Part shown: in pieces, positions 1-64,000 of the stretch
Layout: every line of letters starts with the position of its first letter
Position numbering within the stretch: position 1 is the first letter of the stretch
Assembly: GCA_053919585.1 (NCBI GenBank)
Contig: CM132793.1
Direction: 5' to 3' (one strand)
From: Euprymna scolopes
Taxonomy: Eukaryota
Length of the DNA stretch: 64,000 nucleotides
Position numbers and translations under genes: made by a program
Notes under the pieces: generated by a model
The model's input: the letters and a program-made list of their open reading frames with translations, nothing else
Databases searched by the model: none
Told to the model about the DNA's origin: nothing

Positions 1-640
1 ACACCGTTATGTATTATAGACCTTTTTTTTTAATTCTATATGGCGATGCCCGAATGTCAATTAGGAAACGTATAAGCCAACAATTTCAACTTCCTGTTAT
101 GGATAGAATAGCAATTTGTGTTCAATGTCATTGTATAGACAGTTAAACCTATTATTATATTAAGACGATTTACAATTTAAAAAATATAATCGCATATTGA
201 ATGAAGAACTTATAAACTTTGCTTCTAGCATAAAGTTAAATAATGTTATTCCTACGTGCTCTTCATAAAAGTTCAGATTGCCAATCATAGCTGGATTTAC
301 TTTATTGGAACAAATCTGTTTCTCTTTTACTACGTCCGCCAAGTATTTTATTTAATGGTTTGGTCATTTGCTTATGTACAGTCTTGTGTACAAATCGCTT
401 GATCATAAATCGTCGTCAAACTTGGTCAAATATCATTCATGGTTTAGCTTCAAAATTATTGAAGTTGAGGATATTTAGGTTAAATGTCATTCTGAAGTAA
501 GTAAAAATGTAAAAGTCAAACTTTTGATGATAACTTCGGTTTCGATCCTCGTAAGGACACAATATTTGGCCCATATTGTAGTCAATGAAGTCCCGTTGAA
601 CGTTCCGTGTAATTTCCACGTAAAAGTTTTCTAGATTTTA
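1..640 (-). pseudogene. Possible highly decayed Penelope-like RT fragment
   Basis: Minus-strand translation fragments NNFEAKP..VHK, FISSSFNMRLYFLN and LYNDIEH resemble Penelope RT motifs in the expected order, but with many stops and frameshifts. Recognised by eye only. Confidence 0.3.
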
Positions 641-710
641 TCTATGGATCTGATGCTCCATGATAATAGTAACTGCTATGCAATATTTCAGACTAATAAC
701 TAAAATTAGT

Positions 711-2326
711 TATCAACATTTCCATGGCATAAACTTTTCCATGGGATAAACTTTTCCATGACATCAACTTTTCCATGATATCAACTTTTCCATATCAACT
801 TTTCCATGGCATCACCTTTTCCATGATATAAACTTTTCAATGATATCAACTTTTCCATGGCATCAACTTTTCCATGATATCAACTTTTCCATGGAAACAA
901 CTTTCCCATGGCATCAACTTTTCCATGACATCAACTCTCCAATGATATCAACTTTCCATGATCAACCTTTCAATGGCATCAACTTTTCAATGATATCAAC
1001 TTTTACATGACATCAAGTTTTACATGATATCAACTTTTCCATGATATAACTCCTCCATGATATCAACCTTTCCATGGCGTCAACTTTTCCATGATATCAA
1101 CTTTTACATGACATCAACTTTTCCATGATATAAACTTTTCCATGGCATCAACTTTTCCATGATATAAACTTTTCCATGGCATCAACTTTTCCATGATATC
1201 AACTTTTCCATGATATCAACTTTCCCATGGTATCAACTTTTGCATATCAACCTTTCCATGATTTCAACTTTTCCATAACATCAACTTTTCCATGATATCA
1301 AATTTTCCATGATATCAACTTTTCTTTATCAACTTTTCCATGGCATCAACTTTTCCATGATATCAACTTTTCCATGACATCAACTTTTCCATGGCATAAA
1401 CTTTTCCATGACATCAACTTTTTCATGATATCAACTTTTCCATGACATCAACTTTTCCATGGAAACAACTTTCCCATGGCATCAACTTTTCCATGGCATA
1501 AACTTTTCCATGATATCAACTTTTCAATGGCATCAATTTTTCCATGATATCAACTTTTCCATGATATCAACTTTTCAATGGTATCAACTTTTCAATGATA
1601 TCAACTTTTTCATGACATCAACTTTTTCATGACATCAACTTTTCCATGATATCAACTTTTCCATGATATCAACTTTCCTTATCAACTTTTCCATGGCATC
1701 AACTTTTCCATGATATCAACTTTTCCATGATATCAATTTTTCCATATCAACTTTTCCACATCAACTTTTCCATGATATCAACTTTTCAATGGCATCAACT
1801 TTTCCATGATATCAACTTTTCCATGATATCAACTTTTCAATGGTATCAACTTTTCAATGATATCAACTTTTTCATGACATCAACTTTTTCATGACATCAA
1901 CTTTTTCATGACATCAACTTTTCCATGATATCAACTTTTCCATGATATCAATTTTTCCATATCAACTTTTCCACATCAACTTTTCCATAACATCAACTTT
2001 TCCATGATATCAATTTTCCATGATATCAACTTTTCCATGGCATCAACTTTTCCATGGCATCAACTTTTCAATGATATCAAATTTTCCATGGCATCAACTT
2101 TTCAATGGCATCAACTTTTCCATGGCATCAAATTTTCCATGACATCAACTTTTCAATGGCATCAACTTTTCCATGATATCAAATTTTCCATGATATCAAA
2201 TTTTCCATGACATCAACTTTTCGATGATATCATTTTTTCCATGATATCAACTTTTCAATGGTATCAACTTTTCCATGATATCAACTTTTCCATGGCATCA
2301 ACTTTTCCATGGCATCAACTTTTCCA
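711..2326. repeat. 17-bp tandem satellite, consensus (GAT/GGC/GAC)ATCAACTTTTCCAT, about 95 copies
   Basis: Direct periodicity. Variant blocks such as CCATGGAAACAACTTTCCCATGG recur near 890 and 1460. Confidence 0.97.
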
Positions 2327-3342
2327 GTTTGAGAATATTCCATAGAATATTATGAAATAAGGCGCATTCTTACGTTGTCAGGTGGATACATGCTGTCCCA
2401 TGACTGATTATGTTCTTATTTTCCTATCGCTCATCCATTTCAACGAACTGCGATTCGGTGTTTCCAATTATTAAATCATTTATTTTATCCAGTTCTGCTA
2501 TGTTTAAAAGCTTCCTAACTTTTGTGTTTATATTTTATTTAAGAAAGTAGATATTTTATTTCGCATTGCAAAATTTTCAGGACTTTTTCCATGCATTCCC
2601 TCTAACATCACCTGGAATTGTCAAAAAGAAAAATAATTTGATGCTGTAAAAACTTATTAGAACCAGTTTTAAAAACAAGTCAGTATTAACTGATTGTCAT
2701 TTTTCCTTCTAATTTTTGGTTCCTTGAAATCAAAAAATGAAAAACTGAAAGCGTTTACATGTCAGTAAGTTGCAATTACATAATTTTGACTGGATTTTGA
2801 CGAGGGTCACTTTTAATGCATGTCACGGTGGCCTATCTACAAATAGAATTATACCCAGAGACGGATGAAGTGATTTGAAGTAAGTGACAAAGGTCAAAGT
2901 TCGTAGTCGAGACAGTGGTACAATAACGAGGATGTAACGAATGAGTCACGTTTTCAAGCAAAAGAAAACTAAGGGATTCGGCTCAATCTCGCTTTGGAAG
3001 CCGTGCAGATGGGACATGGTCCAACATTGTAGAATAATCTCAGACAAATGTCACTTCGATGTCTGCTTGTCTGTGTTTCCTGAGTTAAAAACTAAGTTAA
3101 AAAGGAAATAATTTTAATTATCTCCTTCTCTCTGATAAAACCTTGAAGAACTCAGTGAACGTCTTCTTTGTATTGATGCATCAGTTTATTCGAACACCAA
3201 CCACTAGACCACACGACCATTCATGAAACGACGACGACGAAAAGACAGCGACAATGCAAAGAATAAGAAAGAAAGAGAGAGAGACAGATACGGGAAATGC
3301 TCATTACCCTGGGGTTCCGATTTCGAATCTCGCTATATTCAG

Positions 3343-3383
3343 CCACTCTGATGAGTCGTAGACGACGAAAAACGTGTCAATGG
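3343..3383 (+). ncRNA. Degenerate minimal type I hammerhead ribozyme (Penelope pLTR/retrozyme type)
   Basis: CCACT-CTGATGA-GTCG(TAGA)CGAC-GAAA-AACGT-GTC-AATGG. It has the CUGAUGA and GAAA core boxes, a perfect stem II, a GUC cleavage triplet and 4 of 5 stem I pairs. Stem III has a mismatch. Confidence 0.55.
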
Positions 3384-3502
3384 ATAATTATATTTTAAAA
3401 ATATATATATATATATAAATCCGTAATCCTGTATGTGTGTTTGTTATTTTGTTTGTTCACAATTTGATTAATATATACAAAACTTCCTGCTGAAAACGGT
3501 TA

Positions 3503-4791
3503 TCTATATACATTTTATTTACTATAAGATTTACTATATAAATAAATAGCATCACGATCAATATATATACACTATATTGAAGGCAATGTACATAATAGAA
3601 CTAATCTAATTTGCATATTATATTAAAGAAAATCTTTTTAAATAATTCGCTCAATTAAAATTACTGATTATAGTAATGTAATTGATGTAATTGTTCTATT
3701 TCAGAGTATTATTTAAAGTTAATTTATTTAAATTATTTTAATTCAAGTTATTTTGTACTATTTGCTAAACTGGCACATTTTAAGTAATTTTCACTGACAT
3801 TTCACTTCCGGTTATGAACGGATATAGTTTTTAACCAAATCGAGAGATATGGTGATAAAATGATTTGTTTTAATTATTTATTTTCTATAAATGTAAAAGT
3901 TACAAATATTGATAAAAAAAATAAATAATTAGGCTAAGGATGAATTTATTTTTCGACGAAATATTTTTAATCGTTAGCCCTCTATTAAAGTCTCGGCTAT
4001 AAATGACGATTCATTATGAGCACGTTTACCAAAAGGGTAAAATTTATTTCCTACGGACGATTTTAAAATCATTTTTCAACTATTCACTTGACTGTCTGAA
4101 TTTTATTATCGTTTCCATAATACTTTGAAAAAGAAACAAGGTAAAGTAATGCGTTTTATATCAGATATATTCCTACGCGCTTTTTTTTTTTCACTTTTTT
4201 TTCTTCGATTTTCTTTTGAGAAAGATCTTATGTTTTCCTGTCTGGGTAATTGATTTAGTTGATAATATATATTTGTGTGGGGAAGTTTCGACGTAATTAT
4301 GGTTTTTTTTCGAGGGGAGGGGGTGTCGCTTTATGTCTCAGCGTCACTCAAAGAAAAATAATTGCAGAAGTACAAAAATGCGGGTGTTTTTATCTGTTTA
4401 GTACTTCTGCAGTTTACGAACCGTGCTATTTTTTAGATATGATTTACAAGTGTAATTCAATTTTTGCCGTATCTTTTGTTTATTAAATTTTTATGTGAAA
4501 GTCCTTCCTTTATTAAAAATGGGGTACTTTTTATATACACAACCAAGCATAGTTTATCCGCAAAAATCCTAATTTACATTTTTGGGAGCAACACAAACAG
4601 AAAACGGACCAGTACAGTTTTTTTTCTATGTAATGCAGAACTTTCGTTTACATTTTTACCAGTGGTACAAGAAATGTCGTTTACCCAGAAGTTTTGGTTT
4701 CGAACCTGTAATTACATAAATATTAAAAGAATGCCAATTAGTATTGTGTAATACAAATATATCCGTAGCAAAGCTCGGGTAAATCGGCTAG
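3503..4791 (+). mobile_element. Candidate non-autonomous Helitron
   Basis: 3' end CCGTAGCAAAGCTCGGGTAAATCGG-CTAG|T (short imperfect hairpin, CTAG at 4788-4791, then T). Candidate 5' end A|TCTATATAC at 3503; this boundary is uncertain. Confidence 0.4.
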
Positions 4792-4832
4792 TATATATAT
4801 ATATTCACACAAATACATGTATATGCAGTTCC

Positions 4833-5026
4833 ATAATTTTCTTTATTTATACAAACATCGTTGGCTACATATGTGCATACATGTTTCAGCTGCGATTTCT
4901 TTCGAAATCAAGTCATTAAGCAACTAATCACAACTGGTTTTAAATGTGAGTGAAAGGAACTACAGCTGAAACATATATGTATATATGTAGCCATTGGTGT
5001 TTCTATAAATTAACAAATAAAATTAT
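4833..5026. mobile_element. Short foldback/MITE-like element
   Basis: Imperfect inverted arms of about 60 bp: GGCTACATATGTGCATACATGTTTCAGCTG ... CAGCTGAAACATATATGTATATATGTAGCC. Confidence 0.5.
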
Positions 5027-5120
5027 ATAATAATACAGTTTTCTTTGATTTATGTACTTTTTTAAAATCCAAGAAGTTTCATTAGATTTTCATTCTAGGA
5101 AACCATAAGGCAATAGTTAT

Positions 5121-5122
<2 letters not shown>

Positions 5123-5164
<42 letters not shown>

Positions 5165-5175
5165 AGAGAGAGAGA
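5123..5175. repeat. (GT)n(GA)n microsatellite
   Basis: Direct reading. Confidence 0.95.
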
Positions 5176-6399
5176 ATGAGTGTCGGAAAGACAGAGAGGA
5201 AGATAGCTCTGTGATCTTCTCTCTTTCACAGTCTCGAGAATTGCTCAAACAGTCGTAAATATAAAAAAAATATTCGCAATTCAAAAAATAATGTCATTAA
5301 AAAATTTTGGTGAGGAATACTTTAACTTTAAGTGGAGGCTAAAAGCCCGCACAGATCAAAACGCAGGAGGCTAGGTTATTTGCTATGACACCGTCAAACG
5401 AACACCACGTGACCTAAGTTTTTCCAAGCTGAAAACAAGGCTCGAATTTCCTCTGTGATATTTGCACCCGACAGTTTTTTATTTAATCTTCAAACTTTTT
5501 TAAAATTTCCACCACGAGATGAAGTAGAAAGTTGCAAAGCCACTAAATTTGAGAAAATTGACAAAAATTACTAACAAGTTGGACAACTGTATAATCATTA
5601 CTGTTAACGCTCTCCGCTGGACCTCATCCTGCGCCGAGAAGCATCTTTATCAATTTTCTCGACAGTTAGGAATTAATTGTGCCCACAAAACAACTTAACA
5701 TTTATATGGCGAAATGAATTCGTAAAAATTAATTTTTCTTTGTTTTTTTTTTTTTTAATTTTCTTCTGATAATCGAAAAATTATTATTGTTTAGCTAGTA
5801 ATCATAAAATATTAAAATAAGAACTGCGGTCAAAGATTAAACTTACGACGTTTAGTGTCGTAAAACCTCTACTATGAGTATACGTGTGACCACTTTGTTT
5901 TCTTTTTTTCTACACACAGATATCTTTTCTAGGAAAAGAATGTATTGCGACTTTTGTTAAATTGCGTGCATAAGAACGTGAGAGAGCATTTGATCGACAC
6001 ATTGCTCGCAACACATTGCTCGCAACACATTGCTGGGCAGACGACACATGACTACAGATGACGCTGTTTTGAAGATTTTCGTACCTTTTTCCATTATCTT
6101 TTAACACACAGAGATTGATTTGAAAAAATTCATTTTCGCACCTCGACTTGAAAGGACTGAGTGACAAAGATGCATAATAGAGACTGTGCAGCGTTAAACA
6201 AACTACAACTGGATATTGGTGAACTGCCTTATCGAACGTATTGGAATCAGCCATCCATTTTAGGCGCGTGTGTTGCAGTTGATCTACAATTCCTGGTTTA
6301 GAAATAAGTTTATTCCTAATTTCTTTATTAAGATTGTGGTAAAGTTTCACTTGAAAACGACAAAAATGGTGAGGATGGGATTAGTAATTATTGCTGCTT

Positions 6400-7020
6400 A
6401 ATTATGTTAAACACAAATTAACGATTTGAGCCAAGGTCGTAACTCTAAATTTACAGGCTGCCCTAACTAGTTAGATTGTACCGAACATACTTATGTAGCA
6501 TGACAAATAGGAGATAATCTTAATTTGGTGCGCTGGATCATAGAGTAGGTCGACACAGATGCCAAACTGATCAATTTAGCTCAGTCGAAAGCATTAGGGT
6601 GGACCATAGTTCAATGTAGGTTGCCTCTGAATATGACAGTTATAGCAATCAATTTTGCTCAAGGATTCGCCTTTTGTATTCATTCTCCAGTGCTATGGAA
6701 GATATAACTGGTGGAAGAAGATTAAAATCTTCGTGGCTGTCCATTCCGAAGCAATCTAAAGCCAAATTCGCCCATAGGCGGTATTATCGTGTTGAGTGCT
6801 AGCATTTCGGTAAAGTACACTGTCAATACCGACAAAATGAATGTACCTGTAACAAGCAATGCAGAGGTAGACGTCCTCGGCGTTAAAAAAAAAAAAAGAT
6901 GATATTAATGGTAACAAAGGCCGATATCAACTCATGTTTGGGTTCTTTCCTCCCGCGCAGTTCAGCTGAACGGACGGGACGTACAAGTTACTCGCCATCT
7001 GGTATCGCCTTGACTTTCTT
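6400..7020 (+). pseudogene. Decayed L1/Tx1-like RT remnant
   Basis: NLAQSKA..(RV)DH near 6572-6608 (compare LDQSKAFDRVDH) and RGCP near 6732 (compare QGCP), in RT order. Heavily disrupted. Confidence 0.35.
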
Positions 7021-7654
7021 CATCAAAATTGGTTGAAGGTATTGGTATTTTTTTATAATGTATTTTTTTTTTTTTTTTTTTGTCTTTTATGATGTTCTGA
7101 CGATGGATACGCTTGAAGTATATGTTTAATGCATGCGTTGTGAATTAAAATAATGTATATCCCAGCACCTCATTTTACCATCAAGTGCGTCCCAAACATA
7201 ACCAATCCAAACAAAATTAGATTTTTAGTAGTGCTTTATTTTAATTATATTTCATGTTTTTAAATATAAGCAATATTTTTAGCAAGAACCGTATTTACCG
7301 ATATAAACTTCTATGAAAATATTTTACAATCTACTTTTGAAAGGAAGTTGTAACACATGTCAACACTAGAGATCATATAACTCCCAGATAGATCCCCATA
7401 TGCTTGGAGACTACTCTTAACAAACAATACGCCCCTTTTTTTTCGGTTGTAACCAACAAAATTCAAAATTCTCCCATTTAAATGAAATTTTCAGAATGCA
7501 TTCAATAAATGATATTTCATAAAGAATACATGTTTGCAAATTTAAAATCATAACTATTTTCAACACAATTTAACAGTTGGCCAGATTATCATGTATGTGC
7601 AGTAAGATCAACATTAGGAACTTACATCAAATGGATTCATACTATGTCTATGTA

Positions 7655-8938
7655 CGAGGGGCGTGCAATAAGTAATGCCCCTGACCCACTTCCAGTTGTC
7701 AGATCTAGCTGAAATTTTGCATGTGCAATGATTTATATCTCTACGGGTTATGTGACAAATTACACTAATTGTAGTTTCTGTTTTACAGGTGTTTGAACTG
7801 AGTCAGGTGTGAAATGGAGCCTGTTGAATGTCGAGCAGTGATCCGGTTTTTGTATTTGAAAGGACGCACACCACAGGAGACTTTTGATGAAATGAAAGAA
7901 ACTTATGGTGATAATGCCCCATCATATAACCTTGTAAAACGCTGGCATCATGAATTCAAACATGGCCGGAAGTCTGTAGAAACACCTCCCAGACCTGATC
8001 GCCCCCTTCTGCCATTGATGAGGCATCTGTCCGTTAAGTTGAGGCTGCCATTTTGGAAGATCGGCGCATTACTATTCGCCAAATAGCCCAAGATGTCAAG
8101 ATTAGTACAGGGTCTGTGGAAACTATCATTCATGACCATTTGTATATGCATAAGTTGTCTGCCAGATGGATTCCCATGTTGCTCACACCATTCCAGAAGC
8201 GAGAACGCGTCGAGTGCTCGAGGATGAATTTGGAGATGTGCCAAGAAGATGAGTCAAAGTTTTTCAAAAGACTGATTACACAGGATGAAACCTGGGTCCA
8301 TCACTATGATCCAGAGACCAAAGCCCAGTCAATGCAGTGGAAGCACTTGGACTCACCACCTCCAAAGAAGACAAGGGTCCAGCCCTCCGCTGGCAAGGTC
8401 ATGCTCACAGTCTTCTGGTACCAGGACGGAGTAATGATGACAGATTTCCTGGCAAAGGGTACCACAATTACAGGAGTCTATTATGCTTCACTTTTGAGGA
8501 AATTAAGGGAAGCTATCAAAATCAAGAGGCGGGGCAAGATCAGCAAAGGTACCCTCCTCCTGCAGGACAACGCTCCGGTCCACAACTCGCATGTCACCAG
8601 ATCCGAAGCACGGGCGTGATGTTATGAAATCCTTTCCCATCCTCCCTACTCTCCTGACCTTGCACCCTCTGACTTTCACCTCTTCCCAGCCATGAAGTTG
8701 TTTTTGAAAGGAAAGCGTTTCCCAGGTGATGCAGTCTTGATTTCTGAAGTCACGTCGTGGTTGGAGGACCAACCCGGAGTGTTCTACAAAAACGGTCTTC
8801 AGAGCTGCATCAAACGATGGGAGAAATGCATAACTTTGGATGGTTCCTATGTAGAGAAAGACTAATAACTGTGCCAAGTTTCGTTGCTCTACTGCTATGG
8901 GAAGTGGGTCAGGGGCATTACTTATTGCATGCCCCTCG
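7655..8938 (+). mobile_element. Full-length mariner DNA transposon, 1284 bp, probably irritans-type
   Basis: 39-bp TIRs (7655-7693 and 8900-8938, one mismatch) CGAGGGGCRTGCAATAAGTAATGCCCCTGACCCACTTCC. TA duplication at 7653-7654 and 8939-8940. Confidence 0.97.
7814..8865 (+). pseudogene. Mariner DD34D transposase, inactivated
   Basis: N-terminal HTH region, then WIPMLL, TQDETW, QDNAPVH and YSPDLAPSD, with 34 codons between the last two catalytic Asp. Frameshift near 8005; stops at 8035-8037 and 8617-8619. Confidence 0.95.
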
Positions 8939-9694
8939 TATTTCTAAAAAATATTCAAGTAAAAGATTAGAAATAAAACTTTGGTTCCACAGTTCTGCTA
9001 AAACTACCCGTTTCTCAATTCCTCATCAGATTTATCTGTGAAAGATGTTTATCAGATGTAGTAAAACCCAGTGAATTTATTTGTTTTCAGTTTTTTTTAT
9101 CGTTTTAACATTCATATGTTAAAAATTCAATGTTTTTAGACTCAGTCCTGTTTGTGTAAAACAGTCTTTGCTTTTATCCTTTCGATATTTTTTCATAATC
9201 GTCATTATCGTGAAAGTTATCCAAATAAAATAGGAAAAAAGCTGCATTTAAAACCTGCTGTTTTACAAACTGAGGAAAAGAACGTTAAAAGGGGAGGAAA
9301 TATTAACAGTTCAGAAAGAATATTCAATTACGAATAGAAAAATGATTCACGCAGAGAGAGAGAGGATCAATCACAGGAAGATGACGGGCAGAGAAGGAGT
9401 CTCTTGTTCCACCTGGGTGGTTGCTACCCGTCACTGGGGAGAACGAGGAGAAAAAACGCGATGAAACGAAAGATATTTGCTGCAAATTACGAACCGGAAA
9501 TAGACTGTGAAAACATTGCTAAACATTGGTGTCATGTTAATTTCGCAAACAAATTCAACTTGCGTCAAGATCAGCTTTCAACAATCTGTTCAATTTTCGC
9601 GCCTCTTTTCTCTTCTACTTTGATTTGTATGAATGTGATAGATTGAAACTTTAGGTAAAGAAGCTTCTAAAATTTATTAGAAAATATTGGTGTT

Positions 9695-11500
9695 GATATC
9701 AATAAATAGTATGAATTAATAAATGGTATGAATCAATAATTGGTATGATATTAATAAATGGTATGATATTATTATTGATAGTATGATATTAATAAATGGT
9801 ATGAATTATTATTATTGATAGTATGATATTATTATTGATAGTATGATATTAATAAATGGTATGAATAAATAAATTATTGATAGTATGATATTAATAAATG
9901 GTATGAATCAATAAATGGTATGATATTAATAAATGCTATGATATTATTATTGATAGTATGATATTAATAAATGGTATGAAATATTATTATTGATAGTATG
10001 ATATTATTGTTGATAGTATGATATTAATTATTGATAGTATGATATTATGAATTATTATTATTGATAGTATGATATTAATAAATGGTATGAATTATTATGG
10101 TATGATATTAATAAATTGTATGATATTATTATTGATAGTATGATATTAATAAATGGTATGAATCAATAAATGGTATGATATTAATAAATAGTATGATATT
10201 AATAAATGGTATGAATTAATAAATAATATGAATTAATAAATGGTATGATATTAATAAATGGTATGAATTAATAAATAGTATAACAATCATTGTATGATAT
10301 TAATAAATAGTATGAATTAATAAATGGTATGATATTAATAAATGGTATGATATTAATAAATAGTATGATATTAATAAATGGTATGAATTAATAAATGGTA
10401 TGATATTAATAAATGGTATGATATTAATAAATTGTATGAATTAATAAATGGTATGATATTAATAAATGGTATGAATTAATAAATGGTATGATATTAATAA
10501 ATGGTATGAATTATTATGGTATGATATTAATAAATTGTATGATATTATTATTGATAGTATGATATTAATAAATGGTATGAATCAATAAATGGTATGATAT
10601 TAATAAATGGTATGAATTAATAAATAATATGAATTAATAAATGGTATGATATTAATAAATGGTATCCAAATAAAATAGGAAAAAAGCTGCATTTAAAACC
10701 TTGCACCCTCTGACTTTCACCTCTTCCCAGCCATGAAGTTGTTTTTGAAAGGAAAGCGTTTCCCAGGTGATGCAGTCTTGATTTCTGAAGTAATATGAAT
10801 AATAAATGGTATGAATTAATAAATGGTATGAATTAATAAATGGTGTGGTATTAATAAATAGTATGATATTAATAAATGGTATGAATTAATAAATAGTATG
10901 AATTAATAAATGGTATGATATTAATAAATGGTATGATAAATATTAATAAATGGTATGATATTAATAAATGGTATGAATCAATAAATGGTATGAATTAATA
11001 AATGGTGTGGTATTAATAAATAGTATGATATTAATAAATGGTATGAATTAATAAATAGTATGAATTAATAAATGGTATGATATTAATAAATGGTATGATA
11101 AATATTAATAAATGGTATGATATTAATAAATGGTATGATATTAATAAATGGTATGAATCAATAAATGGTATGAATCAATAAATGGTATGAGTTAATAAAT
11201 AGTATGATATTAATAAATGGTATGATATTAATAAATAGTATGATATTGATAAATAGTATGAATTAATAAATGGTATGAATTAATAAATGGTATGATATTA
11301 ATAAATGGTATGATATTAATAAATGGTATGAATTAATAAATAGTATAAATTAATAAATGGTATGATAAATAGTATTAATTAATAAATGGTATGATATTAA
11401 TAAATGGTATGATATTAATAAATTGTATGAATTAATAAATAGTATGATATTAATAAATGGTATGAATTAATAAATGGTATGCTATTAATAAATGGTATGA
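9695..11500. repeat. AT-rich 17/18-bp satellite TAATAAATGGTATGA(T)AT
   Basis: Direct periodicity, interrupted at 10663-10791. Confidence 0.96.
10663..10791 (+). other. Chimeric locally templated insertion: copy of 9218-9256 fused to copy of 8657-8750
   Basis: Both parts match their nearby sources exactly by eye. Junction microhomologies are TAT and ACCT. Confidence 0.9.
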
Positions 11501-11604
11501 TAAAACTGAAGTTCATTTTTAAAAATAAGGATGTTGAAATGAATGCTTATAGGCACTAGGGTAACTTTAACATCAAAAGTGTTTATTTTATAGAGTCTAC
11601 TACT

Positions 11605-12082
11605 CTCTTCCCTGCAACCTCTCTCCCACAGAAGAGACGTTGCGAGCCTGTCTTTGTTTTGTTGTTATTTCCATGGCAAGTGCTCGTCTGAGCTCCAATC
11701 TATGGTCCCCTCCTCACCAATCTTTCACGAAAAACACCCGTCTAGCTGAAACCACTGTCAATAATTTTCTTTACTCTTTATCTGTGCCTAAATCCAAACG
11801 TAGATTCCATGAACAAAGCTTCTTTCTTAGAAGTGCATGCTTGTGGAACTCTCTTCCGTTTGCCTGTTTCCCACCTAACTACAACTTGGATGTCTTCAAG
11901 TCCAACATAAATAAATTCCTGATAAACCGCCCCCTTAAGTAAGACACTTTATCAAATCTCCATTACTAACGATTGCTACGATATTATCCCATTGATTACT
12001 GTACAAACAATAACCCTTATCCTCGTGTGGCTTCCGGGCCTTGATAAGTGGTGACTCCCATGTAAAAAAAAACAAAAAAAAA
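11605..12082 (+). mobile_element. 5'-truncated CR1/Jockey-group LINE 3' end with A-tail
   Basis: LQPLSHRRDVASL...FFLRSACLWNSLP...FKSNINK, then 3' UTR ending GATAAGTGGTGACTCCCATGT-polyA. Same family as 46748-47430. Confidence 0.85.
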
Positions 12083-13879
12083 CTCAAGTATCAAAAGTGT
12101 CTAGATTGTAGAGACCTCTTGTGCAAGACGAGCATCAGAAATGCTGGTTTTACAGGGACTACTGGTGTAAATATAACATCAACAAACCGTTTACATTCAC
12201 TTTTTTAATTCTAAATTAAAATTTTAAATTTGCCGATCATTTTAGCGAAAAGGTAATCATTAGGATTTCGTATAAATGTCGGGAAGTGCTTAACTAAAAA
12301 GTGAAAAATCCATGAAGTTTGATTTTATCGAAAATTAAGTCATAGAAAAAGAGATGTTAAAATGTTTTAATATTTGAAAAATTTACTGCATTTTGTTAAA
12401 AGTTAAGTATTAATCACAGACAAAATTAAATTTTAAAAGAATCTGCAAAAAAAAAATACTATCAGTTAATGTTGCTGGAAGTAAGAAAAACTCTTTAAAT
12501 AGAGTTTTATAACTTAAGAAAATACCTTTATTTTTATATTTCATATTATTTCTTCCGTCATGAAATTTATATAAAAACCAAGATTGAAGTTAAAATAATG
12601 AATTGAAATTAAGTTTAATGTTGATTTGTTTATGCTTGTTTTTTTTTGTTGTTTGTTTTTTTTTTTTGGTGGGGGGGGGGCAAAATTTGCAAGATTGTAT
12701 CCATTTTGGAAGTTTTTACAAATCGGGCGTTGAAGAATTTATCAATCTTTATCTATCTCTTCTTAGTTTGTGACATGAACAGTGACATTACAACGCAATA
12801 GTAATTCACCTATTATGCTGTTTACCGTTTCAGTTATTTGTTCTTAGAGTCTATATTTACTGTTTTTTAATCTTTTTTTTTTATCTTAGCGTTTATCTAG
12901 TTGGTTTTAATCACAATGTTTAGTGCGACTGCCAATGGCGATTCCGTTTCTATTTTTCATACATGACTTCTGCACTTTTTTCTTCCCTCTCTTTCTTTTT
13001 CTCCTCCTCCCTCCTCCCCTCTCTCTCTCTCTCTTTCTTCCGCCTTCTAACTCTCTTTCGCTCTCTCTCTCTTTTTCTTTATCAATCATTATATATGCAT
13101 CTTTAGTTTCTCTTTCTTTTACTTGAACTTCTCTTACTCTTTTTAAAGTCGAATATAAGTTAGTCCGTTTAAGTACATAAATCAGAACAAACGGTTTTCT
13201 TTCTCTCTCCGCATAATACAGATACCAGCCCATATAGAGATGGTGTGTTGGTTATAATTGATTCCAACACGGTCCAACGTGAAAAACTTCAAGAGTTATA
13301 CTTATAGAAATCAAAAAATGGGCTACTGGTAGTAAAATATAAAATTGCACAAGGGCAATATTTAAAGGATAACTTAAACCTAATACACGTGAACCTAAAT
13401 CCCTTCTACAGATCAGAAAACACATTTTAAAGTCAATCGAACTATTTTAAAAACAGCTCTAGCAACAAAAATATATTTAAGAAGTCAAGCAAAATTTACA
13501 ACGCCGCTCAAAAATAGTCGAGGTGAAATCTAAGCAAGAAAATACCAATGATTATAATAGAACAAAAATAGAAGGAAGAGAAATATAATCTGGTTTACGC
13601 TACTTTATAATCCTATACAAACAATTAAACTTGATAAGTAATTTTTAAATCTCATCCAGAAAACACTTTTCTGTTACTAATCCTTTGCAGAAAGGACCCA
13701 ATAATTTTCAAACTGTCCTTCAGTGGATGCAAAAACTTAAAAAATGTTAATTTAAGTGCACAATAACAAAAACATAAACAAGAGTATTAAACGAAAAAGT
13801 AAAAACAAAATTAATAAGTATAGCAACAATAAAAATACTAAGAACAATAATATAACTACTAGAAATAGTAAGACGCAAT

Positions 13880-15845
13880 CAACTTCTGGCGTATATTGCC
13901 ACTTTGATGTAGGGAGTTACTATCAGGGACATAAGCTACAGGGATACTAAGTAGGGAGTTGGGCAGCAAGATGTCGGTCCACGTTACACTTGAACTTCTG
14001 CACGTCAGTACAGTTGGGGAAGCAGGGACCTGGAATGGAATTCCAAAGTCTAGCGGTTCTGGGGAAGAAACTACTGGAGTAAAAAGATATTTTACATCTA
14101 GGGATCTCTACTGTGTGTGGCTGGGATTTAGCTGCCTGTCGGATTTGTCGAGGGTGTTTACGTCATGGGGGCACAAGTGCTTGCAGTTCGTCAGAGCATT
14201 CACCATTAAAATACATGTAGAACAGGCAGAGGGATGCAACATTTCGTTAATGGGACAGAGGCTGAAGCTTAGATGACAGTTCAGGACCTATCAGGTTGGC
14301 GACTCTCTTTTGAACCTTGTCTAGGAGCGAGAGACTAGTAGCAGATGCACCAGTCCAAATATGACAATACTCTATACGTGGGAGAGTTGTGGCCTTATAG
14401 AGGTACAGGATACTTTCGAGCGTTAGTAGCGTTCTAGCACGGTAGAGAGAACCTACCTTTTTCGCATCGGTCCTGGCAATGCTCTCAATGTAATTGTTCC
14501 AACTCATGTTTCCTGTGAACGTTAGGCCGAGGAGTTTAAAAGAAGTATTTTCAGATAAAGAGTCTTTGGCCATTGCTATTAGTGGTAGAGAAGGTTTCTT
14601 GTCATTGAAGGAAACAAGTTTAGTCTTGGCAGCATTGAATGTGACCATCCATTTTTGTCCCCATTCCACTACAGATTGGAGGTCATCCTCCAGTGTTTCG
14701 GCTTTTTCCTTAGATATGTGTTCATTTGTTTTCCCGTCGTGTCTGTTATAGAGCGTGGTGTCATCAGCATATATACCCATCTCAAAGACAATTTTGTCAG
14801 GGAGGTAATTTATGAATATTAGGAATAATAGAGGTCCAAGGATAGACCCCTAAAACCCCTAGACTCCCGCATTTATATCATATTGTTTAGATGTACGACC
14901 GTCGAGGACAACCTGGATTTTTTCTTGTCTAAAAATGATTTGATTATGTTAAGTATTCGTCCATTGATACTGTATGATCTGATTTTCCTGAGAAGACCTT
15001 CATGCCATACCCTGTCAAAAGCCTTAGATATATCTAGAGATACCGCTCTACCCTCCCCTGCTTTGTCCAGTGAATCGTATATACGTTCAGAGATTACAGT
15101 TAGGATGTCTGCTGTGGAACGGGCTTAAGTCCATATTGTTGGTCGGTGAGAAGTTTAGCATTTGTAAGGTGATGGACTAGAGCTTGGTTAATTATGGACT
15201 CAAATATTTTGGTGAAAATGGGAGGAGGCTAATGGGGCGATAATTTAATGGGTCAGTTCTTTCGCCAGAATTCTTGAGAACTGGTATCACAGAGGCAGTT
15301 TTCCGGCAGTCAGGAAAGCAAGATTCATTAAGGTATTTGTTGTAAAGTTTGGAGAGAACTGAAGCTACTTTGGCGGAGCACTTTTTTAATAGCACAGCCG
15401 AGATAAGATCAGGTTCACATGCTTTTGAAGTGTCAAGATTTTTATGATAGCATGCACTTGAGAAGGGGTGATTTTCCTATCGTCTTCTGTGGCGTCTGTC
15501 CGCAAAGAAAAGTCCGGGAAAGAGTGGTTAGCAGGGTCCAGTGTGGAGTTGAAGGCAAACCGACTGGCAAGTATGTTAGCCTTCTCGGTTGCTGAGCAAA
15601 CAACCTCATGATTGTTGGATAGTGGGGGAATTGTTGATTGCCCATTATTTACTACACTGTTGTAGATTTTCCAGAAATCACGGGTTTCTAATTTCTGTGC
15701 TTTAATGCGTTTTCTTTTTTTTTTTGTATTTTTTTTTTTTGTGGTTTCAGTAAATTCTCTCTTAGCTGTTGCTATTTCTGTTACTTCTGGTTTCTATATA
15801 CTTCTGTCTGTTTGAACTGAACTTATGTCGGTTAAATCTACGGTA
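13880..15845 (-). mobile_element. CR1/Jockey-group LINE ORF2 (RT) remnant, frameshifted
   Basis: NYRPISLL, LDISKAFDRVWH, IYADDTTLY and LQPLSH motifs in order on the minus strand. Confidence 0.9.
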
Positions 15846-18800
15846 CGCATGCTGCCTTTGCGCAAAGACGCTTTCTTGCTCGATTCTCCTTACGTTTACA
15901 GGTTCAGCATATTGGTTATTCCCTGCTTGCAGTGGGCTCATCAAACCCATATCGAAGGTCCCATGCCCTTTCTTCTCCATCTGCCTGCCAATCTTCCCCA
16001 ACCCTTGCTTTAGTTTTGGTATTTGGACTTCCTTTGCTCCCCACTTTTTCTTCCACTTTGAGCACGAATCTGCTCCTCACATTTCAACATTCGGTCCCGT
16101 AACCAAACATGCAGCATATAGGCTTCCTCTAAGGTGCGTGGACTATTCCTTAAGGCCTCTATCTTGTCGTCCTATCCCACAGTGAATCTATCATCGCATC
16201 AACCAGTATGGCCTGTACCACAATTGTGTTATAATACTCTGCTTTTTAGGAATGTGAGGAGTGCTAATCCCGGAACGTGCTTGGCCAGCTCATCAATGTT
16301 TTCCCCGCCAGCCATTTTTAATCGAAACAGCTCCCATGCGGCCTCCCATAACTGTATGCAGTTATTTCGCTGGCATATTCTTTTTTTAACCACCCGCAAA
16401 GTTCAGACCAGGTTATTCCTGCTTATTCCTGAACTATCTTTATAAATGGTGCAAATAAACTCGAAAACTGGTCCCATCGCCGATTCATAGGTCAACGTGA
16501 CCATTTCACAGCCCGTAGACTAATTCTTTTTCTTTTCTATCGTCGTCGGTCAGTCCTTCAGACCAGCAGCACTTATGTTTATTCTCCATATCGGTTTTTC
16601 CATTTCCACTGGAACTTTCTTTACCCCCTCTCATCTTTCTTTATGACATATTCTACAACCTCATCTTGGGAGCCCATCATTTTATCCGACTACTGCTAGT
16701 ATTACCACCCGTATTACATAAGTACTCTGTGCAAAGTTAAATACAAAATTAAAACCATATATAGATAGAGCACAAAACTGCAAAGTGAAGAAGGGAACCA
16801 AAAATTAACCTACTGCCTTCTTGGTTGTCTACTCCCTTTGCTATCTTCTGGTGCTTTTGGCGAGCTAGCATTTGACCATATAATCAATTACCTAATGTCA
16901 GTGGTCTGACTATGCTCTCAAAGTCTCTTGAAAACAGAAATATTTTTCTTTCTCCCTTTTTCTTTCTTTTTTTTTTCTTTCTTTGGAAAAAAACAATTCA
17001 TCGAAGAAAAAAAGCAATGTCTGTCGTATCCTGGTCAAATGTACCACAAGATTGTGGTATCCTGGATGTAACGGCACCAAAAAAGCACCCTCATCATTCA
17101 ACAATATCCAATGAGTGACGTCATCGGATTCGACCGTTCTGGGTCCCTTGTTGCTCGGCGCTCGCTCTGGCGAAGGCTCCGAGTGTTGAAAGTACTGTCC
17201 GGCAAATTACCACTTCTCCTACGGTGCGAAAAGATCGAAGGAGCAAATCCTCTGGCATTGACCACTAAAGTTTGTATAACTGGGGAGGAAAAGTCATTTT
17301 AGCTAAAAGAAGATAGAATAATACTTCGACGATTGGTCTTTTGGGATAAAGTAACAATTATTCGTTGAAAAATCATTCACTCTGATTCTTCACAAGTCTT
17401 AACTAAAGCTCTTAATATTCGTATCTGAACGGCACTCTTTGTGTTGATTTTCAAGTTTAGCGATTTAAACCCTAAGTCTGAAGGTCATTTATTTAACGGC
17501 GTGGAGTCGGCATAAACAAAGAAATACCTCGGCTCGGTCCAGTTTAGTCTTTCTGCCCCCAAAGCTCCCGATGTACCGGCTTATATTGAGCCTGGAAGTC
17601 ATTACTCCGCCCCTCTCCCAACATAATTAAATTCAACAACACCCAGCCGTCTACAATTACCAGCACAAATCCCGATTCTGCAAAACTATGAATGGTCAAC
17701 AGGTATTTAAGTTTGTCGCTTTTTTTTTTTCTATTTTTCACTTCGTCATGCTATCATGAAATGAAGATTCTTCCGCGCTTTTTGAGGTGGTTCCCGAAAC
17801 GAGAAATGTAGTTCCTTAATTTGTATTAAAACAAGTTTTATTTATTACCTTGTAAACGTGAATCATGAGAAAGATTCAGGTAATTCAGTTATCATTCCGC
17901 TTTATCCTCTCAGTTTTGACAAGCAATTCTCACTTTCAGAGAACTTGATCAACGGCGTCTTGTTTCCAATATCGGTCAAAGACCATAATATTCTGATTAT
18001 AACAATAATAAAAAGCAGATATTCAAATCTTCCCCTGAGATTACAAGGCCACCTTTATTGAATAAATTTAACGTGGCTGAATAAAAAGCAATCATATTTT
18101 TTACCAACATCAGACAATTTTTATGTCACAAATCTCCGACAGTGAATTTATTAACAAATCAATATTTCTCTTCCTTTTTCTATATGCCAGAATAACTATA
18201 AAAAAAAAAGACCCCTGGGGGAAAAACAGAATGTTTCGTTATCAATCCCAGTTTTTATGACTTCTATATGCATTTAACACAGTTTCAACTTATTCTTTCC
18301 TTCTTTTTTCTGCCTTTTCATTCCTTCCTTTTCCATTGTCCGAATCTAGATATTTGTCTCTCGGATATGATAGCAACCTTTTGTCTCGTGAGACAGTGGC
18401 GTTCTGCAACTAATCTAGTGCGCTGCGGTATCTGCTGTGGTTATACAGTTTAAACCCAAGATGCAAGCCTAGACATGTGATAAGAGGATCTAGGTTTATC
18501 CAGTTACCAGAGTCCTCCACGAGGCGTTTCAGGTAAAGTCCGATGGAAAGGTAATCCAATACAGTCGTGGTCGCCGGAAAGGTGTTGCTATGATTCACCA
18601 TCCACTTATCGGGAATCTAAACAAGATGTTTGTCAAGTTTTACTCTTTTGTCTTTTCGAAGGTATTTGCCCATATCTAGTGAAAATTTGAAAATATCTCC
18701 AATTATGACGAAAAAAAAAACGGAGCTCGTCACCGTAGTTATGGTTGTAACATATAAACCCTTCTTAACCCGTCAAAATCACCACATTTAGAGCACAACT

Positions 18801-19084
18801 GAACCATAACAGTTGACTTTTGCATTTTAAAATTTTCTTCAAGCCGTTATATATAAAAATAATTTTATAAAATTAACAGTAAACTCTCTACAGTGCAATG
18901 TAGACTACTGTATATTGCAGACTAAGTTACTGCAGGGAGACATGTAAAGCTTTCTCTCGGTACACCATGGTGGGCCGCCCACTAGAGTAAATAATCAATC
19001 GATTTGATTGAAAAATGGATGAGTTTATCAATTTCGATGACAATAAAAGTATAGGATTGTCGAACGTTCATTGACTTTCATTTA

Positions 19085-19114
19085 ACCCTGGGAACCGTGG
19101 GGTCTCCTTGCTAG
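19085..19114 (+). mobile_element. Possible Helitron 3' terminus
   Basis: CCCTGGGAACCGTGGGGTCTCCTTG-CTAG|T. No 5' end identified. Confidence 0.3.
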
Positions 19115-19269
19115 TTTATGATAATAACATTATTATTAATAATAAGAAGAAGAAGGAGAAGAAGAAGAAGAAGAAGAAGAAGAAGAAGAAGAAGAATACT
19201 ATTTGTATAATTATTAAAACCTACCTTTTTCTATTCTATTTATGATTATACATCATAATATAATCTTTC

Positions 19270-19301
<32 letters not shown>

Positions 19302-19311
19302 CCTCTCTCTT

Positions 19312-19354
<43 letters not shown>

Positions 19355-20864
19355 TTATGGGTGTACGCTAGGTATATGCAAAAATGAATGACTGACCAAT
19401 GTCCAAAACATGTAAACATTTTTACCCCTCGTTTCACATTAAAATGCGCCAAAATTCAGGAAATTTTCAGTATTTATTAATGATCACGGAATATAATGAA
19501 CCCATTCTTCTTTTTTATCTTATTGGAAATCTATTAAATTGTGTAAAAAAAAAAACACTTTTACTAAAGTTATAGCTTTAAATACTAAAATAATGCATGC
19601 ATTTGTTTTGTTTTTTTTTTGTTTTGTTTTTTTTTTGTTTTTGGGGGTTTCTTTTGTTTTTGTTTTGTGAAAATAAAGCATTGTAGATTTGATTTAAAGA
19701 AAAATATTTATTTTTTCAGGAACATTACGAAAAAAGCTTCTAAAGTTTATGTCAATAATATCGTTATAACTCGAAGAAAAATTAATTTTCTTAAACTAAC
19801 AATAATATCATCGAATTAATTATTGTGTATTCAATATGTTTACCAAAAAAGTAATAATTGCAAAAAGTATTTCATGACATTAATAAGGTAACATTTTATG
19901 CGTAAATTTTACATATAATATTTCAATGATTTCCGTGCACGCATGAACGTGTAAACATCAGCGTAATGTTTTTTTTCCCCATAATCTTGCAAAAAAAAAA
20001 TGCATCATGGCACACAAAAATATTAATTTAAAAAATGGGAAAATTTGAGACAACAGACCTCATTTGTTGATGCACAGTTTTGGCTTACTCATCCCATTTC
20101 AAGAAAGATCTTCAGAGAAAAATAAAGAAATTCTTACTTTTATTCATTTTATTCTAATTAAATAAGCTTTTCCTGTTTTATTACAGAAAAAATAAACGAA
20201 GTTATTCCGCTTATTGTGATCCGTAGTTTGGTGAAAATCAGCGCCATTTATAACGGGACTTTTTATTTGTTTGTTTTGTTTTTTGGGGGGTTTTTTTTGG
20301 GGGGGATGACATGCCGTAAATTTCTTTTTGGGTTTATTATGCATATTTTTTTTTTTTAATTTGGTATCTTTTAAGTTTAATTTACTAATTATAGTTGAAA
20401 TAGTGTAAGAAAACCGAGAATTATTTTTCCAGAGATTTTTTTAAAATTGATTTATTCGAACATGAAATTCGAACAAAATATCGTGTTTTTTTTTTGGGGG
20501 GGGGGGCAACATTTTTCACTGTGATTTTCTTTTTTTAACATGTAAATATACATTTTTTCTTTTTTAATTTTAAAATAATTTTTTATGGTATTTATTTTAA
20601 CGTTGTTTTATGGTTCTGAATATGATCAATGTAAAAAGACAGAACTGATACAAATTCTAAACTGGAACTCGTAGAAATCATACCAGCCTTTATGATTCAC
20701 CCTCCCCCAAAGTTACAGAAACCATTTTAAGATATGCGAATGATTGTAACTTTAAGAATTGTTTGTGTGCACGTGCGATAGTGTGTGCTTAATAAATGTA
20801 CCGTTTTAATGCATTCTACGAAGAACTTTGTGATTGAAACACGATTTAATTTGTCTTCTTCTTC

Positions 20865-20917
<53 letters not shown>

Positions 20918-20919
20918 AT

Positions 20920-21588
20920 ATAAAAAGTGGTTCTAGGAGAGGAAGTTGCTGCAGAATGCCGGATATGTCAGAGTCAATTACGCACCTTGCAGCAGAGTGT
21001 AGTGGACTGGACCAGAGAGAGTGTCGCAAAAGACACGATCGCATGGGACTCCGGATATATTGGGAGGTGTGTAAGAGGGTAGGAGTAAAGTGTGCTGGAA
21101 AATGGTTTGAGGAGGTGCCTCATGAAGTGAGAACAAGTGAGGATGGCAAGGTAGAGATATGGTTGGACAAAAATGTCATAACGACCAAGCAACTGGAACA
21201 TAATCGTCCGGATTTGGTCGACATTGACAAGGTCTCAAAAAACTGGCAGATTGTAGACTTCTCAGTACCCTGGGACAAGAATGTGAGAGAGAAGGAGAAG
21301 TGGATCAATTATGCTCCATTGGCCTTGGAGATAAGGCGTATACACGGGGTTAAAAAACAAATAATCCCAGTCATGGTTGGTACACTAGTCGTCTGGAAGG
21401 GCAATTGAAAAAGCTACAAATCTCCGATGTTTTAAGCGGCCTTCAGACCTCTGCAATTATAGGTACCACCAACATCCTTAGGAAAACCCTTGATCTTTGA
21501 AGCTCCTGGTTTGAAGCCAGGATTAAAGGAAATCCTCTGGAAATGAATCCCATCCCTTTCCAGAGAGACGATGATAAACGAAATCAGA
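20920..21588 (+). mobile_element. 5'-truncated R4/Dong-clade non-LTR retrotransposon (REL endonuclease)
   Basis: Degenerate CCHC (CRM..ESITHLAAEC), RHD, NRPDLV..IVDFSVPWD (PD-D/ExK nuclease) and C-terminal LQTSAIIGTTNILRK ending 21500. Flanked by (TAT)n at about 20866-20916 and 21589-21640. Confidence 0.85.
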
Positions 21589-21641
<53 letters not shown>

Positions 21642-22089
21642 GATCGCTTACTATATACTGTGTAGTATTGAAATAAACACAGGAAAATATTCCCATAATA
21701 ATTTGGAAGTGTGTGCGTGTGAACAGATTGTACTGCTTCTCACCAAATTAATAGAATGGCTTTTCCTTATGGGATTTCATTTAATTTTATTTGTATTGTG
21801 TTAGAATATCGCGGTCCATAAATACTGCTAACATAATGGCCAGCATGATCAGAATACCTATTTACAATGCCTCCCCACGGGACAGAGTTAGACACCAGGG
21901 TCGTTTTTTAACATGGAGAAAAGGAACAAAAATTAAAAATTATCTCAGTCGTGAAGTACTTCTCCACTTACAGAGAACAAGAAATTGAAGTGCAGCATCT
22001 GAAGAACAGATACTACACTGTGATCTCGGCCCAAAGATCTATTTTCAAACTGACGCACCGGCGTAGTAAAATATTTTAATCGTCTCTGT

Positions 22090-22590
22090 AATAAATTGTG
22101 TAATGTTTTAATAATTGCGTAATGTTTTAATAATTGTGTAATGTTTTAATAATTGTGTAATGTTTTAATAATTTTGTAATGTTTTAGCAATTGTATAATG
22201 TTTTAATAATTGTGTACTGTTTTAATAATTGTGTAATGTTTTAATAATTGTGTAATGTTTTAATAATTTTGTAATGTTTTAATAATTGTGTACTGTTTTA
22301 ATAATTTTGTAATGTTTTAATAATTGAGTAATGTTTTTATAATTTTGTAATGTTTTAATAATTGTGTAATGTTTTAATAATTGTGTAATGTTTTAATAAT
22401 TGTGTAATATTTTAATAATTGTGTAATGTTTTAATACTCATGTAATGTTTTAATACTCGTGTAATGTTTTAATAATTATCTAATGTTTTAATAATTGTGT
22501 AATGTTTTAATAATTGCGTAATGCTGTACTATACTTCAATATTCATGTAATACTGTAATAATTGTGTAATGCTGTAATAATTATGTAATA
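22090..22590. repeat. 19-bp minisatellite ATGTTTTAATAATTGTGTA
   Basis: Direct periodicity. Confidence 0.95.
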
Positions 22591-23039
22591 CTTTAATCTC
22601 TCCTTCTTTCTCCTCTATCCGGACATTTGTAGTTTTGTTTTTATTTTTCGTGTGAATATGCTTAAATGATGACTTCAGTGAAAATAAGGAAGAGATTAAA
22701 TCCTCATTTGAGTAATATCGTTGGTACCGGGCGTGGAGTGCTGCTAACGGTTTGTGGATGGGGGTCGCTTGGGTGTGGCACTCATTTGGGAAGGGCAAAC
22801 TGAAATTGAGAGGATAATCTTCTTCGTGATTTCTAGCCTCGTTTGTTTCGTTAATGGAACAGATTTAATGCTCGTTTTAAATCGCACGTCCCTAATTAAA
22901 AAAATGGCCATCATGCTCTGGTTCAAAGATGAAGCAATTGGGTGTTAATATTTTCTGTGAGGAAGTGCAAACTTGGAGTTAAAACATATTTTGCTTCTTT
23001 TTTTTCTCAAGTTATTTGAGATTTTGTCTTACAAGTGTC

Positions 23040-23847
23040 AGAATAACATTTGTGACTTAGAGAAGGGGTCTTATCGAATCTCAAGTTAAATACAACGGGC
23101 AGAAATGGGTTCTTTTAAAATATATGCCTACATCAAGGTATACTCTTTGATGTAGTCAAGTGAAGGTTGGAATTAAATGAAAATATTGAATGTAGCAGCA
23201 AGTTCCGGGAGCATATACCAGAAAGAACAGTTGGAAATAAGTCATGCACCATCAACTATGACTATGTAGTTCCTACAACTATGTGCATGGGGAACGGGGC
23301 TATGAAATCTGACATAATGATATGGGACAATAAAGAGGAAAGAAGCAACCTTAGTAGAAGTTAGTGTCACCAATGATGGGTTAAACAGATTTGAGAGAGT
23401 AAGCATAACGAAATGCCAATGTTTTATGTGCGAGTAATGTTCAGGGAGGGTTGAGAACACGTTCAACTTTGAATTCATTGGATTGCCTACTGCCAAGGAT
23501 GGATGAAGAGAAGATAAAACAGTTCAGAAATTCCATCACATTCAAAGATGGTCTCCTGTGGTGAAACTAATGAAAAACGTGACTTAGACAAACGACAGCG
23601 CCCCTGTCTATCCTGCCAGATGACGGAATCGAGAAAGGAAAGAGAAAATATGAAATTTAATCTATAGACATATATCAGCTTATTAATTTGCATGTGGCGT
23701 AAATTTGCACACAAGGACAATGACGGCTGTGAAAAGGACGAATGGGAAAGCGCAGATCAGTCTTTTTGGTGGGGCAGCTGTGAGAGTTAGAGAACATACG
23801 GTGACGATTACAGTTGAAGTCAGGAGTTTGGACGAATATATATTATA

Positions 23848-23848
<1 letters not shown>
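23040..23848 (+). mobile_element. Older decayed REL-endonuclease non-LTR fragment (R4/Dong/NeSL-like)
   Basis: KSDIMIWDNKEE / KATLVEVSVTNDGLNRFER resembles the PD..E nuclease motif. It is followed by (TAT)n at about 23849-23893. Confidence 0.55.
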
Positions 23849-23892
<44 letters not shown>

Positions 23893-24009
23893 TGATCTTA
23901 GTTTTATTCATCATGTGAAACTTCAATGGTATGAAGATAAAGTAAAATAAATAACCACAATGCTGATCTCAAGAGGCTAAAGAAGGTCTTTAATAGACAT
24001 GGGGAATAA

Positions 24010-24890
24010 ATTTTTGAGCAGCAAGAAGACGAGGGTATTATCGAAGAAATTCCTGAACTATTTGGAGATTACATCTGGATTCCCCATCGATCGGTAGGAA
24101 AGCTGGTCGACCAAACTACTTCGAAGGTGAGACCTGTGTTCATTCATCTAAACATAAATACTCGATCTCATTAAACGACGCAGAATATCCTGAAGTAAAT
24201 CTTATGATGAGCATGTAAGAACTGATGATTCGATTCACAACAAACAGATATGTCTTGTTACCTGACGTCAGAAATGCATTTCTTATAATTCACCTAGCGT
24301 CTAAAAAGGATCGTAGTCGGTTTTGTGTTGTTTTACTGAAGAACATTACATTGTTACCGGTACAAAACTATTATACGTGGCTTCAATGCAAACATCTTTA
24401 TTTAAAACTGTGCACTAAAGTCTCACGCATCCAAATTCCTGGATAAATGTTCAGAAGCACTGAGCTTAAATTTTTATTTAGACAATCTTGTGAAAATCAG
24501 GAATGATGCAAAAGCCGTATCTGCTCTTAATACATCTGCAAGAGAGCGTCTTCAGACTGAAAATTTGGATTTATAGTCCTGTAATTCCAAATGTGCAAAG
24601 TTCCAAAAGAAAATGGAGGAAAATAAAACATTATCAGGATTCGATTTTGGTTTGGAAAAAGTGTTGGAATATCTGAATGCCCCTGTTCAATATTCCATGA
24701 AGATTCCTCACACTCATGCAATATTGAGGTGACAATTAGGAGGAAGATATTGTCTGCAATCTTTGAGGTACTTGATCCTTTGTCTCTTAATCTATTTGCG
24801 ACGGTGCAAAGTCGTTGATGAGGGAACTGTGGAAATAAAACTGAGCTGAGATGATGTCGTTCCTCAAAGCATGCGCTCAGTTTGAAGAAA
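24010..24890 (+). mobile_element. BEL/Pao LTR retrotransposon pol remnant
   Basis: EGIIEEIP..YIWIPHRSV..TTSKVRPVF..SLNDA..IRFTTNRYVLLPDVRNAFL..FYLDNL..RRKILSAIFEVLDP match BEL/Pao RT and downstream motifs. Disrupted; no LTRs seen. Confidence 0.8.
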
Positions 24891-27800
24891 GATCTATTTG
24901 ATAAATATTATTATTCTAAGCTTTGAAAATTTCAATAAAATTGGCAAATCGATTGAAAAGAATTCTATTCAGTGACGGTCATGTTTAGTTATTGTTTTGG
25001 GTTTGGAAGCAGATTTACATCGTTTTTAATAAATTCTCCTTGAAAAGATCAAGTGGAACGTCATTTCACATTCGTGAATTGTTTTCAAAACTTCAGGGAG
25101 CTTCATACTCCATGGAATAAATGTCAATCTCTGTACGATGTCTAGAAATTTTGAGACTGATGCTTAGATCGGCTTTGTTTCATATTTTATATTTCTCGAA
25201 GTTGGTGATGGAGGAGGAGGATGAAAAAGTTTAAATATGCAAACATCGATGTTAATTGTATTGCGCTTTTATTGCTATTTGTGTCGCTATTGTTGATGTT
25301 GATGAGCAATCACTGTCAACTGATCAAGGTAAAAGACATTCTTACGTGTCGACTCTGGTAGGCACAAATGAAAAGCAACAAATTTATTTTGCTTCGAATC
25401 GTCACAAGTTCATCGCTATTACTTCCCACATTCTGCAGTTTTTGGTGATTCAGAATATAAGAAATAATCTCCCCCGCCTCTTTCACACACACACACACAA
25501 TCACACACACACACGCATATATATAATGACTTGTCCGTTTTTAAGCTAATCATACATTTCTATTTTATGATTGATAAAAACAACAGGAGCTGATTTCATA
25601 TTTCAGATATATATTCATGCTTTTCAGATCGTACTAACTTGATACTATATGCAATTATATCGATGGGGATGACCCCATGCTGCTTCGGTTGCTAGGAGAC
25701 TTTGATAGAAAGTAGCAGTCAAGAATCCGTTCTTGATAATCAGTCCAACAAGTTGGCGGGGCTCAGGAAATGACCCAGTACTTGTCGAACTGAGGTACTA
25801 CTTAGGAGGTTCACCACCCTAGGCCTTGCCACCTGGCTTTCGGGTGAGGCAAGTTTGTCGCTTGTTGCTTGAGGCGCCTCTACCGGAGAATGCCGATGGG
25901 GATACCCAGGTAATTTTTGCTAGTGCCTCTCCTTTAGGGCCGCTGGCTTGACATTCCACTTTCCGATCTTGTGTCACACTTTCCTGAGGTGGTCAGCAAG
26001 TTAATGTCTACTATATGCAAATATATGTATATATATAATATCTACATTTTCCTAATTGACCAGTCTCTTTACATAAGTGTTAATTTGTTCAGAAAAAAAA
26101 TGGCTGTCTTTCATCTTTCGAAACTTGACTAACAAAATCATTATAAAGGTTTTGTCACTTTCCTACTGAACAGTCATCTTTTCGAATATGCACTGAATTT
26201 CTAAAATGTTTATATGTCGATAATAGATTTAGATTTACTTAGTAAATTATAAAATTATCGATCATAGAAACCGATTACAATAATTGACATTCACCAGCCA
26301 ATCATCTAATTAGTCAATTTTCAACAAGATTGACTTTCGTTTTCTCTTAATTTCTTTGAGTAATTATTTCAATTTTATAACTGGAAACTTTTCGTAAATA
26401 TTGGACTTTTCAAAACTGCATTCAATAAACTTGGATTTCGGAAAATGTTTGCTGCCTCTGTCCAACGTAGCGTTACTCGATCATATCAAATCGGGAATGA
26501 GTACTTTAGTTTCAACTCTGTTTTTACGTTTACGTCATCAAGTAATACAAATCTGAAAGAACTTTTATCAGCAAAACAATAATCTATAATATTAATTATA
26601 AAGTTTAACAATAAAGTTATAAAATACTAACCTACAGTTAATAGGTTTAAAGTAAATTAAATAAAATTTTATCTCGGGGTTCTTTAGTTTTATAATTAAA
26701 CTATAAAAACAATGACCAATTACGTGGGCCTTTTCTTTTTTTTTATAAAGAAATTATTCCAACTATCTAACTGACATCTTCAATTTATAACAAAATTTAA
26801 ATGAATTACACTTTAAAGATGGACAAATATACAAGATCATTTCGATTTATTTTTTGTATTAATACAGAATTTAAAGTTATAATATTCAAAACCGATGTCA
26901 TGTGTATTTTTCTTCAACTAAATAGAATCTTAATGAAAGCCAGAAAAAACTGCTGAATTCTCCAAATCCCATTGCACAGAAACATTTTATTACTTCCGAT
27001 AGAAATTGTAAAATTTTCGAGTGCACATTTCAAATAAAGCCGTGAAATGCAAAGAAAAAATACGGAGAAAAAACTACGACGAATTGCGTGATATGAAAAC
27101 AATTTTATTTCTACAACACATTTATAAAGAGATAAAAATTCGAGATGATCAGGTCGGTCGTTCTTAGAATAGTTCCATTGTTTCCGGTTTAAAAGTTCCG
27201 TATGTTAAACCATGCGACATTTTTCTCTCGTCTTCGTCTAATTTGAAGAGCATTTGTTGTCCAACTTTCAAGGTTAGTTCAAATATTAAACTCTGTTATT
27301 TTTGTTCCTTTTGCAAATGCTGTTTCTCTTCGTTTCTAAATTATAATCACACTAAGAAAAGTTCCATCTGAAGTTCTTGCAAAGTTAAATCTGTTACTTC
27401 TAAGCGTCCATTTGCTATTCCATTTGTATTTCTTTCGATTGAAAACTCTCTTCATGTATCATGGATTTGTGATCTACTTTCTTACGAGCTGTTGCTTACG
27501 TGATGCACTAAATATTTTTTACATAAATAATCATATGATATTCGCTGCTTCTTAACTGAGGTTTCAAAATGCTTGTCTCTTCAAAAACGTATTCTTGTGT
27601 CTTGTATAGATTCAAATCCAACCAAGCTGTTTTTTCAACATTGAAATTTATTAAAAACCAAATAAATTAAATATAGGAGATCAAATGTTTTCGTTTTGAT
27701 CATCAAATTAAAAATTAAATTCCTTCAATAATTTTATCAAATAACTTTTCACAAATTACTACGATATTCAATGAATGAGACGAGATTATGTATAACATAT

Positions 27801-27942
27801 GTAAAATATATGTGTATATAATATATATATATATATAATATACAATATAATATACATATATAATATAATAGTTTAATATATATATTAAATAGTTTATGTA
27901 TAATATATATTTATAATATACATTATAGATATGCATGATAGA

Positions 27943-28505
27943 TAGAAGTAGGGCAAAATAATGGAAACACCTTTACAAAAATCAACAAAATATAATTTGA
28001 TTGCGGCAATTACAGCCTCAATTCTCCGATGTATTGATTCATACAAATTGTGAATTGTTTCCAAAGGAATTTTGGCCCATTCTTCAATTAAAGTATCCCC
28101 CTGGCTCTATTTGATATGTTGATTAAAAAAATGACTTTTTTTCTTTTTCAGATATTGAAAAGATTGGTCATACCGATAATGGCATACATCTCAGACTTTA
28201 AAGAGTCAAAATTGTTGGTGCTCGTATGGTAGACGCTAGGGCAAGAGAGACTTTCCAAATGCTTGGTGTTTCAATAGCTACTGTCTCACAAGTAATGACT
28301 GCCTTTAGAAGATAAGGAAAAACGTCTTCATCAAAGCACAAGTCTGGGCAAAAGTTGAAATTGTCTGAGAAAGACCGTCGGGCGCTAAATCGAATTGTTG
28401 AAAAGAAGTGTAAGACCACGGCTCCTAAAATCACTACAGAGCCCAATGAACACTTGCAGAACAGTTTTCATAAAAATAGTCTGTCGAGAGATGCACAAAC
28501 TTGGA
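27943..28505 (+). mobile_element. Tc1-like transposon left part: terminal sequence, antisense C-terminal coding piece, N-terminal transposase
   Basis: From ATG 28179: MAYISDFKRVKIVGARM..LGVSIATVSQVM..SGQKLKLSEKDRRALNRIV (Tc1 paired-like HTH, one stop). Minus strand 27995-28097 reads DTLIEEWAKIPLETIHNLYESIHRRIEAVIAA (Tc1 C-terminus). Confidence 0.8.
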
Positions 28506-29144
28506 TTGGAAAAACATTCTAATGAAGTTGAACATCTCATGTGACCACCGAAATCCTCAAAATAATTCAGCATTTATGATCGGGTTTAGGGATTCAAGTA
28601 AGAAGTCGATTTCCGCCGCCATCGTCTCTAAAAGATACTCTGAAGTTTTTAAACTATGTGCAAACAAGCAAAATTATGTCTAGTCTAGATATTTTGCTAA
28701 TTATTTCCTAGTCTAGATATTTCGCAAATTATTTTCTTTTGAGGATGAGGGTCATTCTTTGAAACTCCATGGATTAAAAAAGAAATTTAATCTGTATACG
28801 TTGTTTCGAATAAAAAGAAGTTTGTAAATTTTAATTTGCAAATTTTAAACTTCTTTTTTATACAGATGCTCTATCATGAATATTTTTATCTGGTTAGGAT
28901 TGTAAACATTAGTAATTGATTTTTATAAACTCTGTTAAGTTTCCATATATCTCCATTTTATAATCTTCAATTCTGAAATTTATAATATATAAATACATAT
29001 ATATAAGATAATAATATAAAGACATATATACATAGTATATACATATTATATTTAATATATGATATAGTATATAAATGATCTATAGAATATATACATATAT
29101 ATTATAATATACACATATACAATATAATGTATACGTATATATCA

Positions 29145-29548
29145 TAATTAGGGCTGTGATAACAGCATATTTTTTCATTGTTTTGACTCTTAAGTATATA
29201 TCCGTTAATATCTTATATGTTTTTATATAGACGGATGTGGTTCTCGGTTTATTAAGTGTGTCTAACTGTGCCGGATATATGCCCGAGAGTCCAAACAATG
29301 AAAAGAATATTCTATTGTCAGAGCCTCAATTATAATATACACATATATGTACATATATATAATAATCCGGGCTATGACGACGGAATATTTTCTTCATTGT
29401 TTTGACTCTCGAGTATATATCTGACACAGATACACTTGATCAACTGAGAACCACACCACTCTATATAAAACATGTAAGATATCAACGGATACACATTCGA
29501 GAGTCAAAACAATGAAAAGAATATGCTGCTGTCCTAGCCCTAATAATT
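29145..29548. mobile_element. Two diverged copies of an approximately 190-bp palindromic MITE-like unit in inverted orientation
   Basis: Each unit has CATTGTTTTGACTCT...AGAGTC(C/A)AAACAATG arms. Unit 29362-29548 is the approximate reverse complement of 29145-29335. Confidence 0.7.
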
Positions 29549-30080
29549 NNNNNNNNNNNNNNNNNNNNNNNNNNNNNNNNNNNNNNNNNNNNNNNNNNNN
29601 NNNNNNNNNNNNNNNNNNNNNNNNNNNNNNNNNNNNNNNNNNNNNNNNNNNNNNNNNNNNNNNNNNNNNNNNNNNNNNNNNNNNNNNNNNNNNNNNNNNN
29701 NNNNNNNNNNNNNNNNNNNNNNNNNNNNNNNNNNNNNNNNNNNNNNNNNNNNNNNNNNNNNNNNNNNNNNNNNNNNNNNNNNNNNNNNNNNNNNNNNNNN
29801 NNNNNNNNNNNNNNNNNNNNNNNNNNNNNNNNNNNNNNNNNNNNNNNNNNNNNNNNNNNNNNNNNNNNNNNNNNNNNNNNNNNNNNNNNNNNNNNNNNNN
29901 NNNNNNNNNNNNNNNNNNNNNNNNNNNNNNNNNNNNNNNNNNNNNNNNNNNNNNNNNNNNNNNNNNNNNNNNNNNNNNNNNNNNNNNNNNNNNNNNNNNN
30001 NNNNNNNNNNNNNNNNNNNNNNNNNNNNNNNNNNNNNNNNNNNNNNNNNNNNNNNNNNNNNNNNNNNNNNNNNNNNNNNN
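29549..30080. other. Assembly gap
   Basis: Run of N. Confidence 1.
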
Positions 30081-30201
30081 NTAATACTGGGCGCAATGCC
30101 ATTATTCATCATTAGCGTATTTTTCTTTTCTCTCTCTCCCTCCCTATATATATATTTATACGTATTGTTTTGAACTTTTTACTGAAGAAATAAATATATG
30201 T

Positions 30202-30252
<51 letters not shown>

Positions 30253-30740
30253 TATATATTGTAATAGGAAGGGAAGACAAGAAACAACTCGAACATAGTT
30301 ATTTTAAGAGTAGAAGCTTTCTCAACGAACGCCTATAAATTATGGGTAATTTTTTTTTTTTTTTTTTTTTTGCTTACACTGAGACGGTTGATGTAAGTCA
30401 ATAGTAACTGCCTCGAGAATTTTTAAATGTGTTGTCGCGCATGCTCTGTGCAAAATAGTGAAAACTTTGTCATGCAGACATAACTTTAATTATTTAAATG
30501 TTTAATAAAATTATGTACTAATAAAAATATATACATATATATAGTTACATATATACACATACATGCATGTATATATGCATATACATATATATAGATACTA
30601 CATATATCATAGATACATACATATATGCATATAGACATGTACATATGTAACGTGTTGCTTTAATCTATCTAATCACAATCATAAGTCAAATTCTATGCCT
30701 CTGCGGTTCTATGCTCATTTTAACAAAGTTGATTTTACTC

Positions 30741-30801
<61 letters not shown>

Positions 30802-30840
30802 TCACTGATAATATTAATATAAACACAGATTTGTGAAATA

Positions 30841-31789
30841 GGTTATCCTGACGCTCCGCACTTCTTTGTTTACCTTGGAAGTGACGTCACACAAATCTTA
30901 TAATACGGATGGCTACAATTGTAAAAATAATGTTTTATTTTTCTTTCATTTTGAGCTCCTTTTTTCTCCCGTTTTGTTTTTTTTTTTGTTTTCTACAATT
31001 AATAAACCAGTTTACAAGTAAAAAATAATTTGTTTTACTTATATAGTTTTTTAACAGATGCTTATGCAGTTTAATTAACCGTTTTAACATAAGTAACGTG
31101 CCGACATTAACCAAGCAGAAGAACTGTTTATTATTTTACACCGCTTCCCACCAAATGTAAACAGGTAATTTTAAAGAATTTTCCGATGGTAGAAAGGAAG
31201 CCCCCACCCAAAAAAAAATCATGGCCACAAAGTGGGTGATCATTTTACGTTAAATTATTATAGAAAAGTGATCCCCCCACTTTTTAAAACTAACATTTCT
31301 TCATATCTTGGAAACTACTCGTTTGCTGTAATTTTAAACGTTATTTTCGTTTTCAGCGACCCTGAAAACCTTTAAGAGTGGTAAGTTTAAAGGAATTTTC
31401 GAGGGTGGAGTAATTCTTCATATTTACCTTTTTTTTAATTGAATTGTTAGGTGAAAGTACAGAATAGTTACAATACACCCTCCCTTCCCCATGTTAAATA
31501 ATAGGTTTCTAAATAATAGCGTTAAAAAATAGCTCGGGTCGTAAAGTGCAGGACTGCAGGAGTACCTATAAAAGGTAACGCCGGATCGGAAAACGAGCTC
31601 AAAATGAAAATAAAATAAATTCTCCGCTCAAAATAATGGGAGAAAAAAAAAGTTAAACGGGAGAAAAAAAGGAGCTCAAAATGAAAGAAAAATAAAACAA
31701 ATTATTTTTACAATTGTAGCCATCCGTATTATAAGATTTGTGACGTCACTTCCGAGGTAAACAAAGAAGTGCGGAGCGTCAAGATAACC
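30841..31789. mobile_element. Non-autonomous TIR element, 949 bp (Merlin- or Mutator-like)
   Basis: TIRs of about 135 bp, GGTTATCYTGACGCTCCGCACTTC..., and a perfect 8-bp TSD GTGAAATA at 30833-30840 and 31790-31797. No ORF. Confidence 0.9.
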
Positions 31790-34700
31790 GTGAAATATTT
31801 TGAGGCAATTTTTCATTAACATTCAAAAATATCACTTTAAAATTTATATTTTACTTGTGAATATCTTTCATAGGTTTTTTTTTTTTTTTACTAAATCTCC
31901 AATATATCCATTTCATTCTTACAAATCGTTTCCAATATTAGAAAATCGTTTAATTGAAAAAGAAATATACGACTCTATGCCATAAATGAGACTTTGATTT
32001 TGAAACTAATGAATTGCAAATCAGATTTTACTCCAGATAATGAGAGGTGTAATTCAGGATTGCGATGAAGACGACAACGCATTCAGATCACATTAGCATC
32101 TACGAGCCACGCTACATTGATCTCACATTTCATAAAGACCAACCATCATTGGCTGATCAGATCATAAAATGGACAACGGTTGAAAAACTAAAAAATATGA
32201 CTTTTTTGTTGTTGTTGTTTTGTTTTTTTAAATAGTTCATGACAAGAATCCTCGTCATTATTAGTAAGAGATCAATAAGTTACAAACGTGATTATATTCT
32301 CATGTAAATGACTATCGGAGATAGAATTGTTTTTCAGCCTGAATATTTGTCTAATGAAGAATATTCTATATCAAATATGGAAGAATGTCTCTTGGATAAT
32401 GTTTACTTTAAAAAAAAAGAAAGTATGAATCTGATTATGTAATTGTGATTAACTAGGAGGAAAATAAAACAAGTGTCTCGTTGGAGAACATCTGAAGGCA
32501 AACATGTAGACATTTTCTCAATAAAAAGTTACTTTTTGATCCTGACTGCAAAGACTAATCCTGAACACTTAGACAAAAACTTCATGGACAAATGGACATT
32601 CAATTTAGAAATATTTTGATAAATTGCTGAAAATTAATCCTAGATCTCTCACCACAGTACTTTTGATCAAATTATTTTCAAATCATTTTGTAGCGAACTT
32701 TATTTAGGCCTCAGGACAAAAATGGAAAATAAGTTTGATGACGTGGAATTGGTCAGGTGTCACATTATGTGAGACACATTCTTTAGCATAAATGATCAGA
32801 AAAAAAAAAGCTGAATGATTAACTCGGTAAATTGTATTAAGCAAAACTTTTGAGCCATTCTTTATTCTTGCGATATATAAAAATATCGGCATACCCCAAT
32901 GATTTCGAATATCCGAATAACAAGTATGATTCGTGAAGAAATTTGGGCGTTTCTCTTTAGATGAAAATATGTATTAAGGCTTTAAAATGTTGTTCATTTG
33001 AAAAAAACATAAACGAGAAACGGTGCCAAGACTTTTTTTTTTTAGTTTTATTATTAGATTTTATTCTTCATATTCAAAGAACTTTAATACATATATCCAT
33101 GAAATGAAAATATTAAGAATGTATTCAAAATTATACCTACTAATAAAATTTAATAAATAATATTTTAAAAATATATTTATTGGTAATTTTATAAAAATTA
33201 TTTTAGGTTGATTTTTTTATGCTAATGAATATGCGAATAAATCACAAATTGTATCTAAAAAGAAAAATTTGGATTGAAAATTTCAGGACATATGTAAAAC
33301 TTGTTTATTGAATATTTATTTTGGTAATTCGAAGCAGATGGCGCTTCCTGATTTATTATGGAGAGAAAAGTGGAAGGGGGGTGTTCAAAGAAAAAAAGAT
33401 TCTAAAGAACAAGATGCAGTTTTTTTTTTTTCTTTTATATTATTTCATAAATAGTTACATTGATTTCGTCGCAGCTCAGATACAACTCTTTATCACTGCT
33501 CTACAATACTTGTGCTCTTCTCAGTTGTCGGTTTCATTCACTGACACAAAGTGGTGTTCAGCGACTATACAGGTCCATTAGGAGGGAATTCAGCTGCACT
33601 AAGAATTAACTCAGTGATAGATTTTTTTTTTTTTTTTTTTTTTTTTTCAATATTTCAGATCCTTATATTGTTGTTGCCCCTAAAATAATGAGTGGGGCTA
33701 ATTTATCACACATTCGCAAATTACTACAAGTTCAGACATCACCACATTCACCTCAAATAGAAAGAAAAAATGGTAATAAAATAGAAAATTTCAATTGTTA
33801 ATCTCAAAAGAAAGAAGAAAGGAAACAAAGAGACTCTTTCTCTTTTTATATTACCAAAAAGACAAAACAAATGAAAAAAATCTAAAAAATAAATGATAAA
33901 ATAAATAACAGATAAACCAACACAACAGAAAGATGGAAGAAACTAGACAAGGATGACAAGTGTAATTGTCTGGACTGAAATGAACATCTTACATTTATTT
34001 GATATACTTAAACAATTAGTCCAAAATCCAATCCTAAAAATGTCTTTCTTGTTTCTACTGAGAGAAAGAAGGAAATACACATTTGTTTTACTGGGACGAT
34101 TCATTTTTTTTTGTTGTTTTTTTTTTTTTGTTTTGTTTTTTTTCATAGACATTTTAACATTAACATTTCTTTTATTTTCATATCTTTTTTTACAAGCAAT
34201 GTGTGTGTTTGTTGTAAAGTGGTGCGTTGCCTGGGGTTTTAGGAACTTCTTGTAATATCGACTGTAGATCTGGCCTTGCTGTTGCCACTACAAACATCTA
34301 ACCCAATCAAAGAGATGGTTCTGTAAGATCAGACGACAAAAAAAAAACAAAAAAAAACAAAAAAAAAAAAACTAAGGAATTTTCTGATTTGCACAGACCT
34401 CCAGATTATCAAAATGGATCAGATAGAAGAATGAGATAAACAAAAAACAAAAATAGATACCCAATTTTACGATTACCTCCCCCTCTTCTTCTGTTGAGAA
34501 TGGAAATCGGAGGTCAACTAGAAAAGTGACTTCTAAAGACCATTTTGTTCAGTCTCTACTTGCTCAGCAGGTGGGAACATATTTTTTTTTTAAGGCAAAT
34601 AATTCAACCATTCATACAAATGACCTATCTTGATGATGACCTGGCTTCATACACCCACCACCACCACATACACATTCTCTTCATTCAGTCGACTTTAGCT

Positions 34701-37700
34701 TCCCATATCTCCAAAACGAAGATAACTAGTTAGTGGAGTTTAGTACCAGATTGTACTCACTAACACAATACTACTGCAATGACATTTTTTTTTTTTACTT
34801 TCATAAGGTCGAAGGTCATTCCTGCAAATAATGACAATCCAAAAACTTCAAATCACCGGTTTTCATAAAATTCCTATTCAGTTTTAGAGGACCAGAAATG
34901 ATACAGAGGGTCGGGCGTTTTCTCAAGAACCAAGACTATAAACGCCATTCCACCCGAACAAACAACTAGGCTAACTGGTGACGTGTTAAATTTCAAAGAG
35001 GAGTGAAAACTCAAGTTCATACATTGTAGGCGAAAGGCAAGTATCATCCGTCATTGAGAACTGGATTTGGACATCTCTCGGGTTGACAAAGGACTTGTCT
35101 TCATGTTTGTTTTCCAATGTTTTTTTTTAATGCTGACTTATATCTAGGAAATATATCTTATCATTAGCATTGAACTACTCTCATAAAGGGATAGTCAATG
35201 TAGATAATCTCCATTAAGTCAGAAAAGTGTTAAGTGGACGGGGCAATTGAGTGACACAAAAAAGGAAAAAAAAAAAGGAGCGTACCAATTGACGATAGTA
35301 CGAAAATAAAGACTAATAACTCAAAATATTTTGGTCGGAATTCTTCAAAGAGGCAACCAAAAATAAAAACAGTTTCAAAAAATAGATACGCAATCACTAT
35401 CAAGACACAATGAAAAAAGTCTTTTTTGTGGTTTTCTTTAGATACATGTGCATTATATTTTTATATCTGAAATACTACATCACAAAGACAATGTTCGTTC
35501 AACATTTGTTTACGAGAATAAATTAATAATCTTTTCTTTTTTTTTTTCAAATATAAAGTCTTTAAATTCTACATAAATGGTTTCTATATGTGCCAAGCAC
35601 ACTAGATTTCTTAGTACTATTGTTTCATGGGGAAATTTACCTTTTTTTTATCATGATTCGAATAACGGAACAAAGCAATTTCTACAGCAGTAAACAAATT
35701 AACTTTGGAGATACAAAACTGCATGTATGATATACACACACACAAATATATATATATATATATATATTTGTGTGTGTGTGTATTATATACACCTATGACT
35801 GAAAGTTTATAATTTCAAACTTGATTTTATGAGCCATGAAGCAATAGCACTTAATCTATGCCAGTAAAAGAAAATTATCAATGAACTGAATGATAAGAAA
35901 GAGAATAGAGAAACAAAATATTACATCTAAATTGATAAAAAATAAAATTATGATTTTAAGGCAAATTCTACTTGACCAAGATGAGAAGAATGAACCATAA
36001 CTCGCATGGGTAACACGTAGCAGACGATTTTAACAATCAAATAACTTGAAAGCTACAAGTTAAAAGTAGAAACAATAAAAAATGATAGAAATGAAACACA
36101 TACGTCAACATCCACCTTTAATGTTAGAATCGATTAGCTACCAAACTTTGGACCTTTTTTTTTTAATTAGACAAAATAGCTATTTCAGTTCATCACATAC
36201 TTTTGCTTAAGTGAACTATAATAATAATAATAATAAACAAGTCAAGTAAAAAAAGGTAACACCTACTAATAACCGTGTTTTGAGCGAAGCTGGACAACAA
36301 AGATAAAAACAAATCAATAAACATTTTTATATAAATAAAAAGTAAAAAAATAAAACGTACAACGAATGTGACTTTTGTACTGTACCCCAAGAAAGGAATT
36401 ATATATAGGTTTCAGTTCATTCAAAATGAGCAGTCAATTCTATTCTTTGGAAAAAAAAAAAAAAAAAAAAAAGAATGAGATTTCCATTGTCAAAAAAAGG
36501 AAAGTAAGCATCTCTGTATCCTTCTACGAGTGACTGCTCGTTTTATTTTTATTTGCTATGGGTTGACTTATGGAAATAAAAATCACTTTTCTATTTACAA
36601 AGTAAAGAACAGAGGTTTCTATGAAAACATTGTCTTCAAATATAGTGCGCTTGGTGGGGAATGAACAAAAAATCATTCTTAGATTTGCGGTCCCTGTGTT
36701 AGATTTATTCTTCTTCTGAAATAAAAGAGCAAGTTACTCTCATTTGCAATTGTCATAAATTGCCAGATTGAGCAATAGCATCGGCAACATTATCAATATA
36801 TAATGCTGCTAGAAAAAGCATGATGATTGCTAACACCACTATAGGATGAAGACAGCCAACTAGAGTGCTAGAATCAACAAGACTACACTGATTGGGTTTT
36901 AGCAGAAATTGTACATCTCAGTTGTGGTGTCTTGGGCAGCTTTTGATTAAAGCTATATATGTTCAAATGTGTGTGTTTGAATAAAAAAGAAAATGTACTG
37001 AGGAGAGGCAGAAAGGAAACATGGTATAGAAGAATCGTGCATAGGTTTGTACACAACTCCTTAATCGATAACAACTTAAAAAACCGGGTGGGCACAAGCA
37101 TCGCAAGCGACGAGTAAGAGGAGTTGCTGCTGACTGCTAGCAAAAAAAGAGCATTTGGGTTGGGGGTTCGTTTTAAATTGAGATAGAATCTGGCACTGTT
37201 GAGCAAGCTGAATGTGTTGAATGACCACAGATAGAAGTGATCAGCAAAATTGGGTAAAAGAGAGCATCATCATCATCATCTATCTTTAGTTCTGCAAAAG
37301 ACAGCAAAGTACCTCAAAAAGATTTACTTTTTTTTTTCTGTTCATTCAATTTTAATTGAAGTAGAAATAAAAGGAGTCCAAAAATAGACATTTTCAGATG
37401 AACGCATTTCATTAAAAGCGACTAACAATCAAATCAGATGACAACAATGGTTTATCGGATTTGATTCTGTTGAGCAGAACTGAAGATGTATGATTGTAAT
37501 TTATAAAAGGGAAAACAGGAGGAGGAGGAGGAGGAAAGAGAGAGGAGAGTGTCAGTGGTCTGTGAGAAGACAGAATATCACATGCAATGGAAAGCATAAC
37601 ACGGTGACAGACTTGTTTGGAGTACACTTTAGTTTTTAGTGTTTTATTATATGAGGTTCTTAATTCCATATCCAGGTGACAGGCTTGGCTGGCAGACAAC

Positions 37701-37879
37701 ACACACAAGCACAGATTTGTAACGGTTCGTAATACACAGTCGTGTTTAGCAAAGCAAGAAGCATAACTACACTGTTACTTGGCAGCAATGGCAAAGACGG
37801 CAGAGGCAGCTTTTGTGACCTCAAGAAGACTCACCTCCAACAACCAATTGGATTTTGTCTAGCAAAGTTTCTTTTTTTC

Positions 37880-37912
<33 letters not shown>

Positions 37913-38408
37913 GTTTCTACAACTAAGACATGCAAATACAAGCAGTGTTAAAAGAATTGGTTTCCATTCCAGTTTTCTTGGTCTGTGACATATACAGCTT
38001 ACAGGACTCCAACCGAAAGGAAAATTAGAAAACTCATAAAAACAGCAGCAGATTTTTGTCAACTTGGATTTTGTAATCACGTTTATGTTCAAATATATAA
38101 GAATTTCTTTTATAACATTAACTCCAGAATGAATGACAAAAGGGGGAAATATTTTACATAATGGAAGAAGACGATGTAAAAATGGACTTGTGTTCAGTTT
38201 AGGAATTAACAAATTCTGAGAATTATTTAACTTTTACACAAATGAGAAAATAATTATTTTGATGTTTTATTAGAGATCAGCTAATTTTGAAAGTTAATTT
38301 CGTTTAAAAAATGAGAAATTTAATCAAATACGTCTATTTTACTTGAAATGTTGATTTCTTTGTAAAATTGGATGATTTTACGATCAAAATTTTCAATATC
38401 ATTTGACA

Positions 38409-38457
<49 letters not shown>

Positions 38458-39431
38458 TGGACAAGGTTAGTAATTATGTCAACAAATGAATAGTTTAACG
38501 ATCCATCAAATTCTTATCTTCAAAGCAAATTTATTCATTTACTTAATTAAAGAAAAGACTCAAACATGGTTTTAAAATGGTGCATGGTGGTGGTGGGGGA
38601 GGGTCCAGATTGGAAGGAGATTATTATAATCTATTTGTGTAGATTATGAAAAGAAATTGTATGGTCAGTAAGAAGGGAAATTGAATTCATACAAAAATCA
38701 TGTTAATTGTATAAATATTTGCAAAAAAAAAAAAATAATAATAATAATCTGTTAAGTAGTTAAAACTGAAACTCTGGACAGAATAGATGTAGAAAATGGA
38801 AGCTGGTTATAAGTCGGGACATAACAACTCAACCAGTATGGAGGAGTTTTTATTTTATGCCATCGGCAAAAGGGCAACGCACGTTTGACTAAGCACTGCA
38901 AAAAGCTAAAAAAAATGGCAGAAGAATACACAATGCAGACAGAATAAGCAGAGGAAAAAATATTGGTTGAAGTCCTGAAAGTTTGAGAAACGGCTGGAAA
39001 AATCCTGTGGCTACCTTTGAGCTACACAGCCGACATAGAGAAGCTAAGCAAATGTTATGCAGGCTTTGCTAATAAATAGACCAAAACACCATGAAAAGTT
39101 TAAACATCAGATTTTTCGATGACTGGATTTCGAAAATAAACAAATTTTCTCAATAACAATTTACAACAAAGAATAAACCGTGAAAGAGAAAAGATTTTCT
39201 TTTGCAATATTTAAAAAAAAATAAAATAAAATAAAATAAAAAAAAACAGTCCCTTTTTTCATGACACGGCTCGTTCTAACCAATAATGTTGTTCATATAA
39301 CAGTACATAACAAACATGAGAAAAAGAACAAAAAATCAGACTATGACTACCGGCTTCAGCGTTACCTCTGCCAATAGTAATAATTAGTCATTAAAATTAG
39401 TAGTGGGGAGGGGGAGTGAGTGTATGTACAT

Positions 39432-39485
<54 letters not shown>

Positions 39486-42400
39486 CACAGTTATATATGA
39501 TTGTTCTACACATCTGGTTATTCTTTTTTCACAGAGAAACAGCAGAGTTTGTTTTTTTTTCCTTCTATGCAATATCAAGCACATAAAACACATGATAGAT
39601 TATATTCAATACTGAAATTACTTATGACACTCATGGCAAAATAGATAAACCCTTTGATTCATTTGAGTGCATCTAAAACCTATTTCTTTCATTTAAGTTG
39701 CTATCAATTATAGGAATAAAGCTTAAAAGTAATATGATCACAAACAGCACATTCTATTCACATACTTTTTAGGAAACAATAAGGCCTTATATAGGTGATA
39801 CTATTATCACAAGTGAATGCCTGTGAGATTTGAAAACACAGTTTAAGTATGCATTAATATTAACAAACCATAGAAGCTAAATTAGATATAAAAAAAAAAT
39901 AAAAAGAATCAAATGATTTTGGTTGATTAATGAGACAGTTTGAAATAATATAGAATTATGGAAATAATTGAAGTTCTAAAAATTTCTGTACCAAATCTTA
40001 TAATGCATTTGTGCAAAAGGTGTCCTTTTTTCTTGCAGATATAAATTCATTAATACACTTTCTTATGATCGTTGGCATCACCACATATAAAAAGTCAGGA
40101 AGAAAAAAATTCGCTGCTTCATAAGAAATCTGCTTTCAATATTTAGCAATTATTTATAACCAGAGTTAGTGTAGCATATGTGATCAGGACATGTAGGGAT
40201 GAGTTTCTTTTCAATTCAGCGTCAATGGGACGGCAGCATAAAGTGGGGGAAGGGTCAAAGAATGAGGCTACATGGACCTTTCAATGACAGCTGGAAAATA
40301 TAGAAGCCATATTTCACAATGTGAATGGCAGTCACCAGCAGTATTATGGAGGGGAGCATTAAAAAAATTATATATCACTGATAACATTTTTTTTTTTTTA
40401 ATTGTTCATTCCACACACATGCACACACTCATTTAGGAGGATCTAATATAAAATAAAATGTTACTAGAATATAAATAAATAAAAAATTCTTTTTCTTAAA
40501 TAGTGAAACTAGTTTGTTTTTTTTTTTCTTTACTAGTATATATGTCATAAATAGACAATAATTTGCTAAATTTTATTTTGCAACAAAATTTTGCCAAGAA
40601 AAAGTGTACGATGTGTGCTATTTTAGAGAAGCACTTTTAGGAGAAAACTTTGTTTTTTTTCTTTTTAAAATCCAAAATAGTTTTATTATTTTCAAAAATT
40701 CTTATAGTGTTACTTTTTTTTTTTTTTCATACCATTGCTCAATCGGTGCCTGCGCAAAGAATGGCGAGAGGAAGGAAAATGCAACATAAAAGAGTGCGGC
40801 TGCTTTGGACTGACAAGAAACAAGGCAGAGATAACGTTCCACCACAACAGTCTAAAACCTACAGATACTACAATTTGGATGTCTGTAAAATATCACAAAT
40901 GCTATTATATGGCGAGTCATATCTATTATATAAGAGTAACACGGCCGACGACACCTTTAACAATGGTTCATCATCAGATTTTTTTTTTAAGATTATTTTT
41001 TGTTTTTGTTTTTTATCAAATTCAAAAATATTAAATATCATTGTATGAAAATTCCAATATTTCCAACCATATACATACCCCATAACTTCTAAAATAAAAA
41101 AAAATTAAAATAAATAAAAATAATCATAAGAAAAAAAATACAAATCCATAATTTGGAGGAGGGGGTGGTAGGTGTAAGCAGTTGTGAAAAAGTATTTTAA
41201 AAATGTTTTCAGTTTATTATGAATGTCTTTATTTCACCAAAACCTGCACACCTACCCCCAAGATAAAATATATGCATGTATCCCATTTTGGTACCATAAT
41301 ATGGACAGTGATATATCACTCCAAAATCAAGGTGGGCTTGCAGTAGCAGTAGTAAACTGGATGGCTTTTTTTTTAGTCTGTATTATAAAGAATGCAGCTG
41401 CAAAAAAGTTATCAATAACACAGTAAAAGCCTCCAACAACAAACATTCATTGCTGTCAGTGGCAGAGATGTTTTTGTTGACCTAGCAAATTAATTAAGAA
41501 TGGAAGGAAAATACATGGGCCACAGAAAAGAGAAATGGAGGGAGAGAAAAGGTAAAGATAAAACAAATAAAAAAAATTAGGCGGACATCAACAAAATAGA
41601 ATTGAAAAGGAAGAGAGATTTTTTTTAAATTCTACTTATTTACAATTGAACACTTGATTTTCTTTAAAAATACTTTTTCTTTTAGCCAAGATATTGTTCA
41701 GATATATCCTAAGTTAGAAGCAGGTATTGCTTTATGGAAAGAAATAGAATGTATTTAAATGTGTGCATGTGTGTAATGTATTCGCGTTAGATGGGTCAGA
41801 GGTCAGACCATTTCTCAACAATTTGATTCATGCATTTGAGACAGGAGGGAATGTTTTTTTTTTCTTTTTGAGAAGAGTTCATCAAAATTAGTATTCTAAA
41901 AACAAACTTAGCAGAAGTGAGAAATTAAAGAGAAATTAGTTTTGAAAGTTATGAAAAGAGCAAATATAAAGAAAAAAATCAAAATAGGATTTAAAAAAAA
42001 AAAAACGTGTACAAGCAATCAAGTAAAATAAACTGGGAAAAAAGTGTTGCTCTTCACTAATTAAAAATGAAAGATTACTTTTTTGGCTTAATTTTAAAAA
42101 AGTATTTTTATTGGTGCAGCAGCCAATGTAATTTTGTATGTTTGAAAGAGTTGATGGACGGAGAAATAGATTGATGTCTGTGATTCCTGCAAATATCTAT
42201 GTGACATGATATTTAGAGGCAAGACTTTGAAATAATAAAATAATAATATTAATAATAATAATAATAATAATAATAGGAAATCCACAATATATTTGTACAT
42301 GGTTTAACAGGGATTGGAGACTATGTTTTTTTTATGGTGCTAGACACGTTTTGTTAGTTTTTCAGTTATAGTAATTTCTCGTAGGAAGAGGAAAAACTTG

Positions 42401-45400
42401 AAACAAATAATGGATATATTACCCTGTGTAAAGGGTCAACTGGCAGGTTTCCAATTTTTCTGTACATTTTAGTGCACAGGTTAACGTAATCAGATATAAA
42501 TTTGTGGCCCAGTGTGAGGGGGACAGTTTATAGTTGCAATTACATGCTGGAGGGATGAAAAGTAGTTTGATGAGCTGTTATCTACATCTATCTGAAATCT
42601 ATATAACAAGTTGTCATAATAAACAGATAAATATACTTAGCTTGCACACAAAACATTTACCGAAACCAATGCTACAATATTTTGGGCAAAACACACAATT
42701 TACATCAAACTGATTATGTGAACAGATTTGATCCTATTCAACTGAGATTCCAAAATGATTTATCACATAAAAAACTACATACAATAACTAAAATGGATAA
42801 ACAAGGTTTTTTCTTGTATACATTTTTTTTTTTAAGTTTTACAACAAACCATATATTTTCAATTCTACTCAATCTGTAATTGTTCACATCAAAGCTTATA
42901 AAGTGTTGAAGAACTTTAAAGGCTTCATGCTTGTTCCTGTTCCCAAAAATTGTAAATCATAATACACACAGCACACTTTTCAAACAAGGGCTGAAAAAGT
43001 GTCCATCAGAAAAGAATTGCAGACTATGATTTACATTTCAGCCACAAAGAAAATTAAATGTACTAATTGTCATTCTATTGCTGGGTCCACTTTATACCAC
43101 AAACTTATATTTAATGACTTGGATCTCTGAACGCAGAGGAATTGAAAATCTCAGCTGATGTTTACAGGTAAAAAAGTAAATAAAACAAAAAAAAAAGATG
43201 AAAAAAAAAGTTTAATAAAAAAAAATATTTAGAATCATAATAGTATATAAAAATATTGATTATGGTAGCAGTCATAATTATTTGTAGTAATAATAAATTA
43301 TGTTTATTTTTTCCTATATATTTATGAGAACAAAAAAAGAGAAGGGGTATATTACAAATGGACTTTATGTGCCAATTGAAGCACATCAGAGCCAGCTTGC
43401 TTTATATAGAAGAGTAGTCAACATACTGTACCACTCATATGCTGTATATGCATGATAAATGACCACTGGCTACCACAGTAGCCATAGTTAATTGCAGCTT
43501 TCATTATTAGTTTATATAGAGAGCCTGCAAATTCAAGGAAAACCATTTGAATAAAGCAGACCAGTAGTATAGAAATGGAAGCCGATCAAACAATTTTAAA
43601 GTATTAATGAGATCAAATCAGATACATTTTTTCTTATCTTTCTTAAAATGATAATGCAACATTGGTTTATAATTTCCTTTGATTTTATAGAAAAGCAAAT
43701 CTTCAAGACTATTTCCCTCTCTTCCACCCACCCCACGTAACATACAGCAATGATGCATATGCAATTATAACAGTTCCATATCAAATATAAATTGTCTTAA
43801 CACGATGAATATCAAGTTAAAACAGATTAGAAATAATGTATTAACAAGATTCTTTCTACATATTTTGTTCATATCTAATATTAAAAAGAAATGAATAGAG
43901 CTTGGAGATATTTAGATAGTTTTATGGAGGCACAAAATGATGGTTACTGTATATTATAATAAAAAAAGTTAGAAAAAGAAAAAGCAAGAAAAAAGTATGA
44001 TATTAACTAAATAATGTATAGGATTTTGGTAAGGATTGTATTATGGTTCTAGATGTTGATTCTATACTTAAAGGATATTTAAAATGTTGATTCTATACTT
44101 AAAGGATATTTAGCAAAGAAAGGAGAATAGCGATACGATTTCAGATATTTATAACTGCACACAGTTTTCATTTCAAAAGAAACTATGCATGCACAAATCA
44201 TTAGACAGTATTCGTAAATTAAGAAAAAAAAGGAAATGCATCATCACTTTTAGACTAAGTTAAATGCTCATTTTTACTCAATTATTAATTGTTTAAAACT
44301 AAAACTAAAACGAGAAAAATAAGCTTCTCTTCAAGTTGCACCAAGATATTCCAGCTTTCACGATATTTTCAAGGCAGTCATATTGAAGCAAGGGGTGTTT
44401 TGTGTTCATTTTGAAAATGGTTTTATTTTTTTATTATTTATTTTTAATATATAGGATTTACATATCATACACGCATACAAAAGAAGAGAGATAGAGAAAA
44501 GTTGTGTATGCACGAGACACACACACATTCTCATCTGCACGAGACACACACATACAGATATCCTCAGACACACAAAGAGATATATGGATAAACGCTAGCT
44601 AGCTCCTTCAACGGCCCCACATTGTCTTGGTCTCACAAAACGATCAGGGAAATTGAAATGGTGCCACATGATCCCATACTTAGCAGTGATCAGGAGTTGC
44701 CCACTAGTCTTGTTTATAAGATCAATATGATTTTAAATTGTGGATGGAAAAAAACTTGAGGCTGGGAGAAAAGATGTGGGAGTAGGCATTGACCGGGGTA
44801 AATGACGTTTGGAGGCAGAAAGAAGGTGACTCGTGAGAGAAGGTAGGAGACGGATAAGCTGTCTTCTAAGATATAGAAACAAGAATCCAAGTATAAGGCT
44901 ACCATTTCCTCACAGCCATGCGTTTGTGAGACAGAGACAAAAGTGAGACAGAGGCCAAGCAGCTCAAAAAGGCCTAAGGTCAGGGTTGCTGCCAGTTAGG
45001 TATGGGACCTCTAGAGTTAAGTTTTCAAACAGATATATGATTCAGCGGAAGGAACAGAAAATAGAAAAAATCAGTTAATTTATTTATAGAGTCTGTGATT
45101 TTAATTCTAATTCAACTTTATGAACCCTTACACTATTTTTTTAGATTATATATTTAAAATTCTTTTTAAAAATATGCTTTCTTTTGTTTTTTTACATAAA
45201 AATTTAAAATTGATTTAAAAAGAAAAATATACACAACGAAATTTTTTTTAGTAAAGTCTCCTTTTTTTCAGTTATGATTTAAGAAATAATAAAAGTGAAA
45301 TTTGTTTAAGATGAGAACAACATGTGCAGAGGCACCTAGAGCCTTGCCGAGTGGTCGCACACACAGGGACGATCAGGTAAGTTGTTTACTATTGAACCAA

Positions 45401-46080
45401 TAGACACAGCTCTATTTGTGCACAATAGAAGATCTAACATGGATTCAGGATTTCTATTTGACATAAGATGTCAGGAAATTTAGACTAAAGAATTTAAATG
45501 ATTTCCTGCCAGAGAGTTCTTCTTTGGAATCTAATTTGCTTTGTTTAGCAATGTTGCTCCCATATCAAGCCTTCATTTCACATTAAAGAGAAGTGAAAAA
45601 AAAATCATCAACTGAAATGAATGATGGTAAAATAATGAGAAAAAGAAAAATGAATTAGGGTGGAGGGCCATATATAACCAAAAAGCCATTGGAAGTATAA
45701 AATAATATTGAAAATAATTTTTTAAAATAAATTAAAAAAATAATAAAATAAAAACAATAACTGGTACCATCAAAGGTAGTTTTTTAAAATGTTTTTGTTG
45801 TTTTTTTCTTTTCGTTTTTTGTTTTTTAAAGAGAAGGTAGGGTCTAGGTCCATGGTGGTTGGCCGGATGAGAAGTTGTCCTGTCAGTATTGGCACTACCA
45901 ATGGTTGAATGACAATGTAGCAGAGTCCAACATGCCAAAATCTGACAATGGCGATTGTAGTGCTGCTGATGTCAATGAGAACAACACTGTCCATTGAAGA
46001 AATAGTAGTAGTAGTAGTAGTAGGAGTGAAGTGTAGTTATGGTAGTTACAGTAGTAATAGTCGGCTGCTGCTGATGCCAC

Positions 46081-46217
46081 TCAACTGCCCAAAGCTGGAG
46101 CAGCAGGGACAGGCAGTATGACAGGGATGTGATAGTACTTGCACAGTTGACGGCGGCATTTTCCTTTGACTGAATCACGGCACACAGTCACCTTGCCATC
46201 CGTCACTTCAACATACT
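46081..46217 (-). CDS. mbl: Muscleblind last coding exon, CCCH zinc finger (E)YVEVTDGKVTVCRDSVKGKCRRQLCKYYHIPVILPVPAAPALGS*
   Basis: Acceptor TTATTTTTTTCAG, phase 1, matching the upstream exon. C-x7-C-x4-C-x3-H with the muscleblind VTVCRD leader. TGA at 46081-46083. Confidence 0.92.
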
Positions 46218-46747
46218 CTGAAAAAAATAAATAAATCATAGAAATTTAAAGCAAAAAACAAGATAATTCGCCCTAATTTATTTCTATTTGTATCAAAGGT
46301 TAAAAACTCAAAACAAGAGTAAATAAAAAAAAATGCTAATGTTTTTAGGATCTTTTGACAAGAGTCGGATCATTTAACGTTGCACAGAAATCAAAATTAT
46401 CTCACAAACACTTCAAGTATGTAATTTGCCGAGTTAATCAATTAAAATTATGAGAACTTCATGCATAATTCTTGTGTCCCTATTTACTTAGCTGCTTACA
46501 AGGACAGAGTTAGATATATGATCAGTTTATAAGGTGGGGAAAATCCATCTCGCCAAAAAGTGAACTCTGGATTATGACAAAAATAAAAATTGTTTTAGTT
46601 TGGAAAGATTTCTCCTTCACTGATCAATGGCAAAAAAGATGAAGTATCGAATCAAAAGCTCCTGAAAAAATGTCCAAGGAAGAGCCATGTGTACTTCTTG
46701 TATAAACATAAAATTGATAATCAAATATTTATTGAAAAAAAAATGTA

Positions 46748-47430
46748 ATTTTTTTTTTTTTTTTTTTTTACATAGGCGTCACCACTTATCAAAGCCGATC
46801 GGCCATTCAAGGATAACGGTTAAAGAGTGTAGAGTAGTCAAAAGGACAATATAGTAATCAATAATAATGGAAGTTCGGTAAATTTGTTAACTTAAGTGGA
46901 ACGGCTCATCAGAAACTTGTTCACGTTGGACTTGAAGACAACCATATTATAGACAGCTGGAAAGCAGGAAAACGGAAGACAATTCCACAGGCGTGCAGTT
47001 CAAAGAAAGAAGCTTTGATCATGGAATCTATGTTTAGGTTTAGGCACAGATAAAGAGTGGGGGGAATTATTGATAGTGTTTTCAGCTAGTCTAGTGTTTC
47101 TTGTGAAAGTTTGGCGAGGGGGGACCATAGATTGAAGCTCAGTTGAACACTTTCCATGAAAATAACGATAAAGCAGAGACAAACTCGCAACATCTCTTCT
47201 GTGAGATAGAGGTTGCAGCAAAGAGAAAAGGACATCTCCCACCAGGCCACGAAGTCTATTTTGAACCCTATCAATGCAGGACAAGTCATTTCTAGCAGCT
47301 CCTGCCCATATGTGGCAACAGTATTCCATCCTTGGACGTATCTGGCTCTTATATAGATAGAGAATTGCATCAGCAGTGAGATATCTACTGGATCGATAGA
47401 AGGATCCGACCATTTTTCCAGCGGCCTGGC
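46748..47430 (-). mobile_element. 5'-truncated CR1/Jockey-group LINE in the intron between the two zinc-finger exons
   Basis: LYLYKSQIRPRMEYCCHIW..LQPLSHRRDVASLSLLYRYFHGKCS, with 3' UTR and poly-A (T-run 46748-46769 on +). Same family as 11605-12082. Confidence 0.88.
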
Positions 47431-47917
47431 ATAAAATAAAAACTTAAATCCCTCAGAATGCATTTCTGTTTTTTTAATTTAATTTAAATAAAGGAAGGGG
47501 GTGTTCATAGTTTATAAAAAATGAAAAAGCAAAACATAACTGAAATAAAAATAATACTAGCAGGTAAGTAGTACTAGTTAGTGGACATGTGTTATTTATA
47601 TTTTTGTCTCTCCAAATTACACAAATACCATTTTAAACATTTTAAAGCAAAGTTGATAGGTTAGTAATCATCAAATGTCTGAATAATAACATAAAATAGA
47701 AATATTCATTGGAAATTCTCATGCAATATGTAATAGAGAATAAGTAAGAACAAAGAATGTTAATTACAAAGTTTATTCTCAAGTAATTTTCATTTGAAAA
47801 TGCCTCATAAAAATTGCAATGCATGTAGTTATCATAGAACATATGATGGAATGCAAGCCCCCCCCCCATATCCTCTCTCAAATACAGTTTAAAAAAAAAA
47901 AAAAAAAAAACACTTAC

Positions 47918-48002
47918 CCTCCAACAAATGCACAAACTTGCATTGTGGCCTGTTACATTGGCTAGACTTAAAATCGCGGCACACTCGGAGGGTGTCCAGC
48001 AA
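47918..48002 (-). CDS. mbl: Muscleblind exon, CCCH zinc finger LLDTLRVCRDFKSSQCNRPQCKFVHLLE
   Basis: 85 nt. Polypyrimidine tract plus AAG acceptor, GTAAGT donor, phase 0 to 1. Joins 46217 in frame to form a tandem CCCH pair like the second pair of protostome Mbl. Confidence 0.92.
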
Positions 48003-49652
48003 CTTAAAAAGAAAAAGAAAAAATAATATTAAAATGATATATCATTGAAAAAGCAAGAACATTCACAAACTCAGTTCACCTTGCTTTAATAGTAAATAAT
48101 AAAATTTATTAAAATTACATATAAATTCAAATGTGTGGTACATAAGAATACATATGAACTGCTTCAATTTTAGGTCACATTAATTAAAAGTTTTAGAATT
48201 TGAAGCTAGAAAAATAAATATCAATTTAATTTCTATTTTTAAAACAAAAATAAAACCTGGTAAAAAACAAATAAGATCTTTGAAATAATATTTGCATTGT
48301 ATGTTTAATCACTGATTCATGTGTATCCAAGAATACTAAAGGATGCCAAAGTAGATGATAAAAATGAAGAGACTAATCTAGAATCTGTTGAATAAAGCGT
48401 CCACATGGAATCATGGCAGCATTGGTTACAATCAGTTCTTAATGATAATCATCTGGGGGTTGAATCCTTACTACAGGTGATAATAACTAAGAATAATATA
48501 AAAGTTGCCCAGATAAGGAGAGATATACCTCTGATTTGTATAGCAAACAGAAAGACTAATTTTGAATTTTGTCTTTATTTTTTCTAGTTTTTTTTTTTTT
48601 TTGACTGCTTACTCAAACTCATTTTTTTCTGATTAAACAATGTGGCCCAATAGGTCATGCTTTTTCTAGTATAAATACAAGCATTAATCTTCTTAAGAAA
48701 AAAGTTGACTACTTAATTTTTTTATTATTATTATTCTTAGAAAATGAATGTGGAATAGAAAAGACATAAACAAAACAAAATTGCCCAAGAAAGAATTTTA
48801 ACCAATTTTTTTTCCAAAACTAAAATTAACCTAACAAATAGCAGCTCTGAAATTGAAGAATTGATTATGTAAAAAAAAAATCAAAATTCTTTTCAAACAT
48901 GCAACAATCTGCTTATTATGCATATGCAAAAACAAAAAAAAGTTTGTTAAGTTGTTTAGACATGCTTCTCTATGTAAACATGAAATCCTTCACAAAATGA
49001 AGAGAGCAAAATCAATACAAAGCAAACGCATGGAAAAGTGGTAAAAAATTTTGAATTTTGATAGGCAAGATTCCATCAAATGACATTCTGCAAGAATTTT
49101 TATTCATTCAAACTTAAATGATATAAACACAAAATGAAATAAATATTCACAAACTTCTTTCGAGTCTACAAAATTAAGATTGCTTGAGTGAAATGAGGTT
49201 TTTCTTTAACCAGGAGTTCTCAATACAAAGCACGATTCTAAACACTGGTCTTTTTTCAAAATCGAGTACGGGTTCATTCTTTTACTTTTTACCATTCAAG
49301 ATTTCTGGAGAGAAATGAACGGAAGTCATTGTAAAGATTAAAAAGAAGGGTGTTTTATAGAAGACCAAAAATAACGAGATCATTTACAAATCAAATAAAC
49401 TAATCTAAAAACTAAAAACATAACTTAAAGATCCACATAGAAGACAAAAAAGATAAACATAAGAAATTGTTGCACACTTTATGGAACAAAGAAAGAAGTA
49501 TAAAACTAAAAATGATTGGAACTGGAAAGAATATTGGAAAAAAAATCAAAGTCTGTTTTAAGATTTGGATGCAACTACGAGGAACATAAAGCAAAATGTT
49601 GTAAACGATATGAACAGCAGGATTAATAAGACTGGAGATAGCACTCTACTAC

Positions 49653-49792
49653 CTGGTTGTTCTCATCAGAGTAATTAACACTAGCAGCATTAGTGGAAAG
49701 CGAGGAGGTGGTGGTGCTGGCAGTGGTGATGGTGGTGTTGTTGTTGGCATTGGCCATCAATGTAGGTTGGTTGGGATTGACGATCATCGGCA
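49653..49792 (-). CDS. mbl: Muscleblind linker exon xPMIVNPNQPTLMANANNNTTITTASTTTSSLSTNAASVNYSDENNQ (alternative internal acceptor at 49680)
   Basis: Acceptor CAACAG is the first AG after a 223-nt AG-free zone. Donor CAG|GTAGTA is phase 0 and joins LLDTL in frame. The acceptor choice is inferred. Confidence 0.7.
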
Positions 49793-49794
49793 CT

Positions 49795-50017
49795 GTTGGG
49801 TTTTTCATGGCAGTCAAAGAGGAAGAAGGGTCAGCGGTAGAGGTAGTAGTAGTAGGAGGTGACAGCAGCAGCAGCAGCAGCAGCAGCAGCCCGAAGTAAC
49901 AGCAGCAGGCGGTAACAGTGGTTTTTAAGTGCAGATGAAGCACAGGTTGCATGCAGAGTGGTACAATTTGTGCACAGGAGTGGGTCAAGGCATGAAAGAA
50001 GAGATGAATAGCAAATC
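49795..50017 (-). promoter_or_regulatory. AG-exclusion zone with YGCY cluster including (CTG)9; putative MBNL-binding splicing element
   Basis: No AG on the minus strand for 223 nt. About 16 YGCY motifs by hand count. Pyrimidine tract and CTTGAC branch-like motif near 49985-50010. Confidence 0.6.
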
Positions 50018-51399
50018 CTCATTTGTTTATTGCGATAAGCAAACATCCTGATTCTTTTTGGGATGAGGAGGGATATTGTTTTAATTCTGACCATTGTCTT
50101 CATCAATGTCGTAAAAGCGTTGATATCAATGTTGATGAAAACAATAATTGGAAGAAAAACAAAATCAAAAGAAAAAAAAAAAAATAATGTAAATAATCCA
50201 GATTCTTATAAAGCAACTCTGTAAAAATCTGCAATGATCTTTTTTTTGGCTGCTGCTGATTGATTTTGTACAAATCATAAATTTTTTTAAGTTTCTTTCA
50301 AGACAAAGTAGATTTTCGTTTTTAACACAAATTTTTTTTTTTTTTTCAAAATGGATTCAGTAACAAACAACCATCAATCGTATCAATTTCTCGCTAAAAA
50401 TAACTGCAATTTAAGTTTTCTAATTTGTTTAATTACTTTTGGAAAGAATGCTTATTTATTCCATCATGCATATTATTACTACTTCAAAAAGTATTAAAAA
50501 CTAAAGATTTTAAATTACTTAAATGAGGAGTGAGAGGATGTTTGTAAAATAACAAAAGAAAATAAAAATTCTTAAAGTTTTTGGAATTCAGAAACAACTA
50601 AGCAAGCCAAATAATGGTTTTTCTTTTAAATATTAAACTCAACATATAATTAGAAAAATATTTATCTGAATAATTAGAGAAAATGAATACAGTCATTAAT
50701 AAACAGCCGTCGATCATATCAATTTCTAGCTAAAAATATTGCATCATAAGTATTTAGTTGCTCGAATGGATGTAGAAAGAGATTTTAATCCCAAAAGTTG
50801 AATGGATTTTGTTATGGCAATTAAAAAGGCAAAGCAAAAATGGTAAAAAAGCTTATCAGAAAAAAAAACATTTATCAGTCAATAAAGCAATGGAAGCAAT
50901 TAAACCTTGTAAGATCTTAAAAAAGACATGTAATTATTACTTTCACTATGTCTTTGACCTCAACATCCCAAGGTTATAGTGTGAATGTAAAATTATCAAT
51001 GATATAAAAATTAAGGTACAGCTTCTTTTCAAATAATAAAGCCATAAAGATTAGCAGGATGTTGAAGCAACTAAAAAGTTGGTTACAATATTTCTGGAAT
51101 CATTTAAGCAACTTTCCAAATGCTAATAAAGCAATAGAAAGGTAAGGAAAAATAGGTGGGAAAAAAGCCAGTTTTTGATAATTGCTTTCCAGAAAGTTTT
51201 AAGTTTCCTTCAATGGAAACATTGTAGTTAAAACTAAGAAAAAACTGACCTCAATGTCAAAGAGAAACGTAAACCAAATAAGAACATAAGTCGCAAGACT
51301 GCATACCTCTGCTTGACAATATAAGAATGAGCCAAAGTTGTATTTGGGTCTTCTCCATATTGCATGAGATATTCTGACGATGAAAATGTTGATAATTAA

Positions 51400-51765
51400 A
51401 AAATATTTATCTGCCTAGGTTGAAATTTTGCATGACGGTTACTGTTATTAAAGAGCATCTGATCCACACATCAAATTTGGAAAAATCACAAATAGTAATC
51501 CTTTCAAAACTTTGACCTCAACTGAAATTTCATGGTTATAGTTACAGACTTCATTGGATACAATATGGGTCAAGTAGTGAGTCACTATGATGAACAGCCT
51601 CAAAACTGATTTTCATCTTGTCTTTGACATCTCCAAATTTAATCAGTTCTAAATTAGAAAATAACAGATATTTTGACCAAATTTGGTGAAAACAAGTCCA
51701 GCATTATGAATCATACACTGTGCACAAAAAGACACAATCTAAAACTTCACCTTGGCAGAGGGAAG
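51400..51765. mobile_element. Possible decayed Helentron-associated (HINE-like) element
   Basis: Ends AAAACTTCACCTTGGCAGAGG, resembling HINE termini, with internal CCAAATTT/TTGACC motifs. Weak. Confidence 0.3.
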
Positions 51766-53785
51766 CATATGACACAAGAGTAAAATGAAACAGTATAACA
51801 GCATTTATTGTAGTCTTTTGTTATAAATTTCAATAAATAAAATCATATCAGATTTATTATTTCAACATGTTCTATCATTTTTAAAGATAGTTAATTAATG
51901 GTTACTTTTTTGTTCTTGAAATGAATATCATTTAATAGATTTAATTTGTAGACATAATAGTTAAACAATTGTGAGGAGAACAATTTAACAAATTTTACAG
52001 TGTTGAGAATGTGACATTTTCGGATTAAATCTGAAAGAAAGAAACAGCTTCGAATAGAATGACGTATATGTTGGCTAAAATTGAAATTAGAAAAAGGATT
52101 TGTTTAAATGCAGCGATTGTGACATGCTATTAAATGAAGTGTTTATCCATTCAACAAAATGTATTAGAAACTTAAAAATAAAAATAAACAATAACCAAAG
52201 AATTAAGCTTTCAAATGAGTTCAATGAAATAAAATGGCTGGGTTCAGGTTAATTTTCACTTCTTGGGCATAGCATACATATAAAATATTTTTTCAAGTTT
52301 ACAGAACAGTTGTAAGAAAATGTAAAGTACACAATCCTTGAAATTAATCATGAATTACCGATATAAAAGCAGTTGTACTTTTCTAAATATAAAAGAAAGT
52401 TTAATACAATCTGAATGTGAACGCATCTACAATCGCTAAAAACGGGTCTACTTTTTCAAGCTACAAATCGGGGGAGGGGGGGGCATCATATTTTTGCCCA
52501 TTGGATACATGTATGGTATTATAAAATGCCACACACTTTAAAATAAATTCAGCTTTATAAAGTAATAAAACAAAATCTTTAATGTCCACAGCATGGTTGC
52601 AATTATTTAGAAAATAATAATAAAAAAACATATTCTTCATATTGGAATACATACAATTTGACGATTAATTCCTAAATTTGTAAAATCAACATTATTAATT
52701 TGAAACTATCACATTGGCATCAAATGTTTTTCTCAAAATGTGACAAAAATCATTCTTTGAAATGAAATGTCTTTCGGTTACAGCAAAACTTACAAAAATT
52801 GAGTCATATTCCTATTTCTTTGCATCCCAAATTAAAAAACAAAAAGAATTGATTTATATCTTTATGGCTGATTGTAATTCTAAGATAGTTACATGAAATC
52901 AAGACAGGAGAAATAATATAAACGAGATTTCAATTAAAAAGTTAGCGATAGAAAAGATGTATAAATGATTTTCATTTATGAATTCCTTGTTGATATGGCA
53001 CAAAGTTCAATCTTGCCAAAAACGTAAGTGAACATCGAGCAATACTATTGACATGCAAATGTGTGATTATAGACATGGATGGGAAGACACATCGAAAAGC
53101 AGGCAAAGACGCTGACTAGTTTTCCCCTTGCAATAAAAGTAAATCGCCATTAAGCAGGAGATTAAAACTAAATATTTCTATAAGAAATGGTTAAATCATA
53201 GCAAAATGCATTCTCGATTAAAATAAGAATAATGCAAAGTGAAAGGCATTTTAAAAATGAGTATTTTTAAACAAATCATTTCAGCTTTGAAAGTGAAAGA
53301 TATACGTATTGGTTTTAAAGTTCGAGCAAGGAAATTAAAGTACTCCAATTGAGGCAAACACACTGTCTGCTATTTTCAAAACAGTATTACAAAATTGAAA
53401 AATGCAAATATGTCTTTGCCAATCAAGTAAAAAAGAGAATGTTTGATTTGCAAGTTAAACGGACACAGTAACAATCACATACTTTATCAATTTGGTGATA
53501 AATAAAAAGAGAACACTTGATTGCTCAATTCCCATAAAATAAGACTTTTATTTCAGAAGTATTCATTTTTATTTGAATTTTTAAAAATATATACCTAAAA
53601 AAAGTATTTGAATAGCAAGACAATCAAGTTGAGTTGCTGTAAATAATGGCTATTTGTTATTTTCATTTTTAATATGGAAACAATTAGCTGATTATAAAGA
53701 GAGAGTTGTGAAATAGATTGCAAAAGTGGTGCAAACAAAGGAGCGGTTATGATAGCAGCATTGGAAGGTGCGCCACACCACTTAC

Positions 53786-53817
53786 AGAGCAGCGAGATAC
53801 AGACGATAGCGCCAGCG
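53786..53817 (-). CDS. mbl: Candidate 32-nt muscleblind microexon (S)AGAIVCISLL
   Basis: TTGCATTGCAG acceptor, GTAAGT donor, phase 2 to 1. It restores the frame of the 118-nt exon and is preceded by YGCY-rich sequence. Confidence 0.55.
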
Positions 53818-53971
53818 CTGCAATGCAACACAAGCGGCAGGGAAGCAGCAGCAGACGATGACGATGGGCAAAGTCGTGCAAGTTGTTGCACAAGTTCTAT
53901 CGAATAGATTTAATCTGACAAACTGGTAGATTTTTAAACAAAACTTTGCAAAGACTGCTAACATAAAGCAA

Positions 53972-54125
53972 NNNNNNNNNNNNNNNNNNNNNNNNNNNNN
54001 NNNNNNNNNNNNNNNNNNNNNNNNNNNNNNNNNNNNNNNNNNNNNNNNNNNNNNNNNNNNNNNNNNNNNNNNNNNNNNNNNNNNNNNNNNNNNNNNNNNN
54101 NNNNNNNNNNNNNNNNNNNNNNNNN
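53972..54125. other. Assembly gap
   Basis: Run of N. Confidence 1.
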
Positions 54126-55596
54126 ATTTGTAGATAAACCTTGTTGCAATTGCAAACTGCTAACTGATTTCATTTGAAAATCACCTTCAGCAGTCATTAG
54201 CATTAGTGAAACTGATTGCTCAATATTAATATTGGATTCAGAAATCAAATAGAAAAATGATATTAAAGAATTAAATGGAAAGACTATCTTGTTAAAAGGA
54301 CAGGTTTCAGATGTAACAGGTAGTTCTTGCCAAGAAAACTAGAGGTCACACAATTCAACAAAGCTACAGCTTTCCATATTTAACCTCAAATAACAAAAAA
54401 GATTTAGAAAAAAATCATGCTTATAAACTATAAAGTTAAAACAAAAATAATAATTAAAAGAAGTTTAGTAATTTGCAAAAGATTTCTACAAATATCAAAT
54501 ATGAACCTCAAAAACTCAGTTTGAAATATATCAAATGTCCAATTTTATGATATAAAAAAGAAATTAAGAGTAGACATGATTTCATGCTGTGATTAGCAAC
54601 TTTGCGTGGAATTTATTTATAAAATTTTTGCTTTTAAATTAAATATTGTCATAAATACAAATATTTATGAACAGATGATGAAATCAATTACACTAAAATA
54701 AATTAAAATGGAAAAGATAAATATACAAATTATTTTGAAAAAAAGAATTAATATTAACAATATGATCTGACTCTATAAAATAGAAAATTAATTTTAAATA
54801 TTAGGATCCTTGGATGCTTTGTTTTTTGATTAACACATTTTTAAAATGCACTAAACAATAGTAATAATACTAGTAGCAGTTAAAGATTCTAACCAGTCCA
54901 TTAAGAAATTCTGAACACTCAAAGCAAATTGAAAAATGGTAGGATAACCAGGCTACACTGCATGTTAGGCAACAGACAACACAAGCAGTTGAGATCAGGT
55001 TTTTTTTTTTGTGTGTGTGTGTTTTTTTTTTGGGGGGGGGGGTCTTTTTTTAATTGCAAAAAAAAAAAATCAAGTTGTTTTTTGATTTTTTTTTGTTTAT
55101 TAAAACTTTGTTAATATTGATTTTGGTTATTTTAATAAAAAAAAATAATTTTTGAAGCAGTGGCAGGTGTGAATCTGCTTGGATGGAGGTCAAGGTAAAT
55201 AAAAAGTTAAAAATATAAAAGAAAATATCTAACGATCAAAATTATTTTATTATCATAAAGTAAGGAAATAGGAGAAATTAGGAATAGGAGGAAAGCTGTA
55301 GCAATGCAGAAAAATACTGAGAGCATTGTGTGAGCCGAAGCTGGGTAGTAGGCGGGGACAAACAAGTTTCACCTGCCACGACCACCAAGACGACCAACAA
55401 CAACAGCAGCAAGGGCAGCCTCCACCACCAGCAGCAGCAGCACCATTGCCCCCCTCAAACATCAGGGAGGCACTGTGTTTGTGCATGTGTTTTTATGGTG
55501 GGTGCCACCCATCGCCACTGCCGCCTGCTGCCAACTGCCATCGTCGCTGCCACCGCCGCCGCCATGGCCGATATGCCTGCCTCACTGTCTGCTCAC

Positions 55597-55714
55597 GACT
55601 GGGAGTTATGCTGAAGACTGTCCGATTGGAGGACTAGCCAACTTGGCAGATGTGATGGAGGTAATGGAGTCAGATGAGGAGGCCCTGCACCATATTCCAG
55701 GCTGTTAGATATAC
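55597..55714 (-). CDS. mbl: Candidate 118-nt muscleblind exon (C)ISNSLEYGAGPPHLTPLPPSHLPSWLVLQSDSLQHNSQ(S)
   Basis: Strong acceptor TTTTCCTCATCCTCTTCACTGCAG and GTGAGC donor. Open in phase 1. If the donor is skipped, it ends immediately in TGA (55593-55595). Confidence 0.6.
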
Positions 55715-58700
55715 CTGCAGTGAAGAGGATGAGGAAAACATAATGATGACGACGACAACCACCATCACATGACATTTTCAAGAGAGGCTTTCTTTCGCAG
55801 ATTCCAAAATGCCGTTGTCATAATTTTTTTTAAATTTAAAAAAAAAAAAAACAATAACTACAAGTGGACACTTCATATTTCAAAGACACTTAGGAGCACC
55901 AAGAAGAAATGAGTTAAGAGTTTAGATATTTTATAAAAATTATCTAAAAGAAATATGAAAACCTAATCTACATTTATGCAATGAAATCTAAAATAAGATT
56001 ATTCCACAAGTTTTTAAACAGCAGTAAAGAATATTTTTGCTATGATATCAAAACAGCAGCAGCTAAGAATCCATTTAAAACTGTTCAGAAAGAGAAAATA
56101 AATCTTGGATAAAAATGATCTTTTTTATGGTTTATTTTCCAAAATTTAGAAACAACAAGTGAATCCTATTAAAATTGTGCAAATCAAAACAGGATTCATC
56201 TTTCTATAATTCCAGCAACTACCTCGTAATGGATAAGTGCTGAATATTAAAAAAAAAAAACTACATACACTCTTTAGGTACCTGAGAAGTGCTGCATAAT
56301 CTCTGGAGTTGTTTTTAGTTTTAAAATTGAATTTTTAAAACAGCCTATTATATATGGCTATAATCTTGAAAATACTAGAGATTTCAACATGGTAGATTTA
56401 ATATATTTTTGTAATAGTGTATACTAAATTTGTATTCTTTAGTCATTTATCAAAAGCAAAATAATATTTTGAAGACATTCTTGATAATATTTTTGATAGT
56501 AGTTTTAAAAAATTTGTTATAATTTTGGTATTTTGGTATTTTGTTTATTTCCGTTTTTGATAGTTTATAAGTAACAGCTGGTTAACATCTGGTCAAGTGA
56601 AGTTTAAAGATATCTTTTGAGATGCAAAAATAAATCAAGCAAATGTTTTATTTTTCTGATTTCATTTCATAAATGATTATCTTTTATTCAACAGTTAAGC
56701 TATTTTACAAAAATTGCTTTCAGTTTTGTTAAATTTATATTGTATACTTTGATATATTTCTGCAATCTTACTAAAACTTATTCTTAGTTTATTAAAGCTA
56801 TAAGTTAATCAATGTAATCTTTGTATTTTTACAATAGTACAATGTTATAGAAAATGTTCTTTCAAAGATTAAATTTTCAGTTTTTTATTGTATAAAATAT
56901 GACTTGAACAATTATTAAAAACAATCTAAAATGTTAAACATTGCATTTGTGAAATTATAAAGAAATTTTTTCATGTAATCTTACTAGTATTTATACATGC
57001 ACAATGCATATCTTTAAAACACCCAAAAACACAAACTACAAGAATCTTTTTTATTGAAGGGAATTTAAAAAAAGAGAACAGAACTGATCACCAAATTAAA
57101 AATGTCAATTTTGCAATTGTACATCTTTCTAAAAGCTCAATTTTTCAAAATAAAAAAAAGAAAACTGATGGAGTGGGGATATAAAACAAAGATACTCTGG
57201 AAGAAAATTCAAATATTTAAATCCAACCATTTTTTTCCTCTCTATATACTTAATAGAATTTCAGAAAATACAGGAAAATAGTAATATACAATAAAATCTT
57301 ATAGAAATTAGCCTAAATTCAAGGAAATCATTTTTTGTTTTAAAATACATAGACTGATGTGAAATAGAATTGGCACACTTTAGTCAAGATGAAATGTACA
57401 GTTGTGTAATGCAGTTACAGATGCTCATTCCATATACTGACCAATATATGCAAAGTTATTAAAATAAGAGCTGAACAGCTAAATAGAAAATAGTAAGGTC
57501 AACTTAGGATTGTAACATCGTAAGCCAAAGTAGTTGTGAAACACCTTTGCAAAGCTTGTTGACGAGCATAAGAGACAAGAAATTCTGCTAGAATGACAAA
57601 CTATAGTTGCATACTATTCGAGACTAAGAAAATGGGTGGGATGTAAGAATACTCCCAAGAGATACTTTTTACTAGATCTACATCTTTTGCTCTCATCTAG
57701 AGATAACAATCATTTGCATAAAGGAAATATTAACCAATCACTGAATAGCATCATTCTGAATGCACTAAGTGACCTTATATTTATACCAGTAGAGACATGC
57801 ATGATACTGTATCAAAATGCACATATGGCCATAGCCAATGTGTAAATTGACAATTCAAGAAAATCTACATTGGCACTTATGAAGGTCTAATTTGCACTTT
57901 TACTTTTTTCATGCTACAGTTGCACTTAGAATGCACCAATCTTGGTTCAATAAAATTTTGTCAATGATCATAGAAATTTTCATTTAATGAATATTGGCAG
58001 CAACAATGTCTCAAGCATGTTATCTGCAACAATTCTATATAGAAAATCATGAAAACTGAATAAAAGGTTAAAAGTGACAACAGCTATATGGTGGACACAT
58101 TTTATTATGCCAAACCATAGTGTAGCTATTCTGTAAAAGTGGACAACTATGAATGTCTATTAAATGCCATCAAAGTTAACAAAATATTGTCAGTCTTATA
58201 GTCCTATCTGCTCTAATGAAAAAGTCCTTTCAGTGTGATGTAATCATATTCTTAATCAGTGTATTAGTAAACTGTTGATGTTAAAAAGATTAATACGAAT
58301 AAAGCAAAAATAAACAAAACAAAAAAAATATTGTCTTTGCCTGAATGTTGTTAACAAAAGAATCTTACATGAAAACTATTGAATCAGTTTGAAAAAAAAA
58401 TTGTTATACAAAAACAAAAAAAATCAATATTACAAATAAAACATCTTTCAAATTCTTTGGATTAGAATTCAAAATTGGGCAAATAAGTAATCCAACAAGA
58501 AAATGTTTTAGAAAACAAACTGATAGAATAACGGGTTAAAGTGACAGACAATTTAAAATTGGCAAAAAGATTATGAAACCAATAAAGTGCTGCCACCTTG
58601 AATTTGAAACAATAAATATCAAAGATTCTTTGGTTATGGAAGCAACAGTGTAGAGGAGTTAAAATATGCAGAAAATACAAACTTTGCAGTAGTTTCACAA

Positions 58701-58751
58701 AAGTGCAAACATGAACATTTAATAAAAAGATTTGAATGTAGTAGTACTCAC

Positions 58752-58793
58752 AAGTAAAATAAGGTTGAATTTCATTTAATTTTGTTGAAGAAT
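58752..58793 (-). CDS. mbl: 42-nt microexon copy B, xSSTKLNEIQPYFT
   Basis: CTTTCCAG acceptor, GTGAGT donor, phase 1-1. Paralog of 63055-63096. Assignment to mbl rests on strand, position and phase. Confidence 0.75.
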
Positions 58794-59059
58794 CTGGAAA
58801 GTAGAATAGAAAATGTGATCAATATAGTTAAATTGTTAAAAACATTTTTAACAACATTGAAATAACTATTGTAACTTTTGAAATAAATATAAATAACTGA
58901 AAGTAACTTGTTTATACATAGTTCCTCATATAATATGCACATATACTATTATTATTATTATTATTATATAAAGAACTATTAATAAAATTTTTATGCTAAT
59001 AATTATGAAAAAATCTATTCATAAAAATAATTCAAAATTCACAAAAACAGTTGTGAAAA

Positions 59060-62000
59060 CCATCCATTGTATGGCTATCCATTCAGGAAACTATCTATTG
59101 GATAGCCGTCGACTTGCAAAAGCCATCCATTATATGGCCATCTATTCTCAAAAGCCATCCATTGTACAGCAATCTATAACAACACACCACTGTATGGTCA
59201 TCTATTCATGACAAACATCCATTGTATGGACATCTATTCTCCAAAGTCATCTATTGTATGGATGTCTAATCTACAAAGCCATTCTTTGTATGGTCATCTA
59301 TTTGTGAAAACCATTCATTGTATAACCATCTATTCACTATAAACATCGATTATATGGCTGTCTTATCGAAAGCCATCCATTGTATGGTCGTATATTGTCC
59401 AATGTCATCCATTATATGGGTATATATTTGCAATAACCATCCATTGTATGGCCATTAATTTGCTATGACCATCCATCGTATGACCGTCTATTCATGATAA
59501 CCATCCATTGTATAACTATCTCTTTGTGGTAACCATCCATTTTATGACCGTCTCTTTGTGGTAACCATCTATTATATGACCGTCTCTTTGTGGTAACCAT
59601 CCATTATATGACCGTCTCTTTGTGGTAACCATCCATTATATGACCGTCTCTTTGTGGTAACCATCCATTATATGACCGTCTCTTTGTGGTAACAATCCAT
59701 TATATGACCGTCTCTTTGTGGTAACCATCCATTATATGACCGTCTCTTTGTGGTAACCATCCATTATATGACCGTCTCTTTGTGGTAACCATCCATTATA
59801 TGACCGTCTCTTTGTGGTAACCATCCATTATATGACCGTCTCTTTGTGGTAACCATCCATTATATGACCGTCTCTTTGTGGTAACCATCCATTATATGAC
59901 CGTCTCTTTGTGGTAACCATCCATTATATGACCGTCTCTTTGTGGTAACCATCCATTATATGACCGTCTCTTTGTGGTAACCATCCATTATATGACCGTC
60001 TCTTTGTGGTAACCATCCATTATATGACCGTCTCTTTGTGGTAACCATCCATTATATGACCGTCTCTATGTGGTAACCATCCATTATATGGCCGTCTCTT
60101 TGTGGTAATCATCCATTATATGACCGTCTCTTTGTGGTAACCATCCATTATATGACCGTCTCTTTGTGGTAACCATCCATTATATGACCGTCTCTTTGTG
60201 GTAACCATCCATTATATGACCGTCTCTTTGTGGTAACCATCCATTATATGACCGTCTCTTTGTGGTAACCATCCATTATATGACCGTCTCTTTGTGGTAA
60301 CCATCCATTATATGACCGTCTCTTTGTGGTAACCATCCATTATATGACCGTCTCTTTGTGGTAACCATCCATTATATGACCGTCTCTTTGTGGTAACCAT
60401 CCATTATATGACCGTCTCTTTGTGGTAACCATCCATTATATGACCGTCTCTATGTGGTAACCATCCATTATATGGCCGTCTCTTTGTGGTAACCATCCAT
60501 TATATGACGTCTCTTTGTGGTAACCATCCATTATATGACCGTCTCTTTGTGGTAACCATCCATTATATGACCGTCTCTTTGTGGTAACCATCCATTATAT
60601 GACCGTCTCTTTGTGGTAACCATCCATTATATGACCGTCTCTTTGTGGTAACCATCCATTATATGACCGTCTCTTTGTGGTAACCCATCCATTATATGAC
60701 GTCTCTTTGTGGTAACCATCTATTATATGACCGTCTCTTTGTGGTAACCATCCATTATATGACCGTCTCTTTGTGGTAACCATCCATTATATGACCGTCT
60801 CTTTGTGGTAACCATCCATTATATGACCGTCTCTTTGTGGTAACCATCCATTATATGGCCGTCTCTTTGTGGTAATCATCCATTATATGGCCGTCTCTTT
60901 GTGGTAACCATCCATTATATGACCGTCTCTTTGTGGTAACCATCCATTATATGACCGTCTCTTTGGGATAACCGTCCATTGTATGACCGTCTCTTTGGGA
61001 TAACCATCCATTGTATGACTGTCTCTTTGTGGTAACCATCCATGGTATAACCGTCTCTTTGTGGTAACCATCCATTATATGACCGTCTCTTTGTGGTAAC
61101 CATTCATTATATGACCGTCTCTTTGTGGTAACCATCCATTATATGACCGTCTCTTTGTGGTAACCATCCATTATATGACCGTCTCTTTGTGATAACAATC
61201 CATTGTATAACTGTCTCTTTGTGGTAACCATCCATTGTATGATTGTCTATTCATGTTAACCATTCATTGTATGACCGTCTCTTCATGGTAACCATCCATT
61301 GTATGACCGTCTACTCATGATAACCATCCATTGTATAACTATCTCTTTGTGGTAACCATCTATTATATGACCATCTCTTTGTCGTAACCATCCATTGTAT
61401 GACCATCTATTTGTGATAACCATTCATTGTATAACTGTCTCTTTGTGGTAACCATCCATTATATGACCATCTCTTTGCGGTAACCATCCATTGTATGACC
61501 GTCTATTCATGATAACCATCCATTGTATAACTGTCTCTTTGTGGTAACCATCCATTATATGACCATCTCTTTGTGGTAACCATCCATTGTATGATTGTCT
61601 ATTCATGATAACCATCCAAGGTATGACCGTCACTTCATGGTAACCATTCATTGTATGCCTATTTTTGATAACCATCCATTGTATGACCGTCTATTCATGA
61701 TAACCACCCATTGTATGACCATCTCTTTGTGGTAACGATCCATTGTATGACCGTCTCTTCATGGTAACCATCTATTATATGACCAACTCTTCAGTGGTAA
61801 CCATTCATTATATGACCATCTCTTTGAGGTAACCATCCATTATATAACTGTCTAATTGTGATAACCATCCATTGTATGGCTGTCTATTCTCCTAAGCCAT
61901 CCATTCTCTATGGCTGTTTATCTGCAACAATGATTGGTTGTATGGCTGTCTATTTGTAACACCCATCCATTGTATGATCATCTATTCTTGAAGCCATCTA

Positions 62001-62420
62001 TTGTATGGCGATTGATACACTATAACCATCCAATGTATGACTGTCTATTTGTGATAACTGTCCATTGTATGATTGTCTATTGCTGATAGTCATCCATTTT
62101 ATGGCAATCTATATACAACAATCATCCATTCTATGGCCATCTATTCACGACAACCATCTACTGTATGACTCTTCGCTATAACTATCCATTGTGGGACTGT
62201 CTATCCTTGAAAGCCATCCATTTTATGGTCATCTATTCATCAACACTCTTCTATTTTATGACTATGTACTCGCGCTAACCATACATTTTATGTTAGCCTA
62301 TTCACAACCATCCATAATATAGTCATCTGTTCACAACAACCATCCATTGTATCATGATCTATTCGTGATAACCATTCATTATATGATTATCTATTAGCGA
62401 TAATCATCCACTATATTGAG
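59060..62420. repeat. 32-bp minisatellite CCATCCATTATATGACCGTCTCTTTGTGGTAA, about 100 copies
   Basis: Near-identical core at about 59530-61180 with progressively diverged units on both flanks. Confidence 0.98.
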
Positions 62421-63054
62421 ACGTATTCAAGAAAATATCAAAATATCATTGTCATAGTGATATTTATTATTAAAAACGTCTAAAACGTTTTGTAGCCTAT
62501 TCAGAAAAATCATTACAATGAAATATATCTTTATTAATGATTTTAAGTTTGCATAAACACTTGTTTATAAAAATATAGGGTTATATGAACAGTTATTGAA
62601 AAGGCAAGAAATTTATATTTTTTGTAGGCAATTTTCTAATAATGTTTAAGCAAAATAGAAAGTGAAATAGCAGCTTCAATAAAAGCTGGAAAAGTTTTCA
62701 AACTTTAAATGAAAATATGAAAATATCTTTTAAATTATGGCTAATTGCAATTTTACAATCAAACCAACAATCTATTTCCAGGTTATAAAAGAAAATTTAA
62801 CAACTAATGCAGTACATAAATATAAGTATGAGTTCTCTTTAGATTTTAAATAACTTTAATGCAAATAATATAAACACAACTCAATAGAAGAAAAACAAAT
62901 GGAATATGTAAATTAATAATAAAGAATTTATAACTAAAATAACTTCATAAGAATATTATAAAATACAATTTCTTTTAATTCAGAAGTAAATTTTTTATTG
63001 GAAAATGTTTTAATGCTAAAATTAATGAAGATAAGTAAATAAGAAAATACTTAC

Positions 63055-63096
63055 AAGTAAAATAGGGTTGAATTTCATTCAATTTCGTGGATGAAT
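63055..63096 (-). CDS. mbl: 42-nt microexon copy A, xSSTKLNEIQPYFT
   Basis: TGCATTTACAG acceptor, GTAAGT donor, phase 1-1. Five differences from copy B, all synonymous. Confidence 0.75.
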
Positions 63097-63516
63097 CTGT
63101 AAATGCAATTATAAAGAAAATATTTTAAAGGAAAATCAAGAAAATTAATTAGAATAATTTGCGTTTTTTCCTAACACAAAATATCAGCTATATTCAAACT
63201 GGATTATTTATTGAAATTTGAATTTTATTATTGTTAAAAAAAATATTTAATCATTTAAATAAATTCAGTTTCATTTCAAAACATTAATTTATATTTCAAA
63301 TCAATCATAAGATTCTGTCACTTTTGTTTTTTAATGTAGATTTTAGTTATAAATACTCTGTTGATTTATGAACTTTATGCAATTCTTTTGACAACAGAAA
63401 CTTATATTTCAGTTTTAAAATACAACAGACTCAAAATTGTAGAAAATGTGAAGCAAATCAAAATGATTGCAGGAACTTTATCAAGTGAGCATTAAATGTA
63501 AAACACATAAAATTAC

Positions 63517-63540
63517 CTTTTCAGAAATTTCAGCTTGAAT
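63517..63540 (-). other. Candidate 24-nt microexon with in-frame stop (xSS*)
   Basis: TGCATTTTTAG|ATTCAAGCTGAAATTTCTGAAAAG|GTAATT. The acceptor and first bases resemble copy A. Confidence 0.35.
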
Positions 63541-63823
63541 CTAAAAATGCATTTTGACTCATTATTCTAAAATTACAACTTATAAGATTAACTTTACTAT
63601 AACACATAGTTCTATTTACATATGTTTATATTGTTGATAAAGGCTTTGGTGAAAATAACATTTCCAGTCTATTACAATCAATTTATTTTTGAGTCGACTA
63701 AGTTGTTAATTAAAAACTAAGCCCATCCCGCTAATATATGTACATATACACGGCAACTGAATGTGTACTTCATCTTCCCTTCAAACAAATAATTTGAAGA
63801 GTTCCTGGATTTCCTCAATTTTC

Positions 63824-64000
63824 CTGAACATGATCAGAATATGAATGACATCAGTAATCTGAACAAGATCAGAATATGAATGTCATCAGTAATCTGAACA
63901 AGATCAGAATATGAATGTCATCAGTAATCTGAACAAGATCAGAATATGAATGCCATTAGTAATCTGAACAAGATCAGAATATGAATGCCATCAGTAATCT
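63824..64000. repeat. 35-bp tandem repeat CTGAACAAGATCAGAATATGAATGYCATCAGTAAT, running off the window end
   Basis: Period 35 (63824, 63859, 63894...). Confidence 0.95.

Follow-up and report, generated by a model that had tools for sequence, protein, structure and literature searches.

A third tandem CCCH finger pair in the 3' region of a muscleblind gene of Euprymna scolopes and the cassette exon that probably decides its translation

The described systems closest to the locus reported here are the muscleblind (Mbl) proteins of other invertebrates and of amphioxus, and human MBNL1. In human MBNL1, the first finger of each tandem CCCH pair has the spacing CX7CX6CX3H and ZnF3/4 is encoded in one exon; from insects to vertebrates, the intron positions around this single-exon pair are kept (Irion 2012, PMC3315501). 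The second finger pair of the Drosophila isoform MblF is poorly conserved, being 32% identical to the vertebrate second pair (Irion 2012, PMC3315501). Six-finger Mbl isoforms are annotated in bivalves, gastropods, insects, crustaceans, chelicerates, and amphioxus (e.g., Pinctada P0004, Ruditapes P0161, Centruroides P0198, Anopheles funestus P0240, Panulirus P0266, and Branchiostoma P0275), their C-terminal CX7CX4CX3H pairs sharing one signature and falling into one clade. A full-text literature search retrieved no paper describing a third Muscleblind pair as such. Among cephalopods, a partial computational RefSeq model of Octopus bimaculoides (muscleblind-like protein 1, partial; XP_052830666.1, P0298), taken together with UniProt A0A0L8GUY8 (P0283), displays the exon order that recurs at the present locus, namely ZnF3/4, a 72-nt exon, a 149-nt exon, two SSTKLNE microexons, equivalents of a 118-nt and a 140-nt exon, and fingers 5/6.

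The window, a 64,000-nt stretch of DNA of E. scolopes, had been proposed in a preliminary description to contain the 3' part of a muscleblind gene, made up of seven minus-strand exons ending in a tandem CCCH pair. Direct reading of the sequence retrieved all seven segments with the lengths and phases proposed, each preceded by AG and followed by GT. They join into a single open frame, each exon being open in the phase given to it, with junction codons for Y, C, S, L, and E and no stop, and both CCCH motifs agreed to the letter with those quoted. The features are as follows.

63055-63096, minus strand: microexon A, 42 nt, phase 1-1, peptide SSTKLNEIQPYFT, AG/GTAAGT borders, seen in transcript contigs
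58752-58793, minus strand: microexon B, 42 nt, phase 1-1, duplicate of A, AG/GTGAGT borders, seen in transcript contigs
55597-55714, minus strand: 118-nt exon, phase 1-2, GTGAGC donor, from protein homology
53972-54125, no strand: assembly gap (N), located in an intron of the chain
53786-53817, minus strand: 32-nt candidate exon, phase 2-1, CAG/GTAAGT borders, from splice-site quality only
49793-50015, minus strand: 223-nt AG-free zone upstream of the 140-nt exon, with (CUG)9 and 16 YGCY motifs
49653-49792, minus strand: 140-nt putative cassette exon, phase 1-0, CAG/GTAGTA borders, ending in NAASVNYSDENNQ, from protein homology
47918-48002, minus strand: 85-nt exon, finger 5 (LLDTLRVCRDFKSSQCNRPQCKFVHLLE), phase 0-1, AAG/GTAAGT borders, seen in transcript contigs
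46081-46217, minus strand: coding part (137 nt) of the last exon, finger 6, tail, and TGA, phase 1-stop, seen in transcript contigs

Microexons A and B share 88% of their nucleotides and encode an identical peptide, the peptide of A being carried by Octopus proteins as well. The last exon is the sole strong copy across the genome, and the 3' UTR reaches at least position 46003 (45830 in a contig of a related species). The assembly gap falls in the intron separating the 118-nt segment from the 32-nt one and is 155 nt upstream of the 32-nt acceptor; it interrupts no exon and cannot alter the phase, but it could conceal another exon.

That the gene is muscleblind, as had been proposed, was confirmed by five public transcript contigs, four of which (L022, L024, L025, and L026; four runs, two accession series) are approximately 100% identical to the window, the fifth (L023) representing a related species. 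The contigs join canonical N-terminal Mbl exons at C11:99321590, 99291213, and 99281579 to 63055-63096, 58752-58793, 47918-48002, and 46217 of the window, and the nearest named proteins are the muscleblind proteins of Argonauta and Octopus (87-90% identity). The 5' exons had been expected beyond position 64000, and a search of the adjacent sequence indeed located canonical exons on the same strand, namely ZnF1/2 at ~99321600 and ~99291300 and a single-exon ZnF3/4 (C11:99278231-99278443; 88% identical to octopus ZnF3/4), situated 14-58 kb upstream. With phmmer against the PDB, the last exon matched ZnF3/4 of MBNL2 and MBNL1 (E 1e-10) and the 85-nt exon matched the MBNL1 tandem fingers best (E 4e-8). 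Pfam assigned zf-CCCH_10 to the 85-nt exon (E 3e-5) and PF22628 to the last exon (44 bits, exceeding the cut-off). An AlphaFold model of the finger pair (pLDDT 78), searched with Foldseek, returned MBNL1/2 tandem fingers as all of its ten top PDB matches (TM 0.62-0.79), with CPSF30 far behind.

The preliminary description had taken the window pair for ZnF3/4, an assignment that had to be abandoned. The canonical one-exon ZnF3/4 sits upstream in the same gene, whereas the window pair is interrupted by a 1.7-kb intron (46218-47917). In a ZnF3/4 pair, the first finger should read CX7CX6CX3H and the second CX7CX4CX3H, whereas both window fingers read CX7CX4CX3H, a feature of all third-position units. 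In a tree of finger pairs, a branch with support 100/92 separates the 20 third-position units from the rest, the window pair falling into this clade as sister to the O. bimaculoides unit (support 98/89), while the upstream exon 4 joins the second pairs of molluscs. The PDB matches of the last exon were slightly better with ZnF3/4 than with ZnF1/2 entries (43.8 versus 39 bits); given the upstream exon, the cysteine spacing, the intron split, and the tree, the chance that the window pair is nevertheless the canonical ZnF3/4 is negligible. The top phmmer matches of the last exon were proteins of 380-600 amino acids in which six CCCH stretches occur, and the last exon matched best at their C-terminus. 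In an alignment of 20 sequences (A1), the window pair keeps all invariant columns of the third-pair signature (LLDTLPVC[RQ]DF / YVEV.DG.V.VCRD / CKYYH[IL]P), with R for P in LLDTLP as the one departure, and the exon ahead of it, the 140-nt exon, ends in the NAxSVxY.D...Q-type motif that the class requires. These sequence comparisons place the window pair as a third tandem CCCH pair (TZF3, fingers 5/6), C-terminal to ZnF1/2 and ZnF3/4. The class was found in molluscs, arthropods, and amphioxus, and among the proteins examined in invertebrates and amphioxus only; the third pair is an old module of their Mbl proteins. By analogy with the MBNL fingers, the pair may bind GC-containing RNA.

The transcripts revealed a splicing pattern other than the one predicted. 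All five contigs contain microexons A and B in tandem, followed by the 85-nt and 137-nt exons, all at exactly the borders listed; in each contig, position 58752 is spliced directly to 48002, skipping the 118-, 32-, and 140-nt exons. Transcripts with other junctions, which the preliminary description itself had named as evidence against its chain, were thus what all five contigs contained, and the full seven-exon chain occurs in no transcript on record. In the skipped form, the fingers lose their frame and the protein terminates with FAGHPPSVPRF, at a TAA in the 85-nt exon (47968-47970); this out-of-frame junction is used by seven cephalopod proteins in addition to the five contigs. Neither the 140-nt exon nor in-frame fingers were found in any transcript or transcript-derived protein on record, from this species or any decapodiform, and a region search that started from a shrimp TZF3 yielded no in-frame cephalopod protein of 244-777 amino acids. 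The only in-frame cephalopod model found was P0298, which reads both 42-nt microexons, the equivalents of the 118-nt and 140-nt exons, and fingers 5/6 in frame.

Protein homology, chiefly to this O. bimaculoides model, is what points to the 140-nt exon. It aligns to P0298 with an in-frame indel of nine residues, its start, (L)PMIVNP after ...YIPVT, matches YIPVS-LPMVVAP of Ruditapes, and NAxSVxY.D...Q, the motif that immediately precedes LLDTLPVC, is kept across molluscs, insects, crustaceans, chelicerates, and amphioxus. The 118-nt exon resembles O. sinensis isoform X12 (tblastn, E 1.8e-8, 64% identity) and was found in no decapodiform transcript on record. Because a TGA (55593-55595) overlaps its GTGAGC donor, it can be a terminal coding exon ending in ...QS, as does its equivalent in 11 of the 12 O. 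sinensis isoforms; in P0298, the equivalent is internal and uses the same donor. Among the 131 frame-compatible AG..GT segments of its intron, three have decent splice sites, and the 32-nt segment, which sits in a YGCY-dense island, is the best of these; no counterpart occurs in P0298 and no transcript on record carries it.

The region is probably the alternatively spliced 3' part of a single cephalopod mbl gene, in which the 140-nt cassette decides whether fingers 5/6 are translated. Having a length of 2 modulo 3, this exon would act as a frame switch for the third pair. Inclusion of the cassette after the 149-nt exon would let the 85-nt and 137-nt exons be read as fingers 5/6, whether or not the 42-nt microexons, which are neutral to the frame, are present as well. 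With the cassette omitted, the 85-nt exon would be read in another frame, reaching a stop after 11 codons (FAGHPPSVPRF) and leaving the fingers in the 3' UTR. As a further alternative, the protein could terminate in the 118-nt exon (..QS). The protein conservation with octopus and the in-frame Octopus RefSeq model suggest that some cells of this species include the 140-nt exon and make a finger-5/6 protein.

How the switch might be set is suggested by the zone ahead of the cassette (49793-50015). Windows of the same size in the neighbouring introns contain on average 1.7 YGCY motifs (sd 2.5), and only three of 418 reach 16, all three overlapping this zone; it is one of three YGCY-dense islands in the region, the two others lying beside the 118-nt and 32-nt segments. 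A tentative and rather doubtful extension of the frame switch is that Mbl regulates it itself, by binding the (CUG)9/YGCY-rich, AG-free tract, and possibly the two other islands, and repressing inclusion of the 140-nt exon, 'off' being the default in the cephalopod tissues sampled; the 32-nt segment would be a lineage-specific microexon replacing the acceptor that octopus uses 8 nt upstream, keeping the frame with the 118-nt exon. If so, a cell would set the share of its Mbl that carries the ancient third pair.

Two other explanations of the finger exons have to be weighed against the frame switch. Cephalopods, or at least decapodiforms, may have stopped translating the third pair, the 85-nt and 137-nt exons now serving as the FAGHPPSVPRF tail and 3' UTR and the 140-nt segment being dead. 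All transcript contigs and transcript-derived proteins skip the 140-nt exon, the out-of-frame tail is itself conserved (FAGHPPTVPRF in Octopus), and in-frame cephalopod protein is limited to one partial RefSeq model, all of which fits such relic exons. However, the finger frame is intact, the identity to O. bimaculoides (85-nt exon, 89%; 137-nt exon, 86%) is close to that of the ZnF3/4 exon (88%), and all eight zinc ligands are kept, the substitutions being conservative. Moreover, the 140-nt exon is conserved at both ends, and the length of its indel is divisible by three. Preservation of the finger frame and the 140-nt exon across the divergence from octopus would be unexpected for untranslated sequence, and relic exons are unlikely. 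Over the shorter distance to the species of L023, five differences were counted in 222 nt, as against approximately 9% in the adjacent UTR; the changes in the finger exons, three synonymous versus two non-synonymous, are too few to prove selection.

The fingers could also belong to a small gene of their own or to a second cistron encoding a protein of approximately 80 amino acids, for example an ORF MKFNLILL-LLDTL... from an ATG inside microexon B. Indeed, ORF callers give an 81-amino-acid protein on L022 (P0008), and stand-alone models of 69-81 amino acids are on record for O. bimaculoides, Lottia, and Capitella. Nevertheless, the finger exons are spliced to mbl exons in every contig, the 85-nt exon itself lacks an ATG, and the sole in-frame ATG overlaps the main ORF, approximately 800 nt past its start codon. 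Other phyla carry the pair as the C-terminus of a full-length six-finger Mbl, and the small models look like fragments from annotations missing the small linking exons. A separate gene is hence highly improbable, and a frame-switched third pair of mbl is preferred.

Finger 5/6 exons are easily missed or annotated as a separate small gene, as happened in the records of O. bimaculoides, Lottia, and Capitella, and the present locus reveals their link to mbl. One spider fragment even carries the name of a toxin. The locus adds a cephalopod case to the little-discussed third Muscleblind pair of many invertebrates and amphioxus, and leaves the known picture of the MBNL proteins standing.

Compared with O. 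bimaculoides, the 140-nt exon is nine residues longer in E. scolopes and the tails after HIPVIL differ. The O. bimaculoides model joins the 118-nt equivalent straight to a phase-2 version of the exon leading to the fingers; the matching acceptor here is AA instead of AG, so that the Octopus join would shift the frame. Compared with third pairs elsewhere, E. scolopes has R at the near-invariant P of LLDTLP, and whereas an in-frame six-finger isoform is annotated in other invertebrates and amphioxus, the only isoform on record here is the out-of-frame, skipping one. Drosophila MblF, as in the present case, uses alternative 3' exons of mbl to add a finger pair unlike the canonical second pair, and, going by its published description, this pair may belong to the same third-pair class. 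From human MBNL1, the window pair differs in the spacing of its first finger and in its split exon, but ZnF3/4 and ZnF1/2 of that protein (PDB 3D2Q, 3D2S, 3D2N, and 5U6H) have the same tandem CCCH fold (TM 0.7-0.79, rmsd 1.3-2.6 A, 40-47% identity).

The seven segments that the preliminary description had joined into a muscleblind (mbl) 3' end were all present on the minus strand of the window, with the lengths and phases claimed and with AG before and GT after each of them. The chain closed in frame, every segment being open in its phase and all split junction codons being sense codons, and both CCCH motifs quoted matched the sequence exactly.

63055-63096, minus strand, 42-nt microexon A (AG/GT borders; transcript contigs)
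58752-58793, minus strand, 42-nt microexon B (AG/GT borders; transcript contigs)
55597-55714, minus strand, 118-nt exon (AG/GT borders; protein homology)
53786-53817, minus strand, 32-nt candidate exon (AG/GT borders)
49653-49792, minus strand, 140-nt exon (AG/GT borders; protein homology)
47918-48002, minus strand, 85-nt exon (AG/GT borders; transcript contigs)
46081-46217, minus strand, 137-nt exon, ending in TGA (AG before; transcript contigs)

The intron that separates the 118-nt from the 32-nt segment contains an N run (53972-54125), which ends 155 nt upstream of the acceptor of the 32-nt segment. The run cuts no exon and leaves the phases unaffected; a further exon could hide inside it. 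A second gap of 533 N (29549-30081) is located away from the muscleblind chain. A 32-nt tandem array (59468-61885; about 76 copies, 91% matches) with degenerate flanks (59056-59513 and 62306-62416) takes up much of the intron that separates the two microexons. At the end of the window, from 63824, a satellite begins that is built of 35-nt units with a higher order of about 175 nt; it passes through 64000 and reaches about C11:99266414 (C11 being the contig of the window), over 2 kb into the following intron sequence. Contigs C35 and C2 carry weaker relatives. Within the intron that separates the finger exons are overlapping ORFs of 137 and 125 amino acids on the minus strand (47000-47463). The former (47000-47413) had no Pfam match, and the sequence may be the end of an ORF from a non-LTR retroelement.

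The muscleblind identity was borne out, the closest named proteins being the muscleblind proteins of Argonauta hians, Octopus vulgaris and O. sinensis (87-90% identity), which places the genome in the cephalopods. It is probably that of a decapodiform, judging from its size and its non-identity to octopods. A genome-wide search retrieved only one strong copy of the last exon. The 5' exons had been expected beyond position 64000; indeed, the ZnF1/2 exons were found upstream (C11, about 99291213-99321782), the window itself being C11:99200001-99264000. A Pfam scan of the whole 5.9-Gb genome gave three more zf-CCCH_10 matches upstream on the same strand, and these corresponded to the following exons.

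About C11:99321594-99321782, same strand as the window exons, start codon, ZnF1 and half of ZnF2 (zf-CCCH_10 match and translation)
About C11:99291213-99291392, same strand as the window exons, remainder of ZnF2 and linker (zf-CCCH_10 match and translation)
C11:99278231-99278443, same strand as the window exons, ZnF3/4 in a single exon (zf-CCCH_10 match and translation)

Some transcript contigs and Octopus isoforms contain additional alternative coding exons, located after ZnF2 and before the linker exon. Their peptides are MYEASGKPVAYPTVLPGQYPVL, HQTSYMDKNWTL and VMTQAGLNYGK (C11:99285558-99285623, about 99283300-99283450 and about 99289945-99289980, respectively).

The finger pair of the window had been labelled ZnF3/4. 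This label did not hold, as the canonical one-exon ZnF3/4 (C11:99278231-99278443) sits upstream and a tree of 61 finger pairs placed the window pair among third pairs, fingers 5 and 6, ruling out a ZnF3/4 identity. A branch (100/92) separated the 20 third-position pairs from all the others; the window pair was sister to the third pair of O. bimaculoides (98/89), and upstream exon 4 clustered with mollusc second pairs. In addition, the top phmmer matches of the last exon among 1.84 billion representatives were proteins of 380-600 amino acids that contain six CCCH stretches and match best at the C-terminus; named proteins of this type came from bivalves, gastropods, mosquitoes, a wasp, a locust, decapod crustaceans, a scorpion and amphioxus. 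Third-position pairs display CX7CX4CX3H in both fingers, whereas first and second pairs display CX7CX6CX3H in their first finger. The signature common to third-position pairs is LLDTLPVC[RQ]DF ... YVEV.DG.V.VCRD ... CKYYH[IL]P. Exons were searched one at a time, and all contiguous two-finger sequences used were database proteins, among them P0008, a translated ORF from the public transcript contig L022. An AlphaFold model made from P0008 and 19 relatives (pLDDT 78) had its best structural matches in the tandem fingers of MBNL1/2 (TM 0.62-0.79), the next family being far behind. One spider record, P0035 (Liphistius, UniProt U64-Liphistoxin-Lsp1a_1, 120 amino acids), carries a Muscleblind third finger pair at residues 51-114, 75-80% identical to the window exons; its toxin name looks like a mislabel from a venom-gland transcriptome.

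Four of the seven exons (42, 42, 85 and 137 nt) are proven by transcript contigs. Four contigs of the same species (L022 and L024-L026), from four runs and two accession series, aligned at about 100% to the locus, and one of a related species (L023) aligned at 83-100% per exon. The 3' structure was identical in all five, consisting of a 149-nt exon (67469-67617), 63055-63096, 58752-58793, 47918-48002, and 46217 down to 46003 or 45830. Hence, the two microexons are used in tandem. Regarding the junctions predicted earlier, the 42/42-nt and 85/137-nt joins were found, whereas those via the 118-, 32- and 140-nt segments were not, these segments being skipped in five of the five contigs. Because of this skipping, the 85-nt exon is read one base off, and the protein ends in FAGHPPSVPRF at a TAA (47968-47970) that precedes the last junction by 50 nt. 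The same out-of-frame ending is shared by seven recorded cephalopod proteins, among them Octopus models in which it reads FAGHPPTVPRF. At 47968-48002, the opening 35 nt of the 85-nt exon have two readings, LLDTLRVCRDFK in the finger frame versus FAGHPPSVPRF* in the skipping isoform, both of which are conserved in Octopus. The ZnF3/4 exon was likewise skipped in all five contigs (L022-L026), so that the isoform on record for the window species carries ZnF1/2 only. In a hypothetical protein of the bivalve Sinanodonta woodiana (P0081), about 100 residues (NCWTPSQCAEIL...) come from an out-of-frame reading of the third-pair exons; this is either another instance of the frame switch or a mistake in the annotation of this mollusc.

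As for the skipped segments, the 140-nt exon ends in NAASVNYSDENNQ, a motif that directly precedes LLDTLPVC in molluscs, insects, crustaceans, chelicerates and amphioxus. Its start after the 149-nt exon reads YIPVT-LPMIVNP, which matches YIPVS-LPMVVAP in Ruditapes, and it is alignable with O. bimaculoides XP_052830666.1 apart from an in-frame 9-residue indel. Of the 12 recorded O. sinensis isoforms, 11 have a C-terminal exon that matches the 118-nt exon and end in QS*; in the window, too, a TGA overlaps the GTGAGC donor. In the O. bimaculoides model, the equivalent of the 118-nt exon is internal, using the same donor, and is joined straight to a phase-2 version of the exon leading to the fingers. 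The acceptor matching this join, 8 nt upstream of 49792 and within a 223-nt AG-free zone, is AA instead of AG in the present genome. Therefore, a direct 118-to-140 join would shift the frame and run into a stop inside the 140-nt exon, a shift that the 32-nt segment would repair. This segment had the best splice sites among 131 frame-compatible candidates; it had no counterpart in the Octopus model and no support beyond splice sites and frame fit. Two JGI metagenome scans, using a degenerate pattern for the 140-nt exon end and a 44-nt piece of the 85-nt exon, respectively, gave no matches.

The finger-frame reading was absent from every decapodiform transcript on record, and a region search that started from a third pair of a shrimp (proteins of 244-777 amino acids) found no in-frame cephalopod protein. 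At the protein level, the finger exons were 89% and 86% identical to those of O. bimaculoides (88% for the ZnF3/4 exon), with eight of the eight zinc ligands kept. Compared with the related species of L023, they contained five differences in 222 nt (three synonymous, two not), versus about 9% in the adjacent UTR. This conservation argues, by inference, for translation of the finger frame somewhere.

In the proposed frame switch, the 42-nt exons are frame-neutral, the 140-nt exon (2 mod 3) would place the finger exons in frame, and the 118-nt exon would provide a third ending. Within 21 kb of intron, YGCY motifs cluster in three spots, namely the (CUG)9-containing tract without AG that lies upstream of the 140-nt exon (16 YGCY versus a mean of 1.7), an island around the 32-nt segment, and the sequence downstream of the 118-nt exon. 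MBNL proteins are known to bind motifs of this kind and to regulate their own exons, making it plausible, by analogy, that the switch is autoregulated by Mbl.

Full-text literature searches retrieved no paper on a third muscleblind pair or on cephalopod muscleblind. Six-finger Mbl isoforms are annotated in many RefSeq genomes. Irion 2012 (PMC3315501) mentions a Drosophila isoform, MblF, in which the canonical second pair is accompanied by an additional, poorly conserved one; this additional pair may belong to the same third-pair class as the fingers described here.

What the first reader, a model, noticed from the sequence alone, without database searches (positions are those of the whole stretch)
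49653..50017. 223-nt AG-exclusion zone packed with YGCY and (CUG)9 ahead of the exon leading into ZnF3/4: candidate autoregulation
Seen: on the gene's sense strand there is no AG between 50017 and 49795. The stretch holds about 16 YGCY motifs including (CTG)9. The pyrimidine tract and branch-like CTTGAC lie about 190 nt from the acceptor, and the sequence next to the AG is not pyrimidine-rich. Established: human MBNL1 represses its own exon 5 through YGCY motifs between a distant branch point and the 3' splice site, inside a long AG-exclusion zone. Inference: the same architecture occurs at a different exon of an invertebrate mbl, as a convergent or ancient feedback loop, with an endogenous CUG tract in its own pre-mRNA.
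Basis: partly seen in the sequence, partly recalled or inferred. Interest (0 to 1): 0.78.

Follow-up and report, generated by a model that had tools for sequence, protein, structure and literature searches.

The report
Ancient AG-free splicing-control zone in muscleblind
The AG-free, CUG-rich stretch is the end of the intron before a small, mostly skipped exon of a cephalopod muscleblind gene. The same odd intron end occurs in limpet, oyster, worm, spider and dragonfly, so it looks like an old splicing switch, though control by Muscleblind itself is still untested.

Summary
On the minus strand 50017-49795 has no AG (P = 0.0003 given its composition) and holds 16 YGCY motifs, 10 of them in (CTG)9 and (CTG)3.

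Protein homology shows that 49792-49653 is a real 140-nt exon. It is the conserved exon that precedes the C-terminal zinc-finger pair of protostome Muscleblind. Homology stops exactly at the AG at 49794/49793, so the zone is intronic.

The pair is not ZnF3/4. It is a third pair, and the true ZnF3/4 lie upstream of the window. The exon is 2 mod 3 and puts that pair in frame. Every cephalopod transcript I could find skips it, and polyA reads give zero depth over it.

I fetched the homologous exon in five other protostomes. All have a long AG-free zone (115-873 nt, against a control median of 37). Five of six have UGCAUG in it. CTG runs recur in three phyla.

This supports an ancient regulated 3' splice region. 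It fits repression by Muscleblind, and at least as well repression by Rbfox.

Autoregulation remains inference.

Other notes of this scan on the same window (s1-295508, s1-295713, s1-295745) cover neighbouring exons of this gene; none covers this zone.

The parts
49795..50017 (-). 223-nt AG-free zone, the 3' end of the intron upstream of the 140-nt exon
   Evidence: 0 AG against 6.3 expected, P = 0.0003. The distal 181 nt alone give P = 0.0026.
49984..49988 (-). Distal branch-like UUGAC (A at 49985, about -193), preceded by CAUGCC at 49994-49989
   Evidence: A TTGAC also lies near the 5' side of the zone in Lottia (-90) and the spider (-100). This is motif evidence only.
49950..49955 (-). UGCAUG (Rbfox-type hexamer) at -163
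   Evidence: It is present in the zone of 5 of 6 species. P(at least 5 of 6 by chance) = 1.4e-5.
49929..49942 (-). Block UGCUUCAUCUGCAC shared by the three molluscs
   Evidence: Lottia has TGCTTCACCTGCAC and Pinctada has TGCTTGATCATCTGCAC. Window core against the Lottia zone gives z = 6.4.
49900..49908 (-). (CUG)3
49863..49889 (-). (CUG)9, which supplies 8 overlapping YGCY
   Evidence: The tract is 3 nt longer in the close relative X12 (contig gap 75 nt against 72).
49816..49834 (-). Proximal CUGAC (A at 49831, -39) followed by a 15-nt uninterrupted pyrimidine tract
   Evidence: sequence reading. This is the canonical branch-site and tract arrangement.
49793..49794 (-). Acceptor AG of the 140-nt exon; the 22 nt before it are purine- and A-rich
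   Evidence: Homology to other species starts directly after it.
49653..49792 (-). 140-nt cassette exon (phase 1 to 0, length 2 mod 3) encoding (L)PMIVNPNQ...NAASVNYSDENNQ
   Evidence: BLASTP against the scorpion segment gives E = 5e-07. The homologous exon is 2 mod 3 in all 6 species.
49651..49652 (-). Donor GU in CAG|GUAGUA, weak at +4 to +6
   Evidence: CAG|GTA followed by non-consensus +4 to +6 is seen in all six species.
49352..50058 (-). Block almost invariant between the window species and a close relative (contig of run X12)
   Evidence: There is 1 substitution in 635 compared nt against 4.2% in neighbouring intron (Fisher P = 1.8e-9).
47918..48002 (-). 85-nt exon encoding the first finger of the C-terminal pair (LLDTLRVCRDFKSSQCNRPQCKFVHLLE)
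46081..46217 (-). Start of the terminal exon: second finger (YVEVTDGKVTVCRDSVKGKCRRQLCKYYH) and stop TGA at 46083-46081
58752..58793 (-). Second 42-nt exon. In all known transcripts it is spliced directly to 48002, skipping the 140-nt exon

Best explanation
SHOWN. The gene is a cephalopod muscleblind on the minus strand. 49792-49653 is a conserved 140-nt cassette exon. Its length (2 mod 3) shifts the frame so that the next two exons (48002-47918 and 46217-46081) are read as a third, C-terminal CCCH finger pair. When it is skipped, as in every transcript found, the protein ends FAGHPPSVPRF*. The 223 nt upstream are intronic and specifically lack AG. The homologous exon in a limpet, a pearl oyster, an annelid, a spider and a dragonfly is also preceded by an unusually long AG-free zone. 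That zone usually carries UGCAUG about 45-70 nt from the exon. In three phyla it also carries a run of CTG.

INFERRED. This is an old splicing-control region. The 3' splice site is weak, with purine-rich sequence next to the AG. Its recognition depends on scanning from an upstream branch site through a zone kept free of AG. Proteins bound in that zone would block use of the site and keep the exon skipped. The candidates are Muscleblind on (CUG)9, (CUG)3 and the other YGCY, and Rbfox on UGCAUG. If Muscleblind is one of them, the gene limits production of its own three-pair (or extra-pair) isoform, as MBNL1 does for exon 5. I put about 0.85 on the structural part and about 0.4 on Muscleblind autoregulation specifically.
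For: - Exon homology and boundary: (E = 5e-07).
- Frame logic. In L001 the finger ORF is +1 relative to the main ORF. The carried T plus TG gives Leu, matching 'LPMVV' in bivalves and 'LPMM' in the scorpion.
- AG-specific depletion.
- AG-free zones of 223, 177, 157, 140, 115 and 873 nt against 13 control acceptors in the same loci (median 37, maximum 96; complete separation, exact P = 3.7e-5).
- UGCAUG in 5 of 6 zones (P = 1.4e-5).
- Three of the only four (CTG)>=4 runs in 197 kb of the six loci (393 kb counting both strands) lie in these zones (P = 3e-7 to 2.5e-6).
- Colinear sequence blocks shared by the three molluscs.
- Near-invariance of 49352-50058 against a relative.
- The exon is skipped wherever Mbl mRNA is seen.
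- The MBNL1 exon 5 precedent, and the rule that upstream MBNL binding causes skipping: PMC7901844, PMC4176163.
Against: - No read, contig or database protein shows the exon included in a cephalopod, so its regulation has not been observed.
- A canonical CUGAC plus 15-nt pyrimidine tract at -42 to -24 could serve as an ordinary proximal branch site.
- Outside the CTG runs, YGCY is at the level composition predicts. It is not enriched in Lottia, Pinctada or the spider.
- The CTG runs sit at different places relative to UGCAUG in the three phyla, so they are not one inherited element.
- Folding of the zone is no better than shuffles (z = -0.65).
- Only one species per lineage was sampled.
Confidence: 0.55

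Rival explanations
1. Rbfox-centred tissue switch. The conserved core is UGCAUG and the neighbouring blocks, and Rbfox bound upstream represses the exon outside certain cells. The CTG runs are microsatellites that arise easily in a UGC/CUG-rich pyrimidine context and add little. Muscleblind does not regulate itself here.
For: UGCAUG is the most conserved motif (5 of 6). YGCY is enriched in only 3 of 6 species. CTG run positions differ between phyla. The run length varies between close relatives.
Against: Three of the four CTG runs in all six loci fall in these zones, which is hard to explain without selection or a very local mutational bias. (CUG)n is a high-affinity MBNL ligand (PMC4176163). 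The two readings can both be true.
Confidence: 0.25
2. Ordinary intron end. The branch point is the proximal CUGAC at -42 with its pyrimidine tract. The AG-free stretch and the CTG microsatellite are by-products of pyrimidine-rich composition and have no regulatory role.
For: The canonical branch site and tract lie close to the AG. In Capitella and the spider the absence of AG is compatible with composition (P = 0.15 and 0.22). No significant structure was found.
Against: AG depletion beyond composition in the window species, Lottia, Pinctada and Ladona (P = 0.0003, 0.0017, 0.0033 and <0.0003), while GA, AA and GG are present. The distal 181 nt alone give P = 0.0026. All six zones are longer than every control. 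There is near-invariance against a relative.
Confidence: 0.1
3. Relic exon. Cephalopods no longer use the 140-nt exon or the in-frame finger pair. The conserved block serves another purpose, for example an intronic enhancer or a signal for the skipping isoform.
For: Zero polyA reads over the exon while the finger exons are covered. All seven cephalopod isoforms that reach the 85-nt finger exon read the pair out of frame. No database protein holds the exon.
Against: The exon frame is open and keeps the conserved NAxSVNY.D.N.Q end. The 72-codon finger frame is intact here and in Octopus bimaculoides (P0266, 82% identity, all Cys and His kept), although it would be untranslated 3' sequence in the skipping isoform.
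Confidence: 0.08
4. The AG-free stretch is coding. The exon starts at 50017 and encodes a low-complexity segment with poly-Leu, since the frame is open from 50018 to 49653.
For: A 122-codon stop-free frame runs continuously into the exon.
Against: All five stop triplets in the zone avoiding one frame has chance 0.13. No protein matches that ORF. Homology in six species begins only after the AG at 49793. Joined to the 42-nt exon, the long form would start with T+GA, a stop. RNA contigs over it are colinear with the genome and unspliced.
Confidence: 0.02

Closest known systems
Human/mouse MBNL1 exon 5 autoregulation (Gates et al. 2011, as described in PMC7901844 and PMC4176163)
   Same: A cassette exon in a muscleblind-family gene. 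A long AG-exclusion zone. A weak 3' splice site without an adjacent pyrimidine tract. YGCY motifs between a possible distant branch site and the AG. The exon and its flanks are unusually conserved. The exon is skipped when the protein is present.
   Different: It is a different exon, the one before a C-terminal finger pair and not the 54-nt NLS exon. Here the exon is a frame switch (2 mod 3). The motif cluster is mainly a pure (CUG)9 repeat. A proximal canonical branch site also exists. A conserved UGCAUG is present. No branch-point, binding or dose-response data exist.
[quoted passage not shown]
   Same: An AG-free interval of more than 100 nt before an alternative exon, taken as a signature of a far-distal branch point.
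   Different: Here the signature is conserved at one orthologous exon across molluscs, an annelid and arthropods, and reaches 873 nt in a dragonfly.
Rbfox-repressed exons with an upstream UGCAUG
   Same: A conserved UGCAUG within about 45-165 nt upstream of an alternative exon.
   Different: Rbfox binding and its effect were not tested. The spider lacks the motif.
Drosophila mbl alternative isoforms with one or two tandem finger motifs (PMC3315501)
   Same: One mbl gene makes proteins with different numbers of CCCH pairs by alternative splicing.
   Different: That paper describes the second pair, the ZnF3/4 homologue. The pair here is the further C-terminal LLDTLPVC... pair, reached through a frame-switch exon. 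I found no paper describing its regulation.

Membership tests
MBNL1-exon-5-type autoregulated exon | Alternative cassette exon of a muscleblind/MBNL gene | tested here: inconclusive
   The exon is orthologous to a coding exon of other protostome Mbl isoforms, and skipping is documented. Inclusion was never observed in this species.
MBNL1-exon-5-type autoregulated exon | Long AG-exclusion zone upstream of the exon | tested here: met
   223 nt, P = 0.0003. Conserved in 6 of 6 species against controls.
MBNL1-exon-5-type autoregulated exon | Experimentally distant branch point (-141 in MBNL1) | not testable with these tools
   Only motifs are available: UUGAC at -196, CUGAC at -42, UUGAC at -25. 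No lariat data.
MBNL1-exon-5-type autoregulated exon | Cluster of YGCY motifs between branch point and 3' splice site | tested here: met
   16 YGCY against 5.2 expected. Ten come from two CTG runs. If the proximal branch site is used, the cluster lies upstream of it.
MBNL1-exon-5-type autoregulated exon | Exon inclusion responds to MBNL/Mbl dose; direct binding | not testable with these tools
   No CLIP, minigene or knock-down data are available.
MBNL1-exon-5-type autoregulated exon | Strong conservation of the exon and flanking intron | tested here: met
   1 substitution in 635 nt against a relative, compared with 4.2% nearby. Colinear blocks are shared among three mollusc classes.
Rbfox-regulated exon | Conserved (U)GCAUG within about 200 nt of the exon | tested here: met
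   The window species (-163), Lottia (-64), Pinctada (-71), Capitella (-44) and Ladona (-63) have it; the spider does not. P = 1.4e-5.
Coding sequence (zone as exon) | Homologous protein segment, or spliced transcript covering it | tested here: not met
   No hit for the 122-aa ORF. Homology starts after the AG. Only unspliced colinear contigs cover it.
   Octopus sinensis isoform P0158 carries that pair upstream of the 42-nt exons. The window pair matches the extra C-terminal pair of six-finger proteins P0001 and P0002.

The most novel reading that the evidence does not exclude
An ancestral protostome, perhaps bilaterian, feedback switch. Muscleblind, together with Rbfox, binds inside a conserved AG-exclusion zone. 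That zone repeatedly evolves endogenous CUG repeats as a built-in Muscleblind sensor. Binding represses the frame-switch exon that adds an extra zinc-finger pair, so protein dose sets the protein's own domain make-up. The vertebrate autoregulated 36-nt exon 7, which by my recollection lies in the homologous intron before the VPMVHG exon, would be a descendant of the same control region.
Probability: 0.3. Interest if true: 0.78.

Novelty: new member of a known kind. Interest (0 to 1): 0.62.

Why it matters
Muscleblind proteins are the factors sequestered by CUG repeats in myotonic dystrophy. Here a natural CUG repeat sits in the protein's own pre-mRNA. It lies inside an AG-free zone that has been kept for several hundred million years, in front of an exon that decides whether an extra RNA-binding finger pair is made. 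If Muscleblind binds there, self-regulation through an AG-exclusion zone is ancient and not a vertebrate invention. Invertebrates would then offer simple systems for studying distant-branch-point repression and physiological CUG-repeat sensing. The finding also draws attention to a third finger pair for which I found no description in the searched literature.

Tried and rejected
- The 122-aa ORF across the zone had no database match.
- NCBI Octopus vulgaris and Argonauta gene ranges are over 100 kb, so no DNA was returned.
- O. bimaculoides P0266 and the RefSeq isoforms P0161, P0192 and P0097 are not on record for locus retrieval. No second cephalopod genome could therefore be compared beyond the contigs of the close relative X12. 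The one-triplet CTG length difference comes from that relative.
- A global MAFFT alignment of the four zones was uninformative because of indels.
- I tested whether the conserved UGCAUG is a remnant Cys-Met codon pair of a lost microexon. It is in frame in only 2 of 5 species, so I dropped the idea.
- RNA folding of the zone gave z = -0.65, so no stable structure is claimed.
- Rfam returned only noise matches far below threshold.
- The block 49352-50058 is single-copy in the window, so it is not a repeat.
- YCAY (Nova) motifs number about 9 against about 6 expected by my own count. I did not pursue this.
- Joints reported by read laying around 50155-50187 are low-complexity artefacts.

Full report
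OBSERVATION

On the minus strand the nearest AG dinucleotides are at 50019/50018 and 49794/49793. The AG-free run is therefore 223 nt, 50017-49795. It is the longest such run on that strand outside satellites and N gaps.

Its composition (A41 C77 G34 T71) predicts about 6 AG, and none is present. Mononucleotide shuffles lose all AG in only 0.03% of trials. GA (5), AA (12) and GG (2) do occur, so the absence is specific to AG.

There are exactly 16 YGCY motifs, against 5.2 +/- 2.0 in shuffles. Ten lie in (CTG)9 (49889-49863) and (CTG)3 (49908-49900). The six others are about what composition predicts.

CTTGAC sits at 49989-49984. The last 20 nt before the AG are only 45% pyrimidine.

This is a textbook branch-site and tract unit about 40 nt from the AG.

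WHAT THE GENE IS

Earlier notes of this scan call the gene a cephalopod muscleblind. I confirmed this.

Two CCCH fingers are encoded on the minus strand, in an 85-nt exon (48002-47918) and at the start of the terminal exon (46217 onward, stop at 46083-46081).

A profile-free search with the second finger returned an 81-aa protein of this species (P0008). Its transcript contig is L001. L001 carries a 292-aa Mbl ORF with ZnF1/2 and two copies of YSSTKLNEIQPYFT. It maps to the two 42-nt exons (63096-63055 and 58793-58752), which join directly to 48002.

In that transcript the finger pair is in the +1 frame and the protein ends FAGHPPSVPRF*. Every cephalopod isoform retrieved that reaches the 85-nt finger exon ends this way: five further Logan or JGI transcripts and the O. 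vulgaris protein. Two O. sinensis isoforms instead stop in the exon near 55.6-55.7 kb, and the Argonauta model is partial.

O. sinensis isoform X3 carries the true ZnF3/4 (DRLEVCREF...VTVCMDY...) upstream of the 42-nt exons, which places it outside this window. The window's pair instead matches the extra C-terminal pair of six-finger proteins such as P0001 and P0002, and the LLDTLPVC... pair found in many protostomes. The label 'ZnF3/4' is therefore wrong; this is a third pair.

THE EXON IS REAL AND THE ZONE IS INTRONIC

In bivalves, a gastropod, a scorpion and insects, the residues just before LLDTLPVC follow a shared pattern. It starts (L)P[MLV][VIM]V.P, continues with an Ala/Ser/Thr-rich stretch, and ends NAxSVNY[FS]D.N.Q.

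The window exon 49792-49653 encodes (L)PMIVNPNQ...STNAASVNYSDENNQ. It aligns over its whole length with these segments and with the exons I located in five genomes. BLASTP of its second half against the scorpion segment gives E = 5e-07.

The 42-nt exon ends with one carried T, and T+TG gives Leu. This reproduces the 'LPM' seen in bivalves and the scorpion. The exon ends in phase 0 and runs in frame into LLDTLRVC.

Its length is 140 nt, which is 2 mod 3. That is exactly what is needed to bring the pair into frame. The homologous exon is also 2 mod 3 in all six species (140, 101, 107, 116, 86 and 62 nt). All have a CAG|GTA donor that is weak at +4 to +6.

Homology stops at the AG at 49794/49793. 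The open frame that continues upstream has several marks against it:
- It has no database match.
- It would begin with T+GA, a stop, if spliced at 50017.
- Its openness is not significant: five stop triplets avoiding one frame has chance 0.13.

EXPRESSION

In a polyA RNA-seq run (X21, raw reads) the two finger exons have depth of about 4-12. Bins 49249-50036 have essentially none.

Oligo-dT RNA contigs (X2) and a contig from a close relative (X12) cover the stretch only as genome-colinear, unspliced pieces. Their depth is near that of other intronic contigs.

No protein of 67-213 aa or 160-511 aa in the 5.8-billion-cluster collection contains the exon. Inclusion has therefore not been observed.

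The finger frame is nevertheless intact here and in O. bimaculoides (P0266, 82% identity, all Cys and His kept). That is hard to explain unless an in-frame isoform is made somewhere.

CONSERVATION

Against the relative's contig there is 1 substitution in 635 compared nt across 49352-50058. Neighbouring intron shows 70 in 1651 nt (Fisher P = 1.8e-9). The CTG tract there is one triplet longer.

I then fetched the orthologous loci of five species:
- Lottia (L002)
- Capitella (L003)
- the spider Trichonephila (L004)
- Pinctada (L005)
- the dragonfly Ladona (L006)

In each I located the homologous exon.

AG-free zones. Including the window species, the zone before the exon is 223, 177, 157, 140, 115 and 873 nt. 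Thirteen control acceptors in the same loci have a median of 37 and a maximum of 96. The separation is complete (exact P = 3.7e-5).

AG depletion. It exceeds composition in the window species, Lottia, Pinctada and Ladona. In Ladona 34 AG are expected and none is seen, alongside 28 GA. In Capitella and the spider it is compatible with composition.

UGCAUG. It lies in the zone in five of six species: at -44 to -71 in four, and at -163 here, where about 100 nt of CTG and TAC repeats and the proximal tract are inserted. The probability of at least 5 of 6 by chance is 1.4e-5.

Shared blocks. The three molluscs share colinear blocks: CATG[CT]C, then YCTGCATG, then TGCTT(C/G)A..YCTGCAC. The supporting scores are:
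- Window core against the Lottia zone gives z = 6.4, and it is the best window in the 20-kb Lottia locus.
- Lottia against Pinctada gives z = 3.7.

Pyrimidine tracts. In Pinctada and Ladona the sequence next to the AG is purine-rich and the only good pyrimidine tracts lie 85-150 nt upstream. This is the clearest case for a distant branch point.

YGCY and CTG runs. YGCY is enriched here, in Capitella and in Ladona, but not in Lottia, Pinctada or the spider. Only four (CTG)>=4 runs exist in the 197 kb of the six loci (393 kb counting both strands). All are on the mbl sense strand, and three lie in these zones (P = 3e-7 to 2.5e-6). They sit on different sides of UGCAUG, so they probably arose independently.

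MECHANISM

Shown:
- a frame-switch cassette exon;
- an intronic zone specifically depleted of AG;
- conservation of that architecture across protostomes;
- a conserved UGCAUG;
- recurrent CUG runs;
- predominant skipping.

Inferred: the 3' splice site is found by scanning from an upstream branch site, and proteins bound in the zone prevent this. Muscleblind on the CUG/YGCY tract is a good candidate. About one MBNL1 binds per (CUG)4, and upstream binding gives skipping (PMC4176163). MBNL1 exon 5 works this way (PMC7901844). Rbfox on UGCAUG is at least as well supported by conservation.

In this species the distal 181 nt are still AG-depleted on their own (P = 0.0026). This argues that upstream branch sites matter. 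The proximal CUGAC and its tract could nevertheless do the job, in which case the CUG tract would sit just upstream of the branch site. That is still a repressive position in known MBNL targets.

No stable RNA structure and no Rfam family is involved.

COMPARISON AND NOVELTY

The closest known system is MBNL1 exon 5 autoregulation. It shares the AG-exclusion zone, the weak acceptor, the YGCY motifs and the conserved flanks.

The differences are these:
- It is a different exon, and it acts as a frame switch for an extra finger pair.
- The motif cluster is a pure CUG repeat.
- A proximal branch site is also present.
- A conserved UGCAUG is present.
- There are no functional data.

I found no paper on cephalopod mbl, on this finger pair's regulation or on this zone. 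I class it as a new member of a known kind.

From memory only and untested, the exon resembles vertebrate MBNL1 'VPMVHG...ANQ' exon 8. That would place the vertebrate autoregulated exon 7 in the homologous intron.

VERDICT

The structural reading and the 'ancient' alternative are well supported. Muscleblind autoregulation and the distant branch point remain plausible inferences.

Noticed in passing
L006:8110-8982 (Ladona fulva): There are 873 nt without a single AG on the mbl sense strand, directly upstream of the homologous 62-nt exon. 34 AG are expected, while GA occurs 28 times, AA 85 and GG 34. This is an extreme AG-exclusion zone.
   Followed up: partly
window 48002-47918 and 46217-46081 (minus): A third, C-terminal CCCH finger pair (LLDTLxVC...) is conserved across molluscs, annelids and arthropods. 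In every cephalopod transcript found that reaches these exons it is read out of frame (protein ends FAGHPPSVPRF*). I found no literature on this pair.
   Followed up: partly
window 55440-55429 (minus): This is the only other (CTG)>=4 run in all six loci, also on the mbl sense strand. It lies in the GC-rich 55.3-55.7 kb region that holds the exon where Octopus sinensis isoforms X3 and X12 terminate.
   Followed up: no
window 49352-49652 (minus): The 300 nt downstream of the exon's donor are as invariant against the close relative as the exon itself. No UGCAUG or YGCY enrichment is seen there, and their role is unknown.
   Followed up: partly
window 50155-50187: A low-complexity A-rich tract (T-rich on the gene's strand) draws very high read depth and produces false joints in read mapping.
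   Followed up: no
window 46900-47480: A non-LTR retrotransposon fragment (ORF 47000-47443 on the minus strand) lies in the intron between the two finger exons. Its depth of 300-500 in polyA RNA indicates an expressed multi-copy element.
   Followed up: no
window 59373-61618: A tandem-repeat satellite lies in the intron between the twin 42-nt exons (repeated ORFs such as ...RRSYNGWLPQRDGHIMDGYHKET...). It is 2246 nt AG-free on the plus strand.
   Followed up: no
L001 and P0151-P0160: The window species differs from Octopus and Argonauta Mbl at positions those two share (for example PPPHVEV against PPSHVEV). It may therefore be a decapodiform rather than an octopod.
   Followed up: no
window 7800-8900 and 14250-16100: A mariner-like transposase ORF and a reverse-transcriptase ORF (transposon remnants) lie downstream of the gene's 3' end.
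   Followed up: no

What the first reader, a model, noticed from the sequence alone, without database searches (positions are those of the whole stretch)
58752..63096. Duplicated 42-nt microexons in muscleblind encoding an identical peptide, with synonymous-only divergence
Seen: two 42-nt minus-strand segments (63096-63055 and 58793-58752), about 4.3 kb apart, each with canonical AG and GTRAGT sites. In phase 1 both read xSSTKLNEIQPYFT. All 5 differences are silent third positions (TCA/TCT, TCC/TCA, ACG/ACA, TTG/TTA, CCC/CCT). The other two frames contain stops, and similarity ends at the splice sites. Inference: this is an old exon duplication with both copies under purifying selection; if about a quarter of random changes are silent, 5 of 5 has a chance of roughly 1 in 1000. 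Keeping two exons for one peptide suggests either 0/1/2-copy linker dosage or the same motif placed under two independent splicing controls. I do not know of this in any described mbl/MBNL gene.
Basis: partly seen in the sequence, partly recalled or inferred. Interest (0 to 1): 0.88.

Follow-up and report, generated by a model that had tools for sequence, protein, structure and literature searches.

The report
Twin 42-nt exons in cephalopod muscleblind
Two old copies of a 42-base exon in a cephalopod muscleblind gene are both real and are spliced in together, adding a doubled 14-residue peptide to the protein's floppy tail; this is an ordinary exon duplication, kept unusually strictly, and no evidence for a copy-number switch was found.

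Summary
Exons A (63096-63055) and B (58793-58752), minus strand, are 42 nt each, have AG/GT sites and encode SSTKLNEIQPYFT. They differ at 5 silent sites, with no intron similarity.

The window is a cephalopod (decapodiform) muscleblind gene, not an insect one. Ten RNA contigs from ten datasets and three species all read upstream exon -> A -> B -> downstream. All 26 cephalopod Mbl proteins found carry both copies, including Octopus sinensis X1-X12, O. vulgaris, O. bimaculoides and Argonauta.

The duplication therefore predates the squid/cuttlefish-octopus split. Paralog-specific silent marks are shared across species, and at least 9 inferred changes are all silent. That indicates protein-level purifying selection, not gene conversion.

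The exons are not in a zinc-finger linker. They sit in the disordered C-terminal tail, between the conserved ...QQQPYIPVT and the MblC-type end FAGHPPSVPRF*, which are contiguous in 33 non-cephalopod proteins.

No 0-copy or 1-copy isoform was seen, so the "dosage / independent control" idea is unsupported, though rare skipping is not excluded. The pair is already in public Octopus protein models, but I found no paper on it.

Verdict: new member of a known kind (tandem exon duplication giving an internal repeat). Interest is modest. This scan's note s1-295713 covers the same stretch.

The parts
63055..63096 (-). Exon A, 42 nt, phase 1-1. With the last T of the upstream exon it encodes Y-SSTKLNEIQPYFT.
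   Evidence: sequence, AG/GTAAGT. L001 843-884 matches 100%; it is unit 1 in all 10 RNA contigs.
58752..58793 (-). Exon B, 42 nt, phase 1-1. It encodes the same 14 residues, the Y coming from A's last T plus AT.
   Evidence: L001 885-926 matches 100%; it is unit 2 in all 10 contigs; joint 58752->55714 and a loose end running into the 48002 exon.
58794..63054 (-). Intron between A and B (4261 nt). It holds a 32-nt tandem array at 59056-61885 (about 76 copies), with relics to 62416. No homology to the other flanks of A or B.
55356..55714 (-). Alternative downstream exon. Joined to B it reads CISNSLEYGAGPPHL...NSQS with a stop at 55595-55593. A possible 118-nt donor lies at 55597.
   Evidence: X23 record 19: joint 58752->55714, contig runs to 55356, depth 4.5. 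(L002 of Sepia pharaonis type). (O. sinensis isoforms end ...YFTCVTSNLEY...STQS)..
49653..49792 (-). Predicted 140-nt exon. T + exon reads LPMIVNPNQ...VNYSDENNQ. It would put the next exon into its zinc-finger frame. It is homologous to the bivalve '...LPMVVAPE...VNYFDDNKQ' exon. No transcript support was found here.
47918..48002 (-). Exon read in two frames. After B it reads (F)AGHPPSVPRF*, the conserved MblC-type C-terminus. In frame 0 it reads LLDTLRVCRDFKSSQCNRPQCKFVHLLE, a CCCH finger.
   Evidence: transcripts use the +1 frame. (tail conserved across phyla). (frame-0 finger conserved in other phyla).
46003..46217 (-). Last exon seen in the transcripts. It holds the second extra CCCH finger in frame 0 (stop at 46083-46081) and otherwise serves as 3' UTR. 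By homology with L002 it continues to about 44302.
   Evidence: RNA runs of the same organism hold 0.95-1.00 of the words of 45000-46218

Best explanation
A and B are two internal coding exons of a cephalopod muscleblind (mbl) gene. They arose by one ancient tandem exon duplication and are spliced in together in every transcript and protein seen here.

SHOWN:
- Transcripts run ...QQQPYIPVT | Y-SSTKLNEIQPYFT (A) | Y-SSTKLNEIQPYFT (B), then one of two tails.
- The first tail is FAGHPPSVPRF*, by direct splicing to exon 48002-47918. This is the major branch in one run.
- The second tail is CISNSLEY...*, from the exon starting at 55714.
- Each exon is 42 nt (a multiple of 3) with the same phase at both ends. 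The pair therefore inserts 28 residues without disturbing the frame choice made further downstream.
- The pair is present in decapodiforms (the window species, Sepia pharaonis and a third species) and in octopods (three Octopus species and Argonauta).
- The pair is absent from gastropod, bivalve, nemertean and arthropod proteins, where ...PV(T/S) and FAGHPP are contiguous.
- All nucleotide changes seen, between the copies and between species, are silent. The copies keep their own silent marks across species.

INFERRED:
- A new exon arose in this intron and was duplicated before the coleoid radiation. Each copy has since been held by selection on the peptide.
- The peptide lies in a predicted disordered tail. 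It most likely acts as a short linear motif whose double dose matters. Together with the ancestral QPYIPVT it makes three QPY-containing motifs spaced 14 residues apart.
- The binding partner and the effect are unknown. Localisation or self-association are the natural guesses, because that is what the small C-terminal exons of vertebrate MBNL1 control.
For: - Structure of the exons.
- Transcripts: one search found Logan RNA contig L001 (SRR27666063).
- 10 contigs from 10 datasets (4 identical to the window, 5 of Sepia pharaonis type, 1 from a JGI metatranscriptome) all have unit 1 = A-type and unit 2 = B-type.
- A and B share no 30-mer, so a k=31 assembly cannot have chimerised them.
- (run X23): spliced joint 58752->55714 with GT..AG ends, a loose end from B into the 48002 exon (depth 62.1), and an upstream contig ending in two 42-nt units (depth 70.7, roughly 62.1 + 4.5).
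- Proteins: searches give 26 cephalopod proteins, all with 2 copies, and 33 non-cephalopod proteins with an uninterrupted ...PV(T/S)|xAGHP junction.
- Age: one search shows the silent marks TCA-TCC..TTG/CTG (A) versus TCT-TCA..TTA (B) fixed in 3 species. One search identifies SRR3011300 (L006) as Sepia pharaonis (PMC5541922). Octopus and Argonauta carry the pair.
- Selection: one search gives dN 0 and dS about 1.2. By hand count, at least 9 changes on the six-sequence tree are all silent. Silent divergence between orthologs (3 of 8.3 sites) is not lower than 3'UTR divergence, so the constraint is on the peptide.
- Disorder: one search gives pLDDT 31-38 for residues 249-298.
Against: - All RNA evidence comes from assembled contigs, which drop rare variants, so low-level or tissue-specific skipping of A or B cannot be excluded.
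- No nucleotide sequence of the Octopus exons could be fetched because the gene ranges exceed 100 kb. For octopods, orthology of copy 1 with A and copy 2 with B rests on order and peptide only.
- In Octopus copy 2 lacks IQ (YSSTKLNEPYFT), so the two copies are not equally constrained everywhere.
- The read-laying table placed both 42-nt units of X23 record 21 on exon B with 0 mismatches. I cannot reconcile this with the A-then-B contigs except as a tool quirk.
- The function (linear motif, valency) is pure inference, and no partner or assay supports it.
- No Nautilus or vampire squid data were available, so the origin is not dated more finely than 'before the decapodiform-octopod split'.
Confidence: 0.8

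Rival explanations
1. One reading: the two copies are independently regulated cassette exons, giving 0, 1 or 2 copies of the peptide in different tissues or stages.
For: - Both exons are multiples of 3 and phase-symmetric, so any combination stays in frame.
- The neighbouring part of the gene is heavily alternatively spliced: three possible downstream partners, and an upstream 72-nt cassette present or absent among P0152/P0154.
- Contigs cannot show rare forms (notes).
Against: - None of 10 RNA contigs from 10 datasets, and none of 26 cephalopod proteins (including all 12 Gnomon isoforms of O. sinensis), lacks either copy.
- Depth in X23 balances without a bypass.
- There are no YGCY clusters near either exon that would suggest Mbl autoregulation.
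Confidence: 0.12
2. The identical peptides are kept alike by gene conversion between the copies (concerted evolution), not by selection on each copy.
For: Silent position 29 (CAA/CAG) has the same state in A and B within each of two species. The 3' 25 nt of A and B are identical or nearly so within species.
Against: - Three silent differences in the 5' half are fixed between A and B and shared by all three species. Conversion would erase them.
- The Octopus copy 2 lost IQ while copy 1 kept it.
- The homologous tract is only 42 nt in 4.3 kb of unrelated intron.
Confidence: 0.04
3. The constraint is on the RNA (splicing enhancers needed by very short exons) rather than on the peptide.
For: Microexons generally need strong exonic and intronic signals. 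A 14-nt block (AATGAAATTCAACC) is identical in A and B.
Against: - Every one of at least 9 changes falls on a silent codon position in one frame. An RNA-level constraint does not predict this.
- Silent sites diverge about as fast as the 3'UTR.
- The peptide of copy 1 is 100% identical from cuttlefish to Octopus.
Confidence: 0.03
4. The exons are mutually exclusive, or one copy is an unused pseudo-exon or an assembly artefact.
For: Tandemly duplicated exons are classically mutually exclusive (PMC9013439 abstract).
Against: Both copies, told apart by their 5 silent differences, lie side by side in the same RNA contigs. This holds in three species.
Confidence: 0.01

Closest known systems
Tandem exon duplication (the general mechanism; reviewed in PMC9013439)
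   Same: Two adjacent exons of the same gene and strand, with the same length and phase and clear sequence similarity confined to the exon.
   Different: The classical outcome is mutually exclusive choice between diverged copies. Here both copies are included together and encode the same peptide, so the result is an internal tandem repeat, not an isoform switch.
MblC-type muscleblind isoform (C-terminus ...YQQALAMQLQQPFVPV(T/S) FAGHPPGVPRF*; 'most ancient isoform' in PMC2238819)
   Same: The window's major transcript has the same N-terminal CCCH pair, the same KSGVPVYQP...AYQQALAMQLQQ block and the same FAGHPPSVPRF* end.
   Different: Cephalopods carry 26-28 extra residues (two copies of the microexon peptide) between ...PVT and FAGHPP. 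These two parts are contiguous in 33 non-cephalopod proteins examined.
[quoted passage not shown]
   Same: Short exons in the disordered C-terminal part of an MBNL protein. In vertebrates they tune nuclear localisation (exon 5) and dimerisation (exon 7).
   Different: - The vertebrate exons are alternative, single-copy and unrelated in sequence.
- Exon 7 acts through a cysteine, and the cephalopod peptide has none.
- The cephalopod exons show no skipping in the data at hand.
- That exon 7 sits at the equivalent junction is my recollection and was not tested.
Other lineage-specific inserts at the same ...PVT|FAGHPP junction (seen here)
   Same: Patella (32 aa), Gigantopelta (14 aa), scallops (35-37 aa, resembling a copy of the preceding KSG...VPVT exon), P0162 (19 aa) and P0163 (13 aa) all have in-frame inserts at exactly this junction.
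   Different: The sequences are unrelated to SSTKLNEIQPYFT. Only cephalopods have a duplicated microexon.

Membership tests
muscleblind / MBNL gene | N-terminal tandem CCCH zinc fingers of the MBNL type on the same transcript | tested here: met
   The L001 ORF (298 aa) hits Pfam zf-CCCH_10 at 95.5 bits against a cutoff of 27. The nearest named proteins are Octopus muscleblind isoforms.
muscleblind / MBNL gene | Conserved C-terminal block ...KSG.P.YQP..AYQQAL.MQLQQ...PV(T/S) + FAGHPP.VPRF* | tested here: met
   (invariant columns).
Tandemly duplicated exons | Adjacent exons in one gene and strand, with equal length and phase, and similarity beyond chance that is confined to the exon | tested here: met
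   (0.00 matches expected by chance).
Mutually exclusive exons | One and only one copy in each mature transcript | tested here: not met
   Both copies are present in all 10 RNA contigs and 26 proteins.
Alternative cassette microexon | Transcripts both with and without the exon | tested here: inconclusive
   No skipped form appears in contigs, database proteins or the 12 O. sinensis isoforms. Only assembled contigs were available, not raw reads.
PY-type nuclear localisation signal (lead from memory: [R/K/H]-X2-5-P-Y in a disordered, basic region) | C-terminal [R/K/H]-X2-5-PY element | tested here: met
   K-LNEIQ-PY (X5) occurs in both copies, and K-LNE-PY (X3) in Octopus copy 2. A match this short is weak evidence.
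PY-type nuclear localisation signal | Structural disorder | tested here: met
   pLDDT 31-38 and no secondary structure for residues 249-298.
PY-type nuclear localisation signal | Overall basic character and an upstream basic or hydrophobic epitope | tested here: not met
   The peptide has one K and one E (net charge 0), and the flanking residues are Q/P/Y/T-rich.
PY-type nuclear localisation signal | Binding to transportin / import dependence | not testable with these tools
   Needs a binding or localisation assay.

The most novel reading that the evidence does not exclude
The doubled peptide is a cephalopod-specific, dose-dependent short linear motif. One possibility is a K-X3-5-PY import-type or self-association motif reiterating the ancestral QPY(I/L)PVT. 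It would retune where or how the MblC-type isoform acts, and one copy may be skipped in particular tissues. That would make this an evolved valency dial on a master splicing regulator, in a lineage known for unusual RNA processing.
Probability: 0.12. Interest if true: 0.55.

Novelty: new member of a known kind. Interest (0 to 1): 0.3.

Why it matters
The find shows a clean, datable case of exon gain plus duplication in the tail of a deeply conserved splicing regulator. Both copies have been held to the same 14 residues since before squids and octopuses diverged.

That degree of constraint on a disordered peptide argues for a real binding function. It gives a simple handle for studying what the MblC-type C-terminus does, using constructs with 0, 1 or 2 copies.

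It also corrects the picture of the locus. The organism is a cephalopod, and the exons lie before the conserved C-terminal end rather than in a zinc-finger linker. The next exon is read in two frames. The mechanism itself (tandem exon duplication making an internal repeat) is textbook, and the peptide pair is already in public Octopus gene models.

Tried and rejected
- tblastn of 150 MBNL-like proteins against the window found only the two finger exons, so the short tail exons had to be found through transcripts.
- Origin of the microexon from the 3' end of the upstream exon (LQQQPYIPVT versus LNEIQPYFT): nucleotide local alignment is no better than shuffles, and the protein match is only QPY, reached by 235 of 2000 shuffles. 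Not supported.
- A protein tree to place the window species was unresolved because of isoform gaps and low divergence. Placement rests instead on SRR3011300 = Sepia pharaonis and on shared indels. Octopus and Argonauta share NVAYQQ/QQPYLPVT, whereas the window species has NVAAYQQ/QQQPYIPVT like the outgroups.
- Fetching Octopus vulgaris and Argonauta genomic DNA failed because the gene ranges are 178 kb and 141 kb.
- I did not lay reads across both exons at once.
- A search for a cephalopod isoform using the 140-nt exon and the extra finger pair found none among 103 hits.
- YGCY counts within 200 nt of A and B were 0-2, against a background of about 1.6 per 200 nt, so no enrichment.
- The papers on Drosophila mbl (PMC3315501, PMC2238819) say nothing on such exons.
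Full report
**1. Observation**

On the minus strand, 63096-63055 (A) and 58793-58752 (B) are each 42 nt. A follows ACAG and is followed by GTAAGT. B follows CCAG and is followed by GTGAGT.

Read as 2 nt + 13 codons + 1 nt, both give SSTKLNEIQPYFT, and the other two frames each carry a stop. The five differences are all third-position and silent.

Of the 39 in-codon sites, 8.33 are synonymous. This gives pS 0.60, dS about 1.2 (near saturation) and dN 0. Simulated chances that 5 random changes are all silent are 2e-4 to 1.4e-3.

The intron flanks show no residual similarity (z 0.58 and -1.26 against shuffles). There is no third copy in the window.

**2. What gene, what organism**

CCCH motifs of the MBNL type lie downstream on the same strand, at 47981-47928 and 46182-46129. 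Searching the second finger exon against 1.84 billion proteins returned an 81-aa ORF (P0008) identical to the window.

Its source is a 1231-nt RNA contig of a public run, L001. L001 matches the window exactly in this order: 843-884 = A, 885-926 = B, 927-1011 = 48002-47918, 1011-1226 = 46218-46003. The first 842 nt come from exons beyond the window's end.

Its main ORF (298 aa) has the N-terminal muscleblind finger pair (Pfam zf-CCCH_10). It ends ...QQQPYIPVT-Y-SSTKLNEIQPYFT-Y-SSTKLNEIQPYFT-FAGHPPSVPRF*.

A search with that tail found Octopus vulgaris, O. bimaculoides, O. sinensis and Argonauta hians muscleblind proteins at 91-95% identity. The window is therefore from a cephalopod, not an insect.

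One of the related RNA contigs comes from SRR3011300, which PMC5541922 lists as Sepia pharaonis. The window's tail peptide is 100% identical to that species and 92% to Octopus. The window species is therefore a decapodiform. RNA runs of 'organism A' hold 95-100% of the words of the 3' exon.

**3. Are both exons used, and together?**

I fetched ten RNA contigs from ten datasets. Four are identical to the window, five are of S. pharaonis type, and one comes from a JGI metatranscriptome. All read upstream exon (...CCAGTAACAT) -> A-type unit -> B-type unit -> downstream exon. A and B share no 30-mer, so a k=31 assembler cannot have joined them by mistake.

All 26 cephalopod proteins retrieved carry two copies, and none has 0 or 1. 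They comprise 13 from RNA contigs, O. sinensis isoforms X1-X12 and the single models of the other three species.

Laying the contigs of four RNA runs on 54126-59050 gave three results in run X23:
- a spliced joint 58752->55714 with GT..AG ends (depth 4.5);
- a contig running from B into the 48002 exon (depth 62.1);
- an upstream contig of 218 nt plus two 42-nt units (depth 70.7).

The depths balance, which leaves no room for a large bypass.

One oddity remains. The tool laid both 42-nt units on exon B with no mismatch. A de Bruijn contig cannot contain the same 42-mer twice, and the same-species contigs have A then B. I treat this as a tool quirk and have recorded it as unexplained.

Only assembled contigs were available, so rare or tissue-restricted skipping is not excluded.

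**4. Where in the protein**

The exons are not in a linker between finger pairs. In 33 non-cephalopod proteins the block ...AYQQALAMQLQQPFVPV(T/S) runs straight into FAGHPP.VPRF*. These include Haliotis, Solemya, Mya, Lineus, a millipede, horseshoe crabs, spiders and a beetle. This is the MblC-type end.

Haliotis even has the same flanks as the window (QQPYIPVT|FAGHPPSVPRF). Cephalopods have 28 residues (26 in Octopus) inserted exactly at that junction.

Because each exon is 3n and phase-symmetric, the insert is compatible with all downstream choices:
- direct splicing to 48002-47918, read as FAGHPPSVPRF*;
- the 55714 exon, read as CISNSLEY...*;
- in principle, a 140-nt exon at 49792-49653 that would shift the 48002 exon into its finger frame. 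No cephalopod protein in the database uses the last route.

AlphaFold2 with a 12-sequence alignment gives pLDDT 31-38 and no secondary structure for residues 249-298. The peptide therefore sits in a disordered tail.

**5. Age and selection**

In the three decapodiform species the A copies share TCA-TCC...TTG/CTG and the B copies share TCT-TCA...TTA. The copies have evolved separately since before these species split, and they have not been homogenised.

Octopods have the pair too, so the duplication predates the decapodiform-octopod divergence. From general knowledge that is a few hundred million years; I did not date it.

By hand count on the six sequences, at least 9 substitutions are needed, and all are silent. 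At roughly 0.21-0.3 per change this is 1e-6 to 2e-5.

Silent sites differ between the window species and S. pharaonis at 3 of 8.3 sites in A. This is no slower than the 3'UTR (about 76% identity). The constraint is therefore on the peptide, not the RNA.

The only peptide change anywhere is the loss of IQ in copy 2 of the three Octopus species; Argonauta's model is truncated before that point. Silent position 29 co-varies between the copies within species, which could be a parallel change or a short conversion. The sample is too small to say.

**6. Mechanism**

Shown: two adjacent, phase-symmetric 42-nt exons with strong donors are co-spliced. They add two copies of YSSTKLNEIQPYFT between two ancient tail motifs.

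Inferred: a new exon arose in this intron and was duplicated in the cephalopod stem. The doubled peptide most likely acts as a short linear motif whose valency matters. Together with the ancestral QPYIPVT it makes three QPY motifs at 14-residue spacing.

A K-X3-5-PY pattern fits the core of PY-type import signals, but the region is not basic, so that remains a weak lead. [quoted passage not shown] That is the nearest functional analogy, not a homology.

**7. Comparison and novelty**

The mechanism is tandem exon duplication (PMC9013439). The outcome is an internal repeat rather than mutually exclusive choice.

The same junction has gained unrelated inserts in Patella, Gigantopelta, scallops and two unnamed taxa. 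It therefore tolerates in-frame exons.

The doubled peptide is already in public Octopus and Argonauta protein models. A full-text search for muscleblind plus cephalopod found no relevant paper.

I class it as a new member of a known kind. The strict two-copy conservation is a nice detail.

**8. Earlier notes of this scan**

- s1-295713 covers the same stretch as a seven-exon chain.
- s1-295745 covers the 55714 exon. I confirm its acceptor, but the X23 contig runs past the proposed 118-nt donor to at least 55356.
- s1-259177 independently calls this genome cephalopod.

Noticed in passing
window 47918-48002 (-) and 46003-46217 (-): One exon is read in two frames. Transcripts read it as (F)AGHPPSVPRF*, the conserved MblC-type end. 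Frame 0, together with the next exon, is an intact extra CCCH finger pair (LLDTLRVCRDF...CKYYHIPV). Bivalves, gastropods, arthropods and echinoderms annotate that pair in frame after a '...VNYFDxNxQ' exon. Both readings look conserved across phyla.
   Followed up: partly
window 49653-49792 (-): A predicted 140-nt exon (LPMIVNPNQ...VNYSDENNQ) is homologous to the bivalve exon that switches the next exon into the finger frame. No cephalopod protein in the database uses it.
   Followed up: partly
window 59056-61885 (relics to 62416): A 32-nt tandem array of about 76 copies at 91-99% identity fills most of the intron between the two microexons. A separate 35-nt tandem repeat lies at 63824-64000.
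   Followed up: no
proteins P0065, P0297, P0263/P0267, P0162, P0163: The ...PVT|FAGHPP junction has gained unrelated in-frame inserts in Patella (32 aa), Gigantopelta (14 aa), scallops (35-37 aa) and two unnamed taxa. The scallop insert looks like a copy of the preceding KSG...VPVT exon. This intron is a recurrent site of exon gain.
   Followed up: partly
L001-L010, position 29 of each 42-nt unit: The silent CAA/CAG site has the same state in A and B within a species: A/A in the window species, G/G in the L003 species, and G with A|G in Sepia pharaonis. This is either a parallel change or a short gene conversion.
   Followed up: no
window 58752-58793, read-laying run X23 record 21: The tool laid two consecutive 42-nt units of one contig on exon B, both with 0 mismatches ('goes back 42'). 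The first unit should be exon A, which has 5 differences. Unresolved; probably an artefact of laying a piece whose home lies outside the stretch.
   Followed up: partly
window 55356-55714 (-): In run X23 the exon starting at 55714 continues unspliced past the 118-nt donor proposed in note s1-295745, to at least 55356. In that form the reading frame from B stops at 55595-55593. The branch from B to this exon has depth 4.5, against 62.1 for B to the 48002 exon.
   Followed up: partly
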